A DNA stretch of 62,499 nucleotides, filler included, from Globobulimina sp. (lineage: Eukaryota), in assembly GCA_003354225.1 (NCBI GenBank). It is 20 parts of 20 records of this genome, joined end to end, with 100 filler letters (N's around TTAATTAATTAA, not from the genome) between each part and the next. Parts side by side here need not be neighbours in the genome. Positions count along the whole stretch, not along the records: positions 43,828 to 46,856 come from PIVH01003963.1; 19 more parts are not named here. One strand, 5' to 3'. A program made the position numbers and the translations under genes. The notes beneath the pieces were generated by a model. That model was not told the DNA's origin. It saw only the letters and a list, made by a program, of their open reading frames with translations, and made no database searches. Positions 1 through 62,499 of the stretch are shown piece by piece. Positions within the stretch are counted from its first letter, which is position 1, and the number at the start of each line of letters is the position of its first letter.

Positions 1-2
1 CT

Positions 3-1532
3 CAACCTTTTATACCAGATTTAAATGCATTACAACAAGCATTAGACAATGTGACTGTTGATGATGTGAGTCCAATTATGCCATTTATTCAGGCAGTCGA
101 CAAATTGGCAAACAGCGATGATAGAAACACAATCATTGCATTATTACGAACAACATTTTGGACTGAAAAATCAAACACTTATGTATTCACAGACCATTTT
201 AAATTATTAAGCGCCCAAAATCTATCCATCATAGTCAACAAAATTGGTGACAAAAAAATGCAAAAATTTATATTCATTGACAATAACAAAGCCATTTTAT
301 CGCTTTATCCGCTCAGTGATTTAATAAGCTTATTAGGCGCATTTTATTCTGATCGATTCGCCAATTTCGTCTTCAATCAATTCAAAGGCTTCCTGAAAGC
401 TCGTCTTTCATTCAGAATAAAATATTTTAAGGTCATATCCGTCTGCGCCATTATAATGATACTAAAAACCGGCGGTGTCGGTAAGTCATTGTCCGCGGAC
501 GAATTAATTATTATAGCCATCAAATTAAAAACATTTCTAACCTCCAACGCAAATGCAAATATTACTGGCAATACCTGGCTTGACTGCCAATCCATATTAC
601 CAGAAATCATTGAATTAACAATTGGTTGCGATACAAGCTTGCGATCGTTAACAATTTCAAATTTACAATGCATTCTTGACAATGATTTAATTGTAAATAT
701 GGATCAGGCAAAGAATATTATCCATCATTTGCTGTCCAGACAAGTGAGACGAGAGAAAGCGGCAAACATTGGCGGCAGTGTTGACATTTCAAAACAGTTA
801 AATTGTGATAAGTTGCTTGGTATTTTATCAACGGATAACTTTGCCTCCTTTCAACAACCAATGAAAAATGCGGATACTCACATGATGAATGCACGCGTCT
901 TATTGGATGGTCCGTTGGTAATTATACCGATGGACGATCAACAAAATCAAAGTCAATGCGCAAGTTACAGCGTCTTGGTGCAAATACAGGATTTAAATCC
1001 ATTATTTGATCAGCAAAGAAATAATAACATCGCTGCTGTAACACAGCCGAAAGGCTCCATTTTCATTGTTCTGCTGCAGCAAATACCCAGTAATTACGAA
1101 GTTGTTTTGTTTGTGTCGAATAGTTTCGAGAGTGTACAACTTAAAGATCTGAACATTGGCATGAATAATTTGCATCCGGTGTGCATAATACCGTGGCCCA
1201 TCCCTAAAATTGGAAGAGCTGTCTCATTTAAATTGCATTGTAAGTTGCGACGCTGCGAGAAGGAGGTTAATAATATAACTTATGGCACCGGCATAGCCTC
1301 ATTGAGCATCACTAAAAGCAAAGAGATAGCAAAGCAGGATAATGGGAATGATTTAGACAATTTATGGAATATTTCAGCTGCTGGGAATAAAATGGCAATG
1401 TGTATTTATTCAGGACAACGCTGGAATAACAGCAATAATAGTAACAGGTTGGCATGGATTAATATTGTGACTGATAACAAAATGACATTTAATTGTTTGA
1501 TGTGTGTATCTAGCATTTTTATAATGTGCTGA
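3..1532 (+). CDS. Hypothetical protein, 5'-truncated
   Basis: Frame is open from the contig edge for about 510 codons. No motif recognised. Confidence 0.6.
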   Translation, partial: QPFIPDLNALQQALDNVTVDDVSPIMPFIQAVDKLANSDDRNTIIALLRTTFWTEKSNTYVFTDHFKLLSAQNLSIIVNKIGDKKMQKFIFIDNNKAILSLYPLSDLISLLGAFYSDRFANFVFNQFKGFLKARLSFRIKYFKVISVCAIIMILKTGGVGKSLSADELIIIAIKLKTFLTSNANANITGNTWLDCQSILPEIIELTIGCDTSLRSLTISNLQCILDNDLIVNMDQAKNIIHHLLSRQVRREKAANIGGSVDISKQLNCDKLLGILSTDNFASFQQPMKNADTHMMNARVLLDGPLVIIPMDDQQNQSQCASYSVLVQIQDLNPLFDQQRNNNIAAVTQPKGSIFIVLLQQIPSNYEVVLFVSNSFESVQLKDLNIGMNNLHPVCIIPWPIPKIGRAVSFKLHCKLRRCEKEVNNITYGTGIASLSITKSKEIAKQDNGNDLDNLWNISAAGNKMAMCIYSGQRWNNSNNSNRLAWINIVTDNKMTFNCLMCVSSIFIMC

Positions 1533-1640
1533 TGAATGGGGTGTGTAGTGGAACCAAATTACATTGTGTGCATATATATATTGATGTTGAGTTTTAGTTA
1601 GACTTAAGTCAATTCACTCGATTGGTTTTTGTTGTGCATA

Positions 1641-3032
1641 ATGTCGTATGCATTTGATGAAGGACGGAATACCCGCAAAAATGACGCAGAAACATATTAC
1701 GAGGATACAGCAACCTCCGATTGGTTAAGAAAGCATAAACTTCACCATTTAATACCAATATTTGCCGAAGAATGCATCACAATCGAAGAATTAGTGGAAA
1801 TGGGTGCAGAAACATTAAACACTTTTTTAGACGAATTAGTGGATGATGACAGCATTAAATTTAAAAAGAGAGACAAAATTAGAATTAAATCCAAATTAAA
1901 ACCTCGAGAACCTGCTGCAGCAAACACTAAAATCGTAACTGAAGCTGAAATGTCAGCGTTTGACAGTTTAGACAAGAAATATAAACAATTATCATCGCAG
2001 GAAAGATCCATTCAATATCGATTGAGTGAATTTGAAGCAGAATATGTCAAACAACAAAAAATATTAAACACTGCATTTGCTCAAATTGTATCCAATGTGC
2101 AACAAAGACAGAATGTATTATTGAATCAAATGAAACAAAAACGTGATGAATATAAAGATAAATTAGGTCAAAGTATGAAATCAGTTGCGAATCAGCGGAG
2201 TTTATTAAATCATGTAAAGAATAAATGTGAACAAGATATTACTGATTCAGCTGCAACCTGTACAACTTTACAAGCAGCACAAAAACGCGCGAATCTTATC
2301 GTACAGATGATCGATGAAACGTTGTTAAGTGTGCAGCAAAATGAGGTTGGGAGTGAACTTAACCAGAATGTGTATGTAAAATTTGATATTTCAAACAAGA
2401 TTAATGATGACATTAAAGTAATTAAACAATGGGGTGATGTTTCAGTGGTTGGTGATAAACCTCCGGTGCCGGTAATTAATGTGTTGACTGTGAGTTGGGA
2501 CAGAATTGTTATTGAAATGTTATGTGATGAAAGTTATACAGGTGTTGTGTCAAAATATGAATGTCAGTATAAAGTTTCAGGTGATGTGTCACAGAATGCA
2601 TTTGCAGCGATGGGATTTAGATCAATTACGAACGATGAGTTAAAACAAGATGCGGGATGTAGAGTTATGGAGATTGTTAGTATAAACGATAAAAATGTTG
2701 CATTTTTGTGTTTAACCAAGTTAGCACAACATACGATATATAATATTCGTGTTAGAGCTGTGAGAGGGGATTGGTCGGAGTGGTCAGTGGCAAACACAAA
2801 GCCTAGAACAAAGGGCAAACACAAAGGCCTTACATATAAACTAATTTCAGCTCCATTTCCAATCCAAAAAACAGTTATAAAATTGGATGAATGGTATCAA
2901 TGTTGTGAAGAAAAAAAAATTACATTGTCTTTATATGAATTGCAACGAGTATTTAGTTTTGTAAAATTTATGCAAGCCCAAGGACAGAATATGATTACTG
3001 ATGTTCAAGGGTTTAGTTATTTTCTAGACATT
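1641..3032 (+). CDS. SAM domain + coiled-coil + fibronectin type III protein, 3'-truncated
   Basis: SAM-like DWLRKHKLHHLIPIFAEECITIEEL, then a long heptad region resembling the TRIM coiled coil, then FN3-like PPVPVI...YECQY...YNIRVRAVRGDWSEWS. Confidence 0.75.
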
Positions 3033-3132
3033 NNNNNNNNNNNNNNNNNNNNNNNNNNNNNNNNNNNNNNNNNNNNTTAATTAATTAANNNNNNNNNNNN
3101 NNNNNNNNNNNNNNNNNNNNNNNNNNNNNNNN
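3033..3132. other. Artificial contig linker (first of 19)
   Basis: N44-TTAATTAATTAA-N44 with stops in all six frames. Identical linkers at 6165-6264, 9297-9396, 12428-12527, 15559-15658, 18690-18789, 21821-21920, 24951-25050, 28081-28180, 31211-31310, 34341-34440, 37470-37569, 40599-40698, 43728-43827, 46857-46956, 49986-50085, 53115-53214, 56244-56343 and 59372-59471. Contig lengths fall monotonically from 3032 to 3028. Confidence 0.99.
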
Positions 3133-6005
3133 CAGTGCCGTCTGCTGCTGTTGTTGCTGTTGGATGGTTAATATATTCTGCATATTATTCATCTGCTGAG
3201 CTTGGAACTGCTGCAACTTTTGTTGCCGCTGAAACTCCTGCACTTTGACAAAGTGCCTGGCCATCATTTGATGTTTCTGAAATTCAGCCTGTTGCGTCAA
3301 TGCCGCATTGATTATCTTATTGGGTTTGATCAGTCCCATTTGCAGCTGCTGCAGTGCTGAATTTGTGGTCGGATTCGGCGATTTGGAGTTGGTCAACGGC
3401 AATGGAGACTGACTCTGTTTCGTCTCCACTGCATTTGGTTGAACATTGTTGAGCTGCTTAGTTACTGCAACATTGTCCTTTGTGTCCTCATTGGCTAATA
3501 TTTGCGCATTGTGATCATGCGTATTATTGGCGGGCTCTTCGTCATTGTTTTTAGTTTCCTTGTTTCTGAGAGCCGGCTCGAATTCTTCCTGAATAGTGCC
3601 CAAAGCGGGCGATATCAATGGAGAGCGAACCAGTGTGGTTTTGGGCTTTGCTTTGGATTTTTTTTGCTGTTTCTTCTTAGTGTTGCCAGCATTTATGCCG
3701 TTGTTGCGTTTAATGCGCTGCATAGAGCTATGATGAAACTGCTGTCCGGTGCTGGAATTTACAAGATCTACGTGTGTTTTCAACATCTGTGCAATGAAGC
3801 GATGCTGCAATTTATCGAAGGATTCTTTAACGGAAAACTTCAACATTGTAATATCTCGATTCACGTCGTCGATTAGTTTGGTTCTCTCCGCTTCAATGGA
3901 ACGTAATATCATAATATAACCTTGCTCCTTTTGCCGGAATTCGTTGATTTTGTTTTTTATGCCATTCTCCACCGATTGTATAATACAATCGATTTCCTGT
4001 CATACAGCATATTCAACACAGATGAGATAATAACAAATAATATGTATGCAATACCTGTGATACATTGGTTATATCGTCGCTAATGACGCCAGCTTGCATC
4101 AATGGACTGACCCCATTGCAACTATTATCCTTCGACGCTCCGTACTGCTCATCATTGCTAGCAATGAAATTCTGCACATGATGACTGAAGTTACTCTGCG
4201 AAAAGTTGCCATTGTCATACTCGTAGCTGCTGCGACTCATTGTATATTGCCTGGGATGTTGCTGATGTTGCTGTTGCACAGGAATATGGATCTTGAAACT
4301 GCCTTTCTTGGCACTCTTCTTATCCTTCGGCTTGTTATAGATCAGTTTACTGATTTGCTTTTCATCCGTAGTGAAGTAACCAGTGTCTAACTGGTACAAA
4401 TCGTTGAACAATTTGTCATTTTCAGAGTCGCCGCCGCCACAAATATACACCACGTTGTTCTTGGTGACGCAGCAGCTGTGTCCCGCGCGCGGCTCCGGTA
4501 ACATGCCAGTGTCGCTCGGCCGGATCCAAGTCATGGTCTCCACGTCCAAAATGTACAAATCGTTGAGGATTTTGTTGTTGTAACCTCCCGCGAATATGAG
4601 CAACTGTTTGTTTTTCACGCAGACTGCGCTGTGGCCGCCGCGAGCGATGGGCGCGGTGCCATGCATTTTGGGCTGCGTCCAGCTGTTGTTGTCAATGTCG
4701 AAGATGTGGATATCGTTGAGGGGCTCACCATCGTTGCCGCCAAAGACGATGAGGTACTTATCGGCCACGGTGGTCAGCGAGTGGTTGGCGCGCGGCGACG
4801 GCGCAGTGCCTTGCGTGATGACCTGCGCCCATTTCATATTGGAAGTGTCTAAGCAGTGCAAGTCGTTGAAGAGCTTGTTGTAGTTATTGCCGCCGAAAAT
4901 GTACATATTTTTACCCACTACGCAGGCCGCATGAGCTGCTCTCGGCGATGGAGGGTCTCCAGTGGCTTCTGGCTGGTACCTATAACGAAACAAATATTAG
5001 AAATATGCTACATACATCTTTTTGTTGAGCGGATTTAATTTTAATGCGGAGCTCAACAAAAAGATCCGTTACAAAGACGTACCACAGCAACATCTGCGAG
5101 TTGTTGGTAGACGCTTTGCACTGTCCATAGGCAGACAAGCGGGGCACAAAGGCTTTGAATTCGGAGTTCATGGCATATTCGGTATCCAACGCATGCAAAT
5201 CATTCAGCCATTTGCCTTCCACGCTGAACCCGCCAAACACCACCAAATTGCTGTCAATATTCACCACCGAATGGCAGTATCTCTCGGGCGGCACTGGGCC
5301 GCCAACCAAGGGCCGGCTCCATACACTGTGCTGGATGTCAAATTTGAGCAAATCGATACTGACGCTGCCGGTGTTGAAGCCGCCCACTAAATATAATACT
5401 TCGTCGTCTGCATTCAAGCACATTTGGTGGCAATTCCTGGCCCGCGGAATGGTGCCGGTGCAGGCGATTTTGGTCCAAGTCATGACGTCTTGCACCATAT
5501 TGGCCTTCACCAGTTCTTGCAATGTGGGCCGCCGTGATAAGAATTCGTTGATGGAATGATTGCTCATTCTACGATACATATCGCGGCGATTACCTTTTTG
5601 CTCGGCTTCCTCGTCATCGCTGCCGGGCATATCGGCGTCTTTTAATATGCCGTCTCGGATTAGGGATTGGATGGATTTGCGATTTGATAGTTTTTTGTCC
5701 AAAATGCGGGAGGATAATAACATGCGCAGACGTTGCTTCATTAGATTGTCCATCACTGCGCGTAATGAGGCGTCTTGGTCGAAGGCTCGTAATATGTTTA
5801 GATTGACTAATTTTTGGCGTTCTGGACGGGTTTGTAAATGGTATAACAGTTTTTTTTTGATGAAGGTTTCTTCCTGTTTCGTTTCATCGATGTTGGGGTT
5901 TAGAGTTACGTTGACTACGCGATCTTCTTTCACTTCGTTTAATGGTTGGACGATGTCGTATGGTGGAGGGGAGACGGTGTGATGTGGAGGTGGAGGAGAA
6001 GACAT
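3133..6005 (-). CDS. RPEL-repeat + Kelch beta-propeller + coiled-coil/Q-rich protein (3 exons, 3'-truncated)
   Basis: RPEL-like motifs LQTRPERQKLVNLNIL, LSNRKSIQSLIRDGIL and LSRRPTLQELVKANMV. About six Kelch repeats (PSPRAAH...YIFGG...NDLH). GT-AG introns 5082-4980 and 4054-3997 restore one frame (LLW/YQP; VSQ/EID). Confidence 0.85.
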
Positions 6006-6264
6006 GATTTGATAGATTTTCAACGATTATAGTGTAGTTCAACGATGTATTCAGATAGATAACCCCCCACCCCCCTCCCCGGTATACCGAATATTTCTCT
6101 TACGTTTCGGAAGGAAAATAGGTTATAAATAAAATGTTAAAAGATAACATTTTATTAATAATGTNNNNNNNNNNNNNNNNNNNNNNNNNNNNNNNNNNNN
6201 NNNNNNNNTTAATTAATTAANNNNNNNNNNNNNNNNNNNNNNNNNNNNNNNNNNNNNNNNNNNN

Positions 6265-7363
6265 ATGGAGAAGCAGAATGAGGAACAACTCATCATGCAA
6301 TATGCAGAAAATAGTGTAGGTTCAGATTTACGGACAATGGCGAAAATATTGAGTGAATATCCGTCGTTTGCTGCGTTTATGTCCTATCTTGTTTATGAAT
6401 GTATGTTTTTCTGTTATTTGTCACAGCGCCAACATGTAAAACTAGTTTATTTTATGATGTTTTTTTTTGGTATGAAAGTTTTTCGATTTTTTGACTGTAG
6501 CAACATATAAAAACAAAGCATCAATTTGCTGGGAGTCCGTGCAAAATTGCAAAACAATTTTGCGAAAACGTTTTTATATTTTTTTTGATTGCAATAAAAG
6601 AGATATTCTAATGTATGAATATTTAGTTTGTCCTGAAAATCTACTATTTTTGACAGAGTTGGTTCAGTGTAAAATTGCGTATCAAAAAAGAATGAATTAT
6701 AGTGTTCAAATATTGGTTGAAAGCGAAAATAAAGAAAAAAAGATTTTTTTGGTAGATTTCAATAAAAATCCAATGGATTTAGAAGTAGGTTTTAGCTGTG
6801 AGAAAGGCAGAAATTTTACGTATATATTTCATGAAAGTGGCTCTATTATGACCAAATTATGCTTGTCGCCAATCATTCCAACACCTGTAATGATTGAGAA
6901 ATACTCAGATTCTTTGTATTGGCAAATGGCCACTTTGTATGAAAAATATGTAAAGGATGGAAGTCAATTTCAATTAAATATATCCGGTTCGGCTCGGATT
7001 AAATTGTCAAAAATATTCGATAATGAACATAGAGAAATAGATTTGTTTAATGGTCGGCCGAGATTGATTCCAATACCATTGGATGAGGTGTATCGCGGCG
7101 ATATGATGTATAATGTTATGGATGGCGCAGTCATTGAGGTTCTACAGTTGTTACAGTTTTCGTTTTCAAGGTTTGTCTCAACGGAAGCGTTCCATCGTAT
7201 TAATGTGGACAATAAATTTGAGATAGAGAATAATTATGCATTATTTGCCGAGGACAGTGGTAGTAATAATATTGAAACGATTGAATGTCCCTCGCAACTC
7301 ACAGATGAAGCATTTGCTAAAAGGTTAAATGCTGCGGAAAGTGGTATATTAATAAAATTATAA
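6265..7363 (+). CDS. RGS domain protein, 5'-truncated (intron 6401-6626)
   Basis: Spliced sequence gives ILSEYPSFAAFMSYLVYEFCPENLLFLTEL...LYEKYVKDGSQFQLNIS...LLQFSFSRF, the typical RGS helices. Confidence 0.8.
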
Positions 7364-7451
7364 ATGAAATTAAATTAAGTTTTGTATAATAAAATTATTT
7401 AGCGTTTTGTGACATTTTTGTGTTATGTCTTACTCTTTTCTCGACGAAATG

Positions 7452-7490
7452 TTTTGATGTTTGATGTTTGATGTTTGATGTTTGGTGTTT
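7452..7490 (+). repeat. (GATGTTT)n microsatellite
   Basis: About 4-5 tandem copies of tgatgtt. Confidence 0.8.
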
Positions 7491-7728
7491 TTTGTGTTAC
7501 GCACCAATTTGTTTGTGTACCTGTCCAGAATTGTTGTTTACATTTTCAACCCTTTCAGAGACCAAATTGAAATAAGTCCAACCAAATCTGTACATGGAGT
7601 GAATATTTGTCGTTTATGGTCACAATAATCCAGTCATCGCAAGCCTGTTTTTTCTTAAAGTGAGCTAAAAATTGTTTTTGAATATTGTCATCAAATAATA
7701 CCATCTACTCCACAAACAATAGAACAAC

Positions 7729-8758
7729 ATGACACTAAGTGGAATAGAATTAGATGCCTGGGTTGCCGGCGATGCCTTAATACGTTCAAACATCATCATT
7801 GTTTCCATCTGTTTTCTAATATCATCCATCTTATTCATCCTCCGTTTTTTTCAAGTTTGGTTAAAGAATAGAAAGCACGAAACACAATCTCCACAAAAAA
7901 TGTTGCAAGCATGCCATTTATTAGCAATGTTTTTTAGCTGTTTCTATATGTTTCTGTACATTTGGAACTATTCACATATATATATGCAATATAACGCAAT
8001 GCATTGCTCCTTATGGTTCACATTAATTATGATATCAATCACAATGACAAAAGTATTCATTTATTCATTTCTAATGTTGCGCTCCTCGCTGTCATTCAGA
8101 AACAGTGTCTTCAAAATACCGTTGAAAATATCCACATCGGTTACAATAATTTCCGTGTCTGTCCAATTAGCGATGATGACATTGATGTTATCAGATTTCA
8201 CCGCATTCTCACCCTTTCCAAGCAATGCATTTTGTTTCAGAGTGCTTGGCCCATTCGGCACGTTTGGGATCGCCGGGTTTAATGTAAGCGACGCGATTTC
8301 TGCATTTGTAGCATTCATAATATTTTGGATGAAATCGAAATTTGTGCAAACCAAGGTTTTGAATGATAAAGATTTGAATGATGTATTTAATAAACACATT
8401 AAATTGGGAATGCTCATTGTTTTGGGCTCAATATTAATATTTTTAGCAGGCGAATTTTTAACTATATTAATGGGAGTCGCTTCGAGTTTGCATGCATCAG
8501 TGTTCGAATAACATTTATATATTTTTGTTGTTTAAAGAAAATAAAAGATTGTATGACCTGTTTTGTTGTAAATGCGGCATGCAAAAGGAAGGTGAATCCG
8601 GACAGGAAACAGGAGGCCACATTGAAAGAGATAAAAACAAGAATGCTTTCAAAATAGAGATGCAAAAAGTACAGTCATTTTCTGCAGAGTCAGAAAAGAA
8701 ATGTTTAAAATGTTCAGATGAGGGAACTGAAAGTAAAACGTCCTCAAACTCATTCTGA
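7729..8758 (+). pseudogene. 7TM GPCR-like protein with an apparent 1-nt frameshift near 8502 (pseudogene or assembly error)
   Basis: Six hydrophobic helices in 7729-8511. Deleting one T in gtgttcg joins ASV to SNNIYIFLLFKENKRLYDLFCCKC, which supplies TM7, helix 8 and a Cys-rich tail from ORF 8492-8758. Confidence 0.55.
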
Positions 8759-8989
8759 ACAATGCCGAGATTGTCCAATTTAACGTTGCATGCACCCCAT
8801 AATCAATAACGATGTCAAGCGTATAGAACATGTATAAATTCATTTTGCGTTTTCATTTTACTCTTTAAACTCAAATTTTGCATGTTGTGTTTGGAGGACC
8901 TGCATTATTTCATTTTCAATTGACTCGATCGCGAAAGTTACGTCTGCGCTGACTTCAATTATAGCATTTCAACCAAGTCTGACTATGTA

Positions 8990-9030
8990 TGATAACCATA
9001 AATATGATTGATAACCATAAATATGATTGA
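8990..9030 (+). repeat. 19-bp tandem duplication
   Basis: tgataaccataaatatgat occurs twice in tandem. Confidence 0.85.
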
Positions 9031-9083
9031 CTACGACTTAAAACAGAAAATGTTTTTTCGATCCAAATATCTGAAATTGAAAA

Positions 9084-9296
9084 ATGCGAAGAAACAAATG
9101 TCTGCTTCTCGTCGTGGCTGTTGTTTGTATGACATTGTTTGCGTTCTTTTTTTCAAATATATTTGGTGCAAATATGTCACAATTTTTTGGATTGGAACAC
9201 GCTTTAAATCAAACAAAGAAACCACAAATTTATTTATTAAACAATAATTATTCCATAAAAGAATTGCAACGAAGAAATACTAACATGAATGAAATG
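9084..9296 (+). CDS. Type II membrane protein N-terminus, truncated
   Basis: MRRNK followed by a hydrophobic anchor. The frame is open to the contig end. Confidence 0.45.
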
Positions 9297-9396
9297 NNNN
9301 NNNNNNNNNNNNNNNNNNNNNNNNNNNNNNNNNNNNNNNNTTAATTAATTAANNNNNNNNNNNNNNNNNNNNNNNNNNNNNNNNNNNNNNNNNNNN

Positions 9397-10823
9397 ACAC
9401 TTCAATGATAAATAAAAGAGATTCCACATTAAATTCAGCAACTAACCATTCTGCAAATGCGTTGATACCAATTGGATGTTTCAATAAATCCACAACATCG
9501 CTTTGACATCAAAAAATGTTTTGAGAATTAGTGCATTTAACTGAATTGAAAGCAAAGTCGATAATTCAGTTTATTTTATCCGTCTACAAGCTATATTTAT
9601 TAGTCTAATCGAATAAATATTTAATTATATCAATCATATATATGTTGAAAAGGATCATAAAGTTTTTACAAACTTTGATATCGTTGCTGGGACGAATAAA
9701 ATTGTACTGAATTAGTGACTTTGCTTTCGATTCAGTTAAATGCACCAATTCTTTTATATAATTTCAGATGTGCACAAATGCACAAACTCGTTTTTTTTTG
9801 GTGCAATATGACTGAAATATACAGTACAAATACGTTTGCGCATAGTACGGCATCTGAATTTGTTGTCATTTCTGACTGTCTGAACATTTTGCACAATACA
9901 CACAAAAAAGATATTAAACTGTTAAAACTGCCATACCTTAATTTATTTGATACATTAAGCGCATTTTGATTATAATTTGAGTTGGAATTATCCAAAATGA
10001 GGTTGATTGTAATTACAATTATAATCAAGTTACATGCGGCAAGGCCATCAATTATGATCCATATACGAATATATTCATTATTCACAATAAAATATGGTAT
10101 TACAAGAATAGCAAAATCCGTTGAAAATAGAAAACAAAGCCAACTGAATTCACTTCGAATCTTAAAGTTGTCCACATTGTGTTTTCTATGCAATTGAATG
10201 CATAAAAAATTTAAAAATAAAACCCACAAAAAAAAATGTAATGAGATGCTGAGATGGAAAGATTGATCAAAATTTGTATAATATGCAATCAAAAAAAGAA
10301 ATACATCGAATAAAAGCATTATAAATGAGGTCACGGAGATTGTGTATGATAACCTGCCTAATTTCGGATATTTTAATAAAAACGAATGATATTTATTGTC
10401 GATAAGTTTTTTCCATAACATTTTGATTTGGATCGACGAGAATGAATATTGCCAATATAATAACCACATTCTATTGCACCAAATTAATAGTTTTATGGAT
10501 ATAATTAAATAGGTAAAACAAAATAAAAATGGCGGCTCAATGTCAATGAGAATGCAAAGGAATATAATCGTGGGATGGATGGCTATCCAGTAATAGTTAA
10601 TTATGAGATGGGCAGAAAACAACCATTTATGTCGTATTTTGAGATGTTGTGCGACTTGTTCATGTTTTCGCACTTTCCAGATTTTATGAAAGTATGTTAG
10701 AGAGATAATGTTGAACAATATTGAAAATAATATTGGTGCATGTAATCCGATCCAGGTATTTGTATCCCAATCGTTTGGATTCCAATGCACAGATTTTGAC
10801 TTGATTAATGAGGCATTTCCCAT
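9397..10823 (-). CDS. 7TM-RGS fusion protein (multi-exon, 3'-truncated)
   Basis: About seven TM helices in 10823-9990. A downstream minus-strand exon (~9500-9397) reads DVVDLLKHPIGINAFAEWLVAEFNVESLLFIIEV, the start of an RGS domain. Exact splice sites between them are unresolved. Confidence 0.7.
9524..9752. mobile_element. Intronic element bounded by 36-bp inverted repeats (MITE-like)
   Basis: 9524-9559 agaattagtgcatttaactgaattgaaagcaaagtc matches the reverse complement of 9717-9752 with 2 mismatches. No clear TSD. Confidence 0.55.
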
Positions 10824-10964
10824 TCCACTTAAACGTTTTTAATACTCAACACAGTTTAAATCTGCGCAAAATGTCTGCTCATTTGTATAAAAGAAACAAG
10901 GGTTGAAATCGTTGAATGTAAAACACAAACTAACATATTTTATACAAATTGATAAATCTGTTCC

Positions 10965-11080
10965 AAAGAGCATCCAGTTTTCAACGTCAGATTATTATTG
11001 TTTCTGAGAAACGAAGGCAAACCTATATAATTTTTGCCTTTGTCAGTCACCAGAAACGGTTTGCATCTACCTTACCCCAA
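10965..11080. repeat. Interspersed ~115-bp repeat, copy 1
   Basis: Reverse-complement homologue of 59475-59590. Shared blocks include attgtttctgagaaacgaaggcaaacctatat and tcagtcaccagaaacggtttgc. Confidence 0.9.
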
Positions 11081-11290
11081 GAAAAATCTGACGCGGAATG
11101 GGCACTAAAGACTATCACTGCGGTGCACTAGTGACCTAAGAAAGATACTAAAATTCAATATTGATGTATACTGCTCGTACCTGATCATGAAATAATAATA
11201 ATAGTTAACTTGACATGACTATACAAAAGAAAAGAAAAAGAATAAGTCAATAAGAAATTAAAAAAGATGAAACAATGTACAAAACTATAT

Positions 11291-11345
11291 ATTTCTGATC
11301 TGATCTGATCAAATAGAATTTATTTCTGATCTGATCTGATCAAAT
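11291..11345 (+). repeat. Short tandem duplication with (CTGAT)n core
   Basis: atttctgatctgatctgatcaaat occurs twice. Confidence 0.8.
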
Positions 11346-11365
11346 TATAAATAGAATTTAGTGTT

Positions 11366-12427
11366 TCATCTGTATGCAATTGATAATGGTGGACTTGGTT
11401 CTGACGGTGCACCATCATCAAATAACACATATCCACGTCCAATATCTTCATCTAACATTTCCAGCACTGATGTTAAAAACATATATTCCTCCAATCGCTT
11501 CGCTTTTTTCCCTTTAAATATTTTTTCCCACCATTTTGGTTCAGCTGTATCAGCATCACCGACCCATTGATCCGGATGCAATCGCTCATCCCTTATTTTA
11601 CGCTTTAATGCTCGACGAACTCTCTTCAACTCAGTGACTGAGCTCTCTGCATTCAATTTGTATTCAATATATACTTTTTGTTTATGTGATTTTCGATCAA
11701 ATACCTTAAAATAATGAAAAATAAAAGCCAATAATAATCCGGCACCCGCAGCTGGAAGAATAGCCCACCAACCAATGGCAAGCGATGATACACCAATTAC
11801 TGTACAAACTATTGCCGTAATCCAACTTCGACCACAATCTCTCGTCAGATCACACCATAAATATGTTGGATCCTTAAGCAATACACAACAAATATTAAAC
11901 GTAAGCAAATCACAGAACTAAATCACAAAACTAAACTCGATACCATTTAACAAGTCTACGCCCTGATAAAATCAACTCCAAACCAATTGCAATCCCAAAC
12001 CCCGCACCCATGCCTCTTGCTGCAGCTTTAGCAGTATTTTCCACTATTTCGGTACCGAGTGTCTTGCCGGTTTGGATTGCTACATCGTCCACAGTATTGG
12101 CTGCAACCTTCGCAGTAACTTTAGCAACGGATTTGAATGCACTTATCATTCCATTTACAACTGCGGAGTTTCCCGCTTCTTTGGCCGTATTCCATATATG
12201 AAATCCCTGCAATTGAGACATATTGGCCCCTTTATATAATCCTGTTTTTATCCATGTCGAAAATTCTTCACAATTAACACCGAATGCATTGTATACATTG
12301 GGATCACCCATTAATGTTTTTGCTTTTTCAATACGTTGTTCAATGGCTTTAATTGAGGATGCTTGCTCAAAATGGCAAGAACCACTTCGTCGAAATGTTT
12401 CATAATATTTAGGTGTATTATAATATA
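11366..12427 (-). CDS. LRAT/NlpC-P60-like domain + Gly/Ala-rich TM segments + degenerate C-terminal J-domain (intron 11936-11873; 5'-truncated)
   Basis: YNAFGVNCEEFSTWIKTG resembles the LRAT NCEHF motif. Membrane segments GAGFGIAIG and IGVSSLAIG follow. ELKRVRRALKRKIRDERLHPDQW carries an HPD. The splice joins KWYR to DPTY. Confidence 0.6.
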
Positions 12428-12527
12428 NNNNNNNNNNNNNNNNNNNNNNNNNNNNNNNNNNNNNNNNNNNNTTAATTAATTAANNNNNNNNNNNNNNNNN
12501 NNNNNNNNNNNNNNNNNNNNNNNNNNN

Positions 12528-12914
12528 AAAAAGTAAATACGTTAATGATAAAAAGCAATGTGATATTGTTTCAAGTCCATAATAAATAAATGATTTTTGT
12601 TTGCTTGAAATATGTTGATAATGAAATGCAAATAAATTACTTTTTGCATCAATATTATTTGATGATGTACCAATTGTAGAAATATTTGATGATTTTGATT
12701 CAATTTTTTGTTTACTGATATCTGTTTTAGATCTTTTTATTTTGTTTGTAATAATAACTTTGAGATTTGATGGTTGTTGAACATAAAATGCTGCCCAAAA
12801 TACTCTATATTGAGGATTATAATAAATATAACATACACTACAACATAACAAATATATCAATTCAACCAATAACATTGATAAAACCACGATATAAATAGTA
12901 TAATAATAAGTCAT
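12528..12914 (-). CDS. Membrane protein N-terminus, truncated
   Basis: Hydrophobic N-terminal helix. The frame is open to the contig edge. Confidence 0.45.
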
Positions 12915-13446
12915 GGCAGTGATATACAGGATATGAAGACGAAAAATACTGTATATAAATATAGTAACTATTCAGTATTGCGAATTCAATTGTATACAGT
13001 ATTTATGTTAATTATTACACTTAATCGTCACTGTGTATATTTCGTCTGTCTGTTCTCAGTAATGTAAGGTTCAAGTAAACGATGAGTTTTACTTTTAAGA
13101 GATAAACTTGGTGGGATTACAACACATAATTAGCATCTGATGAATGCTAAAAAAAACATTTTCTTCAAACTACTAGTAATACAAAAAACAATTCTTTTCA
13201 AACCTCAAAAACTTTTATTCCTAACAATCCACCTTTTTCCGTCCTTTTTTTTTACGGAAAAATAGTAAATCTCATCAATCAGGTATGACATCAATTGTAT
13301 AGTATAGTGTATATTCGTTGTGACATCAGGTTATCATAATTTACGTCAAAAAAAATATTAACAAAATTAAAGAAAGAAACTTTTCTTCTACATCGATCGA
13401 AATCAAATCGTGTGAAATAGCAAGTCGTGATTGGTGAGCTAGAAAA

Positions 13447-15558
13447 ATGAGGAGCTTATTAACGTTATTACTATTAGTAATATATAGAGTGGAATCGCAG
13501 ACAAATATATTAGATTCATTCCAATGTTTTAGTGATCCAAAAGTAATAAAATATGAAAATGACGCAGAAAGCAGCGTGACTGATTTACCGCAGGTTCGCG
13601 TGATGATGTGCGGCTATTCATCGCAGTGCGCATTAAATATGGTGGCTTACTTATTTATGAAGGAGAAATTAGGAATGAATGTGACCTTTTACCCCACCGA
13701 TGATTATGCCTCGGTGTGGAGTGGCGCATATTGGGATGGTTGGAATGGCTCAATGGCATATCCTCGGAATTACTTCGAGTGGTTATCCAATGATAAAATG
13801 GATTTGAATTTTGAATTCTGGCCGACGCAGTTAGTCAAAACCGCCTATGATGGTACAGTCTTATTTGACGGTAAAACAGATTATGTATTAAACGGAAAAA
13901 TTGATTTTGGTGGTTTTGTAGGTGCCTATGGCGAAGAATCTATCTGGTTACCAAAATATTGGGTTGATGCCAATCCAAAATCTATCGTTCCATTTGAGGT
14001 GAAAGACGATGCCGTATTTCGAGAAGCATTAATTAATAGTTCAGCTGGTATTGGTGGGGGAACTGATTACATTGCAATGTATAATTCGTCCTCGCCATCC
14101 TTTGATAGTCCAGATTATACAAAACCGACTGTTTGGGGTTCATCGCCATCCTATTTTATGAGTGAATATGCAAATGATTTAATCGATAACGTGATTGATG
14201 GCGGTATGGATTTAAATTTCGTAACCACCGGCGGCGAATCCGCATTATTGACATTGGTTCAAGACTTATATTCAAAGAAACTACCATTTTTAGCCAATAT
14301 TTATACCATTGATGACAATTTTGGTGTAATTACCAATTCCACCACCGGTGAATTACAACAATTTGAAAAATTAGCATTTCCGAGAAATCCAGATCAATCC
14401 GCCTATGATCCATGCTTTTTAGCAAAAAAGTGTCAATATCATATTGGTCCCATTATGAAAGCTGCAAATCCTTTATTAAAATTACGGTATCCAGAGGCAT
14501 ATGATTTTTTTGCTGGATTTACAATGGGTACAAGACAGTTAAATAAAGTCGTCTCAAATTATTTAGAAATTGATGATTCTTCATTAGATGCCACAGGAAA
14601 ATGGTTACAAGCCGCCTGTGATTGGTTGAAAGCAACAGATGAAGCTGCCATATCGACATGGAATCAGTCCGCATGGTTAGTCGACGTAAAACGGTATGAT
14701 TGCTTAAACGGATGTGGTTTTACCATGAATGGTATTGAAAATATTGGTGGCCAATGTAATTATTATACGGGAGAATGTGAATGCGATCTCGATGAATTAT
14801 TTCCAGACACAGATTGTAAAGAGTCCTGTCCAGGTTTGGTTGGTCCCGATGCTGAGGATTATTCATTTCAATATTGTTCAGGACACGGTGCCTGCGATAC
14901 GATTACCAGACAATGTGAATGTGATTTGGCGTATGGCGATGAAGGCTGTTCGACCCAATATGAAAAATATAAATTATCCATTGGATTACAAGTGATTGTA
15001 ATATTTTTATCGGTGATATTGGCAATAGTATGTATCGCATGTATAGTGTGGTTGCGTATGAACAAAACGTACAAAACTGTCAAAGCATTATCCGTAGATA
15101 TGACGACGATAATGACCATCGGTTTATTAATGACTGTATGCAGTAACATTGCGATTGCGCAGCAAGTCAGTTGGTTATCATGTATATCATGGCAGATTTT
15201 ATTCGGATTAGGAGGTATTTTAGCGATTTTATCGCCATTATTGAAAGCATATCGTGTATCGCGTGTGTTCCATGGAGGTAAAATGTTGCGTGCAGTAAAA
15301 ATTACGGATAAAATGTTAATGGCTATGTTAATTAAATGTGCTGCCATTGAAATATTGATTGTTTGCGGTTATTCTGTATTACATCAATTATTTGGTGGTA
15401 CAGTAAAATTTTACAACGATGAAGAATTACGAATTGAAGATCAATGTAATGATAATTCGACGACAAGGTATATCGCAATGGGTTCGTACGCATATTTCTT
15501 TATTATGTTATGTGCATTGACCAAATATTCGTATGGTACAAGAAGAGCATTATCTGTT
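13447..15558 (+). CDS. Class C (GABA-B-like, 7tm_3) GPCR with glycine-betaine-binding (OpuAC-like) ectodomain and EGF-like repeats, 3'-truncated
   Basis: Signal peptide. ALNMVAYLFMKEKLGMNV...DLNFEFWP...GEESIWLPKY...YPEAYDFFAGF...AACDWLK resembles OpuAC/ProX. EGF-like CSGHGACDTITRQCECDLAYGDEGC. TM3 end LLKAYRVSRVF resembles GABA-B KTWRVYRIF. Confidence 0.75.
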
Positions 15559-15658
15559 NNNNNNNNNNNNNNNNNNNNNNNNNNNNNNNNNNNNNNNNNN
15601 NNTTAATTAATTAANNNNNNNNNNNNNNNNNNNNNNNNNNNNNNNNNNNNNNNNNNNN

Positions 15659-15872
15659 TGTCATAAGTGATGATACACAACGTTGATAAACATGACACAA
15701 AGCAAGTAATTGCTAATATTTTACTGACATCATTATAATATAAAAAATTGACTACTGCTGATATAGACCCAGTGGTCAATATTATCAATATTCTACGCAA
15801 ATAATACCATTTAGACACAGGTTTGATTGCAATTGCACCATTTGCCTGCAACGCATCTGTTCTCTTATCCAT
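15659..15872 (-). CDS. Membrane protein N-terminus, truncated
   Basis: ATG at 15872, two hydrophobic segments, frame open to the contig edge. Confidence 0.4.
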
Positions 15873-15944
15873 ACGAAAAGTACTGCAAAATGTAAGTTGA
15901 GTGGTTGAGCAAAGTTTTGTATATTATTCGAACTTATAAAAAGC

Positions 15945-17489
15945 ATGGCTACCCCTGTCATATGTGGATCGATAGCATTTACCATAAACAGGTTGATTTA
16001 TACTGTAAATGATAAGCTACAGCAAGGATATGCTATTATTCAAAATGAGAAATTACAAATATTGAGTGATGGAAATATCTCATCAACGTTTAATTTAAAA
16101 GATTTAATATTAGTAAGCACAAAAAATCTTGACAATATATCTGAATTTGAATATGGATTACATGCATTATTTCAAAGTACATACTTTGATTTTCCGCAAA
16201 ATTGTGTAGAAGTTGATTTATATACAAATGACGAATCATTACATAACGCATTTTATCATTGTTTCATAAATTATCCAGACCAAGACAATAATGATGGATT
16301 TGATGATAAACAAGAATCACAACCATTGGTAGAAGTTAAATATACGCACAGAGCTCAATTTATGTTCTCTATATGTAATACATACTTTATAGGGTAAAAG
16401 AGTAGAAGTTGCATTGTATGAAATGTCGTGCGAAGGATTATGTGGTGGTAAATACTGTGCAGAGCAATTATATTTTTGTGTGCATGAAAATTGTAAGAAT
16501 TATCAAGAGAAAATATTATGCGATGAATGCGGTGTATATAGTCATAAGAAGAGATCCCATCCTTTTTATACAGATAAGGAATATATTTGTTGCGTTCAAG
16601 ATTTAATGGATCCGGATGATAAACAATTTAAAGTTACGTACTCACTCAAATTCTATTGAAATTGTGTACTTTTGTTACTTATGTGGTGTGTTATGTGTAT
16701 ATACAAATTAAGTCGGGTAAATTAGACGGAGAATTATTGCAAAGAGGCATCAAATCAGTACAACAAATATTGTTCTATCAAAGATGGTATGTGGGTCCGG
16801 CATCATATTCATTGGGTATGAATGGCGGTTCAGGTGCAAGTTTTTTAATAGTTGCTTCTACAGAAGGAAGCAAAGTAGTACCCTCAGTAGTGGGTGTCGC
16901 AGCAATTGGTGCGGGTATAGGGACATTTATTGGTACTGCAATTGAATGGGCGTATATTGGTAGTCAACTTTATAACGGAAGAATATCTAAAGAAGAAGCA
17001 ATTAAATTAGGTGTCACAGCTTTTGTTGCCAATGGTGTATCTGCGGGAACTTATTTTGGTGTTATGGCTCTTGGAGCAGCGGCTGGAACACCTCTGGGAC
17101 CGATTGGGTCGGTAATTGGAGCAATTATTGGTGCGATAGTAATTGGACTCGGTACAAGATATGCTGTTAACAAATTATGTGAAAAATATTTCAAAAATAA
17201 ACATTTAGAAAGAGCGGAATTTCTAAAAGAAGCCTTGAAGTATTTCTTTGATAATGAACAATTTGATATTGAGGATGGAAGTAAGTTTAATGAGAAAATA
17301 TTGAAACGAAGGTATCATAGATTGGCAGTGATTTATCATCCAGACAGAAAAGATGGTGATCATAGTGAATGGTTGAAGTTATCTGCATATTATGGGATAT
17401 TAACAGCAGTTATTGAGCTACAAATAGAAACTGGACAAGAAATGGAAATGGTTGAGGGGATAATGGGTGGTATGCAATCTATTCAGTAA
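15945..17489 (+). CDS. B-box-like Zn finger + glycine-zipper TM region + C-terminal J-domain protein (introns ~16335-16392 and ~16633-16712)
   Basis: CVHENC...LCDECGVYSHKKRSH. GxxxG-rich helices (GAGIGTFIG; GPIGSVIGAIIGAIVIG). J-domain ILKRRYHRLAVIYHPDRKDGDHSEWLKLSAYYGIL. The GT-AG introns join three ORFs in frame. Confidence 0.75.
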
Positions 17490-17873
17490 TAATTATTAAT
17501 AAATGTTAGTATTTAGAATTTAGAATGTTTGTTGAACAAAATTTTGAAATGTTTTTATATGCTTTTTGTTTTTGTTTGAAAAGCAGTTTAGTTGTGATAT
17601 ACCGAGAAAGGAGTATCATTTTTTTTTTACATTTATTTATTTAATTAATTATGTTTATTATCATAAAATTTCTGAAAACGCCTCGGAGATGTATCTTATG
17701 TCTCGGAGATATATTTTTTGATTTGCTGTCTATGTCGCATTATGTCCAACTTTTTCAAATTGGTGCTAATTTGGGCAATTTATGTCCGAGTTAAAATATA
17801 TCACAAAATGGACAGAAAATTCTTGGGTTGAAATTTTGATGTTTAGTTTGTGTGTTTCAACTAGAAAGTAACA

Positions 17874-18689
17874 TGGCTTGTAAACCACGCAGCAGAAGTA
17901 ATGGTGGAGCATACAATGTAACACAACACAACAAATTGCCAATTCCGACTCCTTTCATCATATCAAGCAAAATATTTGTTGACGACTATGATCAACAGTA
18001 TTATCAAAATTTGTATACAGCAATAACTGCATCAAATATACCACAAAAATTAGCTGTTCCTGCAGAAATCGTAAAAAATATCGCTGAGTTTTCCGCGGGA
18101 TTTCATACCAATTGTGACCATTTCAAGTACTGTGGAAATAAAATACTCAAATTAGATGATGCAACAAAATTAATGAAAGAAGAAATCGATAATCAGGATT
18201 GGGATCAAATATGGTCGGATAATATGGGATCTATGCCATTTCTTAATGAATTAGCAACAAAATTAGTTTCAAAATATGGATATCTGTATGTATCAATGTT
18301 TGGGTCTGCTTTCAAATATTTTTGCAAGGAATGCGTTCGAAAGTATGAGTTGGATGAATGTTGTGTATGTCAGGAAGTTACAATAGATAATGAGTTAGGA
18401 CGTTGTGATTGTGGATGGGATTTGTGTTATTGTGATAATTGTAAAGGTAATGAGTCATGTTATTGTAAATTGTATCAAGAACCAAAATGTGATGCAAATG
18501 ATATACGGAGGAGAGACATAGCACAACAAAAGGAATGTTATCAGTTGTTTGAGTGCAACGTATGTAGTGTGGATTATGTTTTTTGTTCAATGGGAAAGTC
18601 ATTGGATGATGTTGTGAAGAATGCAATTCATGTAAGGATAGGATAGGATATGCATAGAATGTCAAGAACAAGTAAATTGTGATGGTTGC
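17874..18689 (+). CDS. Cys-rich hypothetical protein, probably 3'-truncated
   Basis: ORF of about 257 codons with many CxxC pairs. A possible splice donor (gtaagg) lies near 18632. Confidence 0.55.
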
Positions 18690-18962
18690 NNNNNNNNNNN
18701 NNNNNNNNNNNNNNNNNNNNNNNNNNNNNNNNNTTAATTAATTAANNNNNNNNNNNNNNNNNNNNNNNNNNNNNNNNNNNNNNNNNNNNAACGAGAGAGT
18801 AGAGGCGATAGACTGAGGACTATTTATTAATCCACGCTGCTGGCAAGCAATCCTCTTCGACTTAAGTAGACTTTAAAAGTAACGGTTTTGAAAATCGCTA
18901 GTTGGACATTCTAATTCCTCACATTTCTTAGTCTTCTCGTAATAAGTCATCACCTAATTAAG

Positions 18963-20145
18963 ATGTATGAATTTATGAATGTGGCTAATGTATATCCCGC
19001 ACAAAAAACAAATAAGTCGTATCGAGCAATTAAACATGGATTTGTTCAAACAATAATTCATTTGGCAATTTTAGTGATTGCAATAATCGTAATGACAGTG
19101 TATTATTCACAATTAACTGAAACCAAACGCGAATCACTTCATGTAGATAGAACCCAAAATGACTGGATACCATACGAAACATATCATGATTTATGGCAAA
19201 AACTTAAATATGAGAGCATATTATCCTGTGATTGTTCGCGTGCGCAAATAAATTGGCAGGCAATAACTGATTCTGTTGATGTTAACGACGATTATGTTTG
19301 TAGTGCTGTATATACTGCATATAATTCTTGCTACTTTGATGGAATTTGTCGAAATGGGGACGTTGGGAAAATTTTATTTTATTATTTAGCTACATTATGT
19401 GAGGAGGCAAAGTATGTATATCCTTATGGTAAACCCCCATATTCTCTCACGAGTGGAAAAGTATACACCATCGACGAATTATATTCGATTTCTGATGAAC
19501 TTGGTATACATATACGTGTCGTACATACAGTATATGTTTATATTATTTGTTTTAACAGCTCGTGATTGGCAGTTTGAAATAAGTAATCCGATCAAAACAA
19601 CATTTATAATGACATATCCGTTGATGAATACTGAAACAGCTTTCTTTTACGATTGGGCAATAAGCACTGCCTTTGAGGACTTAGAGAATGCTACATATTG
19701 GACGGACGTATGGGGACTACAGAATTCGTCGTTTGGAATGGCCAGTGCTTTTGGTGATGTTGATTACGAAGTTTTAAGCTACGAGACAATTGCTCAAGCC
19801 ATTGAGGGTGCTTTTATTGATTATATCAGTATAAATTATCGATATTCAAATTTTTCAGATGCCACAGTCTGGGTTTCATGGGGATATTTTGAGAAATGCG
19901 GACCGTATCAATGTGTTTGGTTTACAACACAAAAAAAAACATTTATCGAAATGATTGTGATTATGTTTGGTTTATTGGGTGGTATCCATGCCGCATTGTT
20001 TGTTGTTGTAGGAATTGGGCATACAATTTATAGAAAAGCATTTCGTGTTAAATTTGATCATGATGAGCCAGAATCTGGAAAGGAAGAAACGGATAAAATA
20101 CAATTGACTGCTCATCAGGAATTAGAAAGTATTACTAAACTATAA
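18963..20145 (+). CDS. Two-TM protein with large Cys-rich extracellular loop (intron 19504-19558)
   Basis: TM1 IIHLAILVIAIIVMTVYY. Loop contains LSCDCS and YFEKCGPYQCVW. TM2 MIVIMFGLLGGIHAALFVVVG. The splice joins DEL to ARDW. Confidence 0.7.
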
Positions 20146-20588
20146 AATAATTTGACAATATACTAGATTAATTTTTCCGTTACTAGAATCAGATTGTTTT
20201 CTTAAAGTTCTGAAGAATTTCTTGATGTTAACTTCAGCAACGTGAATTTCTGATGTTAATGTATATAATGGCATCTATATGCGCTGCGCGCATCCGTTTT
20301 ATAAATATCGTTTCCCGCATCCATTTTATTTAAACTTTCCCGCAATAAATATCGTTTCCCGCAATAGTGCGACAATTTTTTTTTTTAATCGATTCTTTTT
20401 TTTATTGCGGTGTTTATTTGAAAGTTAATAAGATTTTTAAGGTGAAGAAGGGTCCCTTGTTGCAATCACCAAATTCCCGAAGAGTAGACTGTGAGTAATC
20501 CATTGATATTTTAGACTGGGAGCTACCAATCAATTTATATTAAATAAATAAATAAAACACAAAACACAAAAGCTTTCAGCTGTCATTA

Positions 20589-21740
20589 TTATTCTTGAAT
20601 CTCGACAATATTTTCTTGCAGCGGTAGATGTTGCAGATATTTATATTGCAATGCCACCTTATTTTTATTTAAATCATGAAAGAATAAACTACTACGCTTT
20701 TGTCCTTTTGGTATGCCATGTAAGAGTGTCACTGCATTATCCACAGAACCTGCAATTTCTATGAATTCCTTAAACCCCAACGATGTTTTTTTATTTGTTA
20801 CCATATAGGTTTGTACTTTATAAAAATGGCGAGATTCTTCTTGTTGATCAATAACAGCTTTAACTGTTTCTATCCTTTCTTCAAACCATTGATGTGGCGG
20901 TTTCACACAACATTGAACCAGCCACAAAGGTATACCACCCACGATATTATACGCATTCTGCATCTCTTGTTTTGTAAGTTGTTGCTTTCTGCCATAAAAA
21001 TGTCGCATTCTGTTTACAAATAATTGGCCTGATCGCGACTCAAGAAATCGACACGATTCATAGAGGTTCATTTCATCCATTTGTAAACGAGTTATATTGT
21101 TGAATTTCGAGGATGTCACAAATGCAGCAAATACAGGATCTGATGAAATAATAACTAATGTTAATAAATTGTCATCAATCAGTCCACGAACACTTGAATG
21201 TATTTCAATAAATTCTTTTTTTGTCAAATGATCCGCATCATCGATAGTTAATATCCATGGCCGTCCAGTATTTGTTTTTTCTAATTTACAAAATGATGAC
21301 AAACGATTTAAACTCAACTTTAATTGTTGTTCATCACTTCTTTTCGGCGTTGCACATAACGCCAATGGGAAATAAATATGTTTCCATAGATTTGTCCACG
21401 AATAATCAGTAAAATCAAAATGTAAACGTTTGGATAATGTTTTATGAAAAGGTTCAAACGAAAGAGCAGTTATTCTTAATATGCCATTTTCTATCGTACT
21501 ACAAACGTGACGCATTAATGTTGATTTTCCGATGTATGGTTTGCCGTAAATAAATATCAATTTTCCATCTCGCGATTCCAATTTGTTACGTAGTTCATTC
21601 TCTAGTTTTTTTCTCGAGAAATAAAACGGAAATACGCAGACACGCGGAGATGTTTTGAATGCTTGACGAGTGTTGTTATATTTATCTGTAAATGTATCGT
21701 GATATAATGCACATGCGATAGGAATGCCATATCCGACCAC
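20589..21740 (-). CDS. P-loop AAA+/archaeal-type ATPase domain protein (N-terminus uncertain)
   Basis: FSRKKLENEL, Walker A IFIYGKPYIGKST, Walker B ILTIDDAD, and a GGIPLWL (GxP) motif. Confidence 0.75.
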   Translation of the reverse strand: MVGYGIPIACALYHDTFTDKYNNTRQAFKTSPRVCVFPFYFSRKKLENELRNKLESRDGKLIFIYGKPYIGKSTLMRHVCSTIENGILRITALSFEPFHKTLSKRLHFDFTDYSWTNLWKHIYFPLALCATPKRSDEQQLKLSLNRLSSFCKLEKTNTGRPWILTIDDADHLTKKEFIEIHSSVRGLIDDNLLTLVIISSDPVFAAFVTSSKFNNITRLQMDEMNLYESCRFLESRSGQLFVNRMRHFYGRKQQLTKQEMQNAYNIVGGIPLWLVQCCVKPPHQWFEERIETVKAVIDQQEESRHFYKVQTYMVTNKKTSLGFKEFIEIAGSVDNAVTLLHGIPKGQKRSSLFFHDLNKNKVALQYKYLQHLPLQENIVEIQE

Positions 21741-21920
21741 AGCATAACTAGCTCTGTTTTAATATTATTATTATTAACTGGTTTGATAACAAACAACAAC
21801 ACAAATTAAAACATACAGAANNNNNNNNNNNNNNNNNNNNNNNNNNNNNNNNNNNNNNNNNNNNTTAATTAATTAANNNNNNNNNNNNNNNNNNNNNNNN
21901 NNNNNNNNNNNNNNNNNNNN

Positions 21921-24900
21921 ATTTGTAGCAAAGAAAAGGAATTGGAAGTTACACGGAGGGAATATGAGGAATTAAAACACGAATTACGCGATGGACGCGA
22001 AACCTTATCAGAATTACATAGTCGGCGAGGTAAAATTGAACAGATTGTGGAAGATAATAAGCATAAAAGAAAACAGGTACATACTAAAATGAATGAGTTG
22101 ATGGGGAGATATAATATGAATATGAATAATATGAACATGAATGCGGTGATATCGGCGTTGAAGGACGGAGAAGGACATAAAAAAAAAGAAATGGAACAAT
22201 ATCATAAAAATGCACTGCAAACCGATCAATTGTTAGAAACGGAGATAAATAATTATGTGACAAAGAAGAATAAATTTGATTTTCGAGTGCAGGAATTGGC
22301 CAAACAACAAAGAGATTGCAACACAAAGCAGCAACAATACAATCGGAGATTAAGTCAAATCCGACAACAATTGAAAGGCTGTCAAAATATCCAGCATGAA
22401 ATTGCAACGTTGCAATCTAAAATTGAGCACTTTAAACAAAATGATCCGAGCCAAGGCTGGGAAGCAGAGATCAATCAATGTCAGAAAAGCATTGAACAAA
22501 ACTCAGAAAGAATGCGGAAATTAAATATTCAACGTCGCGCTTTGCAAAACCAATCTGCGCAAACTGCCAAATTACAATTTAAATCGGAACAATATGAGAA
22601 AGCCAATGCATTGTATAACAAATCGTTATCCTCAATAAAAGGAAAGATAGCCCCTATATTACAGCTGCAGAGTGATAATATTAATATGGATGTATTGCAG
22701 GCGGAATTTAATAAAAAAAATAAGTCATTGCGGCAAGAATACGAAGTAGCACAGAGGGAATATAATAAGTTACAAAGAGATGAGTCTGTGGCAGAGAGTC
22801 AATTATCATCGTTGCAGACTGAGAAAGAGAAAATATCGCGGCATTTGAGTGAAGATATTGTGCGCTTATCACAAATGCATCTATCATTAGATGATAATAT
22901 CAATGCATTGATTAGCAAAGCAAGGGCTGATACGCAGAATAAACAGGCGGATTTAGCGTTGGCTAAATGTGGAAGGACATTATATTCGAAATTTAATAAT
23001 TTAGCAAAGAAAAAAAATCAATGCCCAGTGTGCCAGAGACATTTTGATAGCAATAATGCGTTAAATGCCTTTATTAAAACCAATACGAATCGGATAAAAA
23101 ATGTGGAGAAATCGGGTGCTATCGAGAAACATGAAAATGAGGTGAATAAAACGAGGAAGAAATTGCAATCCTTGCAGTCATTGCATCCGATTTATGAAAA
23201 TGCGAAGAAGCAACAGAAAGATCTGCAAGATTTAGAGAAAGAGTTTAAGAAAATGAGTGTGAAAAGGAAGCGGAATGGAGAAGAATTGGAGGAGATGTTT
23301 GTCAGACATATTGAGAACAAATCAGCCTTTGATAAATCTTCCATGTTAATCACAAATGTGAATGAATTATGTCGGCAATATAGAAATTTACAACAACAAC
23401 GACAAGAGTACGAGACTGAAAAGGTAAAATTACAAAAGTTATCACGGAATAAACGAAACTTAAATGATGTCTCCAATGAATATGATGAAATCAGCAATGA
23501 AAACAATGAAAAGAATATGTTGCAGCAAAGGTTACGGGTTAAAATTAATGAGTATGATAAAAAAAAACGTATTACACATAATAAATTGATTGAATTGCAA
23601 CAGAAATCTGCAAATTCTGATAAATTATCAACCGAAGAAAATCGACTCAACAAAGAAGTGCAAGACATGAATGACAATGTGGATAAATTAAATGTCGAAT
23701 TAACAAAACTAAGATCATCGTCAGAGCCGTTAAGTGCCTCCATAAGAAAGAAAAGATCAGAAAGACAACAACAAAGATCCATATCCCAAGCCAAAGAGAG
23801 AAAGCTTCAGGAATATGTAGCTAAATATTCGTCAGATATTCACAACTTACAAAGCAAAGTGAACGAATTGACTGTGAGTGATAACACTTTAGCCAGTGAT
23901 CGATACAGCAATTTAGCGAATACTGTCAAAAGCCAAGAGCTTGCATTCAAAGCATTGCAGGACAAATATAACCACTGCGAGACCAATAAGCATCAGATTG
24001 AGAAATGGTTAGATACGGTGGTTGTGGATAAGCAAGACTTGCAAAGCAATTTAGAGTTTCGAAAGTTTGACCGCTTGGTGAAAAGTAAGAAAAATGAGTT
24101 AAATAATTTAAAATTAGAGATGAAGGAAATACACAGCACTGCGGATAACATATCGATACAGAGAGAAATCGAAGACATTCAAACAAAGGTTGCCATTGAA
24201 CAATCCAATTTAGATCAAGATGTTGGTGGCTCCAACAGTGAGAGGTTGAAAGCAATGGATTTAATGACTACATTGGAAACAGATCGGTATAAGGCTATCG
24301 ATGAAAAATATAGACAGCAATTAATCAAACATGAGACTGTGAACATCGCATATAAGGATTTGGATAAATTCGAGAAGGCTTTGGATAAATCATTGATTGA
24401 GTTTCATTCACTGAAAATGAGAGAGATTAATAGTGTTTTAAAGGAGCTGTGGCAGCAAACATACAGAGGGAAAGATATTGATTATATAGAGATTGTGTCG
24501 GAGATTGGTACTGCGAGTAAACAAACTACAAAACGTAAAAATTATAATTATAATGTAATCATGAAACAGGGCGATGCCTCGTTAACTATGAGGGGGCGAT
24601 GCAGTGCCGGACAGAGAGTGTTGGCATCGTTATTGATTCGATTAGCTTTGGCGGAAACATTTTGTTTAAACTGTGGTGTATTGGCATTGGATGAGCCAAC
24701 CACGAAGCTGGACAGTAAGAATATTGAAGCGTTGGCTTATGCATTCACTGAGATTCTTACTCGGAGGAAAAGAGAAGAGAATTTCCAATTGATTTTAATA
24801 ACGCACGACGAGGCTTTTGTTGAGAAGTTGGGACAAAGAGAACATACGGATGGATATTATCGGGTTTTTAAAAACGATTTTCAACATTCAAAGGCGAAAT

Positions 24901-24950
24901 TATATAAATTTGATGCAAGTCAACAAAATAGAAATAGACATAATAAGATA
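21921..24950 (+). CDS. RAD50: DNA repair protein RAD50, C-terminal two-thirds
   Basis: Long coiled coils, zinc hook CPVCQR, signature MRGRCSAGQRVLAS, Walker B/D-loop ALDEPTTKLD, and H-loop LITHDE. Confidence 0.97.
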
Positions 24951-25066
24951 NNNNNNNNNNNNNNNNNNNNNNNNNNNNNNNNNNNNNNNNNNNNTTAATT
25001 AATTAANNNNNNNNNNNNNNNNNNNNNNNNNNNNNNNNNNNNNNNNNNNNTGGATCAAATACTGTT

Positions 25067-28000
25067 ATGAATTTTTACATATCATCAAATAAAGAATTTA
25101 CAAAGAAAAGAAAAACAGAAAACATTTCCAAAAACGTTTCCAAAAACGTTTTTGAAATATCTAAAAACACTAAAAACGTTTCTGAAAATTTCGGGAATAA
25201 TAAGGAAATAAAAATAAATGATAATCAAATAATTAGCGCAGTGCACAAAGTCGATGGTACGGACAATAAATACTTATTAACACATGAATCAGGCACAAAT
25301 TATAGTATTTGCGAAACCGTATTATCCAAAGCAATCGAAGAAATTAAGAAAAATACGTGCGATTTGAAGATATATAATGAAGAATTAGTAATTCGTGGAT
25401 TTTTAGACGAAGGCGCATCAATTACAATATGTGGAAAGATGGTATTAAACCTATTACGAAAATATTTAGACAATGAGGTAAAGGCATCAATCACCGCAGG
25501 CGGCTTCGACTCGAATAACACAAATCAATTTTACAAATCGTCAACAAAATTAAAATTACCGATACAATCAACAGAATTTAGCATAGTAACCGGAAAAACA
25601 AAGATTAAGAAGGTTTACATTCGAGTATGGTTTCTTGAATGCGTACCTCCGGACTTATTAATAATTGGTAGAGACGCAAGAAAATATTTGAATTTAGGCA
25701 CATATTCAAAGAATGATATCAAAAAATGCATGTTTTATCATGCTCGGCATCAATTATTTAATATACTCCCCGAAGATGAAGATGTAAACAATTATTTAGA
25801 TCAAATTGAGTATCGTCATAAAGGCGACCCCGGTATTTATAAAATAACTGAAAATAATGAAGTAACCGCATTAAAAGCAAGATTTGCAAAGAAATCTGAT
25901 ATTGAAAGAACTAAGAATGAAAATTATAGCATTTCTGCGATTAGTTTGTATACACAAACTGAGAATAGCCATAAATTGAAAAGAGATCAAATATGTCCAA
26001 TAAATTGCATTTTAAAATTAAAAAATGGAGACTTTATAAATAATCAAAAAAATAACGAATCATTTATTTATGTCATTGACGACAAAAATATAGTTAAAAA
26101 TGATGAAAATAATGAGATTAATAATAATACGATGATATTAAATCAAAATATAAATACCGCAGTATTTGAATTAGCAACATACAAATTAACCGATGGAACA
26201 ATTATTAGCTATCCGAAGATTTTAGACAATGTAGAATATGATACAAATTTATTGGGATTGGATCGTGTATATAAAAACAAGTATCATTTAGCACAAAAAA
26301 GCCATGTTTACGCGCGTTCTGACTTTGACGTAGGACAAGTTACCACAGTCAAGCCATTAATGGTGCATATTATTGATCGCTCAAAATTACGATTAGGCGG
26401 ATTCTATCCATTGAATACCGCAGATAATGCAATATTAAATAAAGAAATTGTAGTTTGGAATGAAAATGGTTTATTACATTGGCAGGATCAATCAAATAAA
26501 GATGACGTTGTTGAAAATACGAGCGGAGCGTTCGTAGTACATCGCAAATTAGGTAAAGACGAAGAAAATAATCTCATTGTAGCCTCCCGCGCTGTCAATG
26601 ATTTTAAACCATTGAATGAGAATACGTACCCATACATTTATGACAATCTTACCATCGAAGAATTGCACGACTTAACGTCAGACGCTATATTATCGAATCA
26701 AACTGACATAAAAAAATGGTTTTATCACATTGGATTAGATCAACGTTGCCGCCGTGTCTGTGCTATTCGAGTAAAAGGAGGAGTATTGGTGCCAGAGGTT
26801 GTATTGCAAGGACTAAAGAATGCTCCCATTTATTGCCATAAAGTAGCTTCTGATTTATTCGAAAATGTCGCATATGCGATTCAGGATGATTTACATCAAG
26901 GAATTGTCGCTAAGAACATCGAAATGGCCAAAGATTTAGCTTTAGAACAATATGAAAAGTTAATTGACATCGCTCTGAAACATAATATAAAATTACATTC
27001 AAAAAAGACAAAGATCGGATTTTCAAACTATATTCGAGTAAATAAGCAAATAACGTCCAGCGGTGCTCAGGTATTAAAAAAGCACACTACAAATGCATTA
27101 GAAATGAAATTTGATAAACTAAAAACTAAGACAGATTATCAAGTATTTGAAGGAATGGCACAGTACGTATCGCCTCACGTACATAATTTGGCAGAAAAAC
27201 TATATTTATTACGCGAAGAAATGATAAAAAGCGCTAAATTACCACCAGATTTTAGCGAAAATGGAAAGAAATTGACTATAAAACAGAAAAATGAACGAAC
27301 TTATTTGGTAAAGTCGAAGGAAGGAGAAAAATTATTTGGTGACATTCAAGATAAAATAAAGGGTGCATTGCTTTTGCACCATCCAAATATGAAAATAAAT
27401 AGCAAACACCGTTTCTTATTAGAAACAGACACTTCGTTAATCACAACGAGTGGTTTAGTTTACCAACAAAAACTAACAAAGCCACCATTTTTATTATCAG
27501 AAAGCAAAGATTTAATGGAAAAACAATTGCAACTAAAATATAATTTAATTGCTTTATATTCAAAGTCATTAACGGATCAACAGCAACGTTATGGAGCCAC
27601 TCAACGCGAATTATTAGGATTAAAATTAGCATTTACTAAATTCAAACGATATCTATGTATAAAATCGTTCGACGTCATCGGTGATTGTGAGCCATTGGTT
27701 GCTTTATTCAAATTAAACAAGGATTGCCCGAATAAAATGATGCTACGATGGAGGAGAGAATGTGGATTATATTCATTTAGATTCTATCACAGAGCAGGAA
27801 AATTAATGAAATTATCAGATTATATGTCAAGATTAAGTAATATCACTGACTCACCGTCAATGGATATATTACCAGAAAAACAAGAATTAGCACAAATTGA
27901 AGCTTTTGGAATTCAGTTAGTCGCATCTATTGATTTCAAAATAGATCGCGAGGAGAAAGAAAATGATTTGATATTGGATCGAAAACGAAATCTGATTTCA

Positions 28001-28080
28001 TCGATAAGCACTATTTCAGAAATAAATACCATTGCAAACTTTAAGCAATGTACTGATTTGAAAATATGTACAAATAAATC
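25067..28080 (+). mobile_element. pol: Ty3/gypsy-like LTR retroelement pol (protease-RT-RNase H), partial and uninterrupted
   Basis: Protease FLDEGASIT...IIGRD. RT: RAVNDFKPLNENT, QTDIKKWFYHI, LQGLKNAP, AIQDD, KLHSKK. RNase H: LETDTS, QQRYGATQRELLG, GDCEPL, LSDYMSR. PR-RT-RH order with no integrase upstream of RT. Confidence 0.9.
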
Positions 28081-29867
28081 NNNNNNNNNNNNNNNNNNNN
28101 NNNNNNNNNNNNNNNNNNNNNNNNTTAATTAATTAANNNNNNNNNNNNNNNNNNNNNNNNNNNNNNNNNNNNNNNNNNNNCTGAATGCACATTCTCTACA
28201 TCAGATGTGTCAGAAAGAGACGTCGGGATTACATTATCATCCAATTCAACGTCTGAATGCACATTCTCTCCTGTGGGGATTGGGTTGTGCTCGGTTGCGC
28301 TTTCTTCAATGGGACTAATGGTTGCTGATTGGGCAGGAAGAGTGGGAGGGTCATATTTTGAAAGATTCTCAGGAATCATATTCGATGGGGGTACTGCAAA
28401 AGAGAATAATGGAACATGTAAAAAAACGAGACAACACGTCCTGGCTTCGCCAGAACCAATTCATATTTTTGGAATTTTGACAACTAATTAGCATAAATTA
28501 TGAACAGTTGAAATTAATATTTCTCGCATATTATTCGGGACATTATTGGCTCTCAATCGAAAAAGGAATGAACCATTTTGGTTAACTTATCAGAAATATT
28601 AAAAATTATCGATTTTTAATGGATTTTTATCAATTATCGAACAATAATTTTAATCAAATTTTGATGGGGTTTTACTTAGAGGGTTATTACTTTTCGATCG
28701 AAAAAGGTTTGAACGATTTTTGTTTACGTTTTGAATATATCGAAAATTAAAAATATTAATTATCGACAATAAATAATTATTCAAACATTTTTTAAAAAAC
28801 CGAGAGCGCTAGCACCAATCATTTTTAACATTTCAAAAATATCTAAAATTATGGGTTTTTATTTGATTTTTATCGATAATCGATTGCCCCTATTGCGCAC
28901 AACTATACTATTGCACATCGATACCCCTATTGCACACAACTAATACTGTACAATGTACCTGTAATCTCAGTTTTCGGCATGTGGTTGTTTACTTTGACCA
29001 ACTGCATCTCCTCGTGCAAAGCACTGAAGTCAACAGGGCTAGCTGAAACAGTGAGGTTTACTAATAAATTAAAAATCCACTCCGACATCCACTTCCGAAT
29101 AGCACGGTGTCACATTTTACTATGCGGCATCACATCGTCTTCCATCTTTTTTTGCAATGGACGTCCGAAATTTTTGTTGCAGCATCCACCGTGCGGTTCC
29201 GAAGGGGATGGGATCATATCATACATCATTTCATTACTATAAATAATAAAATAAAACTATAGTATATACCGGTATCTAAATCATTTTCGGTCAATGTTTG
29301 ATTTGACTCGCTCACACTTCTGCATCTAACACCACCAATCATACCAAACCGATTAAAAGGGAAACCTTGATAACTGAGGGAATCTGCATCTGACAGAGTG
29401 ATGTGACGATTCTTCAACGATTCTAAAATAAACATTTTAGATAGTACATACATTCTCAGTGGAACACCCTCACCGCAGCATGTGTTGAAGGATCAACCCA
29501 ACGTGGGGCGTTACCGTAAGCTTTTGCACATCTTTTGGTGCATACCGTAGCAGCACAGCCCTTCCAAAACAATGATGGCCGCCGCTAATCCGAAATTGTG
29601 AATACACCCTAGATGCCTAGACCCTACAACACAGTACCTTCAGGTTCATTTTTGTCTTCTTCATTTTCTTCATCGGATGATGATTCACCATACATATTTC
29701 TGTTACAGAACGTAGCCGATGACTGACGCATATCAAAAACAGGAGACGATGAACTATCTAAAATGGGACTCATACAGCAACAAGTCGCTCAGTAGTCAAG
29801 TCTGGTTTGGTTTCTTTACAACATACAAACAGAAAGAATACCACCATTTATTAGTGAGTAACGCAAC

Positions 29868-30304
29868 CATAGGTGTGGTAGGGGGTATGGTCAGACCTGT
29901 GCACCAGTTTCAGCTGCCCCCAGGGTAATTTCAAAATTTTTACGGGGGGACTAGGGGGCTGGCGACTTTGCCCCCAGGCTAGCGGAGCGGGGGCTAACCC
30001 AAAATTGCGATTTTTGGCTAGGAATCGATTTCTGGCATGTTTTGAGGGTAGTTTGGGGTAATAATAAGCATATGGTCAGAAAACATTATTTTTGCCCAAA
30101 GTTCATGGTATGAAAATTCCCTAAAAGGTTGGCCCCCAAGCTAGGGGGCTAGGCCGATGCTCAGGGGGCAGCCCCCCTTGCGCAGGTCTGGTATGGTGGG
30201 TTGGTCCTCCGACCATAGGTGTAGTTGGTCGACTTGCTCGGGGGGGATAAGCCTTGTCCGATTGCCCTCCAGGTCTGCCCGATTGGCCAAAAAATCCAAC
30301 TATG
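29868..30304. mobile_element. Non-autonomous TIR element (outer), hAT-like
   Basis: Termini CATAG...CTATG, flanked by a near-perfect 8-bp direct repeat (aacgcaac at 29860-29867, aacacaac at 30305-30312). Confidence 0.5.
29892..30190. mobile_element. Nested MITE with TIRs and 7-bp TSD
   Basis: TIRs CAGACCTGTGCA / TGCGCAGGTCTG (1 mismatch), subterminal GCTGCCCCC / GGGGGCAGC, and gtatggt immediately on both sides. Confidence 0.75.
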
Positions 30305-30350
30305 AACACAACCTGTCAACGTCAACTGTAGAAGGAATAGGTACAGTATC

Positions 30351-31097
30351 ACGCAGTGCCGTACCTGATTCAGGAGTTATAGTTTTTAGTGCATCCTCTT
30401 TACTGTTGGCATACGAACAAGAAGACATTTCTTCATCCTCTATTGATTGTTGCGTTGGTGGAAACCGTACCATGCGGGGTCCATTTATATTGAAGTATGA
30501 TCCATCACCCCCTACTGACATTGATTGTTGCGTTGTTGATGGTTCCTGTTCCACGTGTGCTAGACCTGCATCCACTGCCGCTAGTTCTGGCGCCTGTTTG
30601 TGTTCGTGTAATTGGTTTCCTAAAACGTATAAACATTTATACTATATATAATGTTAACGGTAACCTTCGGTATAAATAATTATTCAGAAACGGTACACTA
30701 CACCTTCGGTTTAGATTTATTGCACCCGTAGCGGTTGTGCACACCGTTTTTGGTTGGGGAGGGGCATATTTTTTTCAGATCTCGGGAGGGGTTAGGGTGG
30801 TATAAAACTAGATAAACCCAAAAAAAGGTTAAAAAGTGCGTTTTCGCCAATAATTTTGCCAATTTTTGTCTTTTTTACCCCCAGACTGCTTCCAGAGGGG
30901 ACTAATCAAGTTCTGCGGGAGGCGGACACCCTTAAATCCCCAGGCCAGTCGGGCTTGAACATCTATGCAGCAGTGTCGTACCTGAATCAGCAGTTATCAT
31001 TTTTAGTGTATCATCAATTCTGTTGACATACGAACAAGAAGGCATTCCTTCATCCTCTATTGATAGTCCTGGCGCATGTTTGTGTTCATGTGATTGG
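30351..31097. repeat. Diverged direct duplication of a ~95-bp (probably exonic) segment
   Basis: 30352-30447 resembles 30970-31064 (gcagtg.cgtacctga.tcag...catacgaacaagaag.catt.cttcatcctctattgat). 30587-30620 resembles 31069-31097. Confidence 0.75.
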
Positions 31098-31310
31098 CTT
31101 CCGCGGACGAACTAAATATAAATAAATTTCATTAAAATATAAAGAACAACGATACATGTACAAGAACGAATTGGTCGTACTGTAATTTTGTACCATATGT
31201 ACATACATGTNNNNNNNNNNNNNNNNNNNNNNNNNNNNNNNNNNNNNNNNNNNNTTAATTAATTAANNNNNNNNNNNNNNNNNNNNNNNNNNNNNNNNNN
31301 NNNNNNNNNN

Positions 31311-32628
31311 GCATCAAGTAAAGGCAGAATATTGTATGGAAGAGATCCATCATCCAACAGGTGTTGTTCTTGAATGCGTATCAAAATGTCATATTGCTGT
31401 ATTGAGCTCGCATTATATTGAAAAAAAATAGGTGGTCCGTGGGGCAGTGATTATATCGATGATCATTTTGACAATTTATTGAGCGAAATATTTGGAGAAG
31501 AAGCAATTAGACCGTTCAGAGAGTTTGCCCCTGCGAATTACACCAAAATCAAAAATAATTTCCGCAAATCAAAAATGTCATTTTATAACAAAGCGTCTGA
31601 CAAATACCACAAAGTGCAATTAACTCTGGAATTTATGACTGAAATACCAAAATATTCGATGCGGAAGTTCGGAGCTGATGCGGTGACCAATGTGGATGAG
31701 CAAGAAGCGTTTAATAAGATTATTGACGGAGCGCGCCCGTTTGGTTTGGAAAGAGGGCACTTGAAAATGGATGGCGATTTCGTGCATATTTCCAGCAGAA
31801 TATGGCGAGAATGCTTATTTGACAAAGTTATAGATCCAATGATAAAACACGTGCAGGAAATGATACCAATCGTCAATCAGACCGAGGACAAACAGGGGAA
31901 TACAAAAAATATAAAATATTTATGCATTGCAGGTATGTATACACTAATTTTGTTCTGTTTTGTGTGGGATATCGTATTTAATATATCAATGATAAGGCGG
32001 CTTGGCGTCATCCAAATATTTTCAATATAGAATCCATGAACAATTTGGCATGAATTCCGCACGCAAATTATCGATACGTATCCCTCGCAGACCTATATTG
32101 TCGGTGATTGATGGCGCTTTGAAATTGGGTTTGCGACCGGGATATATTAAGACGCGACGCTTAAAATATACGTATGGCATCGCAGTGGACCGTTCGGAGA
32201 GGAACGTGGATTTAACCCGGTTGCCGCCAGGATATTTAGAGGCGAATGTTTATAATCATCCAAAAACACATAAACGAACAGTACGCAATTTATTCAGTAA
32301 ATGGGTGGCACAAAATGAAGCCATTGATATCGAGGAGAAAATAGTTAAACAATATCGGAGGTTTCATAAAAATGAGAGGAACTGCAAATTGTCGATTTAT
32401 TGCAGTTCGTTGCCAGATCCGTATGTCGTTGAAGGCTCACCGTTGGCTTCGGTGACTGTCCCATTTCCAATCAAATATCAAGGATTGGCGTTTCTTGTTG
32501 AATTTTATTTTGGTGATACGAAGATTAAAGCAAATGTGCTTTATCAAGATAATAAAAGTAATATGCAACAGGATAAGAAGAATGATGATAATAAAGTTAT
32601 CTTAGAGTTAGAATATGAAACTTTATAA
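31311..32628 (+). CDS. HSPA12: HSP70-superfamily HSPA12-like protein, C-terminal part (introns 31361-31431 and 31933-31996)
   Basis: Spliced sequence gives PTGGPWGSDYIDDHF, YLCIAGGLASSKYFQ, PILSVIDGA, RRLKYTYGI and VEFYFGDTKIK. Confidence 0.85.
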
Positions 32629-32754
32629 CTGTTTTATTTTAAAAGTGTCAGTCGTCAGTCGACGTCTCTTGTATCTCAAGTAATGTGTCATTTAATTTCG
32701 TTGATTATCTTCCGTCCACAGAGTGTTTTTTTTATAAATCCTTGCACAATCTGA

Positions 32755-34028
32755 ATGGCAGAAGCCAGCGACGAAAAAAAACAACAACAACAATATCCAA
32801 ACTATATTGGTAAAACAAACGACATTGAGAAGGAACTGAGCAATCTCAAGAAAATATACGGCAAAAGCTACTCTGAATTATATGCCAGAAATGTGGAAAA
32901 TGTGGCATGGTTTGATTACAAAGACAAAACAATTGCGACTGTCACAATAATGCAATTTAATATGTTGGCGGATGGTTTAAGGTGCGTCTATGTCCGCTTT
33001 CTTTCTCTTTCCCTCAACGTGGCCATAAACAATTAACAATTAACAGCGGTATTCATGTTCGCGAAAATGCGAAGGATGCAACCTCGCAAAAAAAAACATT
33101 TCTCAATGTACCAAAAGAGAGTCTCGTTTTTGCGTATCGCGGGTTTCGTATTTTGGAAGAAATAGCCCGCCACGAACCAGATATTATTTGTTTGCAAGAA
33201 TGCGACCAATTTGATTTTTTATTGCATTATCTGTCTCCGTTGGGCTTCAAAGGAGAGTTTAATCCAAAAGCATCCTCGCCGTGCCTCAGCATCGCAAAAG
33301 CACATAATATTACATTGAACGCGGACGGAGTGGCTATATTTTATTCCTCTAAATTTCAGCTGAAAGTGGTGCAGAAATTCGGCAAAAGCATTGAAAAGAT
33401 CGAGGTGGATATCCCGGCGATAAATATATTATTGACGCATTTGAAAAGCGATAAGGATTTTATTGTCACGTGCTGCCATTTAAAATCAACTAAGAATCTC
33501 AAGGGAGAGCGCATTCGCTTGCAACAATTGCAGCATTTACTGCCGATCACGCGGCAGCTATCCACGTCGGCGTTGTCTTCGTCGGCAAGCGGCGTCATTC
33601 CTGTTTTTGTGGCATGCGATTTGAACACAAACAACAATGAAACCTATTCCACTGTCTATGATTCGATTATGTTTCCGCGCAAAGTGAAGAGCGATAAAAA
33701 AAAGGACGATAAGGGCCTGAAACCAGAGATGCCAAAGGATTATGTGGATGGTTATGATGGGTTGGATTTGTGGAGTGCGTATTATTCGCATTCTATTCCG
33801 AATACGGACAAGAAGAAAGACTGCGAACCGCCATATACGACGTATAAAAAGAGGGCCAACGGAGTCAGCAAACATTGCATTGATTATATATTTTATCAAA
33901 AAAGCAAAGCAAACGTTGTAAGGTTGCTGTCGATACCGCCGATACAAAAAATCAATCCACAAACTTTGTTGCCTGGATTTGAATATCCCTCCGATCATAT
34001 CGCCATTCAAGCTAGTTTTCAATTTTGA
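32755..34028 (+). CDS. NOCT: Nocturnin/CCR4-family EEP phosphatase (intron 32982-33046)
   Basis: MQFNMLADGLS, EEIARHEPDIICLQECD, HLKS, CDLN, YTTYKKR, CIDYIF and YPSDH. Confidence 0.85.
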
Positions 34029-34236
34029 TTATCTGCTTTTTTTTTAATATTCTTCTGCTTTTGAGTTGTGAACTTGTAAATAGTTATTTTAATTATGACA
34101 GAGGTACAGTAAATAAGGGAATGCTGGTATGACAGAGGTTATTTTAATTACGTAATTTACCAACATTCCCTAACCACCGTCCTAGTAACCGATCAACTGC
34201 AAAAGTCAAAATCGGTAGAAACACCAAACATGTTAA

Positions 34237-34340
34237 GGAAGATAACAACGAAATTAATGACACATTACTTGGGATACAAGAGACGTCGACTGACGACTAA
34301 CACTTTTAAAATAAAACAGTTATAAAGTTTCATATTCTAA
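34237..34340 (-). repeat. Inverted copy of the HSPA12-like 3' end and downstream flank
   Basis: Reverse complement of ~32608-32713 with 2 substitutions and 2 single-base indels. It includes the last codons LEYETL and the stop, and runs into the contig end. Confidence 0.9.
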
Positions 34341-34440
34341 NNNNNNNNNNNNNNNNNNNNNNNNNNNNNNNNNNNNNNNNNNNNTTAATTAATTAANNNN
34401 NNNNNNNNNNNNNNNNNNNNNNNNNNNNNNNNNNNNNNNN

Positions 34441-35188
34441 TATAAAGACTGCGAAATTTAATATGCGATTAAATTATGATTATGATGAATGGATGGAAGA
34501 TAGTGAGCAGTGTGCGAGTTCACTTCAAAATGAATTAGCTACGATATTACAAATACAGCCATCATTAATTAAAATGGGAACTGATATCAAGGAAGGAAGT
34601 GTAATTATTGATTTTTGGGTTTTAAATGTCTGGATCCCGTTATTTACGGCACAGTTAGCCAGTGATCCAATGGCCCATCCACATAACTTGAGACCACAGG
34701 ATCAAATTGAGGCAAAATATGGAAACGACTGGTATAAAGCCACAGTTATGGACATTCGAAACTTTGTAAGTCAACAAGGCATAAATTTTAAAATACATTA
34801 TAATAAAATTCGGGGAGCTGCAGCATTTACATTCAAAAATACGGAATGGTTTTTTAGTGAAACAGAGGCCGCGAGATTACGTGTTCCAAATCAATTAATT
34901 GTTCGTTTGACGCCTCAAGGAGCACGAATTACGACCACATTTGTACCACCGCCGTTAGCTACAGTGCAACGGATAGAGGATGTACAATGTGGTCATCATA
35001 TATTTGTTCGCTGTAAAGGAATGTGGCATAGATGTGAAGTCATAGAAACTCGTAATACATTTAGAGGAATTAAAATTCAAGTGACTTATTTGGATTATAT
35101 TTTTTTTGATAATGATGAGTGGTTAAATTTATGGGAACCACGTCATGTGGAAAGGATCAGTTGCAGAGATGAGAGACCTTATATTTGA
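34441..35188 (+). CDS. Protein with two Tudor/Agenet-like domains, probably 5'-truncated
   Basis: LRPQDQIEAKYGNDWYKATV...IHY...EWF and VQCGHHIFVRCKGMWHRCEV...VTY...DEWL. Confidence 0.6.
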
Positions 35189-35264
35189 ATTGTTCTTGAT
35201 TTATTGTATACAAATTAAACAAAAAGTTTTTAAATTTAATGCTAGTTTGTGCTTATAAAAGACC

Positions 35265-37469
35265 ATGTCAAATGGACAAATCCAAATTCCATTTCCTTAC
35301 ACAACACTGCCACCGACACATATTAAAGCACTTGCACAGCGAATCCGAGCAAAGTTGAATGTGACGACACATAAAAAAAAATTCACCACATATGAAAATT
35401 GCTTTGTCGGCAATAAATTAGTAACATGGTTAGTCGAATCAAAAGCCATTCCAACCCGTCGTGATGCGATCCAAATCTGCCACCGCCTATTCGAAGCACG
35501 CCTCATTGTCCACGTTAAAAATAACGAACTATTCGGCGATGATAAGGAATTATACCACTTAATAGACCCAGTGGCTGGCACTGATCTCACACCAGTTAAC
35601 TATCCATAAGCTCACCTCCACCACACACAATATCCGCAAATTCGCAATATTCAACACCTTAAAATAGAACAATGTCGATGTGCAAACAGCACGCTCCTAT
35701 ATTCAACACAAAAAATTGCCCAAACACGACAGTACTTACAAGCAATTGACCAAAGTCCTACTATCCAAAGGTTTGCAGTTACCCGAGATATCGAGAGCAA
35801 TTTGCTTGGAAAAGTATAAAGTAAAAGACACTGACAATTTCCCTAAAACGCAAATCAATAAAACCAAACCCAGAGCTAATATGGGCACCATTGCTCCGGC
35901 TCACATAGAAGAGAAAAATGAACAGCAAAATCTCCCGTTTCTGACCACAAGTTACTGACTACACTGCCTATGCTTATGTTGCATGTATATTCATTCAAAC
36001 GCATTTCTGAACAGATGAACTGTTGAAAGTACAGAAGAAAATCATAGGTATCTTAAAATATGCGTTTCTGGCCGCCGACCAGAGCCGCAGTAATGATTTG
36101 GATTTGCCAGAGTTTGAGTATTTATTGGACAGATTGGGCATCAAAGTCAGCCACAAAGGCGCGGAGTTGCTATTTCGCGCCATTTTGTCCCATCATAACA
36201 AGCGTTTTTTGGGCTTCTATGAGTTTAAAATGGCGTTTATGGTGGACGACCCCGTGCAGTTTATCCAGACGCAAAACGATCTGAACCCCGCACGGGTTTT
36301 ACGCAGACACATCCGCAAATATTACGAAACCGTGGCGGAGGCACACAAAGCAAACAGAAAGGTTTCTAAATCCGTCCCTATGCATAGCATATCGCACTTG
36401 AATAGCGGCAAAATGCATACATATACTTTAACAAACATTTTGCAGTATGTTCAAGTGTGATATGTACGTTGCAACACACAGAAATTGGCAGAGATTGCAT
36501 GGGGATTATTCAACCACGACAGAACCAAACATGCCACTATGAACCTGTCGGAATTCAAAGAAGGTATAAAATACTTAGGTTTGCACAAGTTGTCGCAGGC
36601 CGAGCTTGACTTTTTATTTCGTAGCATCAACAAATCCAAAACCGGCATGATGAAGAAAGAGGAATTTACGCATTGCGTGAAAAAAGACATACCAGTCTCT
36701 ATTGGCAAAGTAGTCAATGTCAAAGAGATATTATTTGACACTTTTGAGCGTATATTGACCGCCTATCAAGGCACAAAGACAGAATTTCCAGTACGACATC
36801 GAAACACATCCATCGTACAAAGGAATCCGAACAAAACCATCCCCTTAAAACTGCCCAAACCGCCTCCACGGATGGGACACGGCCACGCGCCGCGCACAGA
36901 TGTCCTCAACGTCATTGCCGAAGCTCCCCGCAAAAAGAAGTCCATTTTCCAGCGCATGCGCTATAAATCCATTTTCCAGCGCAAAAAAACCATCAAAGCT
37001 CCGGTGAAATCGCCGTTTGGTTCCAACTTGGCGGAGATGGCGGATACGGGCAACAGTATGATGAACGATATTATACTCAGTATGGTGACGGAGGACGACG
37101 GCACTGTGGATCGCAAAGATGACGATATCATCACAGCGGACGAATTTCGCCAATTGTTCAGCCATTCGTTTTACCCGCAATCTGTGCAGGAGCTGGCGCA
37201 GAATAAGAAAGCTGTGGATCGCAATCAGTTATCCATGATTTCCATGCTTGGTCATCACGCCTCGGTGGCCACGAAGACCAGCAACAGTATGACGGCTGCG
37301 GTGCATACGGGCACTGTGAGTGAGAAGACGGACGTTGCGAAACCTGGTCCTGATGCACTTTATGAGTCTGATTACAGTGAAATATTCCCGGACATTTTCC
37401 CCGCAGACCATGACCATATGACCAATTTGCAAATGCAATCACCGACGCTCAGTCCGGAGGTGGTGGACA
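35265..37469 (+). CDS. DEP domain + EF-hand protein (introns ~35595-35667, 35951-36014, ~36362-36481; 3'-truncated)
   Basis: DEP-like YENCFVGNKLVTWLV...RRDAIQICHRLFEARLIVHV. EF-hand-like DQSRSNDLDLPEF and NKSKTGMMKKEEF. Confidence 0.75.
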
Positions 37470-37687
37470 NNNNNNNNNNNNNNNNNNNNNNNNNNNNNNN
37501 NNNNNNNNNNNNNTTAATTAATTAANNNNNNNNNNNNNNNNNNNNNNNNNNNNNNNNNNNNNNNNNNNNTTATCGCACATTGTTACTTACAGAGTGAAGC
37601 AGTCAAATGTTAGTGAAAATAGAAAATTTAAATGTTGATTCATTAAATGAACTAAAAGCAAAAACTCTGTATCTGTAGTTTCTGCGA

Positions 37688-39271
37688 ATGGAAACAACAC
37701 CAACAACAACTTGGAACAGAACTATTTTATTCGTTGTTATTTTGTTATGGATTATAGCACTTAATTCCATGGTTGTAATCTATTTCAAAGACAATGTTCT
37801 GTCAGTTTTGCAATTCACTGAATTTGATTCCCTGGCATTAAGGATGCATTCTAATGAAAATCATACCATAGATGATAAGTCAATGAATAAATATCCATTT
37901 TTATTGGAATCAATGGTAAACCAATTAAGTGGCAAAACAGTAACATGCAATCCAATGAAATATAAATATTTTCAAACATTGCTGAATGCATTGCATACAT
38001 ATTTTGATATATTAAACAAAACCAGAACGAAAACCACAACAAATGATATTGATAATGATTTTGATAAATGGTGCCATAAACAAGGATTGCTGTTTCATCG
38101 CATACAAAGAATACAAATAATTGATGAGAAAATATTTATTTCAAACAACCAATATTATAAATATGGCCTTGATGCAGAAGCATACACAACATCAATTTTA
38201 TTATACTTGAAATCATTAATGAATAAATACTCGAAATCTATTGACAACACTGACTTTATGTGGTATTATCACGATGTTAAAATCAGATGGAAATATTTTA
38301 AGCCACATAAATGGCAAAATAATGGCACAATTCCTTATTTCTTTACTGATGCAGACGTGGTATGGCGAGATAGCAATGAAATATCAAACATCTTATTCGG
38401 TGTTTCCAGAAACTATATGAAATATAGAAACTTTGGAGATACAGCTTACAATGATTGGAAAATACATAAAAATGAAATATTAAAATGGGCAAAAAATGGG
38501 AAAAAAAGGAATATTCAAAATTCTGTGTTAGGCAATCCAAATTATGTTCGAATTAAAGACTACTTTGGTTACAAACAAACTATTGAAAACACGGAGAATT
38601 TAAAGTTTTTCAATTGGACAAACAAACCGTTTAATAAAGCATTATTTGTTGGCGGTGCTGCAGGGAAAAGCAGACCGAAATTCTTTGAGATTATGTTGAA
38701 TGACTCGTATATTTATAATTTAACTAAAAATTATTTCGATGTGGTACATAGTGTGAAGGGGTTTAATATTTCACAACAACTGAAATATAAATATATGATT
38801 GTATTGGATGGTAACAGTGTGAGAGATGGCTTTTTTTATCAACTGGGATTTGGTGCAGTTATGTTGAAACAATTGACATCAGTTTCTGAGTTTTGGTTAT
38901 TTGATTTGGTGAATAATAAACATGTGATATATTTTGAAAATATTTTGCATTTAATATCTATTGTTACTAATATGGTGGATCAGGTGAATGGATATTATGT
39001 CAATACGCAAATAAATAGTGATAAAAGTAAGGAACAGTTTGATTATTTTCGGAGGAATGACATTATTCAAATGTCTGATTATAATCCGGAAAAACTGCGA
39101 CAGATTGCAAGGAATGCCAGGATATTTATGGATGAATATTTGAATGAAGACAGCGTTGATTGTTTTATGATTAATATGCTTCGGCTGTACAATCATTATT
39201 TATTTGATATTCATTCTGTAAGTAAATCATCAGTTGGGTGTGCTATGACAGAATTGAATCTTAATGATTAA
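37688..39271 (+). CDS. Glycosyltransferase family 90 (CAP10/KDELC-like), type II membrane
   Basis: N-terminal anchor, FNWTNKPFNKALFVG, QQLKYKYMIVLDGNS, EFWLFDLVNNKHVI and QIARNARIF. Confidence 0.8.
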   Translation: METTPTTTWNRTILFVVILLWIIALNSMVVIYFKDNVLSVLQFTEFDSLALRMHSNENHTIDDKSMNKYPFLLESMVNQLSGKTVTCNPMKYKYFQTLLNALHTYFDILNKTRTKTTTNDIDNDFDKWCHKQGLLFHRIQRIQIIDEKIFISNNQYYKYGLDAEAYTTSILLYLKSLMNKYSKSIDNTDFMWYYHDVKIRWKYFKPHKWQNNGTIPYFFTDADVVWRDSNEISNILFGVSRNYMKYRNFGDTAYNDWKIHKNEILKWAKNGKKRNIQNSVLGNPNYVRIKDYFGYKQTIENTENLKFFNWTNKPFNKALFVGGAAGKSRPKFFEIMLNDSYIYNLTKNYFDVVHSVKGFNISQQLKYKYMIVLDGNSVRDGFFYQLGFGAVMLKQLTSVSEFWLFDLVNNKHVIYFENILHLISIVTNMVDQVNGYYVNTQINSDKSKEQFDYFRRNDIIQMSDYNPEKLRQIARNARIFMDEYLNEDSVDCFMINMLRLYNHYLFDIHSVSKSSVGCAMTELNLND

Positions 39272-39375
39272 ACTTTTTTTTATAATTTTTATAATAGCAT
39301 TTTGCAAGGAAAAAAAACGTAAAACCCAAACAAGAAAGCATATAAAAGTAATAAAAGCATTAAATAAATGTCGAA

Positions 39376-40598
39376 TCATAAAACGATATGTGTTTTATTA
39401 TCAAGTAACCACGAATTAATCCAAGATGGTAAATGTTTAACGTTTTGAGAAATATAACGCAAAATGATACCCCCAGAAATCAATTTATTTATCCGAACCA
39501 TATCATATCTTTTATGAAATACTTTGTATAATATATCCGAACAACTACTTATATTTATTTTATTTGTATTTGCCGTAGAAACTAAAAATCTCATCTCCAT
39601 TAAATGTCGATAGCATTGAAAATATTGTAATTTACGCGGTTCAAAAAGCATCGAATCTTGTTTTTTTACCGTAGTTAATGTCCGATATACAATCTCAAAA
39701 TTAAATTTCTCGTTTTCTGTGATATCAAGTTTCGAGGCAACGATTAAAAGTATCAATTCATTGACATTCAAATCATTTATCATTCTTAAAAAAGGGTCCT
39801 CAAATAAGTCTGCCTCGATCTCAGCAATAATTGATCTGACTATCGAATTATTTAATTCTTTTAAAAAATATTTTTTATCGAATATTATGCTTGAAAGTAA
39901 TCCACAAACAATCATAAGTTTACATGGTGAATAACCATATCCATGTAACTTTTTTATACAATCTTCAAACATTTTTCTTTCTAATATTTGCTCCGCAATC
40001 CAATAATTATATTTCTTGATTAGTTTCTTAATATGTTTCTGTTGACTTTGATTATTTTTTTGAACATATTTCTTATAATCAGCAATAATAAATGCATTAT
40101 ACACAATTTTATAATATAATTTGAATGATTTCTCAGATAGAAATTCCTTTTGCGGCACAAATATTTTTTTATGAACAAATCGTGATCGAATACGTTTCTC
40201 CAATAATCCGTGGACGGATTTTGTTTTTGTAATTCCGATGACATTTAATAGCGATGACTCTGCCTGATTTAGGTCAAATAAATTGTATAATAAGGTTTGT
40301 TTACGTCGTTTTGCAAATAATTCAAAATTATCCAGTACGATATAGATTGGTTTTTTATTTCGATTACGTTTATCATAATTGTCCATTGTTATTTTTTTTA
40401 ATTCATGCACTAAAAATTCTAAATTGTCCACAAAACGGCATTTCTTTAATTTGCCAGATTTCATATCAATATCTTCATCGCTCTCACTCTCATTGTCATC
40501 GCCAGCATGCAAACTGAAATCAAATTTTTTGCCATTTTGTAATGCTAATTGGGAGACAACTTCGTATAATGCGTCAATATACGTATTTTGTAAACATC
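39376..40598 (-). CDS. ORC4: Origin recognition complex subunit 4, C-terminal part
   Basis: PIYIVLDNFELFAKRRKQTLLYNLFD, LLEKRIRSRF, and a winged-helix-like LNVNELILLI...FNFEIVY. Confidence 0.9.
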
Positions 40599-40909
40599 NN
40601 NNNNNNNNNNNNNNNNNNNNNNNNNNNNNNNNNNNNNNNNNNTTAATTAATTAANNNNNNNNNNNNNNNNNNNNNNNNNNNNNNNNNNNNNNNNNNNNAG
40701 AGTAAGTATATAGCTAGTAAGTAGAAAATGCAGGATCATGCAGGATCACAAACGAAAAAAAAAAAAATTTCTGATAAACTGTTTGGTCATATTAGATCAC
40801 AAAAAAAATCTTCGCTCAATATCATCATTATTGATGGAGATAAAAATAAATCATTGTTATTACCAAAAAGTAACATTTTCGTGAACATGATATTGGGATA
40901 TTCAACTCA

Positions 40910-42088
40910 ATGTGTCATTCATATCAAGAGGCAAAGACAAAATTTATCAAAGCTGCAGCATCCATTAAAACTGCAAAATTGCATGAAATTGATATCGGAA
41001 ATACAGATGACACATTATCCATTAATTTATGTTACATTCCAGCATCCAATCAAAACAACAAACATTTATTATTTCACATAAGCGGAACTCACGGCGTTGA
41101 AGGATTTGCGGGCAGTGCCGTACAAATTGATTTGCTTAAAAATTATTTAATTAATAACACAAATGAAAATCCACATATTTTATTTGTCCATTCGTTGAAT
41201 CCATTTGGTATGAAATATAATCGACGAAATAATGAACAAAATATTGATTTAAATCGAAATTGTATGCTATTACAATCTGAATGGGATCAAGTATTAAATC
41301 TGGATGATAATGAATTTGGATATAAGGATTGCGACACCTTTTTTAATCCGCAAAGAAAACCAAAATGGTATGATGATTATTTAGGACATTTGCAGTTTCT
41401 ACCATTTTTTGTTATGAATGGATTCCATAAATCAATCAAAAAAATGTCTCGTATTTGTGCTTCAGCACAATATTATAAACAAAATGGTTTATATTTTGGT
41501 GGGAAACAGCTATGCATTGAACATCGAAAATTGATATCGTTTCTAAAAAATGAATGTAAAAACATTTTTCATATTGATTTGTTGGCTGAAATGGAACAAT
41601 TAACGTTGTTGGACATTCATACTGGATATCCGAACAAAGGGAAAGATACAATTTTATGTAAAGAGGAAGCTATGTATGAAAAAATAAAATTATTATATCC
41701 GCAGTATGCAAAAGATAATAAAAGGATATTATGCTTATCATCAAAACAAGGTTTATTTCCTTATGTGTTTAAGTTTGCAAAAGGATTTATTTCGGAATAT
41801 AACGGCTATCCATCGTTGTTTGAGAATGTAAATAAAGAGAATTTGATATCATTAGCGCAGGAATTTGATACATATAATAGTGCGGCTGCAACAATGAAGG
41901 GATTAAGACATGAAAATATGGCATATCAATATTGTAATCCCATGGATGATGAAGATAATAAAATATTGTTCAAACGAGGGATGGAATGTAGACAAGTTTA
42001 TTACAGAGAATATGATCCTTATTGGAAACATAAAACATTACAATATGGCAGATATACCTTTGTAAATGCGGTAAAGCAAACATTGTGA
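40910..42088 (+). CDS. DUF2817 / M14 zinc carboxypeptidase-like hydrolase
   Basis: SYQEAKTKF, ISGTHGVEGFAGSAVQ, LNPFGM...RRNNEQNIDLNRN and DIHTG. Confidence 0.85.
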   Translation: MCHSYQEAKTKFIKAAASIKTAKLHEIDIGNTDDTLSINLCYIPASNQNNKHLLFHISGTHGVEGFAGSAVQIDLLKNYLINNTNENPHILFVHSLNPFGMKYNRRNNEQNIDLNRNCMLLQSEWDQVLNLDDNEFGYKDCDTFFNPQRKPKWYDDYLGHLQFLPFFVMNGFHKSIKKMSRICASAQYYKQNGLYFGGKQLCIEHRKLISFLKNECKNIFHIDLLAEMEQLTLLDIHTGYPNKGKDTILCKEEAMYEKIKLLYPQYAKDNKRILCLSSKQGLFPYVFKFAKGFISEYNGYPSLFENVNKENLISLAQEFDTYNSAAATMKGLRHENMAYQYCNPMDDEDNKILFKRGMECRQVYYREYDPYWKHKTLQYGRYTFVNAVKQTL

Positions 42089-42256
42089 CGATATATTTAA
42101 ATTATTATAACTTTTAGCCTTTGCCTCACTAGAATTTTTTTTTCATTTTTGTCGTGTTCATTTTGGAGCAAATCGTATAAAATGTACAATATCAAAATCC
42201 AAAAACAGTCAATATAATGGACGAATGACAGAAAACAAGTACAAGTAAGGTTATTT

Positions 42257-43282
42257 TTAGAGGGAAGTATTTTCATCGGTCTCCAATATTTGATATTTTT
42301 CATTGTCGGTTTGGGAGCCACTATCATCATAGAAATGATATAATATATAACTTCTTAAAATGCAGGAACAAAATGATGCCAATATTGAAACCATACTGAA
42401 TGCCATTGACATAATAACAATGTCTTGGTTTGTGTTAAGAGGATTATTTAATAATACATAAATTTGTATAACTAATTGTGGAATGGACTCAAATACAATA
42501 GAAATAGTAACAGAGACAATTCGTAGCAATCCGGTGTGTTTAATATCCAATTTTAATGAAAACACATCCAAATTTAAGAAATGCGATTGAAAAATGCGAA
42601 ATATGTCAACATTTGAACCGACAATAACACTCAATACAAAAACATAATAAATATGTTTATTGAACCATTCTTTCAAATATTCATTCAATTGAATCCATTT
42701 CAACGACAAACATAAAACATAAATCGCAGACAAAACAGCTGGGACAACAATAGTTAATGTTGTAATTATCAACAAATACTTTTCATGCGAAAAATTAGAA
42801 TTAATATAAACGCATAAAAATAAATCCGATATGACATCCAAAATATGATAAGACGGAATTAAAATATTTTTATAATGAAAAACATAATCATTTTTATATT
42901 TGCTATGACAGCGGCCAATGACCACAATTATTAACACAAAAACGATGAATATGGCCATAAACAAATACATATATTTGGCATGAGACACATTCCGCTCATT
43001 CAAATATCCATATCCTTCGATGGGAGCAAATGTTGGCGAAAAGGTAGGATGCAAAGTAGGCGCATTGGTCGGTGGTTTTGTTGACGCAGTGGAAGGAGAG
43101 AGTGTTGGTGCATTTGTAGGAGGTTGTACAGGCGCATTTGTTGGTGAAAGGGTGGGTGTTAATGTTGGACTGTTTGTTGGCGTAACTGGATACATGGTAG
43201 GATATTCTGTGGGTGCAGGTGTTGGAGAGTGTGAAGGTAATGGAGTAGGCGATAGTGTTGGTGAGAATGTTGAATATTCCAT
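42257..43282 (-). CDS. Pro/Thr mucin-like stalk + multi-pass membrane protein (upstream exons likely)
   Basis: (PTxxPT)n repeats followed by about seven TMs with LDVISDLF and [10 protein letters not shown] (XK-related-like motifs). Confidence 0.75.
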
Positions 43283-43964
43283 TCGGAAATTATCTATCCA
43301 ACAACAGCTGCAATATGAATCACCTGATTCTTAGAATTAGAAGCGTTTTCGCAATCTCGTGGGAAATAATATTGTTGGTTTAGTGCATCTTGCCAATCAG
43401 TCCATGTTCTAATTGTAGTATATTGGCCATTGTCTACCATATATGAAAATGCACAGTAACATTGGAAGGAATGCATTTAAGTCAGAGGTTGAGAAGTTGA
43501 GAGGTTCGGAAGTTTCTGCGTTAAGAGGTTGGGATGTTCAGAAGTTGGTGGATAAAAGTATCGTAGAATTGGATTATTGTTTCATTAATAATTCAACTTC
43601 TGAACCTCTCAACGCCTAAACTTTTTAGCTATTTTTCATTGTGGTGTTCGGACTTCGACTTTTGTCATTTGTGCAATAATTTGATTGATATCAGGTGGTG
43701 GACATATTTCGCCTTCAATGAAAGATANNNNNNNNNNNNNNNNNNNNNNNNNNNNNNNNNNNNNNNNNNNNTTAATTAATTAANNNNNNNNNNNNNNNNN
43801 NNNNNNNNNNNNNNNNNNNNNNNNNNNCAGTATACACAAACCAAGTTCTATACTCAACAATCAGAAAGGATTTGAACCAGCGCCATCACCTGCTTCCGCG
43901 TCACTCATTAGCATAATTGATGGATTACAATTCGACACAAAGACGCTTTGTACATGGCGTCAGA

Positions 43965-44130
43965 ATACAAAACTTCTATTTACAGCATACACCAAACTGC
44001 TATACATAAAACACCAAACTGCTATACAGTATACCTAAAACACCAAACTTCTATTTACAACATACACTAAACATTACCAAACTTCACACAAAACACCAAA
44101 CTTCACACAAAACACCAAACTTCTATATAC
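43965..44130 (+). repeat. Degenerate ACACCAAACT tandem repeats just 3' of the ATPase gene
   Basis: About six copies of (ac)accaaact(g/t)c at ~43989, 44011, 44040, 44076, 44093 and 44112. Confidence 0.8.
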
Positions 44131-44150
44131 AGTTATTGTCAACAAATCAG

Positions 44151-45288
44151 TTATTGCCGCTTTCTGGTAGAACCTTTAGTTGATTTCTTGGGTTTAGATC
44201 TTTTACGCGCTGTCCATGGGATCCATTTTACTTTAGGCGGCAAAGAGGCCTCCTTGTCTTCCTGTATTACTTCCTTTGAAACTTCTGGTTCTGGTATAAT
44301 GTTTGGATTGGATTCATTTAGAATATCTGTGCGAATTCGCATGTGCTCTGGTGTCGAAGTGCACAAGTCGACCAGAACATATCCATAACGTTTTCTTGCT
44401 TCCCTTTCATAAGCTGATACCAGTGCTCTTTGTTTTCCCACTTGTGATCCCAAAGTGGCAACTTGTTTGGCCATTCGAGGGGATTTAAGCAGAAAGAAAT
44501 ACCCAGTATTGGCCGATATGATTCTGCTGCTGGGCCAAGGTCCAAAGATAAAGTGCAGCAACAAGATAATACTGCAATTTTTGTGGCGCGCTATGGTGAA
44601 AACGTGCGCCATTTCTTTGCTGCTAGCACTTGAGATGGAGTTGTCATCGATGATTATCAAGGTTTGTCCACCATGTGGGTCAGCCAGAGCTTCTAAATCT
44701 CCTTCTGTGACTACCTCTCCTTTGATAAACTCGCATTTTATACCCTCACTTTGTAACTTTATCTTCAATTTGGTGTAATTGTCTTGGAAACCTAAAGTAA
44801 AACCATAATAAACATTGCATCAAACAATGAAACACTTACAGCTATAGAAGAAAAAGATGCGTTTTGGTACCGGATTGTATATTTTGCTGGCATTTTCAAG
44901 TGTTTTCATCAACAGTGTTGTTTTACCCTAAAACATATTGGGTTAATAACTGCAGTAAAAATAATAAACGAAAACGTACACTTTGACTTGCCCCAGCATA
45001 GATGAAGTTGTGTGGAAGTTGAAGTCGTTTATCAAATGCACCCATTGGGTACTCTGCCGCGTTTTCATCAGTGTTCAATTGAGTAAGTGGTAGCGCAACT
45101 TGAACATTTGGCATTTCTGAATGATACTTGTCTAAATGTCTCTTCAGATTGTCCTTTCTATTGCAAGTGTAGTTGCAACAATGACATGAATATGCAGCTT
45201 CTATTTCATGTGTAAGTAAATGTCGATTAAAATTACTGACATATTCGCACATGGTTCCACAAATATTGCAACCATAAACGGGAGCCAT
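44151..45288 (-). CDS. C2H2 zinc-finger-fused A32/Polinton-type packaging ATPase, 3 exons (45288-44980, 44927-44840, 44791-44151), 345 aa
   Basis: Two C2H2 fingers (CNIC...HLLTH; CHCC...HLDKYH). Walker A AGASQS/GKTT is split by a 52-nt GT-AG intron, and a second intron is 48 nt. Walker B LIIIDD, then ARHKNCSIILL, RIISANTGYFFLLKSPR and YGYVLVDL...RIRTDI, typical of Polinton/adintovirus ATPases. Confidence 0.88.
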
Positions 45289-45370
45289 AATTAGAACCGA
45301 CCGTACAGTACAAGTTTTTTAGTGAACAATGACAAAACATTAGTGATGTTCTCTTATATAAGCAGCTGCG

Positions 45371-45767
45371 ATCCTCATATATGAGGATCGGAGCCTTATA
45401 ATCCTCAAATATGAGGGTCGAGATGTATGTAATACTCATATATGAGGATCGGCTCCTTATAATCCTCAAATATGAGGCTCGAAACATATGTAATCCTCAT
45501 ATTTGAGGATCGGCACATGTATAATCCTCATATATGAGGATAGATGCATCTGTAATCCTCATATATGAGGATCGAAGTGTCAGTAATACTCATGTATGAG
45601 GATCGACATATGTAATCCTCATATATGAGGATCGAAGCATCAATAATCCTCATATATGAGGGTAGAAACACTGTACAATACTCATATATGAGGATTAAAA
45701 CCTTTATAATCCTCATATATGAGGATGAGAGATGGATTAATGCCTGAGAATCCTCATATGTGATGAT
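45371..45767. repeat. Array of 12 (+1 degenerate) 18-bp palindromes ATCCTCATATATGAGGAT, 29-32-bp period, variable spacers
   Basis: Units start at about 45371, 45401, 45432, 45462, 45493, 45524, 45555, 45586, 45615, 45646, 45678 and 45709, with a degenerate unit at 45750. Spacers are 11-14 bp and differ from each other. Confidence 0.95.
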
Positions 45768-46620
45768 TTATTCACTAAAACAACGAATTTTGTCAATTTT
45801 TGTCAACGAAAAATCTAAAAACGTCGTTTATTTATCACATATTTGCAAAATATGCTTGAAATTGTAGAACATTGGCTTAAAATTGAAGCGTTTGCAGAAA
45901 ATATTGAAGAAGTTATGGAGAAAGTTACAATTTTGTTCTAAATGTGTCATATTTCATGAAACTTTATTGTTTTTTGTCACAATTTGCATAATAAATGTAA
46001 ACTTCTGCGAAATTTGTGGTTTTATTGTACATTTCTGCCTGAAATGTGAGTGAAAATGTTAAATTGTGCAAAAATTTGCATTTTCAGATGGTTTTTACAA
46101 GAAAACTACAATTTTAAGACAACAATTTTGTAAAATACCCTTGTTTTTGAGTAGAAAGGAGAATATTTTGTCAAAAATAAACAAATTGGTGAAGATTTCT
46201 TTATTTTTCGGGCAGTTCTACAATAAAACCAAACTTTTGCTGCACTTTTACATACCATTATTAATATTTTCTCGTGAAATATCAAATATTTGCAAAGATT
46301 TAACAGAATTTAGTAAAATCTTAACGTTTGGATGCCAAGTTGATGCATTTTGGTCTGTTTATCAGATGTATATGTCTGTTTTACTGATTTTACTGCGGAA
46401 GTGCTAGCTAAAGATTATCCTTTTGCAGTAATATCTACTTCGGATTGTTTCTTTTCATTGTTTTATAAGAAAATGTTATTGTTTTGTACTTAATTATGTG
46501 AAATTTTGACTGAAATGAACAATTTTTAAAAGTAAAACTTATCATAGAGGCGAAAATTGAACAGTTTTTTCGCAAGTCATTCAACAAATACAAAACCTGT
46601 GGTGCGGTTGTGTTGTAGAA

Positions 46621-46856
46621 ATGTTGTTTAACATAAGCAATAAGTTCTCTGACAGTGAAGACAGACATTCAAATGCGAATCACTTTGTAAACCGCCTTCC
46701 TTTTGTCATTGCGATCAACAATTCGAAAGATTTCGTCCGTTTGGAAGGCATTTCTATCACTCCATGGCCTGATAATCCTCTGATAATCTGCTGCAATCTC
46801 TGCGGCCAACAGCCATTGGAAAAAAGTTTCGCGAAAGTGTTGTCATTGACATATGG
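46621..46856 (+). CDS. Putative Polinton-like minor capsid (penton) protein N-terminus, truncated
   Basis: SNANHFVNRLPFVI...VRLEGISI and LIICCNLCGQQPL...KVLS resemble the N..S.F...LP..L...V.L..I and IYCD.V..Q motifs of Polinton minor capsids. Same contig as the packaging ATPase. Confidence 0.5.
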
Positions 46857-47158
46857 NNNNNNNNNNNNNNNNNNNNNNNNNNNNNNNNNNNNNNNNNNNN
46901 TTAATTAATTAANNNNNNNNNNNNNNNNNNNNNNNNNNNNNNNNNNNNNNNNNNNNGTGCCCATTGATATGCAAAGAGTGTTGAAACGGAGACCCAGACA
47001 TTTCAAACCTGGACAGTTGTTTTAGAAATAATGAAAAGAGACAACAGTTGTCGCGCTTCATGATAGTAAATATAGTTTCTAAACCTAAGTGTCAGTATAT
47101 ACCTAATCAAAATGGTTAGGTTAGGCTGCATCTCAATAAATGACGGATTAAAAACAGC

Positions 47159-47873
47159 TTAAATTATACTTTCTGTTTGGTCTTTTATTGATTTGTACAG
47201 AAAGTTCCATTTAAACGATATACAATATATTTGTGAGAAAACACGAAGCGGAGTCTGTACTTCGCCACATATTTGTGAGAAGACCGAGCCACTCCCAATA
47301 AAACCACCACTTTGACAGCTTATATATCTCTCCTCCACTGAAATCCGTCTAATTTGCAAAGCCAACGCAGCGGCCGGCTCACATGGCCAATGTACATAAT
47401 AATCACCAGCCGTTACTTCTGTTATATATTTATCCTTTGCTGCAATATGAATATTTCCGGTGCCGCCACCATTTACGAACTGAAATGAATTTAAATTATT
47501 ATTACTATTTCCTTCCGCAATAACTTTCTTTATTTTATTTTCAATAAATTGCACCAATGCTTGCCTTCGTTGATTGATTACACTCATTTTCAACTATTCT
47601 TTTCATTCCACGCATTAACCAAAATGGATTATGATCCGGTAAACCAGCAACCTGTGCTCCAGAGCCCATAACGCCGGATAACTGAAGAAATCTTGACTGC
47701 AGAATTGCGTCCAAAATGCAATTTAAGTCATATTCATTGTATACATTGCTTCTGTGACTGTCCAATCGCAATCCAACACACTTTATTCTGTATGATATAT
47801 CTAAATCGATGCATATATTGACTTTATTCATAGAACCATTTGGTGTGTTTGAGCCAGCACTGCCACTGGACAC
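47159..47873 (-). CDS. Hypothetical protein(s), exon structure unresolved
   Basis: Two overlapping ORFs in different frames. No motif recognised. Confidence 0.3.
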
Positions 47874-48175
47874 TGGAACACAAAAGTCCTAAATCATAGA
47901 GCATGCGTATTCATATATTCGTATTTTGTATATTTGCACATCTTTTAATACTCCATTTGATATTTGCATTGCATGACGAATCAAATATGGACAGCGTATG
48001 GATTTTGTATCCATTCGGAGTCTTCAAATACATTTAAATCAATGAACATTGCCGGAACTGATATGTTGTTTTCTTTAATCATTTTGTTTAATAATTTATA
48101 ATTCCATGCTTTGTTTGTTTCAACATCATCTCCATAGTCAGCCTAAAAAACCTCAAAACTCTTTGATTTGCAAGT

Positions 48176-48865
48176 ATGGAAAGTATGGAACGTGCCTCTG
48201 CTGCTCAAGTCCAAGATGTATGGAACCACTGTGTATCTGGCATGATTAGTAAAGCATTGAATGCGAAGGATTATATGGAGAAATATATGGATATGGATGA
48301 TAATGACCCAGACAATAATATTTATCTCCGAAAATATATTAATGTGTCGAGAAATGTAACTGGTTTGATGACATGTTTGCGTTTCACTTCATGTGAGCTG
48401 GTATCAGGACATGAATTTTCATTATGGACCAGAGTGAAATGGAACGAGTATTATTCAGAATTTCATTTTCGACAAAGTATATATGAAATACAGGTCAGAC
48501 TCAATATTTTATTCATTGATATATATTATTTGATTCTTAATGGAGATTTGACACAAGATTTTGATGATAGATTAATATTTGATATTTTAGACTTTTTGCC
48601 GAGAACAATAGATGACAATAAAAATTATACTCTGTTGCTGGAAGACTATAAATTTAGACATTCAGTGAAAGGCAGAGATGTTGATACATTGGAAATGATT
48701 GCTATGCGATGTAAAATACCCGTTGAAGCCATGTATTATATGTTAGATATATTTGAGTTATTTCAGACAGAAAACAAATGGACACAATACATCAAACGCA
48801 AAATGCATAAACAAAATAAATGGGATATGAGGGAACAAATTGCATCCTTACGACAATCAGAATAG
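48176..48865 (+). CDS. Hypothetical protein
   Basis: 229-codon ATG-initiated ORF in AT-rich DNA. Confidence 0.55.
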   Translation: MESMERASAAQVQDVWNHCVSGMISKALNAKDYMEKYMDMDDNDPDNNIYLRKYINVSRNVTGLMTCLRFTSCELVSGHEFSLWTRVKWNEYYSEFHFRQSIYEIQVRLNILFIDIYYLILNGDLTQDFDDRLIFDILDFLPRTIDDNKNYTLLLEDYKFRHSVKGRDVDTLEMIAMRCKIPVEAMYYMLDIFELFQTENKWTQYIKRKMHKQNKWDMREQIASLRQSE

Positions 48866-49091
48866 TTAGCATTTCATTTGATAGTTCCATTGTAAAAACA
48901 GCTTAAATGCAAAATAACGATTTAATTAACATTATGCAAACATTTTTACTAATAATCTCCCATCAACAAATTGTATTTGAAAGTTGCTATATATCACTGT
49001 CATTGTGTTGCTATATTTTGATATTTTTGAAACATCCGCTTGGTTTGTTGGGTTAATTCTTCAACTTTATATATACCCCATTGAATCACTT

Positions 49092-49189
49092 CAGTCACAA
49101 CTATTGAGCTAATTTATTGTGGTGAGCGATTGACTCCAAAAGTTGAAGCCCGATCACCTTAATGAAACTTAGCTCAATAGTTGTGACTG
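49092..49189. repeat. 98-bp foldback with perfect 21-bp terminal inverted repeats
   Basis: cagtcacaactattgagctaa (49092-49112) pairs with ttagctcaatagttgtgactg (49169-49189). Inner ggtgagcg/cgatcacc also pairs. Confidence 0.9.
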
Positions 49190-49423
49190 CAGAGGAAAAT
49201 TTGGTCGACTTTATTGTAGGAATAAGTGCGTTACATCGTCGGCACTGGTAAAACCTCGATTGTAACGCGTTGTGTATGGTAAGTTTGAAACCTTGACACT
49301 GGTAAAACCTTTTATTTTTTTTTTCAAAAAGTAGTATATAGTATATACTAGTACTAGTACTACTACTATTTTCATCAAATATCGAATAAGGGTCTATCGC
49401 CCCAATTATTACACATTATATAA

Positions 49424-49985
49424 TTAATTCTCATTTAAAACAATGCTATCTCCTTTATAATTATCATATGTCAGCATACAAACAATCAAATAATATGTTT
49501 TCGCCAACCGTATATTCCTAAAAGCAATTCCTTGATCACTCCAATTTACTGAATATCCCATTTCTTGTTTTTCAAAATCAACTCTCATTTCAATCACATC
49601 ACCGGAACCCCATTCAATTCCATATTCTTCATCTTTTCCTAAATGGCATTTATTACCAACACATCCATCATATCCATAATCTATCTGCTTCCACTGAGCA
49701 TCAACATTCCTGTTTGATTGAATACCAATCCACATGTAACCACTCCTCCTTTCCTTACATGTCAACATCCATTTATATTTATATTTGCTGCTTGCCTCAA
49801 TTCCTATACTTCCAAATGCAGTGTGATGATCATTCCAATCACCACCACTGCTTGTAACAGTTTTGCCATTGTTTGAGATTGTAATCAATTTATTGGCAAT
49901 TTCGAATGTGTCTACAATATTTTTATAATAATCGCCATAATAATTATAACAAATTTGATTAATGGATATTGGGATTATTTTGGGT
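49424..49985 (-). CDS. SPRY/B30.2 domain protein, 5'-truncated
   Basis: AFGSIGI...YKWML...MWIGI...YGYDG...YGIEWGSGDVIEMRVDFEKQEMGYSVNWSDQGIAF. Confidence 0.85.
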
Positions 49986-50085
49986 NNNNNNNNNNNNNNN
50001 NNNNNNNNNNNNNNNNNNNNNNNNNNNNNTTAATTAATTAANNNNNNNNNNNNNNNNNNNNNNNNNNNNNNNNNNNNNNNNNNNN

Positions 50086-50609
50086 ATAGAATCAGTGAAT
50101 TTGAAAAGAATATGTTTGAAGAGTTAGTTGAAGAATATCATGAATATAATTCAGTGCATTGTAGTGATCAACAAATTGTTTGTGTTCAGCAAAATATATC
50201 GGATAAATATTGGAAAGAGTCGTATAAGATTTTGGATGAAATGTTAAAACAAACACAAAATGAAATTCTAAGTGGAAATACGAAGAACGACGAGAAAAAA
50301 ATGAATTTATTATTTTCAATGATTTGTAAGGTATTTAATGGTTATTCATTGTTAACAAAATATTTACATCAAACGCAATGGTCATATTGGAATAAATTGG
50401 CTGGAATATATGTATCAAAGAAAGGGATGGTAAGCCATACACCATCAACCTCATCATTATCTGCAAAAACTAACAACACCGGGAGTGGGTTAATGAGTAT
50501 GTTTTTATCATTATTTGGTGGAAATGGTGTTTTCCGATGGATAAAAGTGGTGTTGGCCAGTGTGTGGAGTATATTGCTGCTTGCCATTGGTTGGAAATTA
50601 CTTAATTGA
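50086..50609 (+). CDS. C-terminal part of a tail-anchored membrane protein
   Basis: Open frame ending in a hydrophobic helix VVLASVWSILLLAIGW. Confidence 0.5.
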
Positions 50610-50707
50610 CCATAATTACGCAAATTCTGCTCGATTGCATAATTTAAACTGCCGCCATTAGTTGAATTATATTTAACATACGGTACTAAAAGTTTTTTTT
50701 ATCTTGA

Positions 50708-51763
50708 ATGGCAACTGGTTACTTTCCCGTTGCGTTGACTGTAATTATAGGATTATTTACGATGACAGTTTATTTATTGGTGAAGATATTTCGAGAGAAT
50801 AATAAATTAAAAATAGAGTTAGATCGCATGACACAGCTAAGATTGGAGGAGAGGAAAGGCCGAACAAATGCGGAAAAATTATTGAGAGAAAATCCAAATA
50901 AGAGTATAAATAATAATTCGAATTCAAATACAAACATTGTGCAGCACATAAATTTGCGAGTCATTGGCACTTTTCATTCGCCATACAATAATAGGCGCGG
51001 TACGCCGAGACAAGGCGTATTAGCACCATCAGCAATTGGTTTTATTGAATGGAATTCATGGCTGCAAACACAATCCACTTTGGATGGTTTGGTTGAAAAT
51101 TTTTCGCATATATGGGTTATTTGGCAGTTCCATCGGAATACAAACAGCATTCAACGGCATTTAATATCAAATAATAACTTATCAACAAACTTAGGATGTA
51201 AAGCAAAGATTAAACCGCCACGTTTAGATGGTAGAAAAATTGGTATTTTCGCGTGTCGGACACCACACCGACCAAATCCAGTGGGATTAACAAAATGTAA
51301 AATTATAAGAATGGATTTTGAATTAAATAGATTGTATTTATCGGACATCGATATGATTGATGGTACGCCAATTATTGATATTAAACCATACATTCCTTAT
51401 TCTGACATTCAAAATGATGCATTGACACCAAAATGGTGCAGCAATGATTTATTACTGTTTGAGAAAATAATATGGATGAAGCCAATAAACGATTTGTTAC
51501 AAAACTCAACATACTTCAAGCAATATTTTGATATCGATACGGATTTAAAAGCATGTAAAGCAATTGCTATGTTTGAGGAGATTTTAATTCGAGATATTCG
51601 ATCGTTATATAGGCGCAATTATAAACATGATGATAATCAAATATTTGAATGCAACATATGTGACATTACTATAAAATATAATATATGCGATGCAAATAAA
51701 ATTGTAACAGTTGTTGAGGCAATTCTTAATGACACAGAGACATCATCAACGATCACAGCCTGA
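50708..51763 (+). CDS. TRMO: tRNA (adenine37-N6)-methyltransferase, TrmO/TsaA family, with N-terminal TM and coiled coil
   Basis: IGTFHSPY...GTPRQG, FSHIWVIWQFH, KAKIKPPRL, GIFACRTPHRPNPVGLT and DMIDGTPIIDIKPY. Confidence 0.93.
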   Translation: MATGYFPVALTVIIGLFTMTVYLLVKIFRENNKLKIELDRMTQLRLEERKGRTNAEKLLRENPNKSINNNSNSNTNIVQHINLRVIGTFHSPYNNRRGTPRQGVLAPSAIGFIEWNSWLQTQSTLDGLVENFSHIWVIWQFHRNTNSIQRHLISNNNLSTNLGCKAKIKPPRLDGRKIGIFACRTPHRPNPVGLTKCKIIRMDFELNRLYLSDIDMIDGTPIIDIKPYIPYSDIQNDALTPKWCSNDLLLFEKIIWMKPINDLLQNSTYFKQYFDIDTDLKACKAIAMFEEILIRDIRSLYRRNYKHDDNQIFECNICDITIKYNICDANKIVTVVEAILNDTETSSTITA

Positions 51764-51881
51764 CACTATTACTAAAAATAAACTTTTAAATTGTTTTGTA
51801 ATTTTTGGTCAACTTTAACAGACCACAATTGCGGAGTTGTAGAATCAACTTTAACAATGCACAAGGAATCTGAATATAATG

Positions 51882-52970
51882 TTAGGTGAACAGTAAAAAC
51901 AACCAGTCGTAGAATATTCTTTCCAATGGACGGAATTTGACGGACTCCACTTTATATTTTTCACAGATGTTATCCATTAAATTTTGTCCATATGTATTTA
52001 TTTTCGGTTTCCTTACAATATATTCAGGAGTCGGTGGAGTCAGTGGAGTTGGTGGTGTATATGGCGGAGTTGCTGGATATTGCACTGGCATTGGATATGG
52101 TATTGAATAATTGTTTGGTAGTACTACTTTTATATTCCACCAACTCGTTGCGTTTGATGCATTTGGTATATTATAATTTGGAATTAAATCATTATTTGGT
52201 GGTGGTGTATAACCAGTTACTTCGTCAGAATTCAATATATTACTCTCATCATTAATTACATTGTCTTTATCATTATCTAACTCTTTGCAGATCATTGAGC
52301 CATTATACATCATACAGGACAAATATCTGCGGAAATACTCAATAAACTCACACATTGCTAGTTCGGTGTATGTTTGTTCATTATCGTCTATTATAAAATG
52401 CATAAATGATATTATAAGATCGTGTTCAGTCCATTCCATAATAGGTATTGTGGACAATGAGTTATTATCAGATTGCAAATTGGAGAAAATAGTGAATAGC
52501 CATTCATATATTTCTGAATGTGTGTCAGTCTCAAAATGTATCGAAACATTTGCAGTGATATTCTTTGTAAACCGTATTAATTTATCACTGTTCACAGATT
52601 GTTGTAATTGTTCAATGCGTTCTTTATCTGAGATTTGTATTTTCAAATTGTTAACATCTGATTCTTGATGATCCAATTTAAAACATGTAGCAATTTGAAA
52701 TTGTGTCAATGGATTTATTGACTGCCATTTAAACAATAATGCATCTCTCAAATGATAGGTTGCGAATAATAATGTAAATAACGATGCGTTTTCAGGAATT
52801 GGTAATTGCAGTAAGTATTGATGCCAAAACATAAAACAAATATCCATGATGCTTTGCGAAATTATGCGAGCAAATTTATATTCACTTTCTGATTGCCGAA
52901 TATATCCATAAATAATGTATTTACATGTCTGAGATTTGCATGAAAAGTTACAAGCACTCATGACCGCCAA
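51882..52970 (-). CDS. Hypothetical protein
   Basis: 362-codon ORF with N-terminal IIYGYIRQ...IISQSIMDICFMFW and a Pro-rich segment. Confidence 0.6.
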   Translation of the reverse strand: MAVMSACNFSCKSQTCKYIIYGYIRQSESEYKFARIISQSIMDICFMFWHQYLLQLPIPENASLFTLLFATYHLRDALLFKWQSINPLTQFQIATCFKLDHQESDVNNLKIQISDKERIEQLQQSVNSDKLIRFTKNITANVSIHFETDTHSEIYEWLFTIFSNLQSDNNSLSTIPIMEWTEHDLIISFMHFIIDDNEQTYTELAMCEFIEYFRRYLSCMMYNGSMICKELDNDKDNVINDESNILNSDEVTGYTPPPNNDLIPNYNIPNASNATSWWNIKVVLPNNYSIPYPMPVQYPATPPYTPPTPLTPPTPEYIVRKPKINTYGQNLMDNICEKYKVESVKFRPLERIFYDWLFLLFT

Positions 52971-53018
52971 CTATTGTCCGTTACAACAAAAACGTAATAA
53001 AATAGATAGTTTATTTTC

Positions 53019-53114
53019 AATGGCTTCGGTAACACTACTTGCTTTGTCATTATTCATAGGATTTGCTAAATCTAATGTTATTGATTGTAATCTCGGTGCA
53101 AGTTGCGATTCAAC
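53019..53114 (+). CDS. Secreted protein N-terminus, truncated
   Basis: Signal-peptide-like MASVTLLALSLFIGFAKS, open to the contig end. Confidence 0.4.
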
Positions 53115-53415
53115 NNNNNNNNNNNNNNNNNNNNNNNNNNNNNNNNNNNNNNNNNNNNTTAATTAATTAANNNNNNNNNNNNNNNNNNNNNNNNNNNNNN
53201 NNNNNNNNNNNNNNAATAAATAATAATATGCCGATATTAAATTTGATTGTTTCTTGTTTAGCACTAGCTTTGTAGTCGATCCAATTTGTTTTGCTAATAC
53301 AAGGAGAGAATAATTTTAATGGACGTTCTGCGGACCAACAGAAACTGACGAAAGCATTACAAAAAGAAAGACGCACTCAAAGTGTTAGTATTCAAAGTCA
53401 AACAATTCACAGCAA

Positions 53416-55071
53416 TCATTTCTTGGCTCTCTCCCTCGCCATAATTATACCCAATTTTTTCCTCAATTTCCGACTTAATCCATCACTGTAAAAAAAGACA
53501 TAAAAAAAAGACATAAAAGAAAAGCGGAAACAAACAAAGAAACACAAATTTAACTGTTTTTTAATAACTTTCCAATTATCGACCAAGGCCTTAACATTTA
53601 AATTTAACTCCTCCACTTCCCGAAAAAACGCATTCTTATAATTATGCACAAAATCCATCACATTTAATTTCTTCAAAATGCGTTTTTCATTCAGCGAATC
53701 CTCGACAGTCTCACTCAAAATATTGGCAGACACGATTCCATTCTTTTTATTACCATCCAATGGCAGCACAGCAACCTCTCCATTCACTCTCTGTGTGTGT
53801 TGTATTTGTACTCTTTGCGCCAACAAAATATGTTCGCATTGTTTTGACTCTGTATCACGAGCATAAATCATATCATTTTCGTTTATTTTTTGCACAAAAT
53901 CGCTTTCCAATTCTTCTTCACTCGAACTCTCATCAAAAAACAACAAATCATCGTTCTCGAAGGTGGCGATTTCTTTTATTTTCCGCATTTTGGGTCTGAA
54001 AATTTTCGTTTTTCTCTCCATCGCTTCTGCTGTTTTTTCCATATTTAATCGCCTTTTGACAGCGCCGTCCATTTCTGCTGTGGCGGTAAAAAAAGATTCA
54101 AATGTATTCTCATCCAAATGTTTGACAATCTGTCCCCTTTCAATTCGATCTCGCAGTTTTTTTTCCAATCTCTGTGCTTTTATAGCTTTCATCACATCTT
54201 TGCTGACGATTTTATTTGCTTTTTTTTTTAGAATTTCTGCTTTATTCAATTCACTTTGCGCTGTGCCGTCAGCTCCGATTTGTTTTTGATTGACATATTT
54301 TGGACAATTATTAGCATGCCACCAATTATGAACCATTCCAATCGGTCCCTGCTCCCAAAATGTATTTATTTTTGGCGCCGTCCAATCTTTGCTTCGTTGG
54401 TCGTTGTCTTCATACCGATTATCCAAAAAATTCGACCATTCACTCTCTGTCGCATTTGCTTTGTTTATTAAATTCAATTTATTGTTGCCGTTTTTGTTGA
54501 GGTCCGATTCTGACGGTGTCACTGTCACTGTCTTTTTGGTCATGGGTTTGCTGTGGAAATCGGTGAAATTTATAAAATTTTCCCAATTTTCATCAATGTC
54601 CGGAGTCATAACTGCGATGGAAACGTTTTTATTTTCATCATCAGCAATTTTTAAAGTGGGTGCCGTATTTTGTACACGTTTTTTTGTGACAGTCTGATTT
54701 TGCCGTCTTTGATTCTTGGGATTTTGTTTTTGTTTTTGTTTTTTTGTTCTTGTTTCTGTTTTTTTATGTGTTAATTTTTTATTTGGATTGTCAGCAATTT
54801 TTTGTTGTTGCCTTTTGAGACTGGGATTTGGTTCATTGGTATCTGGTATTTTTGGTTTTTGATTGTTGGTATTTTCGAATGGATTGTTTGTAGTGGGAAT
54901 GTGATTATTTTTGATGGCCATTAATTGTTCCTGAAATGATACGAGTTGTGATTGGGTGAAGGATGAATCATTATTGTTAACATTATGATTGAATTTCCTT
55001 TTTTTCAATGATGGTCGTGTGTAACGTGACTTTGATGGGGGAAAGCTGCGCTTTTTTAATGTAGTACGCAT
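53416..55071 (-). CDS. Basic, low-complexity hypothetical (possibly nuclear) protein
   Basis: 551-codon ORF with an NLS-like PSLKKRK. A probable in-frame intron lies near 53488-53555. Confidence 0.65.
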   Translation of the reverse strand: MRTTLKKRSFPPSKSRYTRPSLKKRKFNHNVNNNDSSFTQSQLVSFQEQLMAIKNNHIPTTNNPFENTNNQKPKIPDTNEPNPSLKRQQQKIADNPNKKLTHKKTETRTKKQKQKQNPKNQRRQNQTVTKKRVQNTAPTLKIADDENKNVSIAVMTPDIDENWENFINFTDFHSKPMTKKTVTVTPSESDLNKNGNNKLNLINKANATESEWSNFLDNRYEDNDQRSKDWTAPKINTFWEQGPIGMVHNWWHANNCPKYVNQKQIGADGTAQSELNKAEILKKKANKIVSKDVMKAIKAQRLEKKLRDRIERGQIVKHLDENTFESFFTATAEMDGAVKRRLNMEKTAEAMERKTKIFRPKMRKIKEIATFENDDLLFFDESSSEEELESDFVQKINENDMIYARDTESKQCEHILLAQRVQIQHTQRVNGEVAVLPLDGNKKNGIVSANILSETVEDSLNEKRILKKLNVMDFVHNYKNAFFREVEELNLNVKALVDNWKVIKKQLNLCFFVCFRFSFMSFFYVFFYSDGLSRKLRKKLGIIMARERAKK

Positions 55072-55125
55072 TATTGCTGACTAAGTGTATAACTTCAAGT
55101 GAACTGTTTTTTTTTCAACAACTAA

Positions 55126-55955
55126 TGTCAATACTGTGTTGTAGCCGAGCACTTGTGAGTGCGTCATTATATTTAATAGGATGTATTTTGTTAATCCCCG
55201 CATCATCATTGATATTACCAACGTTTCCTATTAAACCATTGTATGTCGGATCAAATTATAGTTTAGGAATAATATTTTATGTAATTGCGTGTTCATTTTT
55301 GACAACTGGAGGAATGTTAGATTTTGTATTGGAAACAAATACATGTATTAAATTTAAAAAATTCAAAGAATTGGATCCATTCATAGCCGCATACGAAAAG
55401 GATTACATTGGCGAAAATAGCAAAGATGGGTACAACACATTGGTTTGGTGGATAGCTTTATTTTATCTCATTGGAGGGGTATTTTTTTTATTGGGCTCAA
55501 TTGCTTATTTACCTGTCTTTGATCATATTGCCTTAACTAAACCAATCACAATAACATTGATTGGAACATGGATATTTAGATTCGGTTCAATAAGTTATAT
55601 TTGTGGATCGTGCACCAGTTTGTATGAAATATGTATGCGTGATAATGATAGCGATGTCGATCAATCCACAGATTTATGTATTACAGATTTAGGACTGGCT
55701 ACAATGTTTAATCAAAAACAAAATAACACATTGCAAGACAAAGAGTGTGTAATTGCTGTTTGTGGATGGAAATCCGTGTTCTGTCTGTATATAATCGGTG
55801 CATTGTTGTTTATTGCGGGTGGTATATTATTTGAAATGGAACAAGATGGCGGTGAATTTATTTGGTTACTTGGATCTATATGTTTTGCAGTTGGTGCTAT
55901 CATTGGTTTTATTGAAACTGTCAAAACAAAATGTTTCTATCAAGTCTTGTCATGA
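55126..55955 (+). CDS. YrhK-like repeat multi-pass membrane protein
   Basis: Three repeats of Y(L/I)IG..(L/F)F..GS...G..(I/L)F..GS helical hairpins. Confidence 0.65.
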
Positions 55956-56041
55956 GGTTTTATAATACGATGCAGAATGTCTTTGAGTTGAGAGTTTGTA
56001 GTATTAAACCTAAAAAACTTTACTTTACTTTACTAGTATTA

Positions 56042-56243
56042 ATGGATACATATTTGTTCGTTGGTTGCTACACTCGCAAGATGGGCCATGCTGCGGGATT
56101 AGGAAAAGGGATATCTGTGTATAAATTTGATACCATAGATGGTACAGCTAAATATATAACAACTGTTGCTGAATCAGACTGTGGTTTAAACCCAACTGCG
56201 TTTTATATCAATAATAAAACAACTTATATTTATAACTGCAATG
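56042..56243 (+). CDS. Lactonase (6-phosphogluconolactonase-type 7-bladed propeller) N-terminus, truncated
   Basis: YLFVGCYT...GKGISVYKFDTIDG...NPT. Confidence 0.7.
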
Positions 56244-56594
56244 NNNNNNNNNNNNNNNNNNNNNNNNNNNNNNNNNNNNNNNNNNNNTTAATTAATTAAN
56301 NNNNNNNNNNNNNNNNNNNNNNNNNNNNNNNNNNNNNNNNNNNCATTTTGGAAAGCAAGAGCATGTTTCATTTATCTTAAATGACAGGAAAGTTTGTGCA
56401 CACAGTAATTGATATAATCTATGATCGGACTCTATGCATAAAGACTCTGGTTATATAAAATTAGCTAAAAAGGTGTGTTTTGCTATTTTCAATCTATATA
56501 AATTATTATGACACGCAATTAGGTTATTTCCAAAAAAATACAAAAAAAATAACAACATAGATACATAATAAAAAATTAAAAAAAAAACGAAAAG

Positions 56595-59371
56595 TTATTG
56601 AATTTTTGAAGCTTTATTTTTTAACTCCGCTAAAATGGGCACCAAAATTTTAGTTTTTTCAACTCTTTTATAAAAGGAAACAAATTTCGTGGCTTTGTTA
56701 ATATTATTCACACATCGAAGCGTATAAAGTGCTTTGCACGCCGCTCTCAAAATATCTTTGGCTCTCTCCGCGTCCTTATTGCCTTTCGCCTGATTCATTT
56801 TCTGCTTAATCCCTTTCATCAAATCGCTCGGCAACGTATCCAAACAGCCCACAATCGACGAACCATAAAATTTCGCAATCTTATACAAAATCTGATAAGT
56901 CAACATCTGAATATCCGGCGACTCGTCGCACAAACCATGCCGCAAAAACTTGATAAATTCATACAAATCGTACTTATGCGGCGTAGCAATGCTATCCAAC
57001 AACGAGTCCAAGCACAAAAACGCGCTCTTCCGCAACGGCAAGCCATCATCCACGCGATGCTTAAACGGACCCAAATCCACCTCACGAATCAAACTGACAT
57101 CGGTCTTTGTGCCCGCATAAATCACTGGCAATATGCCATCCAAATTGTTAATAATTAAGCGAATATTCACCCGGAAAATACTATTTATGCTCAAAAACGT
57201 CTGCCTCCGCACTCCCAACTCCTCATCGCCCAAAGTGCTCAAAAATCGGGTGATCGTAGTCTGAGGAATGTTGGTCAAGCCATATTTGATGGACTGGCAC
57301 ATAGTCTCTCTGGTATTGCAATCGTCGGTGGACAACAACTTCTCGATCTCGTCGAAGATCTTATTATCGATCAACGCGAATTTGCCCAAACACTCTGCGA
57401 TCATACTACGAACCCCTTCGTCTGCAGAGGACGAGTTGGATAATAACAGCGGCGTAATATTGCTCGAGAACGGTAGCAATAACTGCGATAATTTCGCGTC
57501 TGAGGAGTAATAAGTTATGATCTCTTTCAATGAGTTTAGTAATAAATACTGTCGATCGGAGTATTTATTGATCATTTGCATCAATGAGGGCACATACAAT
57601 CGCATGTTGCCCACAGCAATGTTGCCTAAGGCGTACGAGGCGGCATATTTTACAGACTCGCTGTCCACGGAGAAGCAGGCAAATATTTTGGCGGATAGAT
57701 CGCGATCAACCACAGACAAATCCTGCCCGGATTTGCCTAACTCGCCAATGGTTAGCAGCGCCACCACGCATTGTGCTTCATTCTGCGACATGGTCAATTT
57801 GATGATGTCCCCTGCGGCCGCACCACTGCTCGACGACAGTATCACCACACTGAGACACTGCGCGATTGCGGAGTACGAGGAACGCGTCAATTTGGGCGCA
57901 GACACCGCGATTAATTCATTTTTAATGGCGGCGAAGGATAATAATTTGCCTCCGGTCACGGTGCAGAATACGCTGAATAGCGATTTGATGGCATCCAAGG
58001 CAGTGCCTTGCAATAAAGGCGATTGTAAGAACTTATAACACGACGGGAATATGCAGCCAATGATGCAGCTTAACACGTTTTTGCTCGACGAGAGCTCCCC
58101 GGTGCCGCATTTGTTGATGATCTCGCGGTTTAACACCAAAATCAAGGAACATAAATGCAAGTCGTTGTCGGTGATATAATCGCAACATTGCTCAATCAAA
58201 ACGATTAATAATTTCTCATGGATGCGGGAGATGCTTTTGCTGCGACTGATGATTGTGGTCAATGTCGACGCGGACTGTTCTCGCAACGAAGAGGACGACT
58301 GTTTCAATAAAGAAGTGGCGGACTCCATCACTTTATTGATCACCAACGAGATATCGATGGATAACGGCGACGCGGATAAAATACTGAAACATTCTAAAGA
58401 GGTTTCACGGGTCACTTCGTTGTTTAATCTATGTACAAAATACATAATAAATACGTGGGAAAAAGGTGTTGTTTGCTCACAAACCTGTCATTTAACACAG
58501 ATATTGTACTATTTATCTCCTTCGCTAATAACTTATCACCGAACCGGGCCAAACACGAAGCGGTCGCTTTCAACGCAGCTTTCTTGACTTCCGCTTCAAT
58601 GTCCTTCAACGACAACTGTTTGAACGATATGCGGAATAAATCGACAATAATTCGATCAAAATTGCCGTCATATCCCTGGTCAAAGTCAGGTCGGACAATC
58701 TCACTGATCCTGCTCACCACCAACATCGCCCGCGTTTTGACGCGCGGATAGTTGCAATCCACCGCTTGTATGATCGCCGACGACAACGACTCCAAAATCG
58801 ACAAACAATCCGAATTCCGATGCCGCTGCAATATCAAATACAACACGTACAATGCACGCGATTTGAGCGCAACATCATTATTCTGCTCAATGCAAGTGAT
58901 AATTTCCGGGATCAACTCGTCGAAATACGCCTTTATCCCGTCCTCCGGCAACACATCGCAACGTATACTGCGCTCCGCTTGTCGCACCAACACCAAATCG
59001 CGCAAAATGCCCAACAATCCATTCTTGACTTTGGTGTCGGCCGTCTTGGACTTGAACTGAATGCAAATTTGCTGCATCATTTCCGGCAATTTCTGCGACA
59101 TTAACTGGAAGGAAGAGACCGCGCGGATCAACGGCGGCATCTCAAAGGGATTGTTTTCCTGCCGACCGAACGAAGACGTGCCTTGTTCCGCGATTATCGA
59201 CGCCAATAATAGCTCTTGAAAGGCGGTGAAAATGTTGAGTCGCACCGTGGTCTCGTGCTCCTTGAACCGATCCAACAGCGACTCGCAGATTTTCAAGTGG
59301 TACTGCTGCACCGTGCCTTTGTGCGTCTGGATGAAGGACGTCAGCATCTTGACGGCGGCGGTCCGCACCTT
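56595..59371 (-). CDS. CAND1: Cullin-associated NEDD8-dissociated protein 1, C-terminal part (intron 58484-58429)
   Basis: VRTAAVK, LLDRFKEHETTVR, DRLNNEVTR, AASYALGNIAVGN, EGVRSMIAECLGK and IREVDLGPFKHRVDDGLPLRKSAF. Confidence 0.96.
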
Positions 59372-59474
59372 NNNNNNNNNNNNNNNNNNNNNNNNNNNNN
59401 NNNNNNNNNNNNNNNTTAATTAATTAANNNNNNNNNNNNNNNNNNNNNNNNNNNNNNNNNNNNNNNNNNNNTTA

Positions 59475-59590
59475 TTGGGGCAAGGTATACGCAAACCGTT
59501 TCTGGTGACTGATTAAGGTAAAAATAATATAGGTTTGCCTTCGTTTCTCAGAAACAATAAAAATCTGACGCTGTAAACCGGATGCTCTTT
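59475..59590. repeat. Interspersed ~115-bp repeat, copy 2
   Basis: Reverse-complement homologue of 10965-11080. Confidence 0.9.
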
Positions 59591-59930
59591 AAAAATGTGA
59601 AGCTTAGTTTGATTACACTGAAAAATCACAAATGTTACAAAAATATTTAACAAAACGTTTTAGGTCCTGAAAAACAAGATCTCCCTACGAGTGTAGCAAC
59701 AAAGCACTTGGTATTTTGTTGGTGATGTTCTGTTTAGATTAGACATTTTTGCTTTATAGTAAAAATCTGTTTTTAAACAGAAAAAATCAGTTTTTTCCCT
59801 TAGAAAATAGATTTTTACGATAAAGAAAAAATGCCTATTGCATAACAGGAAATTTTGGAAAATGTTTTTTTTTTTTTTTCATTTCAAAAAGTTTTTTCTT
59901 AACCAACACAGTTCTCCTCCTATCACGCTA

Positions 59931-60501
59931 ATGTCGAACAAACAGTCCGTTCCAAATGCCAGTGAACACTCAATAACCGAACAAGTGCCCATCAAGTCTG
60001 AAAACGATGGCAATGCTTCGTGCGGAGGCTACTTTCTACACAAAATCTTAAAAATATCCAAACTCGCCAACAACGCAACGACATTATTAAATAAAACACT
60101 CAGCAAATCACGAAGTAGATCACCACCAACACCGACCTCGCCATCGCCAAATCCAAATCCAAATCCATCTGAATCGCCCGAAAATATTACCATTCAGATG
60201 GGCTCTGCGTATTTACGACGAATTGATTTTTCAACGGTGGAGCCAATCAGTATAAAATGTGACAATTCTGCATATTTTGATGACTTATTTTCTCCGCAAC
60301 CTCAATTAACGGAGTTGCCAACACCAATTACAACAGTTATATATCCATCTGTTTTTTGTACTTTTTTGTAATCTGTCCATTTCATAACAGGCTCAGATGG
60401 AGCTCGATTTTAATCAGATTGTGAACGGTAAAAACGATAATATTCCAAAAATAAGTAGGAAAAAAACTGTTTATTCTAAATCTGCTTCACAAATTTTATA
60501 G
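59931..60501 (+). CDS. Ser/Pro-rich hypothetical protein (probable intron ~60336-60390)
   Basis: ATG at 59931. Donor gttata and acceptor ataacag continue the frame to a TAG at ~60501. Confidence 0.45.
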
Positions 60502-61516
60502 AATTTATTTTATTTTTTAAAGTGACCCATATTCTCCCTTTAATTGTATTTTTTTCTCCGTTGAAAAAGGTGCAATACCGACGCGTGTGTACATCGATTG
60601 ACATATGTTAAAAGTGTCTGTTTTTTTACATATTCCATTCCGAATATGATGTAAAAAACTGCTACACTTTAAATTGTCAAAGTATTTATTACATTGTCAA
60701 ACGATACATTATTGTTTGTGTGTTAGCTTACATTGATTGGTAAGCACAGTCATTCACAGACAGATTTTATTTGTTTTTATGTTTTTGATATGGCGCTTTT
60801 GTGCTGGTGTCATATTTTTTAAATAGTTATATTGCACTCAATTAGTTTATAGCTTTGTGTTTTGTTTTTTGTTTTTATTGAGAAGTAATTGTTGATTTGG
60901 ACATTTTTGTCATATATTACTCATATTTCAAAGCTTACACATTGACTTTTATAGGAATTTGTTTCCATTAATTTGTGTTTGTTTTCGCTTCTTTGTGTGC
61001 TGTTTGCCTTATTCTTTGATTCAATTTAGTTTCTTGTGTTGTTCAAAACATATTAAAAACGTACATAATAAAATGCAAACAAACGTTTCTAAAATGTTCT
61101 ATATAAAAAACGCGACTGGTTATAATACGTCGCACTATCTAATATTTATTTGATTATCTAATTTCGTGTTAACATTGGAAAAAATAAGCGATTCAACCTA
61201 TAGTTTAGCTGGATCTGCCTGATGTGTTTCGGAGTTATATCACTTATCTTAATTAGCGCCGATCTTCCGGTTGGTTAACGTCAAAAATCAAATCAAATCA
61301 AATGAATTCATGTCTATGATAGTTACGCAATTCTTTCTGTATTTACTCTGGATCTGTCGCACTCAACGAACACTTTCTACAAGTTTTTACTGAAAAATCA
61401 CAAATATAAAAATAAGTAAGTGCAAGGATATAATTATTATTACAGATTATATAATTTCTTCTCTTCATGAGATAAAATATAAAACATTGATTTGATGATC
61501 GTGTCAATTGATTATG

Positions 61517-62164
61517 TTAACAACATTTAAGACATGGACATGCATATACTTTGCGATTGGTTGTTTTTTCAATTTCACGATCGACCAAACTATAAAACGC
61601 TATACAAGCAAGCATATCAATCACAGCTGGAAATTGCAGAAATGCAGCCAATGCGCCAGCGACCACAGAATGCGAATCATCTCCAAGAAATATACTAAAA
61701 AACATTTTAATATCAGAATCCGTAAATTCTCCAAAAAAATAATTGTAAAATAATATTGTAGCAAACATGATATATATTGTATTAAATATAATCGGTGTCC
61801 ACAATAACATAAATGTCCAAATATTAATCAATAATTGCGATGATAAAACACGATTTGATAATTTCTTTGTGACATGAATACCAATGACGGCTGCAGACAA
61901 TCTCAGTGTTGCAGAAATAAATAATGACACTGGGAACCAATAGGTTTCTCCTCTGTATATATTTAGAGTTTGCGAAAAAATAATAAACGTCAAAATGCTT
62001 ACTACGATATACCATGCAGAATAGAGATGAAATAATACAAAAATATTGCGTTGTCCGCAACAATTAATGGTGTTCTTTTCCTGGTGATCAGTTGAGAATG
62101 CCTCTGTTCCATCTGGATCAACATCAGAGACCAAATGTACTTCTTCGTCGTTTGCAATGTCCAT
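61517..62164 (-). CDS. Four-TM membrane protein
   Basis: 215 aa with four hydrophobic helices and CC motifs at both ends. Confidence 0.65.
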   Translation of the reverse strand: MDIANDEEVHLVSDVDPDGTEAFSTDHQEKNTINCCGQRNIFVLFHLYSAWYIVVSILTFIIFSQTLNIYRGETYWFPVSLFISATLRLSAAVIGIHVTKKLSNRVLSSQLLINIWTFMLLWTPIIFNTIYIMFATILFYNYFFGEFTDSDIKMFFSIFLGDDSHSVVAGALAAFLQFPAVIDMLACIAFYSLVDREIEKTTNRKVYACPCLKCC

Positions 62165-62382
62165 TATTCTCGAGCTCAGTTTTCAATGGGTTTTTTTGCT
62201 TAAGTGACAATGGGTTTTCAATGGGTTTCCTCTATATTTTGGATGTCAGCTATTGCGTTTACAATGTTTATTACTGTCACAAAACATAAACAATATATGT
62301 ATCACGTTTTCCGTTGGTTACAGATGAAGCATTGTTGCTGATCTTTTCCGTTGGTTTTGTTTATTTGTTAGTTTAGTTCGAG

Positions 62383-62415
62383 CGGAAGGAAAATAGGTTA
62401 ATAATAAAATGTTAA
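62383..62415. promoter_or_regulatory. 33-bp upstream motif shared with 6108-6140
   Basis: cggaaggaaaataggtta..aataaaatgttaa, 31/33 identical. Both copies lie upstream of minus-strand ATGs. Confidence 0.5.
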
Positions 62416-62499
62416 TGGTTCCCGATGAAACACAACCTTTAACAATTCAATTTTGACTTTCAATGTTTTTATTTTGAATAATCTGTAAAAAACTGTAAA

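Follow-up and report, generated by a model that had tools for sequence, protein, structure and literature searches.

A translocase aimed by a sequence-reading module is found in the phage small terminase with its pac site and in FtsK gamma with KOPS; several phages have pac within their terminase gene or next to it. Phased arrays of short units are bound by EBNA1 (the family of repeats of EBV), by SopB (sopC of the F plasmid) and by Rep proteins (iterons), often beside the gene of the protein in question, which they autoregulate. For Polinton/Maverick-type elements we know of no account of how the DNA is chosen for encapsidation, and a literature search for Polinton and packaging signal together found no paper. 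In adenovirus, according to PMC4404914, packaging requires the binding of IVa2 to reiterated A-repeats, and IVa2 is also active at the major late promoter. The adenovirid ATPase is treated as a distinct ABC ATPase in PMC11161782, and IVa2 is used here as a functional analogue, that is, as a working analogy and not as a family assignment. Zinc-finger or zinc-ribbon proteins are encoded by Sputnik (V4, V14) and mavirus (MV04, MV06), their function being listed as unknown in PMC3671162.

The window analysed here, a stretch of 62.5 kb, consists of 20 unrelated contigs of about 3,029 bp each, with N44-TTAATTAATTAA-N44 spacers between them. Since the stretch is non-contiguous, only positions 43828-46856 (one 3,029-bp contig) are the real context of the locus that concerns us: a minus-strand gene of three exons, whose spliced frame is open for 345 aa and encodes an A32/FtsK-HerA-type ATPase preceded by two C2H2 fingers and a flexible linker, with a palindrome array upstream. 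The features of the locus are as follows.

45371-45767: palindrome array; 18-bp unit ATCCTCATATATGAGGAT, 13 copies at intervals of about 31 bp
45353-45362, minus strand: TATA-like box TTATATAAG, read from sequence; 9 bp from the palindrome nearest the gene and about 66 bp before the ATG
44980-45288, minus strand: exon 1, ATG at 45288; 103 codons with fingers 1 and 2, the flexible linker and GASQS of Walker A (first half)
45208-45270, minus strand: finger 1, residues 7-27; helix positions -1, 2, 3 and 6 are Y, S, N and R; predicted triplet GAN
45121-45186, minus strand: finger 2, residues 35-56; helix positions -1, 2, 3 and 6 are R, D, N and R; predicted triplet GAG
44928-44979, minus strand: intron 1, 52 nt, GTACGT..TTTTAG, phase 0; interrupts Walker A
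44840-44927, minus strand: exon 2, 88 nt; opens with GKTTLL, which completes Walker A
44792-44839, minus strand: intron 2, 48 nt, GTAAGT..CTTTAG, phase 1
44151-44791, minus strand: exon 3, the remaining ATPase and a basic C-terminal tail; Walker B IIIDD at 44643-44657, stop at 44151-44153

Removal of intron 1 rejoins the Walker A motif GASQSGKT (residue 99), and the Walker B motif IIIDD falls at residue 178. Both fingers fit C-x2-C-x12-H-x3/4-H, and seven residues separate the last His of finger 1 from the first Cys of finger 2. With the zf-C2H2 profile (PF00096) exon 1 scored 24.6 bits, just under the cut-off of 25.2, and precomputed PF00096 assignments are present on 5 of 12 exon-1 homologues. 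The AlphaFold model of this exon has two beta-beta-alpha units (pLDDT 76-87 at residues 1-60) followed by a low-confidence linker. Its top match in the PDB was the Tramtrack-DNA complex 2drp, a naturally occurring pair of fingers whose structure was determined on DNA (E 1.5e-3, weak, as is usual with such small domains; 34% identity in 56 aligned columns), and the others of the top 50 were C2H2 DNA-binding domains. Tramtrack differs from the protein described here in being a cellular transcription factor with no ATPase fusion.

Pox_A32 (PF04665) matched exon 3 of the window with 16.2 bits (E 0.0077; gathering cut-off 22.8), the query being this exon alone and not the spliced protein; among 20 relatives scanned, 8 were at or above the cut-off, 4 under it and 8 had no A32 match. 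Adeno_IVa2 (PF02456) matched neither exon 3 nor any of these 20 relatives, and was found only in L012, a distant relative. A profile search of the PDB by sequence returned generic P-loop matches only (E 0.0085 or higher). The structural comparison was made with P0040, a full-length, intron-free relative with two fingers and an ATPase, 38% identical, whose ATPase part has a predicted fold with pLDDT above 94. Its best PDB match was the STIV2/STIV B204 packaging NTPase (E 1e-5 and higher), and the best Foldseek matches in BFVD were IVa2, A32-like packaging ATPases, the mavirus ATPase, Sputnik V3 and an adintovirus ATPase; the superpositions on IVa2, the top two BFVD matches, are poor (rmsd 30 and 14). 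The predicted fold is that of the capsid-packaging NTPases, a class assignment judged on the relative P0040 and not on the window protein.

The initial annotation had taken stand-alone A32-like ATPases to be the norm. That rule holds, and most of the 2,106 relatives retrieved with HMMER are stand-alone proteins of 200-240 aa, but fusions to fingers have arisen repeatedly in the wider family, with a finger present in 8 of the 181 proteins that were fetched. The fusions known include P0040, P0058, P0102 and P0143 as well as forms with the finger at the C-terminus. A search with exon 1 against longer proteins detected no longer fused forms, which is weak evidence. No printed description of a finger-ATPase fusion was found, and tables accompanying Polinton/Maverick surveys (e.g. 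PMC8097293, PMC11161782) may list domain architectures. The window protein shares Walker A and B with the A32/FtsK-HerA ATPases of Polintons, polinton-like viruses, virophages and giant viruses and with STIV2 B204. Its family differs from them in a predicted DNA-reading finger pair, N-terminal and carried on a linker of 25-60 residues, in two spliceosomal introns, in a basic C-terminal tail and in a cognate repeat array; moreover, no virion or replication genes were seen beside the finger-ATPase loci. The C2H2 proteins of virophages and Polintons belong to the same broad element group, but, as far as the relevant portion of PMC3671162 goes, they are separate genes or fusions to GIY-YIG nucleases and not to packaging ATPases, and no cognate arrays are described for them there.

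An array of 12-13 palindromes some 80 bp upstream of the ATG had been noted at the outset; the count is 13, and the palindrome nearest the gene ends 83 bp upstream of the start codon. Each arm of ATCCTCATATATGAGGAT is GAGGAT reading outward, and the centre is ATATAT. A pattern search allowing up to 3 mismatches recovered 5 exact copies and 8 imperfect ones (one mismatch in 4 of them, two in the other 4), against 0.02 copies expected by chance; none of 100 shuffles reached 13, and outside 45371-45767 no copy was found at this threshold in the 62.5-kb window. Successive palindromes are 41, 31, 32, 31, 29, 31, 31, 31, 31, 30, 31 and 30 bp apart, and TRF reported a period of 31 with 11.7 copies over 45371-45730. 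Conservation is higher in the palindromes (majority fraction 0.95) than in the DNA between them (0.63). The TATA-like box that follows the array would be a promoter element, and the same arrangement was found in L001. A scan of the piece for known RNA families gave only miRNA-hairpin matches, which are due to the palindromes and lie far below threshold (at most 35.5 bits, with gathering values of 40-171), and a tRNA search of the piece found none.

Next, the window locus was compared with 11 related metagenome loci, L001-L011, which were fetched on contigs of 1.2-3.0 kb (12 contigs with that of the window locus). Eight of the 11 have a complete exon 1 and enough upstream DNA, and in all eight two fingers are encoded, both introns recur and a tandem array lies upstream; in the remaining three the contig stops short of the expected array position. 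The position of intron 1 is kept, and Walker A is rejoined by splicing, in 9/9 loci that cover it, the position of intron 2 in 11/11, and exon 2 is present in 11/11 covering loci (window included) with an identity of 59-100%. The possibility of a pseudogene or chance ORF was rejected: spliced frames are intact in 8 loci, in L011 the frame stays open as far as the contig reaches, and purifying selection on the ATPase gene is strong (dN/dS between copies 0.04-0.17). The spliced 345-aa product read from the window, two fingers joined to an A32-type ATPase, is thus a real and conserved fusion, as judged by the gene model and by the same fingers and introns in the related loci.

The repeats themselves differ between lineages. 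ATCCTCATATATGAGGAT is present in the window (13 copies), in L001 (17) and in L008 (2, at the contig edge); GCCCTCATATATGAGGGC in L007 (3 copies); ATCCACATATATGTGGAC in L009 and L010 (4 copies each); GTCCCAAATTTTGGGAC in L004 (at least 11 copies); and GCCACAAATTTGTGGC in L003 (2-3 copies). L011 has at least 15 direct repeats in 21-bp units containing TTGGTGGCGC. Over the loci the repeats are spaced by 20-21, 31 or 41-42 bp, which is near whole helical turns. In arrays with three or more copies the majority fraction is 0.93-1.00 for the palindrome cores vs 0.56-0.83 for the spacers, and the palindrome is identical in the window and L001 despite a synonymous divergence of 0.38. The array ends 79-105 bp from the ATG in 6 of 9 loci and 230-246 bp from it in L003 and L011; L003 has two CCAAT-containing repeats in between.

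The contact rules for zinc fingers pair R at -1 or 6 with G, N at 3 with A, D at 3 or at -1 with C and, weakly, S or V at 3 with T. When these rules were applied, after the repeats had been seen, the predicted hexamer (the triplet of finger 2 followed by that of finger 1; GAGGAN, GTGGAN or GTGGCG over the loci) was the same as the repeat arm in 7 of 9 loci, window included. The upstream DNA of these seven contains its own hexamer 19, 28, 4, 7, 7, 5 and 9 times, and elsewhere in the same loci it occurs 0-2 times; 0/1,000 shuffles matched the observed count. In arrays of loci with another predicted site the hexamer was found 0-1 times, which makes the matrix block-diagonal, and its position is constant, in the arm beside the AT-rich centre. 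The hexamer in reversed finger order (finger 1 then finger 2) was not enriched. The two misses are of one or two bases: in L007, whose finger 1 has no fourth zinc ligand, GAGGAN was predicted and GAGGGC seen, and in L004 GTGGAC was predicted and TGGGAC seen. For two fusions represented by protein sequence only, the same rules predict GTGGAG (P0186) and GTGGCG (P0191).

At position 3 of finger 2, N goes with A in the arm and S with T, and R-1/D3 in finger 1 pairs with GCG arms (L003, L011). On the ATPase tree the N/GAG state occurs in two non-sister clades, window/L001 and L007/L008, the latter nested among S/GTG types. Since the loci are related by descent, the independent co-changes are few, roughly three or four, and since R-1 and R6 are invariant, all predicted sites share GNGG and partial matches are easy. 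A large survey (PMC4330361) warns that one residue can specify different bases depending on context. Host-factor sites of the CArG or E-box kind were rejected because the arms vary together with the fingers. The suggestion that homologous fusions should be accompanied by co-varying arrays was borne out, with an array in 8/8 related loci and the predicted hexamer in the arms of 7/9. The repeat arms change with the DNA-reading residues of the fingers in related copies, so the ATPase probably recognises its own DNA; this co-variation over lineages supports the earlier idea that the fingers could dock on the half-sites, and we regard actual binding of the fingers to the array arms as quite likely on these sequence grounds.

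Our results suggest the following model. The fingers would read the outer arms of the repeat, finger 2 contacting GAG and finger 1 GAT, and the array would thus be the protein's own cis-acting docking site. Each palindrome would consist of two head-to-head half-sites, with the ATPase-proximal ends both toward the AT-rich centre. Since the spacing approximates whole helical turns, all sites would lie on one face of the DNA and many subunits could sit side by side; self-association is to be expected of a ring ATPase in any case. The likeliest use of such an array would be to tag the element's DNA for its own packaging motor, as a built-in counterpart of small terminase and pac site, or of IVa2 and the A-repeats; packaging as the purpose of the array is possible, with the balance tilting somewhat against it. 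Note that a palindromic site offers a translocase no direction, which counts against a packaging use, as does the location of the array at the gene's own promoter, where a plain operator or enhancer would also sit. Because the array adjoins the TATA box of the gene, the same binding would feed back on transcription of the ATPase, and autoregulation, as an added or as the sole purpose, is an evenly poised proposition that is compatible with packaging. The whole explanation, in which the finger-read array is the docking site of its own packaging ATPase, with phased assembly, packaging use and feedback, seems to us about equally likely to be right or wrong. Lineage-specific pairs of fingers and repeats may also keep related elements in one host off each other's motor. 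That a single protein merges genome recognition with translocation in eukaryotic virus-like elements, and that co-evolving arms create packaging-incompatibility groups, is a doubtful extension.

This model has parallels in the systems described above. Like IVa2, as presented in PMC4404914, it has a packaging ATPase that would bind reiterated repeats with AT-rich centres in cis and also act at a promoter. IVa2 differs in having no zinc fingers and in needing partner proteins on the repeats, and the A-repeats adjoin the genome end and are unrelated in sequence to the arrays described here, whose contigs contain no genome ends. As with small terminase/pac and FtsK gamma/KOPS, a translocase is combined with a sequence reader, and the array adjoins the ATPase gene as pac adjoins the terminase gene; here, in contrast, motor and reader form one protein, the reader being a C2H2 pair of eukaryote type, and each array has 2-17 copies of a palindromic site. 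With EBNA1, SopB/sopC and Rep/iterons, too, each unit carries a single site, palindromic or direct, for a protein that the element encodes, but those proteins belong to unrelated families and serve maintenance or replication, not packaging.

The same observations can be read in other ways. The fingers might bind the array only to activate or repress their own promoter, with no genome recognition and with a gene perhaps retained (domesticated) by the host. The last palindrome lies 79-105 bp from the ATG in 6/9 loci, a TATA-like box lies within about 10 bp of it in the window and L001, and L003 has its two CCAAT-containing repeats between array and ATG, all of which would suit an operator, as would the promoter binding of IVa2 (PMC4404914). 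The flanks have no recognisable viral genes, and the gene, with its strong purifying selection and conserved introns, resembles a resident nuclear gene. We nevertheless consider pure autoregulation rather unlikely, since 11-17 phased sites far exceed the needs of an operator, the arrays of L003 and L011 are 230-246 bp from the ATG, a role as transcription factor alone leaves an intact ATPase of the packaging class (dN/dS 0.04-0.17) unexplained, and a simple loop would hardly account for specificities that diverge between copies. Of the proposal that the array is a packaging signal or origin, the docking of the fingers has found support, but the array may instead, or also, be an operator of the gene's own promoter, with a TATA-like box 9 bp away.

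An array of units of about 30 bp with an 18-bp palindrome, or of 21-bp direct repeats as in L011, beside the gene of its presumed binding protein would also resemble a partition, tethering or iteron-origin site, with the ATPase as a segregation or loading motor. Such a maintenance or replication role is improbable: the predicted ATPase fold is that of capsid-packaging NTPases and not of ParA, EBNA1 or Rep, and no origin features or replication genes were found on the contigs. We give as little credence to coincidence, by which the array would be a satellite linked to the promoter or a group of sites for host factors, the fingers would aim elsewhere and the match to the code would be fortuitous or inherited. 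The two prediction misses among nine loci, the GNGG common to all predicted sites and the after-the-fact use of the contact rules all speak for it. Against it, the discriminating positions shift jointly in the predicted direction across lineages, sites of other lineages occur 0-1 times per array in the block-diagonal matrix, none of 1,000 shuffles reaches the count of the seven loci, the hexamer is always in the arm beside the AT-rich centre, and an array is present in the window and at 8/8 related loci where the DNA is available.

Recognition of the array by its own packaging ATPase would make the finger-ATPase family a concrete, testable answer to the question of DNA selection, a motor with a built-in sequence reader. 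In the family, readers and sites have diverged naturally into five or more pairs (GAGGAT, GAGGGC, GTGGAC, TGGGAC and GTGGCG). Nature seldom allows two-finger modules to be compared with their presumed targets in this way across lineages, and the comparison is useful for testing the rules of zinc-finger recognition. If the merging of recognition and translocation in one protein is true, Polinton-type elements would have their first defined packaging signal, together with their first naturally matched fingers and sites; if the gene is solitary, it would be a case of a viral packaging ATPase kept for its sequence-specific binding to DNA.

Finally, we considered the genomic context. The locus had been put forward as a candidate packaging or origin module of a Polinton-like virus; the conserved fusion and the co-variation of array and fingers stand, but no capsid, pPolB, integrase, protease or TIR was present on any of the 12 contigs, which at 1.2-3.0 kb are too short to decide the matter. 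The flanks (1.09 kb upstream of the window array and 1.1 kb downstream of the L007 gene) have no recognisable coding content, their ORFs matched no significant Pfam family, and no inverted repeats join the flanks of the 3,029-bp piece, the pairs found being inside the array only. Searches of genome contigs and viral contigs for a longer context of the gene family gave no match, nor did the two-palindrome DNA pattern in either set, or the relatives P0040, P0058 and P0043 among the viral contigs. A search with a CAND1-like ORF from another piece of the window yielded no usable taxonomy. In L012, the distant relative, genes are tightly packed and an rve-chromo integrase and an adenovirus-type protease lie beside the ATPase, unlike the flanks of the window array and the L007 gene, and such a gene set was seen in L012 only. 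In a comparison with contigs from three sequencing runs no junction was seen at either intron, which has no bearing on splicing or expression, and one of these runs contained many variants of the stretch, 92 contigs ranging from 99% down to under 90% alike.

The ATPase gene and the repeats upstream of it are confined to one piece of the window, 43828-46856, and the rest of the window therefore gives no context for them. Nineteen spacers of the form N44-TTAATTAATTAA-N44 (3033-3132, 6165-6264, and so on to 59372-59471) break positions 1-62499 up into 20 pieces, each close to 3,029 bp and sorted by falling length; since neighbouring pieces are unrelated, any finding spanning a spacer would be an artefact. 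The window has a GC content of about 32%, and its other pieces carry long open frames of ordinary eukaryotic genes, among them Kelch, class-C GPCR, Rad50, ORC4, CAND1/TIP120, TrmO and the RNase H of a retrotransposon; the sequence thus comes from a fragmented assembly of a eukaryote with AT-rich DNA. Two pieces, 21921-24950 and 25052-28078, are each one whole open frame of about 1,010 aa, one Rad50-like (zinc hook and Walker B) and the other part of a retrotransposon polyprotein that includes RNase H. The gene reads as follows.

45353-45362, minus strand: TATA-like box, TTATATAAG, 9 bp from the nearest palindrome
45288, minus strand: ATG
45288-44980, minus strand: exon 1
between exons 1 and 2, minus strand: intron 1, 52 nt, GT..AG
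44927-44840, minus strand: exon 2
between exons 2 and 3, minus strand: intron 2, 48 nt, GT..AG
44791-44151, minus strand: exon 3

The initial annotation had proposed a spliced 345-aa protein joining two C2H2 fingers to an A32-type ATPase, and the frame, the motifs and the conserved introns agree with it. Splicing out both introns yields an open frame of 345 aa, with C2H2 patterns at residues 7-27 and 35-56, a Walker A motif (GASQSGKT) reconstituted over intron 1 and the Walker B motif IIIDD. The Pfam scores were 24.6 bits for zf-C2H2 in exon 1, against a cut-off of 25.2, and 16.2 bits for Pox_A32 when exon 3 was scored by itself, short of the required 22.8. Contigs aligned to the stretch showed no joint at either intron, a result neutral as to splicing. 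We compared the gene with related metagenome loci (L001-L011). Intron 1 interrupts Walker A at an identical codon boundary in 9/9 covering loci, the window included, and its removal restores the motif in all nine; intron 2 occupies an identical phase-1 site in 11/11. All introns are GT..AG and 48-61 nt long, with lengths not set in multiples of three. Intact spliced frames of 341-426 aa were found in eight loci, and the frame of L011 exits its contig. The finger exon is present in every related locus extending far enough upstream: it is complete in eight (33-86% identity), only its 3' part remains at the contig edge in L005 and L006, and L002 begins at exon 3. Comparative sequence support for the gene model is thus strong. 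Between copies, the ATPase core has a dN/dS of 0.04-0.17, with synonymous divergence from 0.22 to saturation. We rejected the idea that these are decayed remnants, since these ratios and the intact frames indicate functional genes.

The basic, variable C-terminal tails (window 44151-44300; the relatives known as proteins P0001-P0030) have in common a short [KR]-x-W-I-x-W motif (PKVKWIPW is one instance), after which come lysine/arginine runs resembling nuclear localisation signals. Just 3' of the stop codon, at 43961-44123, lie two further tandem repeats (3.4 units of 22 bp, and 2.5 units of 19 bp that are 100% identical), and L001 has weakly similar GT-rich repeats at the matching position; the predicted finger site is absent from the window pair. 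Note also that a minus-strand stretch in 43860-43910, ending GGTTCAAATCC, looks like a tRNA T-arm. ARAGORN found no tRNA on piece 43828-46856, and this stretch could be what is left of a SINE or a fragment derived from a tRNA.

HMMER with exon 3 as the query returned 2,106 relatives at E ≤0.001, the best 150 of which are mostly stand-alone proteins of 200-240 aa. When 20 relatives were scanned with Pfam, eight reached the Pox_A32 cut-off, four fell below it and eight had no A32 match, one of these matching the HerA central domain instead. Protein P0040, which is intron-free, carries two N-terminal fingers and is 38% identical to the window protein, was modelled from a 70-row alignment with pLDDT >94 over its ATPase part. 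Its best PDB matches were the STIV2/STIV B204 genome-packaging NTPases, and its best viral matches included adenovirus IVa2, giant-virus A32-like packaging ATPases, the mavirus FtsK-HerA ATPase, Sputnik V3 and an adintovirus FtsK-like protein. As judged by homology, with the structure matches coming from P0040, the window ATPase is of the capsid-packaging class. A distant stand-alone relative lies on L012, a 12.3-kb IMG/VR viral contig (1-12321), between a 1,157-aa ORF without a Pfam match and an rve-chromo integrase, with an adenovirus-type protease further along. This ATPase matches both Adeno_IVa2 and Pox_A32, and the gene set of L012 is Polinton-like; no tandem arrays were found in this contig.

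The palindrome array noted upstream of the ATG was recovered: ATCCTCATATATGAGGAT occurs 13 times (≤3 mismatches), all within 45371-45767, where 0.02 copies were expected and 0/100 shuffles reached 13. The TRF period is 31 bp. The initial annotation had also suggested looking for arrays beside homologous fusions, and an upstream tandem array was present in 8/8 related loci with a complete exon 1, the repeat being lineage-specific.

Upstream arrays (locus; repeat; copies; spacing; distance to ATG)
window; ATCCTCATATATGAGGAT; 13; 29-32 bp, one 41 (distal end); 83 bp
L001; ATCCTCATATATGAGGAT; 17; 30-31 bp; 82 bp
L008; ATCCTCATATATGAGGAT; 2 (contig edge); 20 bp; 95 bp
L007; GCCCTCATATATGAGGGC; 3; 42, 20 bp; 92 bp
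L009, L010; ATCCACATATATGTGGAC; 4 each; 31 bp; 105, 101 bp
L004; GTCCCAAATTTTGGGAC; 11 (to edge); exactly 31 bp; 79 bp
L003; GCCACAAATTTGTGGC; 2-3 (to edge); 41 bp; 230 bp
L011; direct repeats with TTGGTGGCGC; at least 15; 20-21 bp; 246 bp

The spacings of 20-21, 31 and 41-42 bp correspond to about 2, 3 and 4 helical turns. In arrays of at least three copies, the majority fraction was 0.93-1.00 in the cores versus 0.56-0.83 in the spacers, and the palindrome is identical in the window and L001 despite a synonymous divergence of 0.38. Between array and ATG, L003 (120-200) carries two direct repeats, each with a CCAAT-box-like GACCAATCA, in keeping with a normal RNA polymerase II promoter. Two lineages (L010 1-235, L007 1-200) have, 300-450 bp upstream of their arrays, a GC-rich, MITE-like foldback consisting of a long, near-perfect inverted repeat of some 230 bp (91% identity over 127 bp between the two); it could belong to the element as a conserved component or be a small transposon in its own right.

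Finger specificity was predicted with the canonical contact model, which assigns the 3', middle and 5' base of a triplet to helix positions -1, 3 and 6, respectively. Arginine at -1 or 6 specifies G, asparagine at 3 A, aspartate at 3 or -1 C and, more weakly, serine or valine at 3 T. The N-terminal finger was assigned the 3' triplet, so that a prediction reads finger 2 triplet, then finger 1 triplet. A zinc-finger survey confirms that these three positions determine specificity, and stresses that residue-base rules are context-dependent (PMC4330361).

Predicted sites and repeat arms (locus; finger 2; finger 1; predicted site; arm, the outer half-site; contacts at helix positions -1, 2, 3, 6)
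window, L001; RDNR; YSNR; GAG-GAN; GAGGAT
L008; RDNR; NYNR; GAG-GAN; GAGGAT / GAGGAC
L009, L010; RDSR; NQNR, NHNR; GTG-GAN; GTGGAC
L003, L011; RDSR; RSDR; GTG-GCG; GTGGCG
L007; RDNR; NRNR; GAG-GAN; GAGGGC, one miss
L004; RYVR; DSNR; GTG-GAC; TGGGAC

The central idea of the initial annotation, that the fingers dock on the repeats, passes this comparative test: with rules applied to repeats that were already known, the predicted hexamer occurs upstream in 7/9 loci (19, 28, 4, 7, 7, 5 and 9 copies within ≤600 bp), counts reached by 0/1,000 shuffles. Elsewhere within these seven loci the site occurs 0-2 times, and the site predicted for one locus is found in 0-1 copies in the arrays of differently predicted loci. 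Reversing the finger order gave a site that was not enriched. The cognate site has 0 upstream copies in L007 and L004; in L004, the finger 1 triplet agrees with the arm and the finger 2 triplet misses. The fourth zinc ligand of finger 1 has been lost in L007 (617-979) and L008 (133-492), where HLTSLN and HLRSLN replace H-x3-H. These two loci have short arrays (2-3 copies, 20-bp spacing), and the L007 arm is off prediction.

In the matching palindromic arrays the predicted hexamer is the arm abutting the AT-rich centre, and thus the C-terminal end of finger 2 and the ATPase linker would point to the dyad centre. In the ATPase tree, the N3/GAG state occupies two non-sister clades, window/L001 and L007/L008, the latter nested among the S3/GTG loci L005, L009, L010 and L011, so that the A/T change in the repeat has gone along with the N/S change in finger 2 on more than one occasion. 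Among 18 distinct finger pairs, finger 2 keeps R-1 (18/18), D2 (17/18) and R6 (18/18), and its position 3 toggles between N (7), S (10) and V (1). Finger 1 keeps R6 (18/18), with Y (4), N (9), R (4) or D (1) at -1 and N (15) or D (3) at 3. The model of the window finger exon has two beta-beta-alpha units (pLDDT 76-87, residues 1-60), then a low-confidence linker; the fingers are seven residues apart, the canonical tandem spacing. Its best PDB match was the two-finger Tramtrack-DNA complex, the remaining top 50 being C2H2 DNA-binding domains. Since the rules are context-dependent and were applied post hoc, 2/9 loci miss, GNGG is common to all predicted sites and the loci are related (perhaps three or four independent co-changes), we grade the predicted binding of the fingers to the repeats as well supported at most.

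What would this docking serve? The ATPase class, the number of sites and the lineage-specific pairing point to genome recognition by the packaging motor. The motor would recognise its own genome through fingers bound to the array, which has 11-17 phased sites where complete, and lineage-specific pairs would keep each motor to its own element within a shared host. In several phages the pac site adjoins the terminase gene, and here too the site is closely linked to the gene of its presumed reader. The best-documented parallel is adenovirus IVa2 with its A-repeats: binding to the reiterated repeats is needed for packaging, and IVa2 acts at the major late promoter too (PMC4404914). What counts against this reading is that the array is located at the ATPase gene's own promoter and could be its operator, an anatomy that points to autoregulation no less directly; packaging recognition and autoregulation are both likely. 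A maintenance or origin role would fit the anatomy only by analogy with EBNA1/FR, SopB/sopC and iterons. No capsid, polymerase, integrase or protease genes and no terminal repeats were found together with the gene on the 12 contigs; the flanks of gene and array look non-coding, and window-L001 homology drops to about 70% just beyond the array and the stop codon. A role for the array as packaging signal, operator or both is inferred, as is a Polinton setting.

Viral packaging ATPases that use a cis-acting repeat signal are a known kind of system; we rate as new the fused, co-evolving zinc-finger reader, and the ATPase-array pairing yields sharp predictions for the bench. In the literature searched, at the level of main texts, neither a packaging ATPase fused to zinc fingers nor a Polinton packaging signal was found described. 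The nearest published items in that search are C2H2 proteins of virophages and Polintons that stand alone (PMC3671162) and, in Tetraselmis PLV elements, zinc-finger genes (PMC9356565).

Finally, the search for further finger-A32 fusions proposed in the initial annotation found several. Fingers occur in 8/181 proteins retrieved: two N-terminal ones in P0040; one N-terminal finger with an R-D-x-R core, as in finger 2, in P0058, P0102 and P0143; and a single C2HC finger C-terminal to the ATPase domain in P0065, P0099, P0137 and P0165. Such fusions are recurrent, yet a minority, and the C-terminal C2HC fingers suggest that fingers were gained more than once.
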